NCBI GenBank assembly: GCA_000165345.1
Contig: CM000435.1
Location: 1-64,000 of the forward strand
Direction: 5' to 3'
DNA length: 64,000 nt
Shown here: positions 1-64,000 of the stretch, in pieces
Position numbering within the stretch: position 1 is the first letter of the stretch
Layout: every line of letters begins with the position of its first letter
The notes under the pieces: generated by a model
What the model was told of the DNA's origin: nothing
What the model saw: only the letters and a program-made list of their open reading frames with translations
Databases searched by the model: none
Translations under genes and position numbers: made by a program

Positions 1-419
1 AAGTAATTACAGGTACTTTTTATTCTCTTTCAAAAGTTCTATCATCTTTTCCCTCACGGGTACTTGTTTGCTATCGTTTTCTCATCAATATTTAGCTTTG
101 GATGAAATACCCCACCCCATTATATACTCCATTCCCAAGGAATATGACTCTTTGATAGTAAACCGTATGTGAATTAAAATAAAATATAGACGGGACTTTC
201 ACCCCTCTATGGTGGTTTATTCCAAAACACTTAATTTTATTAATTCACTGGCATTACTTCTAGATACTACAAGTCAATAATAAAATAAAATTATTATTGA
301 TTTTCATGTTGAGCTTTTTCCTGTTCACTCGCAGTTACTAAGGAAATCCTAGTTAGTTTCTTTTCCTCCACTTAATAATATGCTTAAGTTCAGTGGGTAA
401 TCTTACTTAATATCAGGTC
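1..419 (-). rRNA. Large-subunit (28S) rRNA, 5' end only; gene continues beyond window start
   Basis: rc of 396-419 = GACCTGATATTAAGTAAGATTACC, then ...CACTGAACTTAAGCATATTATTAAGTGGAGGAAAAGAAACTAACTAGGATTTCC: conserved LSU 5' domain. Confidence 0.85.
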
Positions 420-929
420 TTTTATTAATATTATTGTATTAAAAATACAAGAAATAAACGTCTTTTTCCTATAAAAAAAAAAGATGATATAGAATATATA
501 TATATTAATATTAATAATTATATATTTAAGAACCCATTGATAGACGGATTTCCGTATCAAATTAAGGGTAAATATAATTATTAAATATTAAAATATTCTA
601 TACTTGCGTATATTTTTTTTTTTTGTATTTTAATAATTACATTTATTCCAAAACTTTATAATATATTATTTTATATATATAAAAATATTATAAAATTTAA
701 TTTTAACTTAAATTGGTTAAGAAATTTATATATAAAAGAAATATGTTATTTTATATGTTACCTCTAATTTTATAATAAGTAAATATAAATACAAAAATTT
801 CTCTATTTTCTTACCAATCATTTACATAATATAATAGAAATTATAAAGAATATATATATATATTTATATATAATATATATATTTTCTTTAAAAAAAACAT
901 TATATTATATGAAGTAGTTAATAGACACT
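420..929 (-). other. ITS2 (AT-rich internal transcribed spacer between 5.8S and 28S)
   Basis: Lies between recognisable 5.8S and LSU 5' end; AT-rich, (TA)n tracts; boundaries approximate. Confidence 0.6.
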
Positions 930-1072
930 GATATAAATATAGTAATGTAAATTACTGCTATTTGCGTTGAGAGATCTGATTGTTCATAGAATTATGCAGT
1001 TCACATTGCTTATCGCACTTTGCTGCGTCCTTCATCGTTATGAGAACCAAGACATCCATTACTTAAAGTGTT
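930..1072 (-). rRNA. 5.8S rRNA
   Basis: rc of ~1020-1072 reads ACTTTAAGTAATGGATGTCTTGGTTCTCATAACGATGAAGGACGCAGCAAAGTGCGATAAGCAATGTGAACTGCATAATTC: universal 5.8S core; 3' boundary approximate. Confidence 0.75.
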
Positions 1073-3330
<2,258 letters not shown>

Positions 3331-4300
3331 ACTATCATTCATATTAATAATATGTGTTATATATATATATATATATAATATATACAAATATATACATGTA
3401 ACATATATATTATATATATTATATATCATATATAATATACATATTATTAACATTGAATACATTTATGTCTATTATTTATAATAAACAAAAGAATTATTTA
3501 AGAAATCATTAATGAATATATATTATTTATACAACATATATATACATATAATATATAAACTGTATAAAAATATCATAAAAATTTCTTATCCAGTTAATTA
3601 ATAAGAAAAATATATTAATTTAACTAGCAATTTAAGATAGTATTAAAACTACATTGAAAAATACCCCATAACCTTGAATATAAAGTAATAATAATATAAT
3701 AATAATAATAATAATAATATATTATAAAAAATTATTACTTTTTCTTTTCAACAATGGTTACGAAATATTCCAACATTGTACGCTCCCAAAACACCATTAT
3801 ACAATAATATATATATCATATATATACATATAAATATATATAAACAACATAACCACTATATATAACAATGTAGAGTCATACATTAATACTTATCACATAT
3901 AATTCTTTGGAAACCATAATAATACAACAACCTCTTATATTTAACATTCGTGTAAATATCAATTCAACACATATTGTCAAAATTGACTACACTAAATACA
4001 CTACATTTACAATCAAATATAAAACAACGTTATATTTCAATCGTAAAAACATGTATTTACCTGCGACTCATATATTATACATTACTCATCTATAATATAT
4101 TTCTCTCATCAGTACTAATCATTCCATAGCCTTTTCAAATCGAAATAGACTACAAATTTTTAATACTCAATGTCAGCTCACTACTAACACGTCAGTTCCT
4201 ACATTCCCAGGTTGAATACTCTTCACCCCGGAAAAAATATTTTTTATTATTTTTTTATTTTCACTATGTTACACCGCCCACTTTTTTTTTTTTTTTTTTT
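3331..4300 (-). other. rDNA 5' external transcribed spacer / promoter-proximal spacer (extent uncertain)
   Basis: Immediately upstream (on minus strand) of the 18S 5' end; AT-rich with (TA)n and (ATA)n tracts, T20 homopolymer at 4283-4302. Confidence 0.4.
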
Positions 4301-4414
4301 TAATTCTAATACTTTATTTATTATATTATTATTTTACTTATAAATTTAGCACTTTGCTATTTAAAATATTATTCAACATTCCATTAAAAAAAATTACTTT
4401 ATGAAAAAAAAAAA

Positions 4415-4712
4415 TCAAGTATAAAAAATCCAAGTGCAAAAAAAATTCAAGTGCAAAAAAACTCAATCCAAAAAAACTCAATCCAAAAAAAATCAAGTAT
4501 AAAAAATTCAAGTGCAAAAAAACTCAATCCAAAAAAAATCCAAGTACAAAAAAAATTCAAGTGCAAAAAAAAACAATCCAAAAAAACTCAATCCAAAAAA
4601 AATCAAGTATAAAAAATTCAAGTGCAAAAAAACTCAATCCAAAAAAAATCCAAGTGCAAAAAAAATTCAAGTGCAAAAAAAAACAATCCAAAAAAAATTC
4701 AAAAATTATTTT
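4415..4712. repeat. ~110-bp tandem repeat (2.7 copies) built from A-rich sub-motifs CAAGTGCAAAAAAA / CAATCCAAAAAAA, in rDNA upstream spacer
   Basis: TCAAGTATAAAAAATTCAAGTGC recurs at 4415, 4493, 4603 (period 110); direct reading of sequence. Confidence 0.85.
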
Positions 4713-4740
4713 TTCAACATTCAAGTTAATGCCATTCTTT

Positions 4741-4960
4741 ATCTAATTATCTCTCATTTCCTATTCTGCTACTCTCATCACCATTTCTCCTCCTATGAAT
4801 ACTCTACTACTATTCTACTTATCTTCTCCACAACCACCCCTATCCTCATCCTCTTCTAAACTCTTTCTTTCCACTACCTCTCTCCACTTTCACTATATTC
4901 ATATCTCTGTTCTTATTCATCCCATTCATCTCCATATCTTTAACTATAATCATCTTCTAC
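4741..4960. repeat. 220-bp polypyrimidine (CT-rich, almost G-free) strand-asymmetric tract
   Basis: Plus strand has only a handful of G in 220 nt (CTCTCATTTCCTATTCTGCTACTCTCATCACC...). Confidence 0.8.
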
Positions 4961-6843
4961 TTGAAAAAAAAAAAATAATTATCTATAAATATTGAATATC
5001 TATATATAAAATGTTATTTACATATTTCACCAAATTTACTTATATATTTCGTCTTTGTGAAAATATATTGTATAAATTTGAACTCAGTATAAACCAACTA
5101 CTTTGACTCTTCATACCTCTAGTAAATATTTATTAAATTAATTTAAAAAAAAAAATAATTCACAACTTTTATATAATAAATATTAGTTTTGTCCATTAAA
5201 ATATTAGATCAGATAAAATAAAAGCTTAACATATTATTATTCCATTTCTAAATAAATTAAAGGTTTGAATTTCTCGTCGAAAACTATAATAATACGACTA
5301 AATATCATCAAGAACCCATGTAAAATAATAACTTAATAAATTAAAATATCTGATTTTTCTTCTCCAAAATGGAAAATGTAAAATGTAAAATTAATAAATT
5401 CAATATTAAGAAAAACTGAGCACAGAAAACTAATTATTTCTGCAACTATCCATTCTATGTGCTATTATAACGATATTTTCACACTTGAATTTTGCATTAC
5501 ATTTTTTTTTTGAAGACTGATTGCCAGAACAATCTATTATTTTTTTTATTCAAAAATACGATTTTATTTAAATATAATTAAATAATAATTCTATTGTTTT
5601 AAATCCATTATACCTATTTTTTATTTTACATGAATATTTTTTAAACTGATATTTTAAAGTAACTGCGATCGCATTTATAAAATATCATATCAACATTAGA
5701 CTAGATAGATTTACTATTAATAGATAAATAGATATACTTCTAAATAACTAAAATTTATATTAATATTCAAAATTGTGATATTTTATTTGCGATATCACTA
5801 TATTTTTTGGTAAATTTTTGTTTATTTTGCTAAAAAAAAAAAAAAAAAAAAAAAAATATACAACAAATTTGCTAATGATCACCCTCAAAAGAAAAAAATG
5901 AAACTTCCCTGAAAAAATATTGTTGTCTGATTAAACTTTGATGGTACAACAGAATAATAAAAAATCCAGGCAGTTATGTTTATTTGCATTTATTAAGAGA
6001 AAGATATATATACAAAGAAAAATTAATAACGGCACGTTAATTAATAGAATATATCGATTCTTTTTAAAATGACCAGCTCATTTCCCACAAAAAATGAGTT
6101 TAGATAATATATTGTAAATCGAAATATTCCCTTTATCAAGAAGTTATGAACGTTTCTAAATTTTTTTTTAATATTTTTTTCAAACACATTAAATCAATGA
6201 CAAAATATTCCCACAATTATTCAATAAAGAATCTTGTATTTTTCATTCAAATCAATTTTTGATTATAAAAAATTATTTGAAAATAGGGTAGAAAAAAAAA
6301 ATAAAACAAGTTTCATGTAATTATATATCCCACTCAAATATGGAGATAATAGAATATCACTAGCTTTATTTTATAACCCATTTAACTGCCATATTTTTAA
6401 CCTCAATTCATAATTTTTTCGGCAGTCAATATCCAAGATCATGGCAGTAATTCTTTTATATAATGAATTAGACCAATTGCTTTCGAGTGCTTCTTTGTAT
6501 TATAGCTTGATTAGAATACATTTCAAGCTAAATATGTCACTAACTGAACAAAATTAATAATATTAAATAAATTATTAATTTTGCAGTTAATTGAATAAAT
6601 ATCTGCAGTATTTGGAATTTAAGTATTCATCGGAAACATATGCACGCAGAATAACACTTCACAATATTTACGTAAAATTAGCTTTATCTCTGTGACTTCT
6701 TTAGTTATTATCAAGTAATATTTTCAACCAATCATTAAAAACTGCCTCAAGGTATTTGCAATAAAAAGATTTTGAAATTTGTTATTTAACAAACAATCTG
6801 ATTAATCCATGAAAAAAAATTTCACCCTTGATTTTTTCAATGC

Positions 6844-9270
6844 TTAATCAGATTGCTCAAGAATATCGTTCAAATCATATTTATCCAAACTTGCTGCACT
6901 TCCCGAAGACGAGCTACCACCCATCGATGTAGGGGCGTTAAGCAGCATTGGTTCTTTACTAGATCCTCCTCTAGCGCATCTTGAGCCAGAGCCATCATAA
7001 GTCACTTTTGATGCCATCTTTGCTCCACTTTCTCTGTTCCCCGACCGTTCTCTATTCCTTGATCGTTCTCTGTTCCTTGATCGTTCTCTATTCTTTGATC
7101 GTTCTCTGTGTGATGATTGTCCTCCATGTCCTCCATGTCCTCCATGTCCTCCAGTAAAGTGACTGCTACGATTATCATTGAGAGAAATTTTTAGTGAAGC
7201 AAGTTGTTCCTCTAGATTACTAGCTTTTCTACTTTCATAATCTCCATCTCGACATACTACTTCTACTCTTCGGCGCGGTCTGTGAGTGCTATGACTACTA
7301 TGATCTTCAATTTTGAGTTGAGGCCTTGTAGTCTTTGGTCTAACTGAAGGGTCTGGTCCAAGTTGCCTCTTCGATTCCCCCCCATCCACTGTAGGGCTAT
7401 ATAGAACAGGCTTCTGAATGCTTTGACGCGCTTCTGAACATAAATGGGGGATGGATACATGGGGTTTAGTATCATCTGACGTATCACCAGTTTGTAAAGG
7501 CCTAGGATGCTTCGTTGAATGTGATCTAGAAACTGCAGTATTTCTTGTTCTTGGAAATCTTTTAGATGGCACATCTTTCGTTTTAAAGTTTTGAAGCTGC
7601 ATTAGCCCTAATTGATGTGCAAGTGGAAACTTGGAAGATTCCGGAGAACTAGGTCTTTGAATTTTTTTAGTTTTACTCATTTCTGATTTATCAGGTGATT
7701 TCATGCAAGGCTGCTCAACCGGCTCTTCACGTATTTTTTTTAGATCCGCTAAACAGAGTTTTTTCTTTTCTTGAGGTCTTTTAATGAAATCTTCTGTACA
7801 GAAAAGTTCCTCATCTGTGCTTATATCCTCAATATCTAACTCTTGTAGAGTAACTCTAAGAGGAAGACTAAGAATACTTTCTAAATTCTGTTTTCGTACT
7901 ACAAAATCTTTATTAGTCTTAAGTGGAATTGGACACAAATCTCCAGGATTTGGAATATAACCACACGGTAAATTGATTTTGGGAAGTGCCTTTTTCTGCT
8001 TTTTAGGTAGCTCAATTTCACATGAAGGTTGAATTGAACTATCAGTTGATCCACGATTATCCCTCATAGCACAAGGCCTACATACACAAGTTCTACTGGA
8101 AAATTTATCACTCGTACATGTGCAGACTAATGAACTAGTAGTTTCTTTTTTGTCACTAGTTCTAAATACTTTAGAAATTCCTCTAAGTTGTTGATATTGG
8201 TTATAGCCGCTTTGTGTAGCTGTGGGACCACCAGAATCACCACCTGAATCACCGCCTGAATCGCCTCCTGAAGCACCACCAGAGGCACCACCTGAAGCAC
8301 CACCAGAATCGCCGCCCGAATCGCCACCTGATGCACCACCTGATGCACCACCTGATGCACCACCTGATGAGCCACCAGGCAGATAAGTTTTCATTTTCTC
8401 GAAATATTCATCGTAACGTTCTTCATCTGAAGATGAAGAAGAAGTATCATAACCTCCTGAAGAGAGAGGCAGCCTTGATTTTGCATACGAAAGAAATTGT
8501 TTACAATTTGGATTTGCTTTGAGAATAGCTTTAATAAGGCTTTTAATTGCAGTTTGACAGAATACAGCAAGCCTGTACAAATTGAATGTTAATCTCGAAA
8601 GGCAAAGTTTTAAAGTTGTTAATTGATCAGCTCTCTTGATAATTTTCTTTATTTTGGAATTTTTTCTAAATAGTATTTCAAGAGTTTGGGTTACATAAGA
8701 CTTTTCGAATTTACTTTCAGAGAGCGGAGCTACATGATGTCTGGAAGCGTTTGGATCAAAGTCTTTAAGCATTGGAGTAGAAAATCCAGGGAACTCCCTT
8801 TCACATGATTTTCTAACATAGACGGATACTATTGCTTGATTTTCTAATGAGAGTTGAGCAATTTCATTTAAAACAATGTCTCGTATGCCTTCTAAGTCAA
8901 TATCTGACTCCTTAAAATATGTAAATAGGTATGTAAGTAAAGTTTTAAATTTTACATAAATATATTTAACTTTAACAAGAAGGCTATGTAACTTAAGACA
9001 AGAAAATGTTTTGAGCAACTTCTCTTTGCATGATCGTTCTTCTGGATGTGAAACAATTCCATATTTTGCTCTGGTATCAACAGGAGATTCTGATAAGTTT
9101 GAACCATTAATTGAAGATATCGAGAATATCAATGCAAATAGAAATAGTAAAAGAATCCTCATACTAATTCTAATAGCATTAGCGGAAATTTTAATTCCTT
9201 TCTCATAATATTTATCTTCGTTCTCAAATTTTTTTACTAATTTTAGATTTAACAAGTTAATTTTAGACAT
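6844..9270 (-). CDS. Low-complexity Gly/Ser-repeat protein (GGxSGG x9, GHGGHGGHGG, RERS(K/R)N x4), hypothetical; probable true start at internal Met (9162) giving a signal peptide
   Basis: 808-aa ORF; residues 37-60 MRILLLFLFALIFSISSINGSNL look like a signal peptide; E2F-like TGGCGCC box at 9284-9291 sits only 13 bp from the first ATG but ~120 bp from Met37. Confidence 0.75.
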   Translation of the reverse strand: MSKINLLNLKLVKKFENEDKYYEKGIKISANAIRISMRILLLFLFALIFSISSINGSNLSESPVDTRAKYGIVSHPEERSCKEKLLKTFSCLKLHSLLVKVKYIYVKFKTLLTYLFTYFKESDIDLEGIRDIVLNEIAQLSLENQAIVSVYVRKSCEREFPGFSTPMLKDFDPNASRHHVAPLSESKFEKSYVTQTLEILFRKNSKIKKIIKRADQLTTLKLCLSRLTFNLYRLAVFCQTAIKSLIKAILKANPNCKQFLSYAKSRLPLSSGGYDTSSSSSDEERYDEYFEKMKTYLPGGSSGGASGGASGGASGGDSGGDSGGASGGASGGASGGDSGGDSGGDSGGPTATQSGYNQYQQLRGISKVFRTSDKKETTSSLVCTCTSDKFSSRTCVCRPCAMRDNRGSTDSSIQPSCEIELPKKQKKALPKINLPCGYIPNPGDLCPIPLKTNKDFVVRKQNLESILSLPLRVTLQELDIEDISTDEELFCTEDFIKRPQEKKKLCLADLKKIREEPVEQPCMKSPDKSEMSKTKKIQRPSSPESSKFPLAHQLGLMQLQNFKTKDVPSKRFPRTRNTAVSRSHSTKHPRPLQTGDTSDDTKPHVSIPHLCSEARQSIQKPVLYSPTVDGGESKRQLGPDPSVRPKTTRPQLKIEDHSSHSTHRPRRRVEVVCRDGDYESRKASNLEEQLASLKISLNDNRSSHFTGGHGGHGGHGGQSSHRERSKNRERSRNRERSRNRERSGNRESGAKMASKVTYDGSGSRCARGGSSKEPMLLNAPTSMGGSSSSGSAASLDKYDLNDILEQSD
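7043..7108. repeat. Coding 21-bp minisatellite (x4, RERS(K/R)N) plus adjacent 9-bp x3 (GHG) at 7119-7152
   Basis: gatcgttctctRttcYttgat repeated; ggacatgga x3. Confidence 0.8.
8227..8375. repeat. Coding imperfect 18-bp minisatellite (~9 copies, GG(A/D/S)SGG)
   Basis: ccaccTgaWKcRccRcc units read directly; antisense shadow ORF 8127..8375 (HQVV repeats) is the same repeat. Confidence 0.8.
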
Positions 9271-10276
9271 TTATAGAATAGGCTGGCGCCCATATCTTTA
9301 AGAAATTAATTAAAAAAAAATATATATAAAGCTTCCAAATGGCAATTACAGGTTCAATTCAAGAAATTAATCACGATTAGTTTTGTAGATTAAATATAAT
9401 TTCGATATTTCTTAAGTAACATTTAAATTTGCGAATTATTTGTTTCGAACAAAAATTTTATTTAGATTTTAGATAGAATGGACCTCCAATATACTTGAAA
9501 ATTAACTTTTGTTAAGTATCAAAGACTATTATTTTCCTTTATAAAGTAAATACGCAACTGTATAATGCAATTTAGTTCTATTGTTAAATTCAAGTCTAAG
9601 TGAACAAAATAGTTGATTGGTTAGTTATATCTTAAACTAGATTAAAAAAAAATGATTCAGTAACAAAAAATGTTATCAGTCTTAGATGACTACAGCTAAG
9701 TATCATTAATTCCTTTCAATAACACAAAGCGAGATTAATAATATTCATTTTTATCAATACCTGTTAGAACTTTTAAAAACTTGCACACGCTCGTCTTTGA
9801 ATTGATGAAAGTAGAAAGGAATTTTACCTGATTAATAGTATAGTTATGCACAAAATATTTGTGAAAAGAATACTCACTAGTCTTGTAGTAGTAGGGAATC
9901 AGTCAGTAGCATTATGTTGGCCCAATTGACATTCAACAGTAAATAATTTGGATTATATTGGCGTTTTCAAATGTAGAACGTGAAATTAATGTTTTATTAC
10001 CTTCAATAAGTTATCAAATGTTAACAACTCATAATTTATTGGTTATCTTTAAAGTTGATTTTAAATATTTACCATCTTACAATTAGTATTTTAGCAGTAA
10101 AAATAAATTAATAATGTGCAAGAACTAAATTCAAGAACATATCTTGGGATTTTCTTTTTAAAAGATGGATTTTTATCCGCCGGCAATTTAGATTTTGATG
10201 GATTATAACCTCGTGAAAACACAAATTTTATTTGGCGCTATTGTGTTTAATAAACTTTAGAATGCATAATTTATAA

Positions 10277-12607
10277 ATGGACGTTATAGTGGAGACCAAG
10301 AAAGCTAGATATGATGAGACTAAAATCGCTCTGATTAAATATTTGAATGGCTTAAAAAACTCAAACTTGAATTCAACTCACTCAATACCTCCTGAAATTG
10401 AGGATGCAATAAATGAACAGTTTTCAAATTCATCAATTGAGGAGTCGGAATTCTTACTGAAGGAAATAGTTTATCCTGGTATGCTGCTTTTAAGAGAATA
10501 TCCAAATGCAACAATAGGAGACTTAATTTCACAATTGTTTTCTCTAAATTCAGTAAAGGCAGTTTTACTTTCGTCTAATTTAGACTATACAAAGTTTCTT
10601 TATATTTTCAACTTTGAAGATTGGCCGAAACTTGAGCCAAGAGCAATTTGTATGAGAATATCTATTATTTCATCTTTAGTTGAATGCAAAACAATAGTGA
10701 ATTACATGCTATCAGACTTAAAAAAACTTCTGGCATTGATTTTCAAAGGATTTCAGAATGAAACATACTTTATTCAGATATCTACTTCAAAACTGATTTC
10801 TACATTAGTTAAGTTGGGGATTTTGAACAATTTTATTTTGGACGAATTTTTGAATTTTCAGAGTGATTTGATTTCACAACTTAAATTATCAGCTTCCGAC
10901 AGTGTAATAAAAAAACTTCAGTTTTACAAGTACCTATTTAGTGATATATATACTAGAAGGTTTTTATTCAAAAATAATTTCGAACTTAAGAGTGAATTAG
11001 AAAATAATTCTATTAATGGGAAAAGACGTAACTTTGAAATATTTAATGAATTCTGTAACTTTATCTATTTACTCGTATTTCAAGATGACATCATTATTTC
11101 CAATCAGGGGATAGAAATTTTCAGTTTGGCACTATCAGATGATTCAAAATTATTCTCCGACAATCTTCAAATATTTATTAGGGATGTAATTAATTCCGTT
11201 AAAGTTTTTATTAACAATTTTTCTTTAAAAGAAGTCAAAAAAGACTCAATTAGGAGGTTCTCACAAAACTTGAAACTTATTAACATTATTATTGGAAATA
11301 ACAGTTCTAACTTTCTTCTGAATATCGATTTTGGGATCCTCATTATGAATTTCATCTTTTCAATTTTGGAAAATTATTCCGAATATAAAAGCAATACAGA
11401 TTTTACAGAAATGGGAGTAATTTTGATATTGTTAAAAATAATTTCTTCATTTAAGCCATTTATAAGGACATTTGACAGCAATAAGTTTTTTCAAAGCAAA
11501 GTTTTTTTTGATTCACAAAATGGATTGACGGAATTAGAAATAGAATCTATGCTTAAATATTATGTTTGTTCTTTTGGGGTTTGCAAGCTATTGCTAATTA
11601 ATTTGCCTCAAGTATCGTCTATATTTCAGATAACTGAACCTCAAGTAATTAACTATTCAACTTCGCTACTAAATAGTGGCTTAATTAGTTGCACGAAACT
11701 TATTAACTCATCATTTTTTGCCAATTTTAAACTATTAATTGAAGAATTGCTGTCCATATATAAGCAGAATAATTTGTCTAACTGGCAATTATTTCTTATT
11801 CTTAAGTACTTAATTTCAATATATTCCATTGATCTCATAAAACTAATTCCAACTGAGTTACATTCAAAAACAATCGAGATCATTTCTGAAATTATGTTTA
11901 CGAATTTCTTTCTTGGTTCAGATTTAAATACCAAATTGGTAATTAGAAAGTATAGCTTAATTGGTCCTAATGTTATTTTAACATGCTCTGAGCTTTTGAG
12001 CTCAGTAATGAAAGTACAAAGTTTGAACAAATCTCTTTTTGAGCTTTCATTTTTAATATCAGAAGAATTGTTAAGAATATGCTTCTATTCCAAAGTAATG
12101 ATAGGAAAAGCTATTAGAGGGGAGCTATTTCACGATGACCACGTGGAGCTACTCAATAAGGTAATCTTAATATTGAAGGATATTGAAATTCCCTCTAGCT
12201 CAAAATTTATTTTACATCCTGAAATTTTGGATCACATTTCAGAGTTTTCAAAAAACGGTCTTTCACCGGCGACTCTTGACTCTATGTTTCTTTTGGTTGC
12301 AATGTTCCTAAGAAGTTCATCAAAAAGTGTAGAAATCGAAGTAATAGAGAGCCTAGCTGAAAGATTGCTCCTTTATTACATTCCATTCGAAGAGCAGGAT
12401 GGTTACTTATTGTTTTATAATTCATACAAACATCTGTGCAATAGTCTAGGAAGAGTTGCAAATCTTCCCGATCCAGTTCAAATAAATGAGGAATTCGCTC
12501 CAATTGAAAACAAAACTCAACATATGCACATAATAAACGATCAATTTTTCATAGATAATATTTTGGATAGATTTTCAGAATGTAACTTAGATTGCATTGG
12601 CGAATAG
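10277..12607 (+). CDS. Hypothetical Leu/Ile/Asn-rich 776-aa protein (possibly helical-repeat), no recognisable domain
   Basis: Long uninterrupted ORF; TTTGGCGC box 39 bp upstream (10231-10238). Confidence 0.7.
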   Translation: MDVIVETKKARYDETKIALIKYLNGLKNSNLNSTHSIPPEIEDAINEQFSNSSIEESEFLLKEIVYPGMLLLREYPNATIGDLISQLFSLNSVKAVLLSSNLDYTKFLYIFNFEDWPKLEPRAICMRISIISSLVECKTIVNYMLSDLKKLLALIFKGFQNETYFIQISTSKLISTLVKLGILNNFILDEFLNFQSDLISQLKLSASDSVIKKLQFYKYLFSDIYTRRFLFKNNFELKSELENNSINGKRRNFEIFNEFCNFIYLLVFQDDIIISNQGIEIFSLALSDDSKLFSDNLQIFIRDVINSVKVFINNFSLKEVKKDSIRRFSQNLKLINIIIGNNSSNFLLNIDFGILIMNFIFSILENYSEYKSNTDFTEMGVILILLKIISSFKPFIRTFDSNKFFQSKVFFDSQNGLTELEIESMLKYYVCSFGVCKLLLINLPQVSSIFQITEPQVINYSTSLLNSGLISCTKLINSSFFANFKLLIEELLSIYKQNNLSNWQLFLILKYLISIYSIDLIKLIPTELHSKTIEIISEIMFTNFFLGSDLNTKLVIRKYSLIGPNVILTCSELLSSVMKVQSLNKSLFELSFLISEELLRICFYSKVMIGKAIRGELFHDDHVELLNKVILILKDIEIPSSSKFILHPEILDHISEFSKNGLSPATLDSMFLLVAMFLRSSSKSVEIEVIESLAERLLLYYIPFEEQDGYLLFYNSYKHLCNSLGRVANLPDPVQINEEFAPIENKTQHMHIINDQFFIDNILDRFSECNLDCIGE

Positions 12608-12761
12608 AATTATTTCTATACAAATATTTAATTATTCTAAATAATACAACCTATTTGGAAAGTAATTTTTCTATACTATTTGGGTCAAAGTTTTTCTTGA
12701 TAATTTCGAATAGTTCCTCAGTAAATTCCTTTGATGATAAGTCTAATGGTATTTTACCATC

Positions 12762-13457
12762 CTAAAAAGAGGTAAATTGAGTTATATAAGATTGTAAACT
12801 TACTTTGTTTTTTACCATGAGCATTTCCGGATTCTTGGAGGCGATTTTATATGCAATTTCTTCGTGGAAGCCGTTAATTGCAGCATGAAGAATTGTATCT
12901 CCAGTAGCATTTTCTTTTAAATTTAAATCAGCATTTGCCTGAAATAAAAGATCAAAACACTCTTGCTTTCCAGAACACGCACTCATGAATATTGCAGTTC
13001 TTCCATATATATCTTGGATATCTATTACTGATCTTTCTTTTGCTATTATGAGCTTTACGATATCTTCATGGCCTTTGGAAGCTGCATAGTGTAGTGGAGT
13101 ACATCCTGAACTTGTTTTAGCTCTACAATCTGCTCCGCTTTCAAGAAGTAGCCTTGCTATTTCAAAGTATCCACTTGAACAGCATGAATGAAGTGGCGAC
13201 CATTTATTGTCGTCAAATGTGTTTACATTGGCACCTTTACTAATGAGTAATTCCACAATCTAATTTAATTAGTATTAATTTTCATACTTTTTTTTCGAAC
13301 TTACAAATAACTTGTTTTTAGATACTGCATTGTGCAAAAGAGTTCTTTCATCTTCATCGAAAATATTCAATTGAGCTTCAGAAATTGACTCAAATATGCT
13401 TTTAGCGAGAGACTCGTCCTCGAAATCAATCGCAGCAAAAAACTTATTTCTTTCCAT
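12762..13457 (-). CDS. Ankyrin-repeat protein, 2 exons: join(13305..13457, 12762..13259), 45-nt intron 13260..13304
   Basis: Two ORFs in register when GTAAGT(13304)...TTAG(13260) removed: ...LLHNAVSKNKLF|IVELLISKGANVNT restores an ankyrin repeat; second ORF's 'M' is actually GTG (Val). Confidence 0.8.
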
Positions 13458-13963
13458 TACTAATTTCTATTAATATTTTATGATTCCTTAGTTATAGATT
13501 ATTAAATGGTCTTAGTGGCGCTGTGGGAGCCCAAATTAAACAAATGATGCTGAATTTAAAAATTAAGAATAAATTAATGATTCAAAAATTATACTTGATG
13601 AGTGAATCCTAGGAGTGTTTCAATATATATATATATATTTAAAAAAAAAAAGAACAAAAATATGAAATTTTGCAGGTGAGAATTGAAAAAAAGCAGTTTA
13701 TAGTAAAATTAAGGAATAAAGGAGAGTTCGCAAGTTTTTTGCAGAATTGAATGATTTTACAATGTAGTTATTTATTATTGAAAAAAAGAAACAAATACAA
13801 CTTTTTACTGTGGCCAATAATGCGAGACTTTATGGCGCTTGCGGGGACCTATGCTTTAAACAAAAAAGAGTGGAACAAAAAGGCCTTAAATGGAATTTGG
13901 GGCAAAAACCAAGAAGCAAGAATCGTTGGCTAGTGGTGAGTGAATATAGCCAACTGTTAAAGA

Positions 13964-16900
13964 ATGTGGGAAAACTTGGACCCTGTTTGGGGAACTGGAA
14001 CTTTTGAAAAGTTTTATACAGGTGTGTTTGGAGTTGTGTTGTCGTCGCGTCCGGAAGAGCTGGATGAATGGTGGGATCTCAATAAAGAGTGCGTAAAATT
14101 TGTGGATAATCACATACAATATTTATCTAACCCATTATATTCTTTGCCTCGCGATTCTGCGTTAGACGTGCGTAGTGGTGGTTCTCAATTAGAAGAGTTT
14201 TTGAAAGGAAGATTTACAAAAACAGCAGAGCTACTTTCAGAGCCTCAGATTCTAAGAATATGTGAAGATATGTCCGTTGAGCTTTCTCTGCATCAACTAG
14301 AAGTTTTTGGATTTATTGATTTAGCTCTTCAGGACCCCTCTTTACAATCAGACTCTGGGCAAGTTGAACTTGTTAATTTGTCCTCGACAGTATTAGAATT
14401 ATATTGCAGAGAACTCAAATTCTTGCTTTTAATAATTAGAGAGTTGGCTAATAATAGTCATCCTTGTGTTGTACTGGGCGTTTTATGTGATTCTGAATCA
14501 GAATTTGGTAATCGGGAAGAGCAAGTTTCTTCGGATTCAACGGGTGAATCAAAAGCTGGAAGTGTTTTTACTTCACAATGCCCACCGATATGTATATATG
14601 GATGTTCAATGATCCTAGAATCTGGCTTTGTTCGTAATGCAGTAAATTCAATCTTTCAAAGTATTCAAGAAGTAATCAAGCTTGGCCAGGCCAATATTAA
14701 AACTGACTCACAATCCATGGTAGACCTACCAAGCAATTCTGAGACATCTGATTGCTTGAGAGATCATTATAGAAATGTAATTATTCAGCTGACGGATACA
14801 GTTGCAATCTTATTATCACGATTTTCCCCGAACCTTGATGAAGTAGAAGCATTGATGGAACTTATTCCAAATGCTGCAAGAATGCAGCCCAGTTTTCTTA
14901 CAAATAGACCAACTGCTGCTGACTTTGATTCATGGGATGGATTTGGTGCTCATTTTTCCGATTATGGTGGTAAAAGTTCCGTGTCAGATAGCCAAGAACC
15001 AAAGCAAGTTACCATCGGATCTGATACAAGATTAAGCCTTTCAGCAAAAATTCTTTTAATTATAATCATATGTTTTGATACTATGCCTAACAGATGGAAG
15101 AGAACAAAGAATATTCCAACAGCTCCAAATTCTATTCATGAAGCTCATAGTTGGTTTCGTTCTAGTAACAGATTGCCAATATCTTCAAAAAGTAATTTTT
15201 TTTCAACTAAGCATTCTTTAATAACAAAGCTTTCCCAGGATACAACAGCAAGCACCTCAGGGTCTTTATCAATACAAGAAGAACAAAGTAGAACTTTGTC
15301 AGGAGAGTTTTGGGACATAGATGCTCCTCTAGGAAGGTTCGCTGCATTTTCAATTAATGGAGCATTTGGACAAAATTCAAAGAAACGATTTATGGGTCTT
15401 ACTCATTGGTGTACATTGAGATTTATTCAAGACGAGCTCTTGCCGAGACTAGATCCACAGGACCCAGTTGGATTAGCATTCATTCAAGCCATTTATGACA
15501 TTTGTTCAGTTGCACTAAGCCCAACTCAAGATCCAATTCAGTGGTCAAGAATTCTCCAGCTACAGCGAAGGATATTGATGGAAAGAGACTCAAAAATATA
15601 TTCATCTGAACGAGATAGCACACCTTCTAGTACCATAAGAGCTCAAGCTAAAGGCTCTATTCAAACAAGTAATTCTGAGCCTGTAATATCAATCCTCAGT
15701 CCCCTAGTGCGCTGTTTAGATTCTTTATGCAGAAGATATCCTTTGGCAAGCTGGGGAGCTTCCAAGGTACTTTCTAGCTGTATTGAAATGTTTCCAACTT
15801 TAAGTATGTACTCATCATTTGGAGAAACTGAGGATGGCGCATCTATTTCAGTACCTTTACCTCCAGTACTTTCTGAACTTTTTGTAGACTTGTTAGACCT
15901 TGCAGCAACAATTATGGCAGTTGGACATTACTCTCTTGGACAACAAGTCGCTCATTTTTTGCAGAACCAACCATCAAACTTTTGGTTCCACCTCCCATCG
16001 ATCCTTATTTTCATTTCTAGGACTTTATTGCGCAAGGAAGATATTTTAAGTTTGCCAGAGGAACATCCTAGACTTGGGGTCTGGAGCGGAGCTGGATTTG
16101 ATAATCCTCGCTCTTTTAGACCAATTTTTAGGGCAGTTCTACGGGTTCTAAGCGCAGGTTTTTCATCCAGACTTTGCATTTCATGCCCTCCTCCACCTCC
16201 ACTTCTTAGTCCATCATTGAACCTTCATGATTGTAGGTCGATTCCAGATTTCCTGATCTTGCTTCTAAGAGATTGTTTTGAGAATAAAATGTTTGAAGAT
16301 CCTAAGCTTCTTTACACACTACTTATTGGTTCTCTTGATGTGTTTTCACAGGGTATTCTTCATAACCAGTCATCAGAAGTACTTGCGTTACTTTCCTCGA
16401 AGATTCCCCTTTTATCAAAGGTGCTTCAGCACTCAATTACTCAAAATGATTCCGGAATTTTCCTAATTAAGTTGTTTTCATCTATAATTTCCCTTCAATT
16501 CCGAATCTCCAGTATTAACAACTCAACTTATTATCTTGATAATGAAACTAATAGTGTGGAAGTTAATAACAAAGAGTTCACACATTATGGAAAAGCAGAT
16601 TTAAATGCTAAAGCAAGTTCTTTTAATAATGCTAACGAGGGTTTAAGCAAGTCCCAGCTACCTTTAATAAGGTGGGTAATGCTTGAGATTCTTCCCATTC
16701 TGCATAAATTGAACTCAATTCCAAACGTAAGAAAATGGACAGTTTCTGCGCTGGTACTTAAATTTATAAGGCTTACACTTTCGAATCCTTTGCCTGAAAG
16801 TCAAGAAGATTTCACTGAAGATTCTGATGCAACAATCTGGCTATTCAGATGCCTCTTATCGATAGACTCTCCTTCGTTTCATCAACTGATGGCTCTTGTA

Positions 16901-19900
16901 ATACCTCCTGAAGATCCCTTTCTGACATTTCTTCAGCCCCAAAGCAGAGATATTTCTAGCAGGCCAAAATTGTTAGCAGCTAAAACTGGACTTGAAATTA
17001 TTAGAATATTATTTCAGAGAGATAAGCTTTTCCTTTCATGGGTAAACTATCATAAAGGTTCTCTTCGCAGACTTTGTACAGGTTCCCTTTCTCGTACTGG
17101 GGCTCCAATTAATATTCAAGAGATCTTATTGGACACTGAGGCCCTTGATGCCGTCACATCCTCTGACAGCTCTTTAATTTATTTCCACGAACAATTGGCT
17201 CTGCCAGTTCAGGAAGATTTTTCTCCTGCACAATTTGAGCTACTTAATTTGAAGAAAAACGAATACTATCGGGTTTCTCTTCTCAGATATATTATTATTG
17301 GCACTGACTCGGATCTACTTAAGTCGTCAACTTATATAGCATGCCAATTTCTACATAGAGACCCTGAAACACTTACAGCTCTTCTCACAAGTTCACCCGC
17401 ATTATTGCTACAATTAAGATCATCATTCTCGCGTATATTTTCATCTCCGGATCTTGATAAATTTCCAACTTCTATCCATGGATTCATTCTAGACTCTGAA
17501 GACTCTTTTAATTATATCTGGAATAATCCAAATTCATTTATTTCAGCAGAATCAGAGTCTGGTACAAAAAGTACTTCTCTTGTTACTGATCAGCAAGCAG
17601 TTTATTGGGATGAAATTACAGAGGCTGATCCAACTTCTTCATTATACTCCTGTGAGAATAACCTATTGGGCATGTCATATAAGACCCTTCTTCCAATCCA
17701 CAATGAACTCGAGTTAAACTACATAATTTATATTGATTCACTTGTTGAGTCAGCAGATTTATCTCTTTGGTGCTCATTAAAAACCACTCTTCTTGGGGAG
17801 TTGCCTCTTTCTTCGAAATTGGAAATTACAAGAACTAACGAGACAATACTTAATGGATACCTCCATTTACTTCCTCCTACTTTCATTCCAAATAAATCGT
17901 CTTTATATAACAAAATCTCGAGATTTCACTTAACCAGCACGAGGTCTTTAATTGCTTTCGCGCTATCTAAGGGCATAGAGGACAGATTCTTAATTTCATC
18001 CTCATTGACAGATTCTTTATCAATCCCAAATATTGCAATTTGGACACAATCTAAATCTCAAGATACAGCGTCTTCAGCTGTCCCACTTTTACTAGGACTA
18101 GGGCTTGGAATGGCAACAGATGTGCCTACAATCAAAGAATATCTTATTTTTTCAACATCTAATGATGAAAATTATTCAGCAAAAACTTATGAAGAAATCT
18201 ACATTCCTGATGCTTCTTCTTCCAGTGATGAGTCCACATTCCCATTACTTACTATTATGGACATTCTATCCACACCTCCACAAATTCCACTTTCACATCC
18301 TAATGATCAAAGACCATGCTTTCCCTCCATAGATTTTGCAATTCTTTCTCAGTTGGAGTTTTATTATCTCACTCTTCGTTTGACAGTAAACCTTTTAAAA
18401 ATACCACAACTTTTGGACTTTTCTCTTCGACTTTTAAATGAAAGGCTTAACTCAAGATTTGCAATTCTTAAGGAGCGAATTCTTTTACCTGTAACTTGGA
18501 TACCCCCAGAATATCGCTGGCTTCATTTTCTTCATCTGGCATTAATTGTACATTTAATATCTTCTGAAATATTTGTGGTATCTCAGGTTTCTTCTGCATT
18601 GAAAGAGATTCAGTGCTTAGATTTTCACAACTCACTACTTAGAGACCCATTTTGGCTCTCTTGTATCCAGAACCTTCATGCACTGTTCAGATTATTCCTT
18701 ACTCCCCCAAAAACCTCATCTTCTTCTCACGATCAACTTGATATACTTTCTCCTATTTTGAATATAGCATATTCTTTCCTTGAGAATGATTCATCGCCGG
18801 ATATGGAGCTTCTAATCCAGCAGAATCCCAATTGCAAATTTCTGTTCTGCTCTTTTATTCCATATTTAACAGTTCAAAGCCAAGTTTGTGGTATTTATAG
18901 GACATCTTTGCAGTCTATAGTCCCCGATAACTATGGAAGCCAAAAGTTGATTAAAGACAGATTTCCAATTACCCTCGCACCTTCAATTAGCTCAATTTCT
19001 TGCCGTCTATTTATTAATGAGTACGTGCAACTTCTTGGATTGCTTCTTAATAAATTCTCAAAAGTCTCGCCTTTAAATCACACAGAGTTGGAATCAAGAG
19101 ATCTAGACGCTAACTCCTTTTCAACTTTACAAGCAATAATAGAGCTATGTAGGCCATTTATCAACTTTTCCTTCTTTAAAAAGACTCCAGTACCACTTTC
19201 TTCAGCAATACTTTCGATTTTTTCCCAAACTCTACTCACTACTTTGAGGCACGTCCATGAATCATTTTCTACAGGAACTAGCACGTATAATTATGATGAA
19301 TTATCATTGAGACTATACTTGCCTAATTCTTCGATTTCGGAGATCCAGAGACAGAAAATATGTTTCACAACCATCCAAGATTGTTGTGAAGATCTTGTAA
19401 GACTTTTAGTTGATCTGGAGAAGGTACATTCTTTTAATTATAGTTCCAACCAATATTTCCCACCTGGTTGGAAAAACACGCTTCTGCTTCTCTTATCAAA
19501 TTGTATTGCTATTGACTCGATTCAGTTTTCAAATAAATCTAATCAAGATGCAAGTGAAGCATTCACAAGCTCATTTCTTCGACAAATTTGGCCAGAAGTT
19601 TGGGCAAGTAATAGGAACAAAGCTTACTCTTCCAGCAAATCCAGCTCTGGAAAACCAATTTCTACTTTTGTTGATTTTGTTTCTTTATTAATTAGTAACC
19701 TGAGGATCCCAAATAAACAAAATGAAAATGAAATTCTAAAGAGCTTACATGATTTTCTTCCTTGTAAATTGGATCCAAGAAACGCTTCTTGGGTTTTGAA
19801 GCCACAAGAGGTGATACTTTTGACCCAATTAAATCAATTCAGAAAATTAAAAGATTTTGATGATGGTGAAATTGAAAATGAAAAGTATAGAATTTCTGAG

Positions 19901-21388
19901 CCTTGCCATTGGATTCCTTTCAACTGCGATTTGTCGTATTGCACAAAATCTCAGCAAAATCACTCCTTCCTTTCACTTTACTTGTTGTTCTTAATATACA
20001 ATAAGATACATGTTTCCAACCAATTAATTTTGACAGATCCTTCTTGCTTGGTTCCTTCTATTAATGGTGATGAGCATATCCAAAATCTTTATGCTCTGAT
20101 TGAAAACTCAAAATTCTCTATTCAATGCTGCCATGGAAGTCTTATTTTTTGGAATTACATAACAATTAACTGGATTCGAATCTCTCCATCTTTCCTTAGG
20201 AAGATTATCGAGTCTGATTATATTAGCTGCCTACTTTCCCAAGAAGTGATTTTAACTGCATTACAAGATTGCCACCAACTATTCTTAGATCTTCAGTTTG
20301 TTGGTTCACAAATTTATTTTAATTTGCAGCTTGAAAAGGCTTTTGATAGAATTGAGCTTATAATCTCGATATTTTCTCTTTTACTTGAAATTATCAATAG
20401 GGGAATATTGCCAAAAAATACTCTTGCTGGTTATGGTTCAATTGATAATTTTGAAGTCATTGTTTGTTGGATTGTCAAGCTTGAAGCATTCTTCTCTTCC
20501 TTGTTTGAATTCTTCCTTAAGCATTTATTATTCTGCCAACAAAAGAAATCTGACTGGCAATTCCACACTGAAGGCCAGCAAATACTCAACTCTGGTAGAT
20601 TTGGGAGTATTCTAGTTGTTGAAAAATTCTCGCCCATACTTTGTTCTGTATATTCATTGTTCTCAAAAATTCTTATTACAGGATATCACATTTCTCATAT
20701 TAAATCCAGGATGAATACTGGGAAAGAGAACAAGGTTGATATGAACTCTATGAATCATGGGAATGCTAAAGAACTAGACACAAACTTCATCATTATTAAT
20801 ATATTACATTCTAGGACCGGTCAAATACTTGAATCAGCATCTCAAATGATATCATTGGTGCCTAAAATTGATCAATTGAATTCTCTAATATTTTCATGTA
20901 TATCTTGGTTTGAGTCTGAAGTAGAGTTTCTTTCGCATTACAAGTCTACGAAGTCAGGATTTGAAACAAGTTCTACCATTCACAATTCCCCTTCTCTTAG
21001 TCCTTTTAAGCTTAAGCTCGAAATTGCAAGATGGCTTTCAAATTGCATTTCGTGTTTAACTTCATCTCTCAAAGATGGAATAGAGTCTAAACCACCTCAC
21101 ATTCTGCAGAATCTTGTATCTATACTTGCCAGAGCTTCTCTTACAATTCTTCTCTGCGATTCACAATTTCCAGGTCAACCTTTAACTTCAACAAGCATAC
21201 TTTCTGCAGAGGACCCATTCCAAGAAGCTATTCGAACTTGTATTAGCTCAATTAATTTGATGCTAAGCTCAGAAATAAAAAACAATTTTTTGAACTCAAA
21301 ATTGTCAGAATCTTCTAGAAATTGTAAATCCGAACTGGAATTACTGAAACAAATCAGACTAAAGCTGGAAAGCATACACTATTTCTAA
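13964..21388 (+). CDS. Very large (2474 aa) hypothetical protein, Leu-rich, likely helical-repeat scaffold
   Basis: 7.4-kb uninterrupted ORF; ATGGCGCT box 125 bp upstream. Confidence 0.8.
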   Translation: MWENLDPVWGTGTFEKFYTGVFGVVLSSRPEELDEWWDLNKECVKFVDNHIQYLSNPLYSLPRDSALDVRSGGSQLEEFLKGRFTKTAELLSEPQILRICEDMSVELSLHQLEVFGFIDLALQDPSLQSDSGQVELVNLSSTVLELYCRELKFLLLIIRELANNSHPCVVLGVLCDSESEFGNREEQVSSDSTGESKAGSVFTSQCPPICIYGCSMILESGFVRNAVNSIFQSIQEVIKLGQANIKTDSQSMVDLPSNSETSDCLRDHYRNVIIQLTDTVAILLSRFSPNLDEVEALMELIPNAARMQPSFLTNRPTAADFDSWDGFGAHFSDYGGKSSVSDSQEPKQVTIGSDTRLSLSAKILLIIIICFDTMPNRWKRTKNIPTAPNSIHEAHSWFRSSNRLPISSKSNFFSTKHSLITKLSQDTTASTSGSLSIQEEQSRTLSGEFWDIDAPLGRFAAFSINGAFGQNSKKRFMGLTHWCTLRFIQDELLPRLDPQDPVGLAFIQAIYDICSVALSPTQDPIQWSRILQLQRRILMERDSKIYSSERDSTPSSTIRAQAKGSIQTSNSEPVISILSPLVRCLDSLCRRYPLASWGASKVLSSCIEMFPTLSMYSSFGETEDGASISVPLPPVLSELFVDLLDLAATIMAVGHYSLGQQVAHFLQNQPSNFWFHLPSILIFISRTLLRKEDILSLPEEHPRLGVWSGAGFDNPRSFRPIFRAVLRVLSAGFSSRLCISCPPPPPLLSPSLNLHDCRSIPDFLILLLRDCFENKMFEDPKLLYTLLIGSLDVFSQGILHNQSSEVLALLSSKIPLLSKVLQHSITQNDSGIFLIKLFSSIISLQFRISSINNSTYYLDNETNSVEVNNKEFTHYGKADLNAKASSFNNANEGLSKSQLPLIRWVMLEILPILHKLNSIPNVRKWTVSALVLKFIRLTLSNPLPESQEDFTEDSDATIWLFRCLLSIDSPSFHQLMALVIPPEDPFLTFLQPQSRDISSRPKLLAAKTGLEIIRILFQRDKLFLSWVNYHKGSLRRLCTGSLSRTGAPINIQEILLDTEALDAVTSSDSSLIYFHEQLALPVQEDFSPAQFELLNLKKNEYYRVSLLRYIIIGTDSDLLKSSTYIACQFLHRDPETLTALLTSSPALLLQLRSSFSRIFSSPDLDKFPTSIHGFILDSEDSFNYIWNNPNSFISAESESGTKSTSLVTDQQAVYWDEITEADPTSSLYSCENNLLGMSYKTLLPIHNELELNYIIYIDSLVESADLSLWCSLKTTLLGELPLSSKLEITRTNETILNGYLHLLPPTFIPNKSSLYNKISRFHLTSTRSLIAFALSKGIEDRFLISSSLTDSLSIPNIAIWTQSKSQDTASSAVPLLLGLGLGMATDVPTIKEYLIFSTSNDENYSAKTYEEIYIPDASSSSDESTFPLLTIMDILSTPPQIPLSHPNDQRPCFPSIDFAILSQLEFYYLTLRLTVNLLKIPQLLDFSLRLLNERLNSRFAILKERILLPVTWIPPEYRWLHFLHLALIVHLISSEIFVVSQVSSALKEIQCLDFHNSLLRDPFWLSCIQNLHALFRLFLTPPKTSSSSHDQLDILSPILNIAYSFLENDSSPDMELLIQQNPNCKFLFCSFIPYLTVQSQVCGIYRTSLQSIVPDNYGSQKLIKDRFPITLAPSISSISCRLFINEYVQLLGLLLNKFSKVSPLNHTELESRDLDANSFSTLQAIIELCRPFINFSFFKKTPVPLSSAILSIFSQTLLTTLRHVHESFSTGTSTYNYDELSLRLYLPNSSISEIQRQKICFTTIQDCCEDLVRLLVDLEKVHSFNYSSNQYFPPGWKNTLLLLLSNCIAIDSIQFSNKSNQDASEAFTSSFLRQIWPEVWASNRNKAYSSSKSSSGKPISTFVDFVSLLISNLRIPNKQNENEILKSLHDFLPCKLDPRNASWVLKPQEVILLTQLNQFRKLKDFDDGEIENEKYRISEPCHWIPFNCDLSYCTKSQQNHSFLSLYLLFLIYNKIHVSNQLILTDPSCLVPSINGDEHIQNLYALIENSKFSIQCCHGSLIFWNYITINWIRISPSFLRKIIESDYISCLLSQEVILTALQDCHQLFLDLQFVGSQIYFNLQLEKAFDRIELIISIFSLLLEIINRGILPKNTLAGYGSIDNFEVIVCWIVKLEAFFSSLFEFFLKHLLFCQQKKSDWQFHTEGQQILNSGRFGSILVVEKFSPILCSVYSLFSKILITGYHISHIKSRMNTGKENKVDMNSMNHGNAKELDTNFIIINILHSRTGQILESASQMISLVPKIDQLNSLIFSCISWFESEVEFLSHYKSTKSGFETSSTIHNSPSLSPFKLKLEIARWLSNCISCLTSSLKDGIESKPPHILQNLVSILARASLTILLCDSQFPGQPLTSTSILSAEDPFQEAIRTCISSINLMLSSEIKNNFLNSKLSESSRNCKSELELLKQIRLKLESIHYF

Positions 21389-21515
21389 TTAGAATTCTAG
21401 AAAGAGACTTCCTCTATAAAGAAGAAAATTTATATTAATTAATTCTAGTTTCAATAATCAATTTACGTTATTTCTAATTAATTTCTATAATCTAAGCTTA
21501 AGGTTACAAACAGAT

Positions 21516-23957
21516 TTAACTGTCACATAACAGAACTTTAGAAGGGTTCTTTGTATTTCCTCCCATTCTTACCCCTAATCCATTCCCAATGAACCCCACA
21601 ATACCCAAGCCGTATTCTCTATTCATTTCACCGCTACTTTGCCCTTCATCTTTAGCTCCCTTTGTACTATACGCTTCTCTTTCCTGGTGATTTCCCAGAC
21701 TCCTCTTTCTGTTCATTTCTACTTGAAATTTATCCTTTTGTCCTGCTCCCTGACTCAAAGCTAATAAATCTCTAAATCCTGTGCGTCTGCAAACATAAAG
21801 AGAATTTTTTTGAAGCCTCCTTGGTTCACTTCCTGCAAAAAGCTGTGTTAGATTTTCATTTTCGGTATTGCAAGAGAGTAAGTCATCATACCAAGTATCC
21901 ATACTGTCTTCTCCACAAACAGGAAGTCTTCCTTTGGTCTCCCCTTCTCTTGGGCCGTGGTAACATCTGCAAACCTTATCATAGCTTGTATTAAGTAGTT
22001 TTTCAAATGCTTGGAATGAAATTCCTGTGACATTTTCATTTCCTTTTCCTATAACTTTGGTTACTTCAACATTAAGATCTTCCAAAATACTGTCCTCCTC
22101 AGCTTCTAGTACTGTTGCGGAGCTTAGTCGAATTTTTTCACTACTGACTAGTTTTTTGATATCTCTTGTAGAAATAAGCCCATCTTCATCCTGATCCAAC
22201 ATTTTGAAAGCCATAGTAAGCACATCCTTCCTGCAAGACAGTTTCGGAGATATTACAGCAGCAACGAACTCAATATAGTCGATTTCTCCATTTCCATCGC
22301 TGTCTACTGCATCCAAGAGAAGATCTATATGATGTTGAGGAACTTTAAGCTTTTGTTGAGCTACCAGCTGCTGAGTTGCAACACGCAAATCATAAAGATT
22401 AATCTTGCCAATTTGTCTAGTATCTAATTTATAAAATACATTCCTTAGGTTTTCTATCCATTTATCTGGGCAATACCTTGCAATGACAGTCAATGCAATC
22501 TTTTTTAGTAAAGGAGAGACATAATATCTCCTTAATGATTTAAGCATTGAAATCTGAACAGGGCTGTGCTCAGTAGCCCCAAAGATGTTTCTCCTGGAAG
22601 AATGTGATTCATGAGCTTCAATTCCAGCGATAGGACTCATTTTATAAATTTTATCCGAAAACTGGCTTATCCATGGGTGTTGTAAAGCTCTCATAGCATC
22701 AAATCTTTCGTCTACATTTCGATTTAACAAATTTGAAAGTAAATCTCTTGCAAGAGGAGAAAGAACATTGTAGTTTGGATTCTCGAAGCAAAGTTTTTTA
22801 TTTAATACCTGTGAAATAGTGTCTGCATCATTTACTCCCGGGAAAGGCACTGCACCCATTAGTAATAAGTGGAGCAGCACGCCTGCACTCCAAGCATCAC
22901 ACTTAGGACCATAAGATTCATTTGTGGTATTAAGAACTTCAGGAGCAACAAAATAAGGTGTTCCGGCTTTGGTAGTCATCCCATAATACTCTCCATTGTT
23001 CAATTTATAAAACTCCTTAGAAAGGCCAAAGTCCACAAGTTTTATCTCAAAGCTCTTATTGGTTGAAAACAAAAAGTTTTCAGGTTTAATATCTCTATGG
23101 CAAATTCCTTGATTATGAAGATAATGAAGAGCACTAAAAATCTGGCGCATTATATTGGAAATAAGTTTTTCTCTCTGAACAAAATCTAGAGATTCTCTAA
23201 ATCCATGAATGGATCCATTGATTGCCTCCTCATTGCATTCTGGGCAGGGACATATTTGAGTTTTTACTACATCCATTGCGCACTTCCCTGTAGAATCGTC
23301 AATGAAAACATTAAGCTTGTCCAACAAATGACCACCATGGCAAAGCTCCATAACTAAACATATATATTGTTCATCTTCATAAACTTCATAAAGACGAGCA
23401 ATATTTGGATGGTGCAACTTCTTCATTAGTCGAACCTCTGTCTTAATCCTCTCCACATCCTTTGGATTAATTTGCCTAATCTTGTTTTTATTCATTATCT
23501 TGATTGCTCGGATTGCTCTCGTCTGATTTTCGATTGCGACTCTGACCACTCCATAGGAACCTTGACCAATTGCTCCTTTAAGATGGTACTTTTTTTGTAA
23601 CTCCAATAATGAGCCTAAAGAAACAAATGCATTGTGACTGAACTTCAATTTGAAAGCTGGTGAAAAACACATAGCCTTATCTCTCTCAGAGCTCTCAAGT
23701 TTAGTCCTTGTTCTATAACTTTCGGTGCTCTGACACTTTCGATTACAGCTACTATTTTGGTCAACTTTTCTGCTTGAAGTTTGTCTAACTGGAGTGTTTT
23801 CTATTGAACTTGTAACTCCATCCCTGAGTTTATCAAATCCTATTGATACTCCTTTCCGTTCACTGCTATGAAGATTCTGAGCACTCCTAAGCCCACTTGC
23901 AGGCTTAGAGCCTTGACGACTGACAGGTGTTCGAGTCTTTCCTCGGTTCTTTTCCAT
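21516..23957 (-). CDS. Calcium-dependent protein kinase (Ser/Thr kinase domain + EF-hands) with long N- and C-terminal extensions
   Basis: GQGSYGVV...AIK, HRDIKPENFLF, DFGLS, APE motifs; EF-hand loops DSDGNGEIDYIEF and DQDEDGLISTRDI. Confidence 0.85.
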   Translation of the reverse strand: MEKNRGKTRTPVSRQGSKPASGLRSAQNLHSSERKGVSIGFDKLRDGVTSSIENTPVRQTSSRKVDQNSSCNRKCQSTESYRTRTKLESSERDKAMCFSPAFKLKFSHNAFVSLGSLLELQKKYHLKGAIGQGSYGVVRVAIENQTRAIRAIKIMNKNKIRQINPKDVERIKTEVRLMKKLHHPNIARLYEVYEDEQYICLVMELCHGGHLLDKLNVFIDDSTGKCAMDVVKTQICPCPECNEEAINGSIHGFRESLDFVQREKLISNIMRQIFSALHYLHNQGICHRDIKPENFLFSTNKSFEIKLVDFGLSKEFYKLNNGEYYGMTTKAGTPYFVAPEVLNTTNESYGPKCDAWSAGVLLHLLLMGAVPFPGVNDADTISQVLNKKLCFENPNYNVLSPLARDLLSNLLNRNVDERFDAMRALQHPWISQFSDKIYKMSPIAGIEAHESHSSRRNIFGATEHSPVQISMLKSLRRYYVSPLLKKIALTVIARYCPDKWIENLRNVFYKLDTRQIGKINLYDLRVATQQLVAQQKLKVPQHHIDLLLDAVDSDGNGEIDYIEFVAAVISPKLSCRKDVLTMAFKMLDQDEDGLISTRDIKKLVSSEKIRLSSATVLEAEEDSILEDLNVEVTKVIGKGNENVTGISFQAFEKLLNTSYDKVCRCYHGPREGETKGRLPVCGEDSMDTWYDDLLSCNTENENLTQLFAGSEPRRLQKNSLYVCRRTGFRDLLALSQGAGQKDKFQVEMNRKRSLGNHQEREAYSTKGAKDEGQSSGEMNREYGLGIVGFIGNGLGVRMGGNTKNPSKVLLCDS

Positions 23958-24419
23958 TTTATTATTATTAACTATATGGCCTTGTCGTATTCAAGTACTA
24001 AGTTTCCATAAAACTTGAAATTAGTTCCTTTTAATTTCGTAAAAATCTTCATTCGCAATGATTCCATCTGCACTTCTCTTCTAACTGCCAAGATCTGCTC
24101 GAAAATCACTTTCTCGCGTAAAATCTTGGCTAATCCTGACAATTAATCAATGTTAATGTTTATATAAATGATTTATATTTTGATTTCTCTTTTTCTTTAT
24201 TTTCAACTTCTCAACTTTGTCGTTTAATAGACTGTGGCTCCTTGCATGCCCACAAATGTGGGGAACTGTGCGCGCCCATAACGGCGCTGAAATAATTAGC
24301 ATGAATTAAAGTGTGGACTTTGGAGACTAGCGGGATCAAAAATTAGTTGCACCATTAACTTTAAATCCAGGTCAAGGAGGAAATCGTGTTTTTAAAATAA
24401 CGCAATTTCAAGCGGTAAA

Positions 24420-24800
24420 ATGGCGCAGCAATATATCTATAATACAGACTACATTAATGAGATTAATGAAGAGGTTTATAAAGAAATAGGTATTTCGCAC
24501 GAATTAGAACAATTTGCGAGGAAAGGAATTATACCAAATAAGAATAATAATTTATCCATCCATAACAATACCACTTACGTGAGTAGACCAATTAAAAGTG
24601 TGACATCTGAGAATGCTGCAAATGGAAAATTGAACTCAGTGGCTGGTTTCGGGGTGGTAGCCTTAACTTTGTTAATTATTTATTTGTTAAACAAAATATT
24701 ATTCTGGTTCATAGTAATATCTATTTTTGCGTTTTGCATTTCTGTTGCCACTAGGAGCTTAGGGAATATTGAAGCTAGTGGCAAGAAGTTGCCATTTTAG
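24420..24800 (+). CDS. Small (126 aa) protein with C-terminal hydrophobic hairpin, hypothetical
   Basis: ORF preceded by GC-rich promoter-like patch; two predicted TM segments at C-terminus. Confidence 0.5.
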   Translation: MAQQYIYNTDYINEINEEVYKEIGISHELEQFARKGIIPNKNNNLSIHNNTTYVSRPIKSVTSENAANGKLNSVAGFGVVALTLLIIYLLNKILFWFIVISIFAFCISVATRSLGNIEASGKKLPF

Positions 24801-25117
24801 AATTAAATTGGCTTTTGCGGAAGTATTCAATCTTATTGAATATTTAGAGTCATACATTGTAGCTTTTAACTTATATACGTTGTTCTAATTTTCTTTACTG
24901 TTGCGTAGAAACTTGAATAAACTTGATTCCAAGCAATTTCCAGGTTTTGAACCATTTCTGATTGGGATGACCCAAACAGTGTATCCGAATTATCAGCAAG
25001 TAATTTTTTTTTCACTGCAACCCTAAACAATTTATCAATATTTGATCTATCGCCATTTTTTTTGTTAGCTTGGATTTCTTGATCCGGATCTGAGTATTTA
25101 AATGAAAGTTATTTTCT

Positions 25118-26389
25118 TCAAATAATTTTCAACTTACCTTTTCTTACTCTGAAACCCCTGATCTCATCTTCAATATTGGATTCAATCTTGGGTAATGGAT
25201 TTGGTAAATATCTAAAGAATGATATTAATACAAGTAATCTTGCAATTTGTCTTGGCGACTCTTTTGTATACTTATGAATCTTTTCTTTAACTTCTTCCCA
25301 AGTTTGAGAAGGAAAACATGTCATTGCCACATCTTTTAGAATATTTACTGATCCATTTGGATTTTGAAGAATTTTTAAAAGTTCGTCAGTTTTTAATGGT
25401 TTTAAAGAATCCTTTTTAATTACATGATTTCTTAGCAAAATTTCAATAGTTAATATATCACGAAGTTGCATCATTGAAAGGGCTGGATCTTCTACAGTAA
25501 TTTCCATTATATCTTCGTCTTTTATTGCAAAGCTATAAATAATATCCAGAAATGAACAACCTAAACCTTTTCCTTGGTACTGAGGAAATATCAAAACTTG
25601 AGAAATTCTAATTCTAGATTTGGGAATTGAAAAAAATAAATATGTAGTAATTAAACCTAAAATGATAAGTGATTGTTCTCTTTTGACAGTAGGGAGCCAA
25701 ACTGCCCACCTATCTTCTTGATCAATAGAAGAAGCGGATTCAATATACCAATGGAGGAACCACTCAATTCTCCTGTGTAGAATTTGAAAGTTTTTAACAT
25801 CAGGATGAGGCTTAGAACTATTGGATTCCTTATTTAGGCAAGAAGTCAGATTTTCGGTTTCAGATAAATCTATTTTTCTTAAATCCACTTCCTCAATCCC
25901 TTCATCTCGAAGCCCTGCCTTAAATATGCCTGCTGATGTTCCAGGAACCCATAATAATGGAATCTTCAATCTTTCCATAAATTCTTCTTTGGAACAAAAT
26001 CCACCCTCGAGAGGAATGGTTTTTAACTGTTTAATAATATTTTCTATATAGTAGTTCTTGTCCTCCTCACTTAACTCAATATGCTCTTTAGACTTGCTTT
26101 TTATTGCAGTTAAATCTACTTCCACATATACATCAAACCAATTGCAAGAGAAATAAATGTGAATTAGCGTATTATAACCATCTAGCAACGCAATTTCCTC
26201 ATTGTGAAAAAAATGATGAGCATAATATGGAGCATAAGATCCTACTTTATTTTCAATAAAGTCGTTCAATGTCTCACATGGATGAAGTAAAATTTTATTC
26301 AATACATTATCAATTTTAATTGGAATGGATAGCTGTGAGTTAGGCTCTTCGTTGAGCTTTACTCGTTTATTAGGGTTTATATCATCCAT
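25118..26389 (-). CDS. HAT1: Histone acetyltransferase type B catalytic subunit (HAT1 family, GNAT fold)
   Basis: RISQVLIFPQYQGKGLGCSFLDIIY ... ITVEDPALSMMQLRD matches HAT1 acetyl-CoA-binding core (RISQMLILPPFQ.KGYG ... EDP); N-terminal HAT1-N-like region. Confidence 0.75.
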   Translation of the reverse strand: MDDINPNKRVKLNEEPNSQLSIPIKIDNVLNKILLHPCETLNDFIENKVGSYAPYYAHHFFHNEEIALLDGYNTLIHIYFSCNWFDVYVEVDLTAIKSKSKEHIELSEEDKNYYIENIIKQLKTIPLEGGFCSKEEFMERLKIPLLWVPGTSAGIFKAGLRDEGIEEVDLRKIDLSETENLTSCLNKESNSSKPHPDVKNFQILHRRIEWFLHWYIESASSIDQEDRWAVWLPTVKREQSLIILGLITTYLFFSIPKSRIRISQVLIFPQYQGKGLGCSFLDIIYSFAIKDEDIMEITVEDPALSMMQLRDILTIEILLRNHVIKKDSLKPLKTDELLKILQNPNGSVNILKDVAMTCFPSQTWEEVKEKIHKYTKESPRQIARLLVLISFFRYLPNPLPKIESNIEDEIRGFRVRKGKLKII

Positions 26390-26868
26390 TCTGCTTTAAT
26401 TACTTTTAGAAACTTCTCCTAAAACGAAGAAAAATGTATTATTTATAATTTTTTTAATCTGGTAACTATTTTCAACTAGATTAAATTTCCCACAATTTGT
26501 TTGCATTTGGCGGTAAACAGTCGTTAAATTAAATTATTTATTTTGCATGCATCAACTTTTGAGAAATTAATTGAAATCATTCAACTGAAATTGATACCGT
26601 TTCTCTATATATTTAGAAACTTGAGTTACCAAATGCATGTAGATATGATATCATGGATTCATAACATTTTGATGATTTCTTATATACAATAGTTAATTTT
26701 CTAATTTCAAAAATTTAATGTTTGCTCGGATTATGATAAATTTATAAAAACAGCTAGACACTGTTTAGACTTCCCTACGTAAACATCTGCTTTAATTGAT
26801 AGAGGTATTTGTCAATTTTTTGGAGGTTTTTATGAGGTAAAGGTTTTTTTCTACTTATTTTCCTTGTA

Positions 26869-28514
26869 TTGATGTATAATGTAGCAATACTTTTACCAAG
26901 CTTGGACTATCGTAACAATACAAATGGAGCAATTAATAGAGCTTCCATGGGAATTCTTTGGGAACAGATCAGTTGGCTAATTACGGTATTCTTGGCAGTT
27001 ACTTTTTCTATTTTTTCGATCGAATCAAGGTTAGTTTATTATTATGAGTTGCCAGTGCTAAATATTACTTTCTCAGGTATGTATGGTGCTTATGCTTGTT
27101 ACCACCAATATTATATGACTTTTCGGTTGTATTAATGGGGGTTGGAGTATTAAGACTAACAGTTTCTTGGTGTTTGTTAAGTGATGTTGTAATTCGAATT
27201 GTACACATTATTGGGCTATTATCACGTGGTATTTCTTTGGTAATGTTAATAAGTTATGCAATAATCGGAATTCCAGACTTAGAGATTCCTTTGGCTTTGA
27301 TTACTGGTGCAGTTATCTTCCAAGTATTATTTGCAAGCCTATCAAGCTCATTAAGATGCCCATGGGTGATATTACGATTTCTCTTTATTGATATTTGGAT
27401 TGGATTATTACTATTTCAAATTTTTCTGAGAATTTCATCAGAAAGCAAGTATTATCGCGAAATATCAAAAGACCATTTTACTTGGGAAACTTCATCTCAA
27501 TTTCATGGAAATCTCACGAGTATTGCCGAGAAATTTCAGCAAATTCCGTCTTGGTGGGTTGTTTTTTGGCCTTGTTGGTTTTGGTGTGGAGTCATATTCT
27601 CCTTTTCGACGGTTTTTTGTGTTCTTGGGGTAGCTGACAGAATGCTAGCTATATTTGGAGTTTTTCTTGGTTGCTTATCTACAACTATACTCATAACTTG
27701 CTTAGATCTAGCAGATTTTCTCAATGATACTATTTATCTTAAAGAAAACAAGTATGCTGTAAGTTACCACGTATATGAGCAGAACTCACATATCAGGTTA
27801 TGGCATATTTGTATTATCTGCACTCAGACAATGATTGCAGTAATGTCTGCTGTTATTTCGCAAGGATTGATTCAGGAATCTGATGAAGGTTTCTCTTTAA
27901 GTTCCACAGATGATCATTTCATTACATCTAATATAAAGCAATTTAAAAAAATGATTTCTCCATATAAGATAGGATCTGAAGTTATTCTTACAAAAATGGG
28001 TACTGGCGTTTTTCATAAAATAGAAAATCAGAGTAATAATACATTATCTCAAGGTTATTCAGATTCTAAAGAATTGCTAAGCTGTGAAGCAATTTCAACG
28101 CATACATTATCTACTGTAAATTCTCCCACAAGCACTAATTCTCTTTCACCTATATTGTCTCATACCCCAAAATCAAAAAGGGAATCTTTTTCAGATTCAA
28201 ATTGCACGCTAACTCCATATGATGATAATCACGAACAAGTATGCATTATCTGTTGTGATAATAATTGTGAATCAGTATTTCTTCCATGTGGACATGGTGG
28301 ATTATGCAGTAACTGCGCTCTAAGAGAGTTCTATAGGGTAAGTTATTTTTTTAACACAATTTTCTAAATTATACTGTCTAATAAATTAAAGATTGGTCTT
28401 TGCCCTACATGTAGACAAGCAACTTCTGCTATAGCTACCTATAGAAGTCAAAGGAGAAAGTATAACTACTCGAGCAAGATTAATGCAGTAATCATTGCAA
28501 CTCAAGATCTTTGA
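26869..28514 (+). CDS. Multi-pass membrane RING-type E3 ubiquitin ligase, 3 exons: join(26869..27029, 27077..28337, 28392..28514)
   Basis: Intron 2 (GTAAGT 28338...AG 28391, 54 nt) joins ...CIICCDNNCESVFLPCGHGGLCSNCALREFYR to IGLCPTCRQATSA..., completing a C3HC4 RING. Intron 1 (GTTAGT 27030...TCAG 27076) joins frame of ORF 26869 to ORF 27096; ~8 hydrophobic helices. Confidence 0.7.
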
Positions 28515-28602
28515 TACTTTGCTTCCATCAAAACAAAATAAGATGAATTTATTTCTTTTTTATTTTTTCAACCTTTTTTGCAAAATCTAATTATTCGATA
28601 CC

Positions 28603-28612
28603 TTTGGCGCCA
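28603..28612. promoter_or_regulatory. E2F/DP-like palindromic box TTTGGCGCCA upstream of GPN2 (representative of a family; see findings)
   Basis: Exact palindromic GGCGCC core flanked by T/A runs, 60-90 bp 5' of start codon. Confidence 0.5.
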
Positions 28613-28674
28613 TATTTTTGACACTTAGAATTTCTAATTCCAAGTTCTTTTATTAACCTTGGAATTTAAATTTC

Positions 28675-29700
28675 TTGTATGAATTAAGACTTTGTTTAAG
28701 AATGACACTCTTTGGTCAGGTATTAATCGGACCTCCTGGTTCAGGTAAAACAACTTTTGTCCATGGAATGCACCAGATGTGTACTGCACTTAATAGGCCA
28801 AATATTATTGTCAACCTGGATCCTGCAAACGAAAATGTCCCTTATATTCCTGATGTAGACGTGCGAGATCTGATAAACTTTGAAAATGTTATGAACGAGC
28901 ATAAACTCGGCCCTAATGGAGCTCTGGTTTATTGTATGGAATATTTGCAAGTTAATATTGATTGGCTGATTGATGGAATACGAGCCAAAAGAAAGAATTC
29001 TTCATATATTCTAATAGATATTCCTGGTCAAGTTGAGCTTTATACTCACAACTATGTTTTAAGAGAAATCCTTTCAGTATTGGCAAAAGACCTTGATACT
29101 CGTCTAACTGCAGTACACCTGATTGACAGCACACTTCTATCATCTCCAACAAATTATATTTCAGCATTGTTAGTCTCTCTCTCTGCTCAAATGTCTATAG
29201 AGCTTCCATATTTGAATGTTTTCTCCAAAATTGATCTTTTGGAACATTTTAAGGATGATTTACCATTCAAATTGGAATATTTCTCTCAGTTAGAGGATTT
29301 AAATCAACTTTTGACATTCTGGAAGCACGAGTCGAATATGGGTGATCATCCATTATTTCTCAAATATAAGGGATTTCAAAGTGAGCTTGTAGATTTAGTT
29401 GAGGATTCCAGTATTATGCAATTTATTCCAGTAGATATCAATGACAAGGACTCAGTTTTGCAAATTTTGCAACTAATCGACAAATCTAATGGGTAAGTTA
29501 TTTAAATTCTTAATGATCATATATTCTAATAAAGTAAACTTAATAACTATAGATTTTCTATGTTAAGCGAATACTCTGAATATTCCGCTCTTGGTATAGA
29601 AACAAACATAAATATGCTTCCTAATGAAGAGATGTATGGAACCATTTATGAAAGATACATTGAAAAGTACCAAGAAAATCAAAATTCAAAAGAAAAGTGA
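28675..29700 (+). CDS. GPN2: GPN-loop GTPase 2 (GPN2/XAB1 family), 2 exons: join(28675..29492, 29553..29700); likely start Met at 28702
   Basis: FGQVLIGPPGSGKTT (P-loop), GPNGALVYCMEY (GPN motif), DIPGQVELYTH, LTAVHLIDS; ...DKSNG|GTAAGT-60nt-TATAG|... adds 48 aa, paralleling the DKANGY C-terminus of GPN2. Confidence 0.8.
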
Positions 29701-29890
29701 ATTTAAAAAATTAAAATTGCCAAAGTAGTTTAAAGCTTTAAATAAAACCATTTTACTAATTTGCTATCAAGTGCGATCTTAACTCGAAATATTAGACGTC
29801 TTATTTGAATATTTGCAATAGTTAACAATTAGAATTTATCTTCCTATAACTTATTATTCCTTTCCTCAATGATGCTTTAGAAGTTTTACT

Positions 29891-32629
29891 TTATATACTA
29901 TTTGAATATCTTTGGCCAATGCATATTTGTGCAGCAGCAACAGCTTCTGATAAGTCTACAAAGCAATGAACAAGAGGAATAATATCATAGAATCCAGATC
30001 TGAGTAGAAAACTAGAGTTTGGATGAGAAAATGAAGCAAACCAAAGTTGTATATTAAGTTTCTTTGTCTTGTTGTTGAATCTTTGTAGGACCTGAAGCGC
30101 AGAATAGTCAATTTCATTAATCATGCAGGCGTCTATTATTATTATTCTTTCTACATGATTTTCATTAAGATCTTGTATAATTGTAGGAATTCTCTCTCCA
30201 AAATTAATGGAATTTGTAAAGTTAGGGAAATATTGACTCTTAGTTAGATACTCATCAATTGAATCTTCTTGGTAGTTCTTGTTTGAAATCCTTAAATCTT
30301 CGTCCAACCAAACCTCGACCATTTCTTCAAGGTTTTTAACAAACCTTTCAGCATTAATAAATGTTAAAGGACCTTCGAATCTTGCAATACGAACATATGG
30401 AAGCTGAACAGCTTGAGGAAATTTGTCCAAACTTTTAAATATTAAAGTACCTGGTAATTTACCTAAAATTTCAAATTTGGGCCTGTATAAAAATTTTATG
30501 AGATAAATAACTGAAGAAGTTAGGGCAAAAATAATTCCATATGTTATTCCTGCAGTAACTGTCCCAATAAATGCTATCATCCAGAAAATGGAATCAATGC
30601 TCCTCATTTTCAGGAGTTTTATGAAGTATTTGATGTTGACCATCCTTATCATTGCTTGAGAAATGATCGCTCCTAATACTGCCTCAGGTAAAAACCTTAT
30701 ATATTCAAGTAGAAACATTGCAACCAAAAGAACTCCCATTGAATATGCAATGTTATGAAGGGGGGATTTGACTCCAAGAGTAAAATTCAAATTTGTCCTT
30801 GCTAGAGATGCTGCGCCAGGAAGACAATTGAAGAAAGCCCCAACAATATTTATAACTCCAAGAACAAGTATTTCTGTTCCTACTGAAAAAAGAGATCTAG
30901 GCTCAATATGTTTTTTCTTTGAAGGTTGATAGTTTTTTATTATTGCCTCAGTCTCCTTTATTTTTTCTACATTGTTCTCGTCCAAAGATGAGTTTTCAAA
31001 GGAAAACTTGTGAAGTGTTTCTGAAACATTGCTTGAGCTATTAGTATTAAGCATAAAGCCCTGGCAGTCTTCATTCTCCGAGTCATGTGAGTGGGGTTTG
31101 CTATTTATTGTAGTTATTGGGTTTGGAATAGATGATTTTGAATCAAACCTAATGCTTAAAGAGACCCTTCGCTCTTTATCCCAAATAATAGAGGAAGATT
31201 TAGAAGAGGTTGGCGAAGCTAGCGACTGGAAGGAGGACGGAGAAAGACTCGAATTCAAATTATCTACTGAATCTAAATCTCCCTTTGAAATCTCCAAAGA
31301 AGATTGTGTGCATTTTCTTTGATCTGTTTCCGGGCTAGTCTTTGTTTCTGATATTACTTGCCCCGAAAACTGAAATGACGTTGAGACAGTATTTATATTT
31401 CTTTCTATATTTTGCTTTCTATCATTTATGAGCCTGGCTCCATCTTTTTCATTTTGGACATTCATTTCCTTCAAATTAGATTCACTTTCTTTAGGTGTTT
31501 CTGGCAATTTATGAGCTCTAATCTCCATGCTTTGAGCAGCAGAGTAATGGGTAAAAAATGAAATGAAGGTAAGAGGAAGAGCAGCTATCCATGCCCTTGC
31601 AAAAAATGGAAGAGAGCTGATTCCACTTGGCTGGGGAAGCGTACCTGGGGGTTGAGTCCAAATGATATTATTAGGAATGAGAAGGCTAGATTTGGGAATT
31701 TTGCCAATGATGGGAATATCAGGAGAAGCAAAAGCACTTGCAACGTTTGCCATTATTATTACTACCAACTGAGAAGGGAATGGGAAGTTTGTCTTGAAAA
31801 TGTTTTTGACCCACAAAATAGCTTCCAGAAAAAATATAGTAGAAATAGAGAAAATAGTAGCATGCCAGTTGGTATTTGACAGCTTATCCAATAATAAGAA
31901 AAATGCTTTAATCGGAACACAGTTAGTGCTTGGAGGCTCAATTGCAAGCATAAAAGGGAGTTCCTTTATAATAATCGAGCATGCGACTCCTGAAAGAAAT
32001 CCTTGTAATACAGAATCTGATAGAAAGTCAACAAAGTGAGCCAATCCAAAAATTCTTAAAAGACAGCAGGAAATTCCATGGAAGAAAATGACCACAGAAC
32101 AAACTTCTGATCTAACATCAAGAGGGGCTCGGTTCCCTATTAGAGTGTCAATCGCTGTGCCTGCAACGATAGATTCCACAGAATTTACCCCAATAGAGAT
32201 ATATAGAGAAGACCCAATGAATAAATAGATAATTGGTTGTAAAATTCCATTACAGAGACCCATAGATGGAACTACATTAGCTAAAGAAGAGTATGAGAGA
32301 CCCTGCGGAATAGAAAGCGCTGCCTCTGCAAGACCACAAAAAAAATCGCAAATTACATTTGACCAGGTCCATTTTACTTGCTTTAGATATTTTATTCCAA
32401 TTAAAGATTCATTCTGGAAAAATGAACGAATGGATTTGATAATAATTGATAAAAAACTTCTCCAACCACTTTTACTTCTTCTGTGAAATCTGTTGTGAAG
32501 CTTAAAGTCATTATTAATTTCCTCATTCCTATGTTGATAAAGCGTGAGGAATTCATCCCACTCTTTTGTTAAGCCACTCTTATGTTTAGTCTCTGTATCA
32601 TTTATTATTTTCTTATTATTCTCATCCAT
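29891..32629 (-). CDS. Sulfate permease / SLC26 (SulP) family anion transporter with C-terminal STAS-like region and large low-complexity insertion
   Basis: 912-aa ORF with ~10 TM helices; SLC26-type N-terminal core (GLSYSSLANV..., ...AGITYGIIFAL...) and STAS-like C-terminus. Confidence 0.7.
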   Translation of the reverse strand: MDENNKKIINDTETKHKSGLTKEWDEFLTLYQHRNEEINNDFKLHNRFHRRSKSGWRSFLSIIIKSIRSFFQNESLIGIKYLKQVKWTWSNVICDFFCGLAEAALSIPQGLSYSSLANVVPSMGLCNGILQPIIYLFIGSSLYISIGVNSVESIVAGTAIDTLIGNRAPLDVRSEVCSVVIFFHGISCCLLRIFGLAHFVDFLSDSVLQGFLSGVACSIIIKELPFMLAIEPPSTNCVPIKAFFLLLDKLSNTNWHATIFSISTIFFLEAILWVKNIFKTNFPFPSQLVVIIMANVASAFASPDIPIIGKIPKSSLLIPNNIIWTQPPGTLPQPSGISSLPFFARAWIAALPLTFISFFTHYSAAQSMEIRAHKLPETPKESESNLKEMNVQNEKDGARLINDRKQNIERNINTVSTSFQFSGQVISETKTSPETDQRKCTQSSLEISKGDLDSVDNLNSSLSPSSFQSLASPTSSKSSSIIWDKERRVSLSIRFDSKSSIPNPITTINSKPHSHDSENEDCQGFMLNTNSSSNVSETLHKFSFENSSLDENNVEKIKETEAIIKNYQPSKKKHIEPRSLFSVGTEILVLGVINIVGAFFNCLPGAASLARTNLNFTLGVKSPLHNIAYSMGVLLVAMFLLEYIRFLPEAVLGAIISQAMIRMVNIKYFIKLLKMRSIDSIFWMIAFIGTVTAGITYGIIFALTSSVIYLIKFLYRPKFEILGKLPGTLIFKSLDKFPQAVQLPYVRIARFEGPLTFINAERFVKNLEEMVEVWLDEDLRISNKNYQEDSIDEYLTKSQYFPNFTNSINFGERIPTIIQDLNENHVERIIIIDACMINEIDYSALQVLQRFNNKTKKLNIQLWFASFSHPNSSFLLRSGFYDIIPLVHCFVDLSEAVAAAQICIGQRYSNSI

Positions 32630-33466
32630 TTAGATCGATATCTTGAACCTGATCCAAGTTTTATTGCGCATTAATCCGTACTCTACAGTTATCTGATAAG
32701 AATAAGGACTATCAAAATCTCATAATAGGTGGAAATCCAACATTAAATCAATCAAAACTAAACAGAAAATTTGTTTTATATCCTTAAAAATTATTTTATA
32801 ATCCGAATTTCTATTATAAGCTTTGTGTTCCCTGATTTTATTTTTTTTCCATTGCTTATTTACGTTAAGTGCGTTACCTTGCAAATGCGTCAGTGTCTAC
32901 TAAAAAAATGTTAAATTAGAATTGTTTTAAAAATGAAAATAATAATAAATTGATGATGAAAAACATCTATTCAGGATAATGCATATCTTCCATAGATTTA
33001 TTTTGTTTTTGTCTCGAGGTCAAATCTTAGTTTTAGGAAGTTGAAATACGTTGTATATTTTGCGGAATTAGATCTTAAACTTGAATAACTGATTAGCAAA
33101 AAAGCAGATAAGTAAAATTTGTGTGTTAAATGCGAAATTTTAGATTTCATGATTTTATTTCATGCATTGCACGGCTCTTGGAGGCCGTATTAGGCGATGG
33201 TTTCTGGGTATTTCAGCTTACGTAGGCTTCTTGGATTGGGGGCTCAATAATGACAAGGTAATAAGCTGTGTAAGGAGGTAGAACTTAAAAAAGAAAAGGA
33301 TAGAGGTCTGATAAAGTTATAAAAACCATACAGGAAATAGGTTCTATAAAGAAGAAGAAGGAGTTAGAAGATAAGTCATAAAAATGGGAATAAAAAGCAA
33401 ATTTTCCCAAACCCAAAATTGTTTATAAATATAAGACAAAGTAATATAGTTGGTGGCTATTAATAC

Positions 33467-34468
33467 CTACGAGATTTCTTGAATCTCATCATCATCTTGA
33501 AACATTTCAGAATTATCCTGCTCATCATCTAACCCAATAATTTCAATTACAGAGCTTCCAAAAGATTGAGAATTGTCGTTTCCTGGATTCATACAACTTT
33601 CATACCTGGATCTACTAAGCGCATATTGAAATAGGATATCTTCTAGAAGTTGGAATCTGGATTCAGGGCTTCCAGAATTCAAGGAGGCTCTAGCAGCAGC
33701 CAAAAATGTAGAAATGAGTAAGTGTTTGGATTTGAGGTGCTGTAAAAAGCGCTTGCATTCAACCTCAGCATTTTCATCTCCAATATGAACGCAGATAGGA
33801 CACATGGTAGTCATATGGTTACTTTCTTGTTGAGTTTCTGAATATTCGTCTTTGTGCATAGTCTCACAGTGACTAATTAAGGATTCTACGTTATATTTCA
33901 AGCAAGAGCTGTTGGGTATTTTTGAATTCATGAGACATAAAGGGCAGACAAAGGTAGGACCAGTCGTGTTAGAGGTAGTGCGAGTGTTAGAAGGGCCATT
34001 ACTACTTTGAGCTTGAAGATCGTTGTTTACAAAGCTTTGTTTGCTTAGAGAGGCAATCAATTTACTCTCTGAGGTTGGAGAATCGTCTTCTTTGCAGTAG
34101 GAGCATTTAGAAGCGTGGCTATTTGCCTCAGATATAGAAATTTCAGCTCCGCAGTGACATTTAGTCTTTGTCTCATTCATTGACCTTAGAATGCTTTGAT
34201 CCACGAGTTGGTCACTTTTTGACAACCAAAGTTCTTCTTTTAGTAAAGACCGACAAATCGGGCATTCATGAGAGCCCCTGACACACGAAATGCAAAAAGA
34301 ATGAGAGCACGAAAGTGTACAAGGATCTACGAATGCTCCAAGACAAATTGGACACATGAATTGTTCTGGGATTTCAATAAAATCCTTGCTCACATCATTT
34401 TTATCTGTGTCAAGGGCCAGATCAGAGGGTCTTGAAAAGGAGGAAAAAATGTTAGTCCATTCAAACAT
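33467..34468 (-). CDS. RING-HC E3 ligase with additional C2HC/C2H2 zinc fingers (RNF114/125/166-like architecture)
   Basis: CPICLGAFVDPCTLSCSHSFCISCVRGSHECPIC (C3HC4), then CHCG...HASKCSYC, CPLC...H..H, CPIC...H...H. Confidence 0.65.
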   Translation of the reverse strand: MFEWTNIFSSFSRPSDLALDTDKNDVSKDFIEIPEQFMCPICLGAFVDPCTLSCSHSFCISCVRGSHECPICRSLLKEELWLSKSDQLVDQSILRSMNETKTKCHCGAEISISEANSHASKCSYCKEDDSPTSESKLIASLSKQSFVNNDLQAQSSNGPSNTRTTSNTTGPTFVCPLCLMNSKIPNSSCLKYNVESLISHCETMHKDEYSETQQESNHMTTMCPICVHIGDENAEVECKRFLQHLKSKHLLISTFLAAARASLNSGSPESRFQLLEDILFQYALSRSRYESCMNPGNDNSQSFGSSVIEIIGLDDEQDNSEMFQDDDEIQEIS

Positions 34469-35118
34469 TTCAATTTCAAAAGCTCCACCACATTCAACCT
34501 CTTATTTCAGTTGGAAATAAATACAGAATTTTTGCTTTTAATAATTAATTACACCTAGATTTTGAGACCGCGCGCGCGTTTCCCAGAATACACGTTGTGC
34601 TGCAGCTACCAGTTGCATCTCCGCTCGCGGAAATACTGGTAAATATAATTAAACAAGTTGAGAGCGGAAGGGAAGTAGTTAGTTTGTGGGGAATATTGTT
34701 TTTTTGTTATTTTTCATATTGTAACTACATTTTAGCAGAACCTCTAGAAGGCTATAAATAGATAATGCGAATGAAAAGTACGGTCTGTGAGTGCTTAGAT
34801 AATCTTAAGATAACTGTAAAGGGTTTAGTTAAAAGGGAAAATAGTGTTTAGCTGCTTTATGCCTTAAAATTATAAACTCTCAATATCTAGTTGATATTTT
34901 AGATAATTAAAAAAATTAAAAAAATATTTTCCTATGAAAATAATAGCTGGAGAATTGGCGGTAAAAATGGGTATATCTCCAACGAATTATCATTTAAATT
35001 AAATTAAAGAATTGGTGGGGCTAGAAGACTATGTAAAGGAATTTATATAGTAATCGGTAGAAAAGGAACTTATTTATTGAATAATTGACTGAGAAAGAGA
35101 GATAGAAAGAGAATTATT

Positions 35119-38100
35119 ATGAAATTAAGAATAGCAGCATTTAAGGTGCTGGTAGTAGTTAAGCTACTTTCGATTCTAGGTTTTGGGACTAATTATGGGC
35201 TTGTTAACGCAGATAAAAAAGTTAGTGTGAGCGAAATAGTATTTGAGAGCCCAATAGAAACTTTGGAATGGGCAGGTACGGACCATAATGTGGTTATTGC
35301 AAAGACGCAAAAAGGTCATGTCTACAGATCAACCAATAGAGGTAAGAACTGGAGAGATATCACTGATGTTTTTGCAAAGATGACCTCACACTCATCTTCT
35401 TCAAGTCATTCCAACCTAAATGGGTTTTCTGTTAAGTCAATTACTATAAATCCTGTCGACAAAAATGTCATATTGATAGTAGGCTCAAAGCATACCCATT
35501 TTATATCATCAAATGCAGGAGAGACTTTTAGAAGAATATCCCACTCAGGTACTATTCATACATGGATATTTCATCCAAACAAAGCCAAACTCGCTTTATT
35601 TTCTTCTTGGACTGAAGGATGTAACAAATCTTTTCTTCAAACCTTAAAGAAAAGTAGTTCGGCTGGAAATAAGTGTATACATCAATTATTTGTTACAAAA
35701 GATTTAGGTGCTACATATCATAAAGTTATTGACTATGTAGTTCAATTCCATTGGGATGGCAATAACAAATCAAACCAAAATAGGATTTTCTTTACTCACC
35801 ACAGAAAGAAACAGGGAGATCAACCTAGATATGGTGGTTGGATGAAGACCATAGATTTTTCTTATACTGACGATTTTGGTAGTCATATCGAGACTCCAGT
35901 TAAAGGAGGAAATAAATTCTTGGCGTCAAATGGCTATATCTTCGTTGCCAGGATACTTGACTACGAGAGACAAACTGTGTCACTACTTGTATCTACAAAC
36001 GATGCAAATTCTTTTACACAGGTTCAGCTACCGCATACATTGACAGAGAAAAGCTATACTATTTTGGATACTTCAGAAAAGACTGTAATGCTTCATGTTA
36101 ATCATGGAGAAGATTCTTTGAAGGGTACTGGTAATATTTATATAAGTAACTATTTGGGTACCAGGTTTGCTCTGTCTTTATTGAATAACGTTAGAACTGC
36201 AACAGGAGAGTGTGAATTTGATAGAGTTATGTCTTTAGAAGGAGTTTATATTGCTAATGTTAAGGATGATGAACTTGAAAATGACCTTGACCATATTTCT
36301 ACAACTTTACATGAATTTACAGAATCAGAGACAGAGGATGAGGATGTAGAAACTTTAAAAACCGAACATAAAACTAAAATAGGAAAAGTAGATCAGCCAG
36401 TCAGAACTGTAATTACTTTTGATAAGGGTGGTGAATGGAATTATTTAAAAGCTCCAACTATTGATAGTAGAGGAAATAGGATAAATTGTGACGAAAGTGA
36501 TGGATGCTATTTACATCTTCATGGTGTAAGCAATTATCAAAGCTTGGCTCCATTTTACTCTGTTGAGAATGCTGTTGGTATAATTCTTGGAACAGGCAAT
36601 GTAGGTAGCTATTTATCCTTTGACCATGATGATATCAATACCTACATGTCCAGAGATGGAGGTCTCACTTGGCAAGAAGTGCACAAAGGAGCTTTCATTT
36701 ACGAGCTCGGTGATTTTGGAGGTCTTATCGTAATGGCTAATGATCTTAAGCATACGAACCAAGTTATTTTCAGCTGGAATGAAGGTTTATCTTGGTATGA
36801 TTTTGAGCTAGGTAGCAAAACACTACAAGTTGATAACATTTTAATAGAGCCAAATAGCTCTTCTATGGAGTTTTTACTTTATGGTTCAAGGGGTAAATCT
36901 GGAGTCTTATACCATTTAGACTTTAATACTCTTGGACAAGTTCAATGCGTAGGAGCAACAACTCCAGATAGACCGGATTCTGATTATGAGACTTGGAGTC
37001 CATATGACGGAAGGAATTCGGAAAAGTGTATGTTGGGTAAACAACTTGTATACACGAGAAAGAAACAGACAGCAGAGTGTTACAATGGTCAAGACTTTAG
37101 AAGACCCGTGGAAAAGAAGCGTTGTGCATGTTCTGAAGAGGACTTCACATGTGAATTTGGGTTTTCCAGGCAAATTGGTAGTTTTGAATGTAGACCTGAA
37201 AGTCTTGATATTGTTTTTGACGATGTCAAGTTTGGGCAATGCACATCATCTGGAATATTTTATGTAACTGCTTATAGGAAGCTCCCTGGAGACGATTGTA
37301 TTGGTGGTTGGCTACCTCCACCAGTAGCAATACCATGCCCAAGCCACGCTCCCACAAGTTCTCATGCTAGAATTGTCCTGGTGATTGCATTATTTATTAT
37401 TATTTTCATGCTTAAACAGGGAATGTTTGGGGATTGGACTAGATTTGGTGAATTAGGATACGACGCATATAGAAATGTTCAGTATAAAGTATTAGGAGTG
37501 GCAAAAAGAAGGAGTTCTTCATTACAAGGAATTTTGAGTGCTATTTCTGCATATATTAACGGAGATTCATCCAAAGTTGTCTTTGGGTCATCAAATATAC
37601 CAGGGTCTCCCCCCGGTACGAAGAAAAATAACTATACAACTCTAAACAACTTTAATACAGACAACATGTTTATGGAGGATGATGAAGATGAAGACGACCA
37701 TGCTATTGGTAATATGACCAAAATATCTGGAAATATTAATAACATCAAAAGTAACAATTATAACAGTAGAATTGGTTCAGGGTCAAACCTCTCACAAAGG
37801 CAAAGATCAAACAGCAATAATTATATTTCTGCAGGCCAAGATAATGTATCAGTAGATCCAATTTTTGACGATCTTGATGTATTTGAGGAAGACTTGGATT
37901 CGCATGCAATTTTTAATCAAAACAATGGATTGGGTAATTTGAATCCTAACCACGATATTATATCGTCTGAGGCTCCTATCAGTTTTGATAATTTCAATCC
38001 AACAGAATTGGAAATCAATCTATCTTCAATTCCTAATACATCTTTCCCAAAGATCACTCCTCCACCAACAAACAACAATAAATCTAATATTGGAAACAAC

Positions 38101-38139
38101 TTTAATCAAGACAACTCCAGTGGAATTGAACTATTGTAG
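35119..38139 (+). CDS. Sortilin / VPS10-domain sorting receptor (type I membrane protein)
   Basis: Signal peptide; BNR/Asp-box motifs (YRSTNRGKNW, SRDGGLTWQEV, SWNEGLSWYDF), Cys-rich 10CC module, single TM (IVLVIALFIIIFML) and Asn-rich cytoplasmic tail. Confidence 0.8.
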   Translation: MKLRIAAFKVLVVVKLLSILGFGTNYGLVNADKKVSVSEIVFESPIETLEWAGTDHNVVIAKTQKGHVYRSTNRGKNWRDITDVFAKMTSHSSSSSHSNLNGFSVKSITINPVDKNVILIVGSKHTHFISSNAGETFRRISHSGTIHTWIFHPNKAKLALFSSWTEGCNKSFLQTLKKSSSAGNKCIHQLFVTKDLGATYHKVIDYVVQFHWDGNNKSNQNRIFFTHHRKKQGDQPRYGGWMKTIDFSYTDDFGSHIETPVKGGNKFLASNGYIFVARILDYERQTVSLLVSTNDANSFTQVQLPHTLTEKSYTILDTSEKTVMLHVNHGEDSLKGTGNIYISNYLGTRFALSLLNNVRTATGECEFDRVMSLEGVYIANVKDDELENDLDHISTTLHEFTESETEDEDVETLKTEHKTKIGKVDQPVRTVITFDKGGEWNYLKAPTIDSRGNRINCDESDGCYLHLHGVSNYQSLAPFYSVENAVGIILGTGNVGSYLSFDHDDINTYMSRDGGLTWQEVHKGAFIYELGDFGGLIVMANDLKHTNQVIFSWNEGLSWYDFELGSKTLQVDNILIEPNSSSMEFLLYGSRGKSGVLYHLDFNTLGQVQCVGATTPDRPDSDYETWSPYDGRNSEKCMLGKQLVYTRKKQTAECYNGQDFRRPVEKKRCACSEEDFTCEFGFSRQIGSFECRPESLDIVFDDVKFGQCTSSGIFYVTAYRKLPGDDCIGGWLPPPVAIPCPSHAPTSSHARIVLVIALFIIIFMLKQGMFGDWTRFGELGYDAYRNVQYKVLGVAKRRSSSLQGILSAISAYINGDSSKVVFGSSNIPGSPPGTKKNNYTTLNNFNTDNMFMEDDEDEDDHAIGNMTKISGNINNIKSNNYNSRIGSGSNLSQRQRSNSNNYISAGQDNVSVDPIFDDLDVFEEDLDSHAIFNQNNGLGNLNPNHDIISSEAPISFDNFNPTELEINLSSIPNTSFPKITPPPTNNNKSNIGNNFNQDNSSGIELL

Positions 38140-38544
38140 TTTTTAGTGGGCATTATTATATTCCACCTTTTTTCATTAAATTAATTGTCAAGCATGTAAT
38201 CTTTTTTAACAAAAGATTGTTTACTATAAATGCTCACTACGTTTTGATTTCTTACCGCCATCCACACTGCATAAAATTAATGTTACGGTACTTGGATGAT
38301 TTCATACATTTATTTCTCGCTAAAACAAGAGCAAACCTATAAATTGTTTTAATTTAATTATTGAAAACTGACATTAATATATTAGTTATTCAGTTAATGA
38401 TAAGTAATAGAACTAAAATTCACTAATACTTACTAAGTTTATTGCTAGAGTCAATTAGTTGACAAAGGAGCTTAGTTTCGTCTAATATTAAATTTTTGAA
38501 CTCTTAATATTATCCGAATTTTATGAAAGGACGAATAGGATTGG

Positions 38545-39650
38545 CTATACCTTTGTGGTGATTTTTTTAATTACTGTCTTGTACTTGTCTGTGTTTCTCT
38601 TTAAAATATCTTCAATAGGGCCTAAAACTCTTTTGAATGCCTTTCTGTCAAGATAAGCAACTTTACATCTTCCTCGTGCCTTAACTGTAGCAGCTCTCGG
38701 CGCGTTTCTTAATAAAGCCAGTTCTCCAAAATAATCACCTCTCTTGTAGCTCATCACTTCAACGTTGTCTTTAAGAGCTACAGCATTACCTGTAATGATT
38801 AAGTAAAATGTATCTCCCTGTTCTCCTTGCTTGATGATTTCTTGTCCATCCTCAAAGATTGAACTCTTTAAGACCATAGTTAACTTGTTCAATTCATAAA
38901 CATCCATAGTCTTAAGTATTTCAACTTCTTTAAGGAAGGTTTCGTAAGTACTAATTCTCTTTGATGCTGAACCCTTAACTATGTGATTAAATGTTTCTCT
39001 ATCTAAGGCCCATAACAAACAATCAGTTTTTGCAACAACGCTTGCTGCTCTTGGGCAGTTATACAAAAGAGCTAGTTCTCCAAATGCATCTCCAGGGTTT
39101 AGGTCGCAAAGATGTTTCCTTGGCTCAGTACTAGTTTTTTTGTAGCACTCCACTACTCCTTGATCTATTATATATAATTTATCTCCATTATCGCCTTGAG
39201 TTATAATTTCAGTGTCCTTCTTTACTGAAGTTTCCACGCAAGCTAAAATTACTGTTTTCAATTCATCATCATCTAAACTCGTAAACATAAAGCTTTCTAA
39301 CAGCTTTTCACGAATACGCTTTTCCTGCTCCTTTGTTTTTGGGTAGCTTGGAGGAGTAAAATCCTTCATCTTGTTCCATGCACCATAAGCTTCAGCGCTC
39401 ACACTTGTTCTGGGCCCTCTGGCTAAGAAGTTCTTTGGTATTTCAATATTATCTCTTACATCATCACTATCCGATTCACTTTCTGATCCCGAAGATGTTC
39501 CGCTAGTCTTTTTCCTTTTATCCTCCTTCCCAGAGGACTTCTTTGGATGTACTGCATCCACACTGGAAGCACTATAAAAATTTTAAAAATTAATAATTTA
39601 CATTTATTATACGTAGATATTCTTACTTACCATGGACATATAAACCCCAT
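38545..39650 (-). CDS. PKAr: cAMP-dependent protein kinase regulatory subunit, 2 exons: join(39631..39650, 38545..39571); exon 1 encodes MGFICP(C) dual-acylation motif
   Basis: Two cNMP-binding domains (GDAFGELALLYNCPRAASVVA; GDYFGELALLRNAPRAATVKA), pseudosubstrate RGPRTSV; main ORF begins with GTG; upstream ATGGGGTTTATATGTCCATG|GTAAGT ... TTTTTATAG|T splices in frame (59-nt intron 39572..39630). Confidence 0.8.
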
Positions 39651-40571
39651 TTTCGCTCTTTATGTTTATAGTAAATACTATCTATAAATATATTTTAATA
39701 TATATAATTTATTAATTCTGAATCCGCTATTGTCCTTCCTACTATGATACTCTCAGTAGAGTCTCGTTCGGATTACTACCGTTTCTCCTTACCCTCTTAT
39801 ATTCTTAAGAATTGTTTTCTATTGGGAATTCCAAACCTGTGCATTTTACATTCCGTATATTTACAATTGCGTACAACTTTTTAGTACTATGCGTATGATG
39901 ACGTGTCTTTTTTGAAGAAAAATTTATATGTAAATCCAAAAATAGCGAGACAACAATTAAGACCTACAGTTTCATTTTTAGGAATCTGCTTGTTTTTTTA
40001 CTAAATTATTCAAATCTAATTTTAAATTTCTGATATCTTGTCGTATTGCAAATTTCTTGCTTGCATGTAAATCCTGCATGCATAGTGATTTCTACATACC
40101 GGCATCAATCTAAAAGCGTAGGAAGAGAGGGGCAAAAAAAAAAGGCAGATTTGAGTTATTATGTATTAAATGTCCAGTACAATAACAACCTTGGGACTTC
40201 AGCTGATACTAACACCTGTATTAAGACAACACATATAATGTATAGAGGTCTTTGATACAGTCAATTTTTGAGTAATAGCCTCAAAATCCCGAGATATGAA
40301 TTGTTCATCTCAACTAAACTAGCTGAAAACCTATGTTTTTAAGTCTAACTAAGATCTGACTTTAGTGTCCTTCAATTATACAGAATTTAAAACTTGATAA
40401 GTAGCATCTGTAGCGGCATGCCAATAAACCATCACCTTATATTACGTTGTTATCTACATGGTAGTCTTCGTATGCATTCACAAACATTCTATATAAGAGA
40501 TCAAGCACTCCCATGAATATTTGTTCACAAAACAAGGAAACCGAGTAGAAACAATCGTATTGGGTAACGAT

Positions 40572-41361
40572 TTACAAACGACGACCACGTCTACCACCTT
40601 TTCTTCTGGTGCTATCAGTTGGAATTGGAGTAACATCCTCGATACGGCCAATCTTCATTCCAGCACGAGCTAAAGCTCTAAGAGCTGATTGAGCTCCCGG
40701 ACCCATTGTCTTTGACTTGACTCCACCAACAGCTCTGAGCTTAATATGTAAAGCATGAATTCCGAATTCCTTGCATTTTTGAGCAACATCAACAGCTGCC
40801 ATCATAGCTGCATATGGAGAGTTTTCATCACGATCTGCTTTAACCTTCATTCCACCAGTAACTCTTACGATGGTTTCTCTTCCTGACAAGTCAGTTACGT
40901 GAATGAATGTATCATTGAAAGAGGCGAATATATGAGCCACAGCGAAGTTTGTTTGTCCCTCACGAACCTAAATAAATTTTAAAAAATCAGTTATTCATGT
41001 TCAAATTATACCATCAATATTATAGAGTTTCGTCCAGAATGACCTAGTTCGATGATCTAAGCAAATAATCCCTGATCATATATATATTACTTTAGTATCG
41101 CAAAAACCAGTAAAGTGACGGATTATTTTGATACTTTTGTTTAAGTACAGAGAGTGATATCTCATTTGTACAAAGACAGAAAATTTTAGGGACTTGCATT
41201 TAATTGCCTAGTCATTAAACTATAGAATTGAAAACAGAATTAAAAAAAAACTCTGACTCAATTCATAGTCATAACATCTATATACACTCCACTCCAATAT
41301 AACAACTTACCTGCTGGAATGGGACATCAGCAACTTGAGTTTCCTTCTTCTTTGGAGCCAT
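40572..41361 (-). CDS. RPS14: 40S ribosomal protein S14 (uS11), 2 exons: join(41311..41361, 40572..40967), 343-nt intron
   Basis: Exon 1 [17 protein letters not shown]|GTAAGT; exon 2 [33 protein letters not shown]...[11 protein letters not shown], near-identical to eukaryotic RPS14. Confidence 0.9.
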
Positions 41362-41780
41362 TTTACCGTTGATTATCTCAAATTTCAGCTATTATGAGAA
41401 AAATTAATGTTGCAATTTGCTTAATTACAACTGGTAACGAATTATCGATGTTTCCTTATTTTGCTTTTTTTTCGGAGACAGACTTATTTTAACAGGCGCC
41501 AATTTTAATATTATTAATATTAATAATTATTAGACAGGCCAAATATAACTTCTGTCCGCATTATTACATTAATTTTTATGTCAAAAGTTATAATAAATCA
41601 GCGCCAATCTTTTCCTAATATGACCTTAAAATTCACTTTTGAAGACGTATCATTTATTTATTATAGAATATATTGGGGCCTAGACGGGAAAAATGGTAAA
41701 GCAAATGTAGCTATAGTATAGAGGCATGAAAAAACTGAGAAAATTTATTACAAGTATTTAAAAAATGTTAAGAGATCTAA

Positions 41781-42794
41781 TTAGTTATTTTTGTGTGTTT
41801 TGTCATTAAATATAAATTTTGAAAGTTTGTATACCAAATTTAATCTAGAAAACACTTTATATACTATTAATGTCAATGTAATACTTAATAAGATGGATCC
41901 AATTATTTGGAAGAATAGTATTGGGAGCCCAAATTTGAAATATTCGAGTTCTAGGAACATTTAATTAGTGACCGTGATACCCCTTGACATTGGTTTTAGA
42001 ACTTACCTATATTTAGCAAGATGTTCTTAGATTGTATTTGCTTATCATAAGATACATTCTTTAACTTTGCGACCACTTTAAAAGTCACAAATTGTTGACC
42101 TTGTTGGTCATAACTTAGAAATTTTTGCTATTATTGTTAATTAGTTTTTGTATTTAAAATATAAAAACTTACTTTTTGGCTGTTAAGTAATTCATTATTT
42201 GTGAAAACTAGAGAACTTGGAAGTACTTTATCAAGTATTTTATCTAAAAAACTTTGAGATATATTATATTCTGAAGTTCATTAATTTGAAAATAATTTAT
42301 TAATTTTGTATTTTGCTATATAAACTCACTTTCTTCAGAAATTAATGGGATTATATTAAATTCTCCTTGAGGATCCTATAATATTTGTGAATTCTCTCAT
42401 TTCAAAACAAATTAACCATCTCCACTCGAGAACTTACTGGCCCAGCAGAAAAGCATTCAAATTGGTATCTTCCATCAATGAGATCTTTCTTATTCACATT
42501 TATTATTAATGGATAATCTTATATTCAAGAATGAATTGTCAAGTTACACAATAATTGATCAATATTACTTACTTATATTCATTTTAATGCCATAATATGG
42601 CTTTCCTGGCAAAATTATAATATTATTCTCCATACCAGACTTAGAAAAGAAACCCAGTAATTATCATGTTTAACAATTAATGTTTTGTCTTATTATTATC
42701 TTACCTTGTCCAATGGCCTTTCAGACTTGGAAAATAAGACCAAAAAGGTGCTAATTAAGAATAGGTAAGCAGAGAACCTGCTTATAACTTTCAT
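41781..42794 (-). CDS. Unlisted 7-exon gene (223 aa): signal peptide, C-terminal TM helix; join(42705..42794, 42573..42639, 42438..42517, 42330..42375, 42173..42270, 42007..42127, 41781..41950)
   Basis: All donors GTAAGT/GTGAGT/GTAAGA, all acceptors Y-rich+AG, introns 45-65 nt, phases consistent; reading frame open across 672 nt; exon 1 MKVISRFSAYLFLISTFLVLFSKSE; C-terminus ...FGLPILFFQIIGSILLSITLTLIVYKVF... Confidence 0.6.
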
Positions 42795-43046
42795 TATGAA
42801 ATCCTAATTTAACTTTGGTTACTTTTTTGTATCTATTCTTCAGGTATATATTATTCCAATTTTTTTGTGTGGCTATAATTTGTGTGTTTTCCTAACAAAT
42901 ATACCGTTATAGGGGGAAAAAAAATACCGGTATTTAATCAATTGTGTGAAACCGAAATTTTTTTTATTTAAATATATTTTTAACCCAAATCAATCGAAAA
43001 AATTAAATATATAGGAAATCCAACAGGTAAAAAAATTCACTATGAA

Positions 43047-44843
43047 ATGCGTCCATCTCTACTTTTGGGGAGTTCTGTGAGAAGAAAAAATTGCATAAAA
43101 AACTACTTGGTATCCTCAGATACTGAAATTGAAGATGAAAATAATAACATAAATACTCCTGTAAAAAATCTAACTATAAAGTTAAAAGAGGAGCACTATT
43201 ATAGTGATAATTCAAACATTAATGAATGCTCCTCAAGACCATCAATAAGCTTAGCAACATCTGTTAGAAGAAAAGTGTATCACATAGACTCCAGCGAAGA
43301 TAGCTATACAGAAGACGTAAACTTAAGCTATTTAAACAGTAATCCAAGTACTTTTACATCTGATATACTGGAAAATCTCCATGAGTCCCCAACTCAGCCT
43401 TGTATTCACTATAAAAGTGAATTTGAGCCAAATAACAATCCCTCTTCTAATTACTCAAGTATTGGAAGTAGAAGGAGAAACTGTATATTTAGTAGCGAAG
43501 AAGAAGATATTATCCCGTTATCTTCGAGGCCTTCAATTAAATATCAGTCTTCAGTTAGAAGGAAAAACAATTCAAGAAAAATTTTTACAATAATTGATTC
43601 AGATTCTGAAGATGAGTTAAGCAATAATGCAGCAAGCAAAAGATCGTCTTTTTGTCTAGGCCCAGAACTAATCTGTGAGCCAAATATTCTCAACTGTACA
43701 CCAGAACAACACAATATCTGGAGGTCATTTGACTCTGATTTAGAAATAGATGAAACAAATGTTTCTATAGATACTCTACAAGAATTGGAGTGGAAAACAG
43801 CTATTTCATCTTCAGACTTTGAAGATGAAGAAGTGGAAAGAAAACATCTGACTGGTTATCAGTCTGAGGAAATTGAATATGAAGACAAAACTGGAGAATA
43901 TCAAAATACTCCCAGAATGGATGAAAAAGAAGTATTACCAGAAAAATATAGTTTATTTAGTGATGAAGATATAGAAGATCAAAAGTCTGATTTGGAGGAG
44001 ATCAAGGAAAATGTTAGCTCAAAAGATCTGAACTCTAATCAAGTGACAAACTTGACAAAAGAAATCCCCTTGAAAAATAAATCCGAAAAATTTGGAGCAT
44101 TCATAAGACAAAGATCATCAATTGCAAAATATTGGTACCAAAAGTTTAATAAGCAAGTTTTCCATAATAGGCTTCCAGAGGAAGTTCCAATTAAATGGAC
44201 AGGAAGGCTTCAAAGAACAGCAGCTCAAACACTTTTTATTACTAATATAGATGGTTCTAAAAGAGTGGTAATTAAGCTTTCAAAGTATGTTTTGGATTGT
44301 GAATTCAGATTAAAGAAAACACTGTTACATGAATGTTGTCATGTAGCTCAATTTTTATTAGATTCTTGTATTAGGCCTCCTCATGGACAAATATTTATGA
44401 AATGGGGAAAAGTAGCTACAAAAGTGTTTCCTGACTTAAAAGTTGAAATATACCATAATTATGAAATAATATACAAATACAGATATCAATGTTTAAGATG
44501 TTTTCAGATGTTTGGAAGACAAACCAAAATAAATGATGAAACCAAGATTGTTTGTTCAGTCTGTAATGGTACAGTAATATTTATTGGAAGAGGAACTTTA
44601 AGCAATAGTAGGAAGGAATTTCAAGTAAAAGCACAGAACCCTCCAAATACACAGAAGAGTAAATCCAACCCTTACTCTGAGTTTGTAAAGGAGAAGTTTG
44701 CAGAGTTCAAGAAGGATATTAGGGATGGCAGAACCCCCTCCAGAAGAGCTCCAAGCATAATGAAAGAAATTGCAAAGCTTTGGAAACAAAAAAAGTCTGA
44801 AGATTTGATTCAAGACTTCGAAAAGCTTTCCATAAACAATTAG
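43047..44843 (+). CDS. SprT-like zinc metalloprotease with C2C2 zinc finger and C-terminal HMG box, preceded by acidic Ser-rich disordered region with 3 SVRRK repeats (GCNA/ACRC-like architecture)
   Basis: HECCH (HExxH) in SprT-like fold; CLRC...CSVC; HMG-like NPYSEFVKEKFAEFKKDIRDGRTPSRRAPSIMKEIAKLWKQ. Confidence 0.65.
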   Translation: MRPSLLLGSSVRRKNCIKNYLVSSDTEIEDENNNINTPVKNLTIKLKEEHYYSDNSNINECSSRPSISLATSVRRKVYHIDSSEDSYTEDVNLSYLNSNPSTFTSDILENLHESPTQPCIHYKSEFEPNNNPSSNYSSIGSRRRNCIFSSEEEDIIPLSSRPSIKYQSSVRRKNNSRKIFTIIDSDSEDELSNNAASKRSSFCLGPELICEPNILNCTPEQHNIWRSFDSDLEIDETNVSIDTLQELEWKTAISSSDFEDEEVERKHLTGYQSEEIEYEDKTGEYQNTPRMDEKEVLPEKYSLFSDEDIEDQKSDLEEIKENVSSKDLNSNQVTNLTKEIPLKNKSEKFGAFIRQRSSIAKYWYQKFNKQVFHNRLPEEVPIKWTGRLQRTAAQTLFITNIDGSKRVVIKLSKYVLDCEFRLKKTLLHECCHVAQFLLDSCIRPPHGQIFMKWGKVATKVFPDLKVEIYHNYEIIYKYRYQCLRCFQMFGRQTKINDETKIVCSVCNGTVIFIGRGTLSNSRKEFQVKAQNPPNTQKSKSNPYSEFVKEKFAEFKKDIRDGRTPSRRAPSIMKEIAKLWKQKKSEDLIQDFEKLSINN

Positions 44844-44865
44844 AATATTGAAGTAATATATAGAT

Positions 44866-45528
44866 CTATTTATCAGCTTGTTTCATACTAGTTTTACATT
44901 GTTCTCTTATTCTATTGATTTTTACTAACCTATATTTATAAATCAATGAGTTTATTACGAATAAACAAATTAGTATCAAATCAATTATTAACGAGTATTT
45001 TACATATTTATAAAATGTATATTTGTATCTTATAATATTTCCGATGCTATTCATATGATAAGCTCCAATATAAGCTGAGTTAATCATATTTTTGTTATTG
45101 TTGATAGGTATCGAATTTTCAAAGAATTTTCTTGAATCGTATTTCAATTCAGTTATTACAAAATCTGCCAAGCTTTGTATCATACTTGTACATACATCCA
45201 TTTTAATCCAGTAATCTTCTTTTTGGAGCTTTTTACCAAACAATGTCCCGAAGCTTTGTATTCTACAATTTATTCCAATAGAATTAGGAAGTTCTTGTAA
45301 TGCATTACTACTTAAATAGTTCGGTCCATACCTCAGCTCCCCTAACATGCTACATCCATCCATACACTCAGTATTATGCTGAGTCCAGTAATTTAATCTG
45401 CAATTCTCCAATGAAATATCATTTTTCTCAGAAATTGAATTTGGTACTATATCAAAGTTAAGCAACCATCCATATATTATTTCAAATAATAAAATATATA
45501 TTAGAAGGCAATATTTAACCTTTTTCAT
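44866..45528 (-). CDS. Hypothetical secreted/membrane protein (signal peptide, Cys-containing ectodomain, C-terminal TM)
   Basis: 220-aa ORF; N-terminal hydrophobic signal; TGCATGCATGCA box ~85 bp upstream. Confidence 0.6.
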   Translation of the reverse strand: MKKVKYCLLIYILLFEIIYGWLLNFDIVPNSISEKNDISLENCRLNYWTQHNTECMDGCSMLGELRYGPNYLSSNALQELPNSIGINCRIQSFGTLFGKKLQKEDYWIKMDVCTSMIQSLADFVITELKYDSRKFFENSIPINNNKNMINSAYIGAYHMNSIGNIIRYKYTFYKYVKYSLIIDLILICLFVINSLIYKYRLVKINRIREQCKTSMKQADK

Positions 45529-45610
45529 TTCTATTTTATTTTGTTCATTTATTATTTTTTTACTCCTATTTATAAGGCTTAAAATATTTCACAATTTACA
45601 TGTAATTTAA

Positions 45611-45623
45611 ATGCATGCATGCA
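45611..45623. promoter_or_regulatory. AP2-type TGCATGCA box (tandem ATGCATGCATGCA) upstream of 220-aa secreted-protein gene
   Basis: Motif also at 26544, 40076, 60527, 60597 in other upstream regions. Confidence 0.4.
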
Positions 45624-45715
45624 GTTTTACTAATAGAAACAAAGAATTACATAAAACAAATGCTTTATAATAAATTAATTAACTCTAATAAGTTAAAAAT
45701 ATAATAAAATTAACC

Positions 45716-46695
45716 TCAGAACTCAACAGGAATAGTTTTATATACACACGAGTATGCTGGAGAATTTGACCTTTCTACTTTCTTTGCTTCTTCCGTGCTT
45801 GTTTTGATTGCAGTTACACAAGGATCTGAACTTAATTCATCATCTGGAATTCTCTCAAACAACGTCTTATAGGTATCCATCACCTTAACTGCCCAAACAT
45901 AATAGTCATATACATCGGTTACTATATAAATCAATCCTCCCTCTTGTAATAAGTACCAATACAAAGGAACAGTTGAGTAACTAATACAGTGAAAAAAAGG
46001 AATTAAGAGTTAAGTTAAAATATATATATGTATATATTTAATATTAAAACTGCAAAAAGGTCCAAACTTACCTCACAATTCTTCTTCTCCAGTTTCTTTT
46101 TTTGAAATGTGGATCTGGGAAACAAATAAAAATCATTTCTAACTGATGTTTTGTAATGTAATTTGGTAAATATTTCATTGCATTCGTTTTAACTACACTG
46201 ATATTCTTTCCAGTACCATTTTGTTGCATTGAAAGTATTCTTTCCCCTACGTAATTAGTTACTTTCTCTCTAATCTCTAACCCTAATGCAAGCTTGTCTT
46301 TAAAATGCTCGCTCAACCAAACTAGTAATCCTCCATATCCACATCCAATATCTAATATCTTTAAATGTTTCGAAATTGCTACACTTTTTTCACTTAAAAT
46401 TTTGTTTTCACTGTATTTTATGGGGTACTTCTTAGTATTTAGATGAAGCTCCTTTTTAAATCCTTCCTGATCAGAATAATAATTTGGATAATGTAATTCC
46501 CAGTCAATGTAATCTGGACTTAATGGGTGTATCATAAAATTGTCAGCCAATGGATTACAGTGCTACAAATGTAATTATTTGGTTCATTTTTGATCATTTT
46601 AATTAGTCTTTAATATAAAATAAACTTACTGCTCGTTGTCTATAATACTTTTTTTGAGGATGTTTAACTACTTGATCATGTTCGTGGTCTTGCAT
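45716..46695 (-). CDS. TRM8: tRNA (guanine-N7)-methyltransferase (Trm8/METTL1), 3 exons: join(46630..46695, 46072..46562, 45716..45980)
   Basis: Exon 1 MQDHEHDQVVKHPQKKYYRQRA|GTAAGT (67-nt intron) + HCNPLADNFMIHPLSPDYIDW... ILDIGCGYGGLLVWLS...GLEIR; 91-nt intron (46071..45981) joins ...RRRIV|S to YSTVPLYWYLLQEGGLIYIVTDV (conserved Trm8 C-terminus). Confidence 0.85.
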
Positions 46696-47080
46696 AATTA
46701 AAATACAAATTGATTTCCTTTCTATTTCAACTTTTTTTTGTATTCAATAGTAGTCTTTGTAACTTGTAATATCCTATAAAAATTAACACTTAAAAATACT
46801 CTAATTTGTGTTTAATAAATTTATTAACTTTTCTTTAAAAGAATTTTTTTCTTTATTTCAACCTATTCGATACCGTCTATACCGGTAATGATAAACAATT
46901 ACCGGTGTGCAAAAGAGATCTAAAAATGAAAAAAATAATATTTCTGAATAAACAGTAGATTTATTTTAGTATAAATATCTTTCATTTACCAATTAACTTA
47001 TCTTTTGTCCCACTATTCATAAATTCAAGTAGTAAATCCTTTTTACCAAGCTTTTTTAATTCTCAAATTGACCTTTATGA

Positions 47081-47090
47081 TTTGGCGCCA
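47081..47090. promoter_or_regulatory. E2F/DP-like box TTTGGCGCCA between divergent TRM8 and WD40 genes
   Basis: Same decamer as at 28603. Confidence 0.5.
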
Positions 47091-47136
47091 CTACTTTTTT
47101 GACTTAATATCAGTAATACTTGGAGTTTAGGAAAAA

Positions 47137-48691
47137 ATGACATCTTTTAGTACTTCTCTTCAAGACTGTGAGAATGAGACTCTCTTAAACTTAAATCATT
47201 CTTTTGAAATAATTATGGATTGCAAATTTAATGAGAAGGATAACCTGCTCTATACTTCTCATGTTGACGGTAAAATCTTCGGGTATGTTTCCAAATAATG
47301 AACAAGAACACAATCTGAGATAATTAACTTTACTATTTTAGGTTTGAATTTGACTTTCATGAAAATAAACTTAATTCCGCATCAAAATTGTTTGGAAAAA
47401 AAGGATCCTGTAGAAATGTTGAATTTATGAATGGTAAGTTTAAATTTTTTATTTAAAATATAATTAAACGAGAATTAGATAATATTGTTGCAACATACAA
47501 TACTGGAGAAACTATTCTATTGGACAAATCAGGGAAAGCTATTTGGAGAACCTCGAAAAGGTAAGTAATATTAATAAACATTTTAATTTTCATAACACTT
47601 TTTAGTGGAGTTGGGATTAATGCAGTTGCTTGTTTAAGTAATAATGTTATTGCCACAGGGAATGATGAGGGATTCATTGAGGTACGACTTTCTTATAATT
47701 TTAGTATAATAAATTACTTACATGATTATTTAGATGTGGGATGTTAGAGATAAAAGTAACAAATCATTTTCAAAGTTTAGAGATTACGAAGACTGTATTA
47801 ATGGTTAGTTAATACAAAAAAAAAATGAAAAATAAGATATTGATTTTTTAAAAAAATTAATCCTAGATATTTATAATATTGAAGAAAAAAACTCTTTAAT
47901 TATTATTTCTGGTGATACTTTGGGTGTATATGACACTAAAAGTATCACCAGTAAGAAAAACAAAGATCATCTTCTTTCATTGTCTGATCCTCAGGAAGAA
48001 AATATATTATGTTCCAAAGCTATTCGCGTAAGTTCAGATAATTCATATTGTTTTCATTTTTTAAAAAAGCATCAACCAATAAATTATTTCAGAACAATTC
48101 AAAAATTGTATGTGGAACGGATGAAGGAAATCTATTATTTTTTTCTTGGGATAACTTTGGAGATTGCACTGATCGTATGTTAATCCCATTTGTTGATGGG
48201 TTTGAAAATGATAACAGTGTAGAACATATACAAATATATCAAGACCAGTTTGCCATTATTTCAACTAGTGATGGAATATTAAAAGTAGTTGAATTCTTTC
48301 CAAACGAGATACTCGGTAAGTTTTAGAATTCCTCAACGATTGAAGGTTCGAGAAAGACTATCTGAACTTTTTTTGTTTACATCTTAAATTTATTCCATTT
48401 ATTTTAGGTACACTCACATTAAATTCTCGAAGTAAATCAGAAAATATTAATATTGAATGCTCAAAAACAACAATTTCAAATTCAAATAATTTCATCAGTA
48501 AGTTATAAATATCTTCAAATCAATTTTTTCTTTTATCGCATCTTTTAGTTCATTCTCATGGAGTTAATCTTGATTTCTATAATTTAAGTATGGTTGATGA
48601 CATAATTACCAAAGGTTCATCTTCCAACACTTCAAGTAAAAAAAAGAGAAAAAAGTCAACAATTCACAATGATTTCTTCCAGGACCTTTAG
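47137..48691 (+). CDS. WD40-repeat protein (WDR55-like), 9 exons: join(47137..47282, 47342..47433, 47479..47560, 47606..47681, 47734..47803, 47867..48027, 48093..48315, 48408..48497, 48549..48691)
   Basis: Eight GT..AG introns (45-92 nt) with consistent phases give a 360-aa ORF; WD signatures (GNDEGFIEVWDVR, SGDTLGVYD, CGTDEGNLLFFSW); TTTGGCGCCA 47 bp upstream. Confidence 0.65.
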
Positions 48692-48786
48692 TTTAAAATA
48701 TATTTAATTTATATTTTTTCATTCATAAATTTGTAATCTTATTCCCGAAATTTCTTTTCAAAAATAAATACTATTTGTTTATTTAT

Positions 48787-49227
48787 TTACTCATGAATGA
48801 GCTCTTCTGGTGATTCTTCTAAATATCTCATTCCCTTACTATAAGTTACTGGAACATAAACATTAGGTTCAGATTTTGTAACTGGCACATACATTTGTGG
48901 TGGGGAAGGGTTTCCTTTTGCATAGCCAACTGGAACATATCTCATTTGCTGTTTTTGAGGTACTACATAGGTGCTTTTTTCTGGAACTGTATACATTACT
49001 TTCTTATAGCTCTTTGCTGGTACATATTGTACCTTTTGCATATATACTGGCTCATATACAGTGTTATATTGGCCTTTTCCATACAATCTTCTTAGGTTAG
49101 TTTCCTCATTTGGAATGCTTGTTTCATTTATTGAATTTTCGATCGAAATATTTTCTCTTTCCTCACAACTTATTAATCCAATAAGTAAACCAACAATAAT
49201 AAATATTAACCTCATATTTCCTATCAT
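48787..49227 (-). CDS. Small secreted protein with (Y/M)YVPV tetrapeptide-type repeats
   Basis: Signal peptide MRLIFIIVGLLIGLISC; repeats YVPAKSY/YVVPQK/YVPVGY/YVPVTK/YVPVTY. Confidence 0.6.
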   Translation of the reverse strand: MIGNMRLIFIIVGLLIGLISCEERENISIENSINETSIPNEETNLRRLYGKGQYNTVYEPVYMQKVQYVPAKSYKKVMYTVPEKSTYVVPQKQQMRYVPVGYAKGNPSPPQMYVPVTKSEPNVYVPVTYSKGMRYLEESPEELIHE

Positions 49228-49612
49228 TTCTTATTAAATTTGAAAAAAAAAATCAATATTTTATTCTTACAAAGTTATAATTGAAAAATCTTAATTATTC
49301 TCAGAATTACCATCCATGCAAATCATGTAATAGTGCCACAATAATCATTACGTAATTAATATTTTTTTTGACACGTGGCATCCACATAAAATTGCATGTA
49401 TAACACATTTGCATGTATTTAAAAGAATTACATGCAAGTTAGTATTGGAATTTAGGAATAAAAAAATCAATAAATAAACAGAATAAGATTTTATTGAATT
49501 AAAATAGCATATTGGAATTAACAGATTATTAATTATTGCTTAAATTGCAATTTTGTAATAGAACTTATTAATAATCTTTAAAAATAGAGCTTTAACGATA
49601 ATAGTAAAACAA

Positions 49613-50949
49613 TCATTTTTGTAGATTTTTACAAACTTTTTCGATAGAGGAGCTCAGATTTGTGAATGATAGCTTGCAAGCTTCTAAAGTCTTTTCAATT
49701 TCAATTTGTTGCGATTCCATAACTAAAGGAAAAATTGATGTTAAAAATTCATGATATAATTTATTCGAAAACGCTTTAACCTTACCTGTGAGCCTTGAAT
49801 TAATTGTAGAGACATCCTGATGTAAAACTTTCAAAAGTTTTAGTCTTTCCAATACAAATGGTAGTGCTGCGCCGGTACATTTCCATTTCTGAATGATATC
49901 ATAAAGTTTGGTAATTTGTGTAGAGTCAGTTTCATTAAACAAAGAATCATTAAGGTCCTTTCTCTTCTTGTTAAGTTGTTCAATCGATGTGGATAATGCC
50001 TAAAAGAACATAATTTATTAAATTAAATTATGAATAAATTCGTTCGCTTCTTTGATTATTAAGATCAAAACCTACCTGCACTCTTCTAAAAATTCCTTCT
50101 AGTCTATTTGTATCCAGGAGTGAAAGTCTTTGAGAAATGTTGTGTATTGCACTTTGAATATCAGAATATGGCATTTCCGAAAGCCGGTCGACACCTATTC
50201 TTGACTCTACTTCATAAACCCTTCTCTCCAGCTCTAACAGATTTTTCAAATCAAGAATGCTTTCCGAATTATCTTTCATGCATTCAATAGATATCTCTAT
50301 TTCCTGTTCTTTATCTTCAACTCCCTCTCCTGAGGTGCTTTTACCTACACTATTTATATACTGAAAAAATTTGTGTTTTTTGCTTTGATCATCAAATTAA
50401 ACTTACGTTTGAAAGCTCATCAAGTAAATCTTTTGTTGTAAAACTTTGCTGTTTTAGTGTATCTAAGGAACTCATTGAGTTCTCTAATGACTTTTGTTTA
50501 TCAATCAGACTATTTAAGTTGTTCTTAATATCTTCAATATCGGATAATAGCGATGTTGAGTCATTCAAAAGTGCAACATTAAAACTTTTGCTCAATTCAT
50601 GTTCCCCCTTCTTAATGGTCTCATAAGCTTTTACAGTATTTTCTATTTCAGAAATCTCAGATTTTATACGAACCAATGAACCATTCACATCTTCACTGCT
50701 CAGTGTAGTTCCCTTTAATCTATTTAATTTAATATTCTCATCAGTAGATAAAGCTTTAATTAATTTTAAATAGTCTGTTTTCACTAATTCCCCATTAATC
50801 ATCTGTTCATTGCTTTGTACTATTCTTCTATATGATTTCAATACGGAAGAATTATCATTTGAAAGAGAATTTTCATCGTTTTGAGACTCTTGCTCGTTCC
50901 TATTCTCCGGATCATATTCAAATACGGTATCCTCTGTGCCCCTTATCAT
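49613..50949 (-). CDS. Coiled-coil protein, possibly dynactin subunit 2 (dynamitin/p50)-like, 3 exons: join(50407..50949, 50076..50360, 49613..49999)
   Basis: GTAAGT(50406)..TTTTTTCAG(50361) and GTAGGT(50075)..TTCTTTTAG(50000) keep three listed ORFs in frame (~404 aa, size and heptad character of dynamitin; N-term TVFEYDPE resembles p50). Confidence 0.55.
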
Positions 50950-51251
50950 TTTGTGTGCAGCAATTATAGATCAAATTATAGACAAATCCTTTAATCAAAA
51001 GCTCAAAATAACTATTTCAAACAATCATCTGCCTTCCAAGAACTGTTTTGATTTAATCTTTATTTATTCCTCTTATTTCTTTGCCCCTATTATGCAATTT
51101 TTTCCCTAAATAAAAATCAAAACAAAAAAAAAAATAAATCCAATTTCCCGCCCAAAATTATAATTACGTTCAAGCCTTTCCAATTTAATATAAAGCTAAA
51201 TTTGTTTGTTCAAAAGTGAAGCTGTGATGTAAAATATTTTATTCTCTGGAA

Positions 51252-52310
51252 ATGCTTCTAAGAGTTTTGTTTCTCGTTGTTTTCCTTACTTGCTTATACG
51301 ATCTTAGGGTTTTTTCTGCTCATCCATATAAGTCTATCGTAATTCACGAGGTGGAAGAGTCCGTCATTGAAGAGCAAATTAGAGCAGCGAATCGTATTGC
51401 TTCCGTTTCTACAGACTCAGTCTCGCTACCAAGTAAACTGTCTGCATATAATTACTGCAAAACTCTCTCTAAACTGGTAGGATCAAAGTATCACTGGGGA
51501 GATGTTTCTTATACTTGGCAAAAAAGATTTAGAAGATTTGGCTACTGGGTTTGCTTTAGAGATTGTGGAGGAGGGGGGGACTGTCTTTATAATTCAATTA
51601 TATCATCTTTGAATCTTAGTAATACTAGCGTTTCTATGCTTAGAAGGCTAGTTGCAGATCAATTTGTGGGTATTAACACTACATCATTATATAGTTCCGA
51701 TGGAAATACAAAAACTTCGAATATTGAGAATATAATTGATGCAAGTGGAGAAATTTTAAATACCTTAAATTATAATAATACTGCTCATCCCAACTCTAAT
51801 TCGAATTCCAACTATACAGATCTTTTAAGTAATTGGAACGAAACTACTTACTTAGAGAGAATGGAAGTTCTTGCTACAACAGAAGCATTTGGTGACTGGA
51901 AAGATCTATGGTCTCCTTCAAGCATACTAAATAGCAATTTTCAGTATGGAACAGATATATCCACAAACATTAAAAAAGCACTTTTGGTACACAAATTTTT
52001 GTCCAAACCAGGAAATACCCATTGGGGAGCCCAATGGGATGTAAACTATATAGAGAAAATCTATAATGTCAAAGTTATAATACTATGGAAGAATAGAGGA
52101 ATCTTTTACCCTACACTTGGAGATCAAGTGGATTTCACAAAAATTGTTTTAATTTATTACGATGATGCTATAGGGCACTTTCAAGTAATTGGACTTAAAA
52201 AAATGAACTCACCTCCTAAATCTGACTTAATTTCAGTGTTCAGTAAGGAAAAAATCCCTACTTCACTCAAAAAATTATATAAAGATGATACAAACAACGA
52301 TTTAGACTAA
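51252..52310 (+). CDS. OTU-like cysteine protease (putative deubiquitinase) with N-terminal signal peptide
   Basis: FRDCGGGGDCLYNSI (OTU Cys-box, cf. DGNCLF) ... DDAIGHFQVIG (His-box); N-terminus MLLRVLFLVVFLTCLYDLRVFSA hydrophobic. Confidence 0.55.
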   Translation: MLLRVLFLVVFLTCLYDLRVFSAHPYKSIVIHEVEESVIEEQIRAANRIASVSTDSVSLPSKLSAYNYCKTLSKLVGSKYHWGDVSYTWQKRFRRFGYWVCFRDCGGGGDCLYNSIISSLNLSNTSVSMLRRLVADQFVGINTTSLYSSDGNTKTSNIENIIDASGEILNTLNYNNTAHPNSNSNSNYTDLLSNWNETTYLERMEVLATTEAFGDWKDLWSPSSILNSNFQYGTDISTNIKKALLVHKFLSKPGNTHWGAQWDVNYIEKIYNVKVIILWKNRGIFYPTLGDQVDFTKIVLIYYDDAIGHFQVIGLKKMNSPPKSDLISVFSKEKIPTSLKKLYKDDTNNDLD

Positions 52311-52331
52311 TTATTTAGCTTACCTAAGAAA

Positions 52332-53330
52332 TTAATGTTTAGTACTAAGCAATGTGATTTCAAAAACTAAGTCGGCATTCTTGGGTATTACAGGAGGACA
52401 TCCTCTTGCACCATATCCTAGTTTTGAAGGAATGAATACTCTTCTAGTTTCTGTTACTATCATTCCCTTAACTCCCTGATCAAATCCAGGAACTACCTGT
52501 CCGCTTCCAATAGTAAATGAAAGATTTCCACTATCAAACTTTTTGCCGGTTTTTGCTAATCTACCTTCATATTTAACATTAACTTTGCTTCCTACTAGAG
52601 CAATCTGAGGAATATCTGATTTCACATTCTTTGAAATAGATAAAACTTCATATTTCAATCCATTTGGAAACTCTTTCTTGAATCCTGGAGAAATAATATC
52701 ATTCTGAACGTTCTTTATGTCTTTTGTCAAAGCAGAAGCTTTTTTTTTATCTTCAGCCTTTACTTTTTCTATTGTTTTGATAACTTTTTTCCCACCTTTC
52801 TGTGGCTCTTTCTCTGAAGCTGTTGATAATGAATCAGACTCTGATTCTGAATCGAAATTTTTCATTTCAATATCCTCTACTTGCTTCTCTGATTCATCAC
52901 CTTCAAGTGAAGAAATTTCAGATTCTTCATCATCAGAATGGTTAGCTTCACAGCATCCATCTTCACAACAGTCTTGCACTGGTAGATTTGCAATGCAATC
53001 AACTACACCACTTCCTTTACAGTACAATGTTGAGCCTGTCGGAAATTCTTGTTGATGAATACATGCATTTGGTTGAGACTTAGTTACTGTCGCTACGATT
53101 AAATCGTCCTGTGGATATCCCTGATCGGTTGGAAACTTGACATATACACTAACTTGAGTACCTTCTGTTAATGTAATATGTGACAAGGTTAAGCCAAATT
53201 CGCTGAACTCAAATTTATTATTGTTCTTTGAACCCTTTGTTGACAAAGTAAATCCGATTAACTTAAACATTTTACTTAATTTTCCTAGAAATTTCTCTAT
53301 CAGTTTATATAAACTTAACTCTAGGGCCAA
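52332..53330 (-). CDS. Nucleoplasmin-like FKBP-type peptidyl-prolyl cis-trans isomerase (Fpr3/FKBP39-type); likely start at Met21
   Basis: C-terminal FKBP domain VKYEGRL..GKKFDS...FTIGSGQVVPGFDQGVKGM..GETRRVFIPSKLGYG; acidic Ser/Glu/Asp linker; N-terminal NPL-like beta region. Confidence 0.85.
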   Translation of the reverse strand: MALELSLYKLIEKFLGKLSKMFKLIGFTLSTKGSKNNNKFEFSEFGLTLSHITLTEGTQVSVYVKFPTDQGYPQDDLIVATVTKSQPNACIHQQEFPTGSTLYCKGSGVVDCIANLPVQDCCEDGCCEANHSDDEESEISSLEGDESEKQVEDIEMKNFDSESESDSLSTASEKEPQKGGKKVIKTIEKVKAEDKKKASALTKDIKNVQNDIISPGFKKEFPNGLKYEVLSISKNVKSDIPQIALVGSKVNVKYEGRLAKTGKKFDSGNLSFTIGSGQVVPGFDQGVKGMIVTETRRVFIPSKLGYGARGCPPVIPKNADLVFEITLLSTKH

Positions 53331-53703
53331 ACTTGACTATAAATAAATACGTGGCGCCAAACCTCCGATATATGGACTATTCGGCCAGGTGAGAGAACGG
53401 CAAAAATAAAAAGATATTTGAAAAAAATATGCAAAATAGAATAGTACAACGATAGTTAACAGTTAGACTATTAGACATTCAATCTTGCACTTTATAAGAG
53501 GATTAAAACTTTCAAACACCGTGCAATCTACCTACTAGAATAAGCCTTATTAGAGCTAAATTCAGCGATTTCTTTCGTACGTAAATCTCGATAATAAACA
53601 ACAATATTAGATTACCTGGTATATTGACCAAATAGCAAAGAAATTTGAGCTCCAAAATGTACCTTTTGGAGAATGTTGACTTTAAAAAGAACCTTTTATT
53701 TAT

Positions 53704-54342
53704 TTAAAGGTCTTCGTCATCATCTTCAATTGGTGCATTTGCTGCCTCACTTAATTCTCTCTCAGCTTGAGCAACGAGAGTTGGGTCAATATTAACTTCC
53801 GGAGCTTTTGCATGCTGACCAACCAATTGCAAAGCTGGCTGATTTGTCAATCTTCTTGCCAACCACAAGAATGGTTTCTCAAAGTTGTAGTTACTTCTTG
53901 CAGAAATATCGTAATACTGGAGGTTACGCTTTCTATGATATTGAATTTGTCTTGCCTTAACCTGTCTATCCTTAACGTCAACTTTGTTTCCAACCAAAAC
54001 GATTGGAATGTTTTCGCAGACGCGAACAATATCTCTGTGCCAATTTGGAACATTCTTGTATGTAATTCTGGAAGTAACGTCGAACATAATAATAGCACAT
54101 TGCCCCTTTATATAATAACCATCTCTGAGCCCACCAAATTTCTCCTGGCCTGCAGTATCCCAAACATTGAAGATTAATGGACCAAAATCTGTGTTAAACT
54201 TCAATGGATGTACTTCAACGCCAATAGTAGGAATATATTTCTTTTCAAACTCTCCAGTTAAGTGGCGTTTTACAAGTGTAGTTTTACCAACGCCTCCATC
54301 ACCAACCAATGCAAGCTTGAATTCTGGTGCTTGAGCTGCCAT
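53704..54342 (-). CDS. RAN: GTP-binding nuclear protein Ran
   Basis: [39 protein letters not shown]...[18 protein letters not shown]...[10 protein letters not shown]... C-terminal DEDDDL; full-length 212 aa. Confidence 0.95.
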
Positions 54343-54663
54343 TTTCCTAAAATATTAGTAATCCCTGTTTAAAAATTTTCGCCAATAATAGATTACTCTA
54401 GGACTGCGTATTATTACCTTTATTAGGCCTCAAGTAATATTCTGTCTTACACCCACATGATTAGGCGGCAAGTTATTATCATTTCTTGTACCGGCATTTT
54501 GGTACTGGGTCTCTTAGTAAAAAACAATAAAAGGTATGAAAGAATTAGGAAAAAGAGTAACTTAATGCGATTGAACAAATATAGGTTTAGATGTGTATAT
54601 AAGTCTACACTTGCACTCTAAACTGCAAGCCATAGTTCTATTCTTATTTAGTAGATTAATAGT

Positions 54664-55539
54664 TCATTGCCCCAAGAGACATGCTCTGATTTCGTCTGCT
54701 CTTTTAGAGGCAACATCAATAAGTTGGCTCAGGTTGCTTTTTAACTTTCCTGGAGTGTATTTGCTAATGCATTGGGTCTGCAAAGTGTTGATTTGGTTAT
54801 CAACGCAGCAAATAGTAACGCTGCTTCCTATCGAGTCCTCCATGTAGTTTGGATCGCAAACCCATATGCTATCATTAAGGTATGAAAAGGAAACAAATAT
54901 TGGAACTTTTTTTAGAAAGAAACTTGAACTATCTTGCATCATTTGTTCTCTTTTAACTTCATCTTTAGAAATCGGATCAGAGGAAATCCTGAACCAATTG
55001 TAGTCGTCATCCCAAACCAAGTTCTTAGGTAAAATAGTGTTACGAAGGGATGCAATCGATGCAATTAGTGTATAATCCAATGGGTTTCCATCGTAAGATA
55101 GGCAAACCACTTTAATGTCAATCAACCAGTGTAACTCTTTACCCTGGAATTTTGTTATGAATGCTTCCTTGTTAATAATGCGCGAGTCATTCAAACACTC
55201 TGTGATGGAATTGGAAACAAAGTTGGAATGATTAGGGTTGCCTGTAAATCCACATATGGTTGGAAGTTCTAAGGAAACATTTATTCTTGTATTTGTTATG
55301 GCATTATTTGATTCTTGATCAAGGCCTGTATGAATTATCTGGGGGCTACAGCAGGCAATATAGGATGAGTTCCCTATTCTGACAGAGACAGCTCCATAAT
55401 TGCTAGAACTTAGCTCGTTCAATTCTAGCTTAAAATTCCTACAAACTTCAGGTTTCCTTCCGTCACACCTTACTCCTTGTTCCAAGAAGCGGTTCAAGTA
55501 CTCATCAGGTCTTAAATACCAAAGTGAACTCTTATTCAT
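54664..55539 (-). CDS. Exosome complex RNase PH-like subunit (Rrp43/Rrp45 group)
   Basis: RPDEY...RCDGRKPEVCRNFKLEL...NYGAVSVRIGNSSYIACC resembles RNase PH domain 1 of non-catalytic exosome ring subunits. Confidence 0.55.
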   Translation of the reverse strand: MNKSSLWYLRPDEYLNRFLEQGVRCDGRKPEVCRNFKLELNELSSSNYGAVSVRIGNSSYIACCSPQIIHTGLDQESNNAITNTRINVSLELPTICGFTGNPNHSNFVSNSITECLNDSRIINKEAFITKFQGKELHWLIDIKVVCLSYDGNPLDYTLIASIASLRNTILPKNLVWDDDYNWFRISSDPISKDEVKREQMMQDSSSFFLKKVPIFVSFSYLNDSIWVCDPNYMEDSIGSSVTICCVDNQINTLQTQCISKYTPGKLKSNLSQLIDVASKRADEIRACLLGQ

Positions 55540-55789
55540 TATAAAACTGTCATTACAACATTAAATCCAAACATATATCGTTCTCTTTTTAATTCTCCAT
55601 TAAATATGTTTCTCGACATCAAATACTTAGTATGGCTTAGGCGCCAAAAATAAGAGGATGACACCTAATCTGCATGTTTATAAAATTATGAAAAATTATT
55701 TAATTAATATTTAAGAATTTGTTATGTTAAAGCCACAAAAATTGTAATTACTCTTTGCTAAAACGCTTATTTAAGTGTCGTAGACTAAG

Positions 55790-56701
55790 ATGCAAAGCTC
55801 TAAAACTATTACTGATCAATTTGAAGAATTGATTAAGAAAGCAAAGACGTTGAATAAAACTCACCCAGTAGTTCAAGAAGAAAATGTGGACGATAAAAAT
55901 AAAAAGAATGAATTAAATTCTGCCAAACTTGAAATTTCAATGCTTCAGAAGCGTCATGAAATGTGTGTTGTACAAAAAAATGCTATTAAGGATCTAATCA
56001 ACCTCCATAAGGAAGAATTACAGCTTTTAGAAAGTGCCTTAAGAACAATTGAATCCGAGGAGAAGAAAGTACTTGAAATAATACTTAGGGAAACTCTTGA
56101 TGGTGATTCACTTACTAGAGCAACATCTGTGGAAATGGTTGAGCGTGATAATGACTCTGCATATACAAAATCCATCCTCCCATCTGAAGATTTATCTACA
56201 CAAACTACTTATGAGAATTTAGAACATGATGCTTCAAAAAGCTATACTAGCTCTAATAATAGAGATCCAGAGTACTCAAATGATGAGTATTCCTATAAAG
56301 ATGAGTTAGAAAGTGATGAATCTAATGATTATTCAGATAATACTTCAGAGCAAGAAGACTTTTCTTCAAGATATTCAACTAGTAGAGTAAATACAGAAAG
56401 AAAGGTCAGATTTTCGATTGACGACTTGGGGGTTAGCTCAGAAACTAAATCGAATAATGTATCAAAGTCCAACTCAAGTTATAGTGTTACAAATGCGGCA
56501 AGGCCTTCCAATTCAATTAGAACTACAATAAGTATTCCTCAAAGATATAATTATATTAGAAACAGAAATTCCAGTCTAATGAAAGAGATTTCAATTAAAA
56601 AGATATTGGAAGGTAACAGAAAGCTAGATATGGAAGAAAAAGATCAAGGCCAAAGAGAATTGGTGAGAAAGCTACATACATTATATTCATCTAAAAGATA
56701 G
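55790..56701 (+). CDS. Hypothetical coiled-coil / Ser-rich protein carrying an RVxF-type (KVRF) PP1-docking motif
   Basis: N-terminal heptad region (KNELNSAKLEISMLQKRHEM...LQLLESALRTIESEEKKVLEII); RKVRFSIDDL. Confidence 0.6.
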   Translation: MQSSKTITDQFEELIKKAKTLNKTHPVVQEENVDDKNKKNELNSAKLEISMLQKRHEMCVVQKNAIKDLINLHKEELQLLESALRTIESEEKKVLEIILRETLDGDSLTRATSVEMVERDNDSAYTKSILPSEDLSTQTTYENLEHDASKSYTSSNNRDPEYSNDEYSYKDELESDESNDYSDNTSEQEDFSSRYSTSRVNTERKVRFSIDDLGVSSETKSNNVSKSNSSYSVTNAARPSNSIRTTISIPQRYNYIRNRNSSLMKEISIKKILEGNRKLDMEEKDQGQRELVRKLHTLYSSKR

Positions 56702-56706
56702 AAAAA

Positions 56707-58965
56707 TTATTTAGGTATTTTAAAAACTACTGGCTTGGATGCCTTTGCATTTTGAATCAAACTTGAGCACTTTGATGTACCGACAATTCTTTCAAGAGCT
56801 AAGGAATTTTGCCAATGAAAGAGAGTAACTGCTAGTGGAGCAGTAGATTTTGGATTACTTTTATCTGGGCCTTGTGAAAAGTTAATGCTTTGAATACAAT
56901 CTAGATAAATACTCGGGTAGATTGGAGGGCCACAGAATATCACCTTTGTTGCACCTTTAAGAAGGTATCTCCTAAAGAATAAAAACCTCTCTGTAGTTAT
57001 TAAAATAGGGAGCTCTCCTTTATAAAATGCAAATCTATTTCTAGAAAGTGAAGCGTTTGATGTTGACTCATTACATGAAGCAAATATTGCGTTTTGTTGA
57101 AGAAGGTATTTTCTAATCCTCAGATATATTACATAATTTGAAAGTACAATTAATACTCTCTCTGTTTTCCCATCTAAAGCTGCCAAAATATCAGGATAAA
57201 GAGTTGAACCAAAGTAATTAAGCAAACACTCTTCTGGCGTCCCTGTGTCACCTGTCTTAATAAACATCTGTTGAATTCCCTCCACTAACTTCGGCGCAAT
57301 ATACAATGGTAAATTCTTCTCCATGTATCCTATTATCTTCTCTAGTGGTTTCCATAATCTTATAAACCCTCTTCTATTTTGTGTATGGTTTCTAAATAAT
57401 GAATTAATATCTTCTATTCTACATGCAGAAATCATAATTGTTTGTCTGAATTCCTTTGAATTCCCATCTAAAAATGCTTGGTATACTCTCCTAATATCGC
57501 AGTTTCCTAGTGATTTTTTAGGAAGTTTGTTCATCACTTTAAATACATCAAGTATATGATCCCAGTTTTGCATAAAAATTATGTCAGCTCCAAAAACTAA
57601 GCAAACTTCGATACTTGAACAGAACGAAATATCTGAGCCTTTTCCTCCTTCACTCATCCCCATCACTCTTCTAATACCTAATGGAGAAGCAATAATAATA
57701 TCAGAGTTATCAAAAGAACTGTATAGGTTCATTCCAGATTTGGTAAGCTGAATGCCAAGCTTAAATTCGTCATCATGGTCTTTACCTTCAAAAAGATATC
57801 TATAAAGCTCATCATTTCTGCCTAATTTACTTTCTAATACATTTGTTTTGCTCTGATTTTCTACGCTTTCAGCCTTTTGATCCTTCTTAATTTTCTCGTT
57901 ACCTTCATTGGTGGCTTCCTCATTCTCCGAAGAATTATCAGGAAGCCCAAATTCTTCTTCAAACCTGTCATATCCTCTTAATACTTTTCCATGGGGTAAA
58001 ATTGTAACTAAAGTATCTACAAGTTTCTTAGCAACTCCTTTGAATGGGCACAAAATTAAAACTCTGCATCTATTGAAACCTTGATCTCTGAATCTATCAT
58101 CTCCTAAATTATCAATATTAGAATTCACCTTATCCTTAATGGCTTCTTGCAATTTCGAGTTATTATTCATTACAAGCTGTCTGGAGTTATATATATGCCT
58201 ACTAATATGTAGCATGCAAAGTGACATTGCCCAAGGAGAAGTAATGGCTTTTAAATTCGAATATTCTACATCAATGTAGCCATTAACAATCCCATAAAAA
58301 GTATTTAACTCATCCAATTCATGAGATTCTAGAATTTCAAAAGATTCTATATGCTTTCCCCAATTTTGCCTAAATTTTGAATCCATTTGAAAATTAGCCA
58401 GATTAAGTTTTCCTTTCTTAAATTTTGGAGTTTCTAATATTAGCTTTTGAATGTCTCTAATCCTATCAGACATTTGGGAACTCTCTAGTTTGAATGGACT
58501 GAAACCAGGAAGATTTACTATCTCCTTCTCAGTTTTCTCTTTAGATTCTGCAGTCACTTTGCAATTAATCTCAGGAATTTGTTGCATTCCTTCATTGGTA
58601 TAGTCAGCAAAATATTCACCATGTTTTTTAGTAAAAGTTATCTCGGTTCCAACATTTCCTTCTAATGCTCCATTATGAGTATCAATCGAATTAGTGACCT
58701 CTTCAGTGCCATTACTTTCAGTTTCCTTTTTCTTTGAAGATTCCTTTAAATTGTTTTGGAAGTCATTTCGAACAAATTGCATCCACTTAGAATATACATC
58801 CGAAGAATTTGAAATCATCCCATTTATTTCTCCATCTAAGTCGCTTAGAGTACTATCAGAATCAAATTTTCTCGTATCAGTCCTTATTTTTTTGGAAGTA
58901 GTACCAATTGGTCTAGAATTGCCATTTTTAGATTTCAGACTCCGACGTTTCGATCTGAGAGTCAT
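56707..58965 (-). CDS. UTP25: U3 snoRNP / SSU-processome protein UTP25 (digestive-organ expansion factor, DUF1253)
   Basis: RDQGFNRCRVLILCPFKGVAKKLV...; ERFLFFRRYLLKGATKVIFCGPPIYPSIY matches conserved Utp25 C-terminal helicase-like fold. Confidence 0.8.
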   Translation of the reverse strand: MTLRSKRRSLKSKNGNSRPIGTTSKKIRTDTRKFDSDSTLSDLDGEINGMISNSSDVYSKWMQFVRNDFQNNLKESSKKKETESNGTEEVTNSIDTHNGALEGNVGTEITFTKKHGEYFADYTNEGMQQIPEINCKVTAESKEKTEKEIVNLPGFSPFKLESSQMSDRIRDIQKLILETPKFKKGKLNLANFQMDSKFRQNWGKHIESFEILESHELDELNTFYGIVNGYIDVEYSNLKAITSPWAMSLCMLHISRHIYNSRQLVMNNNSKLQEAIKDKVNSNIDNLGDDRFRDQGFNRCRVLILCPFKGVAKKLVDTLVTILPHGKVLRGYDRFEEEFGLPDNSSENEEATNEGNEKIKKDQKAESVENQSKTNVLESKLGRNDELYRYLFEGKDHDDEFKLGIQLTKSGMNLYSSFDNSDIIIASPLGIRRVMGMSEGGKGSDISFCSSIEVCLVFGADIIFMQNWDHILDVFKVMNKLPKKSLGNCDIRRVYQAFLDGNSKEFRQTIMISACRIEDINSLFRNHTQNRRGFIRLWKPLEKIIGYMEKNLPLYIAPKLVEGIQQMFIKTGDTGTPEECLLNYFGSTLYPDILAALDGKTERVLIVLSNYVIYLRIRKYLLQQNAIFASCNESTSNASLSRNRFAFYKGELPILITTERFLFFRRYLLKGATKVIFCGPPIYPSIYLDCIQSINFSQGPDKSNPKSTAPLAVTLFHWQNSLALERIVGTSKCSSLIQNAKASKPVVFKIPK

Positions 58966-59147
58966 TGTATGTTGAATTCAAGAAACATATAACGAGGTAA
59001 ACGGCATAGATCAACTCAAATGATTCTAAGTTTTGGGAAATAAGCAAAGATTGGAATAAAATTATAATTGTATTTGGAATCATTCAAAAAATCCCTATGA
59101 CTATTTGGCGCGAGCGGTCAATATTACTTTGATATATTGCGGACAAA

Positions 59148-60099
59148 TTAACTTGTAAGGTAAGTAACAAAAGCTGCAACAGAATAAGAAACAGTGCCTG
59201 GGATAAGTCCACTAACAAGCATTGTAATTGCAGATCTAATTGGAGGCATATTGCAGAACTTTCCTTTGACATATCCCAAAACATAAAGTGTAACAGCACA
59301 GCAAATACATGCCGTAGAGAAAGAAAGTGCCTGGGAAAACTCGTTGAGTAGATCAGAAAGAGAAAATATGTATTTAAATGAAACAAAGGAAAGCATTGGT
59401 ATGAGTCCAAATAGTGCGAAGCTGAAAAACATGAAAGTAGCAGTTTTTAGTGGTGAGGGTTGAGAGGAGTCACCTTGCTCAATTATCAATCCCAATTCTT
59501 CAAACATCATGTTTGATATAAAAAAATCCTTGTATTTAAAAGTTAAATCTACCATTTTCTGTGCATCTTCTTCAGAAAACCCATATTTTAACTGATATAA
59601 ATTGTACATTTCACTTATTTCTTCCTCTGGGCAATTTTCAACTTCCCATTTTTCTCTTTCTTGTTCAGAATGAACGAACTCCTTTTCAGCTTTAGAACTA
59701 ACATACTCTCCAACTGACATAGCAAATGCATCTGCTAGTAGACTACCCATGCAAATTGTAAAAAGCTGAATAGTTGTAAAACCAGCAGCAACGCAGCCAG
59801 AAACAAGTGAAAATATGGTGATGATCCCATCTAGACCACCAAAAACAATGACCTTAAGTAGTTCACTCTGAGTTCCAAGGTGTTCCTCTTTGTGAGGATA
59901 TCTTTTGTGTACTAAACTAAATAAAACATATTTTTGTTTGAAGAATTCATTATTAATTAGCCGTGTTTCCAAACAAATAAAATTATTAAACTTACGCTGA
60001 CCTCTCGATATCACGCTCCCTATAAGCTTCTCTTGCTTCCTCCAATCTTTCACTTCGTTTAAATATGCTATTATAAAATCCTTTAACTATAGTATTCAT
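59148..60099 (-). CDS. VIT1: Vacuolar iron transporter (VIT1/CCC1 family), 2 exons: join(59996..60099, 59148..59916), 79-nt intron
   Basis: VFGGLDGIITIFSLVSGCVAAG...ADAFAMSVGEYVSSKAEKEF (VIT signature); upstream MNTIVKGFYNSIFKRSERLEEAREAYRERDIERS|GTAAGT ... TTATTTAG joins in frame to ...LVHKRYPHKEEHLG. Confidence 0.8.
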
Positions 60100-60926
60100 C
60101 TTTTAGGGAGTACAGACTAACTAATCCTCAATTTTGAGAATAATAAAACCAAAATATATTTTTGATACCAAAAATAATTAAATAAAGATACTTTTTTCTT
60201 TATATTCTCTTTAGTTGACTAAAAGTTGTTTATTTAATTCCTAATTGAAATTAATTGTTTTCTTTAAAATTGGAAAATAAAAATATAATATTTGAGCGCG
60301 CCAAAAATAAACTTTTCTCCAAGTCAAGCATATACAAGAAAGTATAGAATAAAAGAAATTTAAGAAAAAAATTGATTCAAATGAAAACTATTTAAATTGC
60401 CTTACCAAAATTTACCTTAATGCAACAAAATTTTAGTTGGTTTACCTAATAAGAAAAATCCAATTTTTACATATTTTTTCAATTATATTACTAAACGCAG
60501 CGCCTAAATATTACTCGATACCGGCATTGCATGCAAAATACTGTCACTAAATGCCCCACATTTTAAATGTAAATCTTAGAAAAATGTCATCAATTAGCAT
60601 GCAAAAAAAAAAATATTTAAATCTTGGAAAAAAGAGAGGCAAATGCTTGAATTTAATGATTAAATTGATATATTTTGAGAATTCAAGTTAAAGGTTTATT
60701 TTAATTATTACTATTAATATTATTATTACTAATATTACATATTGGAATCCAAGTTTAGTCAAACAAGAAAATCTGCTAAGTTTCTTTCAACTAAAAAATT
60801 ATTACTTAATAAGATAGATTCAATTGGAGAATATAAAAGAAAATAGAAGAAAAGAGAATAAGAATAAATAATCAAAGGTGTGTATCAAGTATAAATAAAT
60901 TATCTCAGAGATACCTAAGACTTGGA

Positions 60927-63900
60927 ATGATGAACAATATATTTGGGGAGCCAAGAAATGAATTTTGGTATAGGATTAACGAACAAGCTGCAATTAGAAG
61001 AAACCATCCAGAAAATGATCTTCTCCAAATTTCAGATTCATACAATACCCCAGGAATTAAAAATAGGTTTGAAGGACTAATTTCAAGCTACTACCAGGAA
61101 AATAATGGTAGTAAAAACCTTTTAATGAATACAGGATACCATAAGAATGTTACAGATAAGAACTCGACTATGGATAAGAAAAATATTGGAAGTACCTCTA
61201 TTATTAGATTTCACTCGCACTTTTTAAATATGATGAAAAAGGGATTAATATGTTTTTCATGTGGTAGTATTCTGAGATCAAACTTTGGAAGCAAAATTAA
61301 CTCCGATATCAACTCAATCCAAACATGTCCCAGTAATTCTGATGTCACAGGATTCACATGCGTTGTTGAAACATGTGGAAGATCAATCTGCAATCCTTGT
61401 CTTCAGTTTTCTAGGGTTCATGATGTATCTCTTTTTAACTCCGAGCTAAGTACCTGCATAATATGTGAATATCAAAATGAGTATAATCAGAGAAACCCAA
61501 TCAACCCGAGAGCTCCAATTGAGTGGCATTGGACATTTCATACTCCAGAGGATTTAACTTTTCTTAGAAAGGTCAGAAGTGGATTGATCAATGGAAATGG
61601 GTTACATATTGAACTTAGTGGAAAACGCCAGGGATGTTGGAGAAGAAGAAAAGATGGAAAAAGAAAACACTTCAGTTTTAAACAACATGGTGGCTTTTTT
61701 GAGAGTCGAGCTGTTGCCCTGGAATTCAAAGCTGTTCAAATAAAGGCAGGAGGCCAAGATTACCAATCAGCTCCACTAATGATTACTGCTATTGGAGAAA
61801 GCTACTCGGAAATTGTGCCTAGAAGAATTCATAGGGGAAACCAGGAACTACATAATCACCAAAGACTCATCCTAAGCAGTATTAATGATGGATCTTGTGC
61901 AATTTGCTTTCAAAAACAAACCAATCTTTGTCAAAATGCAAGTACAAACACCACAATTGAATCTAGATTTTCCAGTTGCGTTGCATGTGGAAGATTTTTC
62001 TGCCACTTATGTATCTTGTATATCCGAAGCAGCAATCCATGTAGTCCAATAGCTGCTCATTTCCTAAGTGAAAAACTTATTTGTGCTTTGTGTCAACACT
62101 TGAGTGTTCAGCCAACTGACAAGTTTGCTCAGTTTATCCACGACTTTTGTTCTCTTTTACCATCAAATACTCCCCTAATCAAATTTGACAAGTATAATAT
62201 GAAATGGAAGACGCCTTATGGTTCTGTCAGTGTTGTAGAATCTGGAGGGATCTTGGAATCCAGAAGAGAGGCCTACTGCCAGCTTGAAACTGGACAAAGC
62301 TTAGAAGTTACATGCTCATATGATAGGAATATATTTTATGGCGAGATTGGGAACAAGCTTGGTTATTATACACAATTCGCAAAAAATGGAATGTTAAGAG
62401 TCTATGGCCCATTTGAGACTTATGATGAAGCTGGAAGAAGGTGGGATTTGGATGCTCTCAAATACTATGGGGCAGAGAAAGCAATGAGAAAGGCATTCTT
62501 TCCAAAACTTTTGACCTGGCTTTCTCTCCCTCAAACTTTACAAAGATACTTCCTTGCTCCTTGGATTGTATGGTCAATGGATAAAGACGAAAGTTGTCAG
62601 AAATCCCAAAAAAAAGTTGGACTTACAAATAATCCTATCACCAAAACATACGATGTTATAATCATTGGAGCTGGAGTTTCTGGTCTCAAATCTGCAGAAG
62701 CCCTACTTAACAAAGGACTCAGTGTTCTTGTGCTAGAAGCTCAAAATATTCCTTTTGGGCGAATTTCCAGTTACAGCCAATGGACAAATCATAAAAGAAG
62801 ACTTTCCAGTGAAATTTGCTTTTATAGAGAAAAAAGAGATACTAGGGAGAGCTCCAGAGAAGCTGATAGGAAAAAGAATAATGACGAAAATGCGGAAGAA
62901 CTGGTTAGCCAACTTTCCGAGGAAACAGTTTCCATAGCAAATGAACTCATCCGGCTTTCTCTCGAGTTACTTGAAGAAGTTGTGATTGACATGTTTCATC
63001 CTCTTTCAACAGTTCTTGAGCCTCCAATCAAAGAATTTATGTGTAAAAGTGGAAATGATTACTTTGAAAGAGTGAATCCAGCTAAATTGGTCCTTCAGAG
63101 AATTAAGGAATTTGGAGAAACTGTCAACTGGAGGTGGATTCTTATTAACTACTGTCTTCCACTTTCCTTGAAAAGGTTAAATATTAAGAATCTCTCCAGT
63201 TTCTCAAAAAAGTACATAGAAAAGGCAACATGTGGTGACTATGGAGAGAATCTATTCAAAAATATCGAACAGTTCTACTGGGAAAGACTTCCAAGATTTG
63301 TAGGATTTGAAGAACTCCCATGGAGGGAGTACTGGTGTTACCCCAAAAACAACCTTGAAAGACTTAAATTCTCTGCAAGCATATTCCATCATATCCAACT
63401 GCAGAAAGAATCTATTATAGAAAGAAGCTTTGATGAGTGTGATCTTATTGACTGTGAACTCCAAAAGTTAATCCAAAACAACGAAATACTTAATAATACT
63501 CATTTTAATAGTCCAGTTTCTGATATACTATACAATAACGAGACAGATCAGGTTAACGTTAGAATTAGTAATGGAACATGGTTCAGTTCTTCATGCGTTA
63601 TTTGTACTCTTCCTATTGGAGTTTTAAAAAAGAGTGTCCAGTCATCTGAGAATAATCCCGGGAATTCTAATAAAGTACAAGGAGCTCAATGCCAACTTTC
63701 TAATATATCTTCATTTAAGAACTCCATCAAATTTATCCCACCATTGCCTTATGAAACTATTAGGTCCATTAAGCTATTGGAAATGAACAGCTACACTGAG
63801 TTATTTTTAAAACTTAATATTAATCCAATTCTTTCTAACTCAGGGTCTACTCCAAGTACAAATTGCAACGCAATCTCTAGTTCTCCATCATCTATCATCA

Positions 63901-64000
63901 CAACCTCAAACTCCGTCAAATGCGAAAAGGAGTCGGATATATACTTTTCGAGACTTGCAGATAAAATACACCATCTAGACCATCCATGCATAACTATGTA
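60927..64000 (+). CDS. Flavin-dependent amine oxidase (LSD/KDM1-like histone demethylase or polyamine oxidase) with N-terminal Cys-rich zinc fingers; 5'-complete, 3' end beyond window
   Basis: Open frame from ATG 60927 to window end (>1020 codons, no stop; absent from ORF track because it has no stop in the window); DVIIIGAGVSGLKSAEALLNKGLSVLVLEA (FAD Rossmann GxGxxG); VICTLPIGVLKK...IKFIPPLPYETIRSIKLLEMNSYTELFLKL parallels LSD1 VLCTLPLGVLK...VQFVPPLPEWK...; two C-x2-C/C-x2-C/H clusters N-terminally. Confidence 0.75.
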   Translation, partial: MMNNIFGEPRNEFWYRINEQAAIRRNHPENDLLQISDSYNTPGIKNRFEGLISSYYQENNGSKNLLMNTGYHKNVTDKNSTMDKKNIGSTSIIRFHSHFLNMMKKGLICFSCGSILRSNFGSKINSDINSIQTCPSNSDVTGFTCVVETCGRSICNPCLQFSRVHDVSLFNSELSTCIICEYQNEYNQRNPINPRAPIEWHWTFHTPEDLTFLRKVRSGLINGNGLHIELSGKRQGCWRRRKDGKRKHFSFKQHGGFFESRAVALEFKAVQIKAGGQDYQSAPLMITAIGESYSEIVPRRIHRGNQELHNHQRLILSSINDGSCAICFQKQTNLCQNASTNTTIESRFSSCVACGRFFCHLCILYIRSSNPCSPIAAHFLSEKLICALCQHLSVQPTDKFAQFIHDFCSLLPSNTPLIKFDKYNMKWKTPYGSVSVVESGGILESRREAYCQLETGQSLEVTCSYDRNIFYGEIGNKLGYYTQFAKNGMLRVYGPFETYDEAGRRWDLDALKYYGAEKAMRKAFFPKLLTWLSLPQTLQRYFLAPWIVWSMDKDESCQKSQKKVGLTNNPITKTYDVIIIGAGVSGLKSAEALLNKGLSVLVLEAQNIPFGRISSYSQWTNHKRRLSSEICFYREKRDTRESSREADRKKNNDENAEELVSQLSEETVSIANELIRLSLELLEEVVIDMFHPLSTVLEPPIKEFMCKSGNDYFERVNPAKLVLQRIKEFGETVNWRWILINYCLPLSLKRLNIKNLSSFSKKYIEKATCGDYGENLFKNIEQFYWERLPRFVGFEELPWREYWCYPKNNLERLKFSASIFHHIQLQKESIIERSFDECDLIDCELQKLIQNNEILNNTHFNSPVSDILYNNETDQVNVRISNGTWFSSSCVICTLPIGVLKKSVQSSENNPGNSNKVQGAQCQLSNISSFKNSIKFIPPLPYETIRSIKLLEMNSYTELFLKLNINPILSNSGSTPSTNCNAISSSPSSIITTSNSVKCEKESDIYFSRLADKIHHLDHPCITM

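Follow-up and report, generated by a model that had tools for sequence, protein, structure and literature searches.

A Cryptosporidium parvum orthologue of TgOTU10 with a predicted secretory signal peptide

Does Cryptosporidium parvum direct an OTU-family protease into its secretory pathway, and if so, where would such a protein go in a parasite that has no plastid? The question is raised by an open reading frame near one end of C. parvum chromosome 7, within the 64-kb window that was analysed here (the whole stretch of DNA, 64,000 nucleotides), which an initial annotation had read as an OTU cysteine protease carrying an N-terminal secretory signal and as a candidate exported deubiquitinase. 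The ORF list and the sequence place an intact frame of 352 amino acids at 51252..52310 on the forward strand, beginning at the first ATG downstream of a stop; the N-terminus, Cys-box and His-box quoted in that annotation are all present there. The features of the gene, with the evidence for each in brackets, are as follows.

51252..52310, + strand: complete single-exon coding sequence, 352 aa plus TAA stop (ORF list, sequence, Q5CZ16 match)
51252..51317, + strand: predicted cleavable signal peptide, residues 1-22 (hydrophobicity, -3/-1 rule, orthologue conservation)
51318..51452, + strand: net-acidic linker, residues 23-67, predicted disordered, poorly conserved (pLDDT, alignment, charge)
51453..51677, + strand: N-terminal part of the predicted OTU domain, residues 68-142, with the W82/W89 motif and the catalytic helix
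51555..51599, + strand: Cys-box FRDCGGGGDCLYNSI, residues 102-116 (alignment on solved OTUs)
51582..51584, + strand: predicted catalytic Cys111, codon TGT (invariant in the family)
51678..51833, + strand: Cryptosporidium-specific Asn/Ser/Thr-rich insertion, residues 143-194 (BLASTP gap, pLDDT, dN/dS)
51834..52307, + strand: C-terminal part of the predicted OTU domain, residues 195-352 (pLDDT, profile stretches, alignment)
52020..52028, + strand: H257-W258-G259 motif, counterpart of the OTU 'WGG' loop (aligns on EWGG/SWGG)
52161..52193, + strand: His-box DDAIGHFQVIG, residues 304-314 (alignment on solved OTUs)
52176..52178, + strand: predicted catalytic His309, codon CAC (invariant in the family)

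The product matches C. parvum Iowa II EAK90517.1 (UniProt Q5CZ16) exactly, an entry that carries the UniProt name "OTU domain-containing protein". The 352-aa gene model is common to four C. parvum assemblies, two of which are identical to the window across 21,059 bp, CP141124.1 being among the identical C. parvum sequences. The adjoining FKBP gene (window 52332..53270) is cgd7_210 (Q5CZ15, XP_628215), and in C. hominis the orthologue lies on chromosome 7 at about 46.5 kb; from the Q5CZ16 match, this neighbour and that position, an indirect and consistent set of indications, the ORF is very probably cgd7_200. At least 11 further Cryptosporidium species or lineages have orthologues, with identities of 96-47% in the Cryptosporidium orthologue alignment, and the C. 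muris orthologue, which came from the profile search, is about 35% identical. Synteny is kept in C. hominis, C. ubiquitum and C. bovis, and the surroundings are a conserved housekeeping neighbourhood, not a subtelomeric effector family; no tRNA genes lie within the 64-kb window. Given the four assemblies, the orthologues, the synteny and the dN/dS values reported below, cgd7_200 is a genuine conserved gene and not a chance ORF. Our analysis is a correct re-discovery of a gene that was already catalogued, under its OTU name in UniProt and as the TgOTU10 counterpart in Wilde et al. 2023 (PMC10038098), where cgd7_200 is named as the structural orthologue of TgOTU10, 'apicomplexan-specific OTU-like protein'.

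Assignment of the product as an OTU-fold cysteine protease is supported by the alignment of its motifs with those of solved OTUs. The Cys-box GGGGDC(111)LYNSI fits the pattern G-x-C-[LFM]-[FY]-x-[SA] and lines up with GDGNCFYHSIA in the Kupe virus OTU and with CLFHAIA in yeast Otu1; the predicted helix 111-120 of the AF2 model starts at Cys111. HWG at residues 257-259 falls on EWGG of the Kupe virus enzyme and SWGG of Otu1, and the His-box on THFDAL and IHYDSL, respectively. These alignments come from searching the PDB with a 24-member family profile, which matches the Kupe virus OTU at E 3.2e-5 and Otu1 at E 7.3e-5 and brings the Cys, WGG and His motifs into register; PDB sequence searches with the single protein or with a Cryptosporidium-only profile returned nothing at E ≤ 10. 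Among the 24 family members G109, C111, W258, G259, Y302 and H309 are invariant, and F310 is nearly so. The proposal that the Cys-box and His-box supply an OTU catalytic dyad is thus borne out at the level of alignment, Cys111 and His309 coinciding with the catalytic boxes when solved OTUs are aligned.

In the AF2 model, which has medium confidence (mean pLDDT 62, core 70-87), the protein is predicted to adopt the OTU three-dimensional fold. Residues 195-352 are modelled as helices, a central beta-sheet and a conserved C-terminal helix ending in YKDDTNNDLD, mostly at pLDDT 66-87, and it is in this part that the profile aligns best with every distant relative. Structural neighbours of the model include wMelOTU, Legionella LotA and Ceg23 and nairovirus OTUs, and the fold matches include the tymovirus OTU-like polyprotein proteases 4a5u and 7mia.

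The Pfam comparison that had been suggested as a check did not bear out the assignment for the protein alone: the OTU profile (PF02338) scores 16.8 bits (E 0.01), short of the gathering score of 23.3, and the match starts at the Cys-box and spans profile positions 2-63 of 128, which is the Cys-box half only. The same profile matches 9 of 11 Cryptosporidium orthologues at E ≤ 1 (best E 1.2e-5) and 8 of 24 family members at E ≤ 0.01; among the orthologues C. ryanae alone has a precomputed Pfam record. The OTU assignment holds despite the sub-threshold score because the family profile aligns Cys111 and His309 and because the protein is homologous to TgOTU10. The Asp or Asn usual two residues after the catalytic His is absent, the residue there being Gln311. 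Gln occupies this His+2 position in most family members and Asp in Babesia (B. bigemina, B. divergens, B. duncani and B. gibsoni); TgOTU10 likewise has neither Asp nor Asn there, a residue that can be dispensable (Wilde et al. 2023, PMC10038098).

Comparison with characterized OTU enzymes sets the likeness in context. Yeast Otu1 and human OTUD2 (YOD1) (PDB 3by4, 4boz) align with the product through the His-box and the WGG region, but at 15% identity only and with Asp at His+2; they also differ in being cytosolic partners of p97/Cdc48, with UBX-like and zinc-finger domains and no signal peptide. The nairovirus OTU from Kupe virus (6oar) can be aligned with the cgd7_200 product residue for residue across the Cys-box. 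Pathogen OTUs such as wMelOTU (6w9o), the nairovirus enzymes, LotA and Ceg23 work outside the cytosol of their producer, as had been proposed for the present protein; however, they do so by type IV secretion or by viral synthesis in the host cell, not by a eukaryotic ER signal peptide, and their action on host ubiquitin or ISG15 has been demonstrated, whereas such an action of the cgd7_200 product would be hypothetical.

The N-terminus, MLLRVLFLVVFLTCLY (residues 1-16), has a KD hydrophobicity of 2.88, the second highest among the 24 ORFs of the window. The predicted signal peptide is made up of an n-region MLLR, an h-region V5-Y16 and a c-region DLRVFS, with cleavage between VFS and A; the h-region consists of 12 uninterrupted hydrophobic residues between R4 and D17, with one basic residue before it, and the candidate cleavage site 22/23 agrees with the -3/-1 rule and is kept in most orthologues. 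Of 27 sequences, 26 (25 of 26 distinct proteins) have an h-region, 12-22 residues long, at the N-terminus or close to it, a Besnoitia gene model being the single exception. In the AF2 model residues 2-20 form a detached helix, and the C. canis orthologue bears a signal-peptide annotation. Our call is heuristic, made with hand-made rules (hydrophobicity and the -3/-1 site); by these rules the view that the N-terminus resembles a cleavable signal peptide, not a membrane anchor or an organellar presequence, is supported, and the prediction of an OTU protease that enters the secretory pathway is well supported. The earlier reading of this strongly hydrophobic stretch as a secretory signal therefore agrees with its 12-residue core, its VFS/A site and its recurrence almost family-wide. 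No second hydrophobic segment was found in the 352-aa protein, whose C-terminus is hydrophilic, and the protein has no K/HDEL ending. Three other fates were considered and ruled out on these grounds: a second membrane span by the lack of any further hydrophobic segment, a GPI anchor by the hydrophilic C-terminus, and ER retention by the absence of K/HDEL.

A clear relationship to TgOTU10 is evident from the profile search (hmmsearch), which recovers the TGME49_268690 cluster at E 2.4e-31, and from BLASTP, in which TgOTU10 aligns over residues 82-351 at 28% identity (E 1e-29). Among 1.84 billion representatives, the Cryptosporidium matches belong to this one orthologue group (P0003; P0019 in C. 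muris), and the family as a whole has members in Cryptosporidium, coccidia, piroplasms, Cardiosporidium and the free-living phototroph Chromera, with every apicomplexan lineage sampled represented. The sequence comparisons thus place the cgd7_200 product as the Cryptosporidium orthologue in an 'OTU10' family of apicomplexans and chromerids, typified by TgOTU10 (TGME49_268690). About 40 weaker profile matches, mostly short and without a signal, range from E 1e-13 to 1e-3; a cod perlecan-like protein was rejected as a relative, being a chance or low-complexity match. In a second, word-indexed family-profile search, which covered 8000 candidates, the matches listed were from Cryptosporidium and Babesia only, and nothing was added.

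TgOTU10 itself reacts with Ub-PA and NEDD8-PA, shows weak cleavage of di-ubiquitin after 24 h and has a CRISPR fitness score of -2.47; it is assigned to the apicoplast by hyperLOPIT, with a proposed role in plastid protein import (PMC10038098). The split OTU of P. falciparum PF3D7_1350500 is a reported structural match. The Cryptosporidium and Toxoplasma proteins are homologous across the whole OTU domain, sharing the GGxGDC Cys-box, the HWG loop and the HFQ His-box with Gln at His+2, and both have a hydrophobic signal upstream of the domain. They differ in length, TgOTU10 having 577 aa (475 in an alternative model) vs 352 aa in C. parvum, and in the stretch between the hydrophobic segment and the domain, which is about 190 residues long and net basic at its start in TgOTU10 but a 45-residue acidic linker in C. 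parvum. TgOTU10 also lacks the 52-residue N/S/T-rich insertion of the Cryptosporidium protein. Finally, its hyperLOPIT location is the apicoplast, whereas Cryptosporidium has no apicoplast or other plastid.

The two segments that set the C. parvum protein apart are the linker and the insertion. Residues 16-64 have pLDDT < 50, and conservation of the linker is low in the Cryptosporidium orthologue alignment, with a dN/dS of 0.31 vs C. ubiquitum. Over the first 40 residues past the h-region the net charge is -3 here vs +5 or +6 in T. gondii and Chromera; between plastid-bearing and plastid-less species this is a trend only, B. microti and B. duncani being neutral or acidic too, and because it is a trend and not a rule, linker charge is not used as proof. 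The insertion (residues 143-194) appears as a BLASTP gap opposite TgOTU10 and Chromera, has pLDDT < 50 and is under relaxed constraint (dN/dS 0.95 vs C. hominis, 0.59 vs C. ubiquitum). The OTU core, by contrast, is under strong purifying selection, its dN/dS being 0.14 vs C. hominis (0.29 for the whole gene) and 0.12 vs C. ubiquitum. The N-x-S/T sequons N175 and N187 lie inside the insertion, and N196 lies two residues beyond it, in the C-terminal part of the domain. Sequons N124, N142, N187 and N196 are conserved in 7-9 of 11 orthologues and are compatible with lumenal exposure; this is weak evidence because the protein is Asn-rich and the genome AT-rich.

The explanation that we favour, and consider likely overall, is that cgd7_200 encodes an orthologue of TgOTU10 made as a signal-peptide pre-protein, a lumenal OTU (iso)peptidase that would travel by the default route to granules. 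The pre-protein would comprise the signal peptide (1-22), the acidic disordered linker (23-67) and the OTU domain (about 68-352, including the insertion 143-194); it would be translocated co-translationally into the ER and then lose its signal peptide. The OTU domain would act lumenally, that is outside the cytosol, in the secretory system as a thiol (iso)peptidase on ubiquitin or ubiquitin-like linkages ending in Gly-Gly, substrates that are proposed because TgOTU10 is labelled by Ub-PA and NEDD8-PA. Ubiquitin or ubiquitin-like protein hydrolysis by the cgd7_200 product is a putative activity, TgOTU10 being the orthologue that was assayed. Whereas plastid-bearing relatives would route the OTU10 protein to the apicoplast, the cgd7_200 product would go to secretory granules by default, the most likely destination because there is no plastid to receive it and it lacks a transit-like basic linker, a membrane anchor and an ER-retention ending. 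By heuristic reckoning the protein has the marks of a granule protein, a predicted signal peptide without retention signal or membrane anchor, and an ambiguously worded secondary citation (PMC13607938) connects cgd7_200 with the small- or dense-granule clusters in the hyperLOPIT map of C. parvum. Points that count against the favoured explanation are the low Pfam score of the protein alone, a signal peptide judged by hand-made rules, the feeble hydrolysis of di-ubiquitin by TgOTU10, Gln at His+2 where Asp or Asn is usual, a linker-charge contrast that amounts to a trend, and the medium confidence of the AF2 model. A further one is that, to our knowledge, ubiquitin does not occur in the ordinary secretory-pathway lumen.

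A possible, though on present evidence unlikely, alternative is a role as a secreted effector released from dense or small granules, which would strip host ubiquitin, NEDD8 or ISG15 from host or vacuolar proteins at the parasitophorous vacuole, the interface or the host cytosol, in the manner of bacterial and viral OTU effectors. A predicted signal peptide without retention signal, anchor or plastid as destination is what such an effector would have; the secondary citation to granule clusters (PMC13607938) is consistent with it, and validated C. parvum small- and dense-granule proteins reach the vacuole, the interface or the host (PMC12688253). TgOTU10 reacts with human-type ubiquitin and NEDD8 probes (PMC10038098), and pathogen OTUs (wMelOTU, LotA, Ceg23 and the nairovirus OTUs) are among the structural neighbours. 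However, family members occur in all apicomplexan lineages sampled and also in Chromera, which is free-living, and the family therefore was not invented as a host-directed effector; the assigned location of TgOTU10 is the apicoplast and not the dense granules (PMC10038098); and the purifying selection on the core and the housekeeping neighbourhood speak against an effector family. A regex search of the N-terminal region found no PEXEL, TEXEL or MEDLE2-type export motif, the sole RRL, at residue 131, lying within a conserved OTU-domain helix. cgd7_200 is absent from the validated secreted proteins of a 2025 review (PMC12688253), and the granule claim is second-hand and ambiguously worded. Of the initial annotation's candidate exported deubiquitinase, the OTU protease with a predicted secretory signal stands; export, and editing of ubiquitin or other modifiers in the host cell or parasitophorous vacuole, are left unsupported by the Chromera member, the apicoplast location and weak di-ubiquitin cleavage of TgOTU10, the purifying selection and the lack of an export motif in the N-terminal region. 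We likewise regard as rather doubtful a scenario in which a plastid-associated OTU10 was kept after plastid loss, lost its transit-like part and is now released via small or dense granules to strip host ubiquitin, NEDD8 or ISG15.

The predicted lumenal position of the catalytic domain could instead mean that its substrate is not ubiquitin at all. A lumenal processing protease would cut behind a Gly-Gly-type motif, in the manner of viral polyprotein OTUs, its targets being secretory cargo of the parasite or a ubiquitin-like fold; we judge such a role to be fairly improbable. It would be in keeping with the predicted placement of the catalytic domain in the lumen, where one would not expect ubiquitin, with di-ubiquitin being barely cleaved by TgOTU10 (PMC10038098), with retention of the gene under purifying selection in a plastid-less genus, and with the tymovirus polyprotein proteases (4a5u, 7mia) among the fold matches. 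Against it, labelling of TgOTU10 by Ub-PA and NEDD8-PA indicates that the S1 site accepts ubiquitin-like C-termini, and we know of no candidate substrate and of no precedent in Apicomplexa. Under this proposal the function that the family conserves would be one that does not depend on a plastid.

That the N-terminal stretch is a signal anchor or a mitosomal presequence, and not a cleaved signal peptide, is improbable. The C. felis and T. gondii orthologues are annotated 'putative transmembrane protein', and some relatives have h-regions of 18-22 residues, but the C. parvum protein has an uncharged core of only 12 residues (V5-Y16), not long enough to cross a bilayer, and a small-residue -3/-1 site comes after it. 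Presequences are amphipathic and Arg-rich, whereas this segment is uniformly hydrophobic, so that the mitochondrial or other presequence raised earlier as a counter-reading is not what the sequence resembles; as for an anchor, the N-terminal positive charge would still predict a lumenal OTU domain. An inactive pseudo-enzyme, decaying as a leftover of protein import into the lost plastid, would fit an orthologue assigned to the apicoplast (PMC10038098) in a genus without one and a His+2 residue that is not Asp or Asn, but it is very improbable given that Cys111, His309 and the WG loop are invariant family-wide, that core dN/dS is 0.12-0.14, and that every Cryptosporidium species examined, gastric C. 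muris included, has the ORF intact and in syntenic position.

The favoured reading of cgd7_200 as a lumenal OTU10 orthologue brings out a paradox: the apicoplast-assigned TgOTU10 has been proposed to serve plastid import, yet plastid-less Cryptosporidium keeps the orthologue. This retention drew no comment in Wilde et al. 2023 (PMC10038098). The Cryptosporidium gene is intact, retains its predicted ER signal and is under strong purifying selection. One possibility is that the family serves the secretory system in a way that needs no plastid, which, if true, would argue against the import-deubiquitinase idea; the other is that Cryptosporidium has redeployed the protein. A host-directed OTU10, if true, would be an organelle-import protease reused as an effector, and the first ER-signal-secreted OTU deubiquitinase from a eukaryotic parasite.

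One other C. parvum protein needs to be kept apart from this one. CpOTU is an otubain-like protease for which isopeptidase activity has been shown (Ju et al. 2014; XM_001388292.1). Identity of the two was considered and rejected: by description CpOTU has a 217-residue C-terminal extension and no signal peptide, an architecture different from that of the cgd7_200 product, and its accession series differs from that of cgd7_200/210 (XP_628215), so that CpOTU appears to be the product of a different gene. What they have in common is that both are OTU-superfamily cysteine proteases of the same organism.

The window is Cryptosporidium parvum DNA. The 352-codon uninterrupted ORF at 51252..52310 (+) opens with the first ATG downstream of a stop codon, and its product is identical to EAK90517.1 / UniProt Q5CZ16 ("OTU domain-containing protein"). 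The ORF, the hydrophobic N-terminus, the Cys-box and the His-box reported in the initial annotation are all present in the translation exactly as quoted:

51252..52310 (+), residues 1-16: N-terminus, MLLRVLFLVVFLTCLY
51252..52310 (+), residues 102-116: Cys-box, FRDCGGGGDCLYNSI
51252..52310 (+), residues 304-314: His-box, DDAIGHFQVIG

The 3' neighbour, an FKBP_C gene at 52332..53270 (minus strand), is CpFKBP-34, i.e. cgd7_210 or Q5CZ15 (PMC11357558). Since this gene adjoins the ORF and the C. hominis orthologue lies ~46.5 kb into chromosome 7, the ORF is very probably cgd7_200, a gene already known as OTU-domain-containing by annotation and as the orthologue of Toxoplasma gondii TgOTU10 in the literature. 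Two C. parvum chromosome assemblies match over 21,059 bp around it without difference, and four assemblies carry an identical gene model. The stop codons of the OTU gene (52308..52310) and of convergent cgd7_210 (CDS low end 52332) are separated by 21 bp, so the two transcripts must either overlap or terminate over a very short distance. In the 302-bp divergent intergenic region common to the dynamitin and OTU genes, an E2F-like site, TTTCCCGCC, at 51144..51152 may be a cell-cycle-type promoter element.

Orthologues of 345-380 aa occur in C. hominis, C. meleagridis, C. tyzzeri, chipmunk genotype I, C. ubiquitum, C. canis, C. felis, C. ryanae, C. bovis, C. muris and three more assemblies; C. 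hominis, C. ubiquitum and C. bovis all retain the order WD40, 146-aa ORF, dynamitin, OTU, FKBP, Ran, RNase PH. The dN/dS values, computed by the Nei-Gojobori method, are as follows (residues 143-194 are a Cryptosporidium-specific Asn/Ser/Thr-rich insertion):

whole gene, vs C. hominis: 0.29
OTU core, vs C. hominis: 0.14
residues 143-194, vs C. hominis: 0.95
OTU core, vs C. ubiquitum: 0.12

This is a real, constrained gene.

The OTU assignment required evidence from beyond the single protein. The Pfam check named in the initial annotation (PF02338) formally failed, the match reaching E 0.01 and 16.8 bits vs a gathering score of 23.3 and spanning the Cys-box half only, and a PDB sequence search with the single protein or a Cryptosporidium-only profile returned no match. 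The Pfam OTU model is matched by 9 of 11 Cryptosporidium orthologues at E <= 1 (best E 1.2e-5), and a profile built from 24 family members finds solved OTUs at the sequence level (Kupe virus OTU, E 3.2e-5; Otu1, E 7.3e-5), aligning GGGDC(111)L onto GDGNCF, H(257)WG onto EWGG/SWGG and H(309)FQ onto HFD/HYD; because the relatives match Pfam and the family profile matches solved OTUs, the assignment is rescued despite the sub-threshold score. Cys111, His309, Trp258, Gly259, Gly109, Trp82, Asp263 and Tyr302 are invariant in all 24 family sequences. The triad deviates from the textbook form at one point, with Gln instead of Asp/Asn at His+2; four family members from Babesia (B. bigemina, B. divergens, B. 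duncani and B. gibsoni) carry Asp at this position. Like the C. parvum protein, TgOTU10 has no Asp/Asn there, and the residue is not always required (Wilde et al. 2023, PMC10038098).

The signal peptide was judged from first principles rather than by a predictor. After Met-Leu-Leu-Arg come 12 uncharged and strongly hydrophobic residues (V5-Y16), lying between R4 and D17; read from its sequence, this segment lacks both the length to span a membrane and an amphipathic pattern. V-F-S|A at 22/23 fits the -3/-1 rule at a position shared by most orthologues, the hydrophobicity of the N-terminus ranks second among the 24 ORFs of at least 140 aa in the window, and existing annotation describes the C. 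canis orthologue as a signal-peptide protein. A scan of the protein for other segments found none near membrane-span hydrophobicity, a hydrophilic C-terminus and no K/HDEL ending. Four N-x-S/T sequons, kept in 7-9 of 11 orthologues, would fit a lumenal domain, weak evidence given an Asn-rich protein. The reading as an OTU protease with a secretory-pathway signal is supported.

Searched exhaustively with the profile, 1.84 billion representative proteins yielded 70 relatives, including coccidian members (Toxoplasma, Hammondia, Besnoitia, Cystoisospora, Eimeria) and C. muris, piroplasms (Babesia microti, B. bigemina, B. divergens, B. duncani, B. gibsoni, Theileria orientalis), Cardiosporidium (two paralogues) and the free-living phototroph Chromera velia. 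A 12-22-residue hydrophobic segment lies at or near the N-terminus in 26 of 27 family sequences (25 of 26 distinct proteins), among them all Babesia members, Chromera and an alternative T. gondii gene model; because the segment is nearly family-wide, ER entry is an ancestral family property, not a Cryptosporidium novelty. The closest non-Cryptosporidium relatives are JGI metagenome proteins (P0020, P0088-P0091; E 3e-37, 36% identity, 327-338 aa), in which a signal peptide precedes a short basic linker; their environmental contigs of 2-3 kb probably derive from an alveolate lineage, so far unsampled, that lies close to Cryptosporidium or the gregarines. Identity with CpOTU (Ju et al. 2014) was rejected, as that protein is described with a 217-residue C-terminal extension and has a different accession.

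The Toxoplasma cluster is TGME49_268690, named TgOTU10 and called the earliest-branching, apicomplexan-specific OTU; it is placed in the apicoplast by hyperLOPIT, has a CRISPR fitness score of -2.47, is labelled by both the Ub-PA and NEDD8-PA probes, and cleaves di-ubiquitin weakly, after long incubation (Wilde et al. 2023, PMC10038098). By analogy with this probe labelling, the cgd7_200 product is most likely a putative thiol (iso)peptidase acting on a Gly-Gly-terminated ubiquitin-like substrate. After the signal, the linker is long in plastid-bearing relatives and its start is net basic (T. gondii +5, Chromera +6, B. divergens +6), whereas the 45-residue linker of intestinal Cryptosporidium has a net charge of -4 to 0, acidic or neutral, a contrast that appears as a trend only, some Babesia species being neutral too. 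The gastric C. muris orthologue (P0019) has a much longer, basic linker (98 aa, residues ~25-122, Lys/Asn-rich, net charge +12) in place of the short acidic one of intestinal species, a difference that may be compositional or reflect different sorting.

It is established that Cryptosporidium has no apicoplast, and a secretory protein with neither retention nor anchor signal would be expected to reach secretory granules, the default route in Apicomplexa. PMC13607938, a secondary source citing the C. parvum hyperLOPIT map, links cgd7_200 to the small-granule or dense-granule clusters in ambiguous wording. The gene was not found in those supplements of other papers that were searched, nor among the validated secreted proteins of a 2025 review (PMC12688253), and the N-terminal region after the signal peptide contains no PEXEL, TEXEL or MEDLE2-type motif. 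That the enzyme is exported to act on the host, as the initial annotation proposed, is a permissible but rather unlikely reading: the family's origin is pre-parasitic, its T. gondii orthologue is assigned to the apicoplast, the OTU core is under purifying selection and the genomic neighbourhood is housekeeping. A point without discussion in Wilde et al. 2023 is that a plastid-less parasite keeps a putative plastid-import deubiquitinase, which still has its ER signal and is strongly constrained; either this retention weakens the plastid-import hypothesis for the family, or it suggests that Cryptosporidium has redeployed the enzyme.

Other features of the window are:

1..6843: no ORF of at least 180 aa; GC 0.23-0.33 (0.23-0.30 in the first 6 kb); GC skew -0.43 at 4001..6000; ~41-48 kb from the chromosome end in a telomere-to-telomere assembly
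3358..3447: (TA)n tract
4407..4698: A-rich tandem array, 110-bp period, 97% matches
6844..9270 (-): 808-aa ORF
48787..49227 (-): 146-aa ORF
49613..50949 (-): dynamitin gene, upstream of OTU

The dynamitin gene comprises three separate ORFs (109, 83 and 185 aa) that assemblies call as a single 383-404-aa product, and so contains multiple introns in a genome that has few; the callers of some assemblies split it. No other ORF of the window has an N-terminus as hydrophobic as that of the 146-aa ORF (MIGNMRLIFIIVGLLIGLISC), whose body is rich in Tyr, Val and Pro with recurring YVPV / MYVPV motifs and which has no Pfam match on record. Syntenic counterparts in C. hominis, C. ubiquitum and C. bovis measure 146-149 aa, and the product resembles a small, tyrosine-rich secreted protein. 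The 808-aa ORF carries GGAS/GGDS repeats (tandem array 8227..8367), an RERS(R/K)N repeat (array 7030..7109) and, close to its N-terminus, a hydrophobic stretch; its product looks like a low-complexity, possibly secreted protein.
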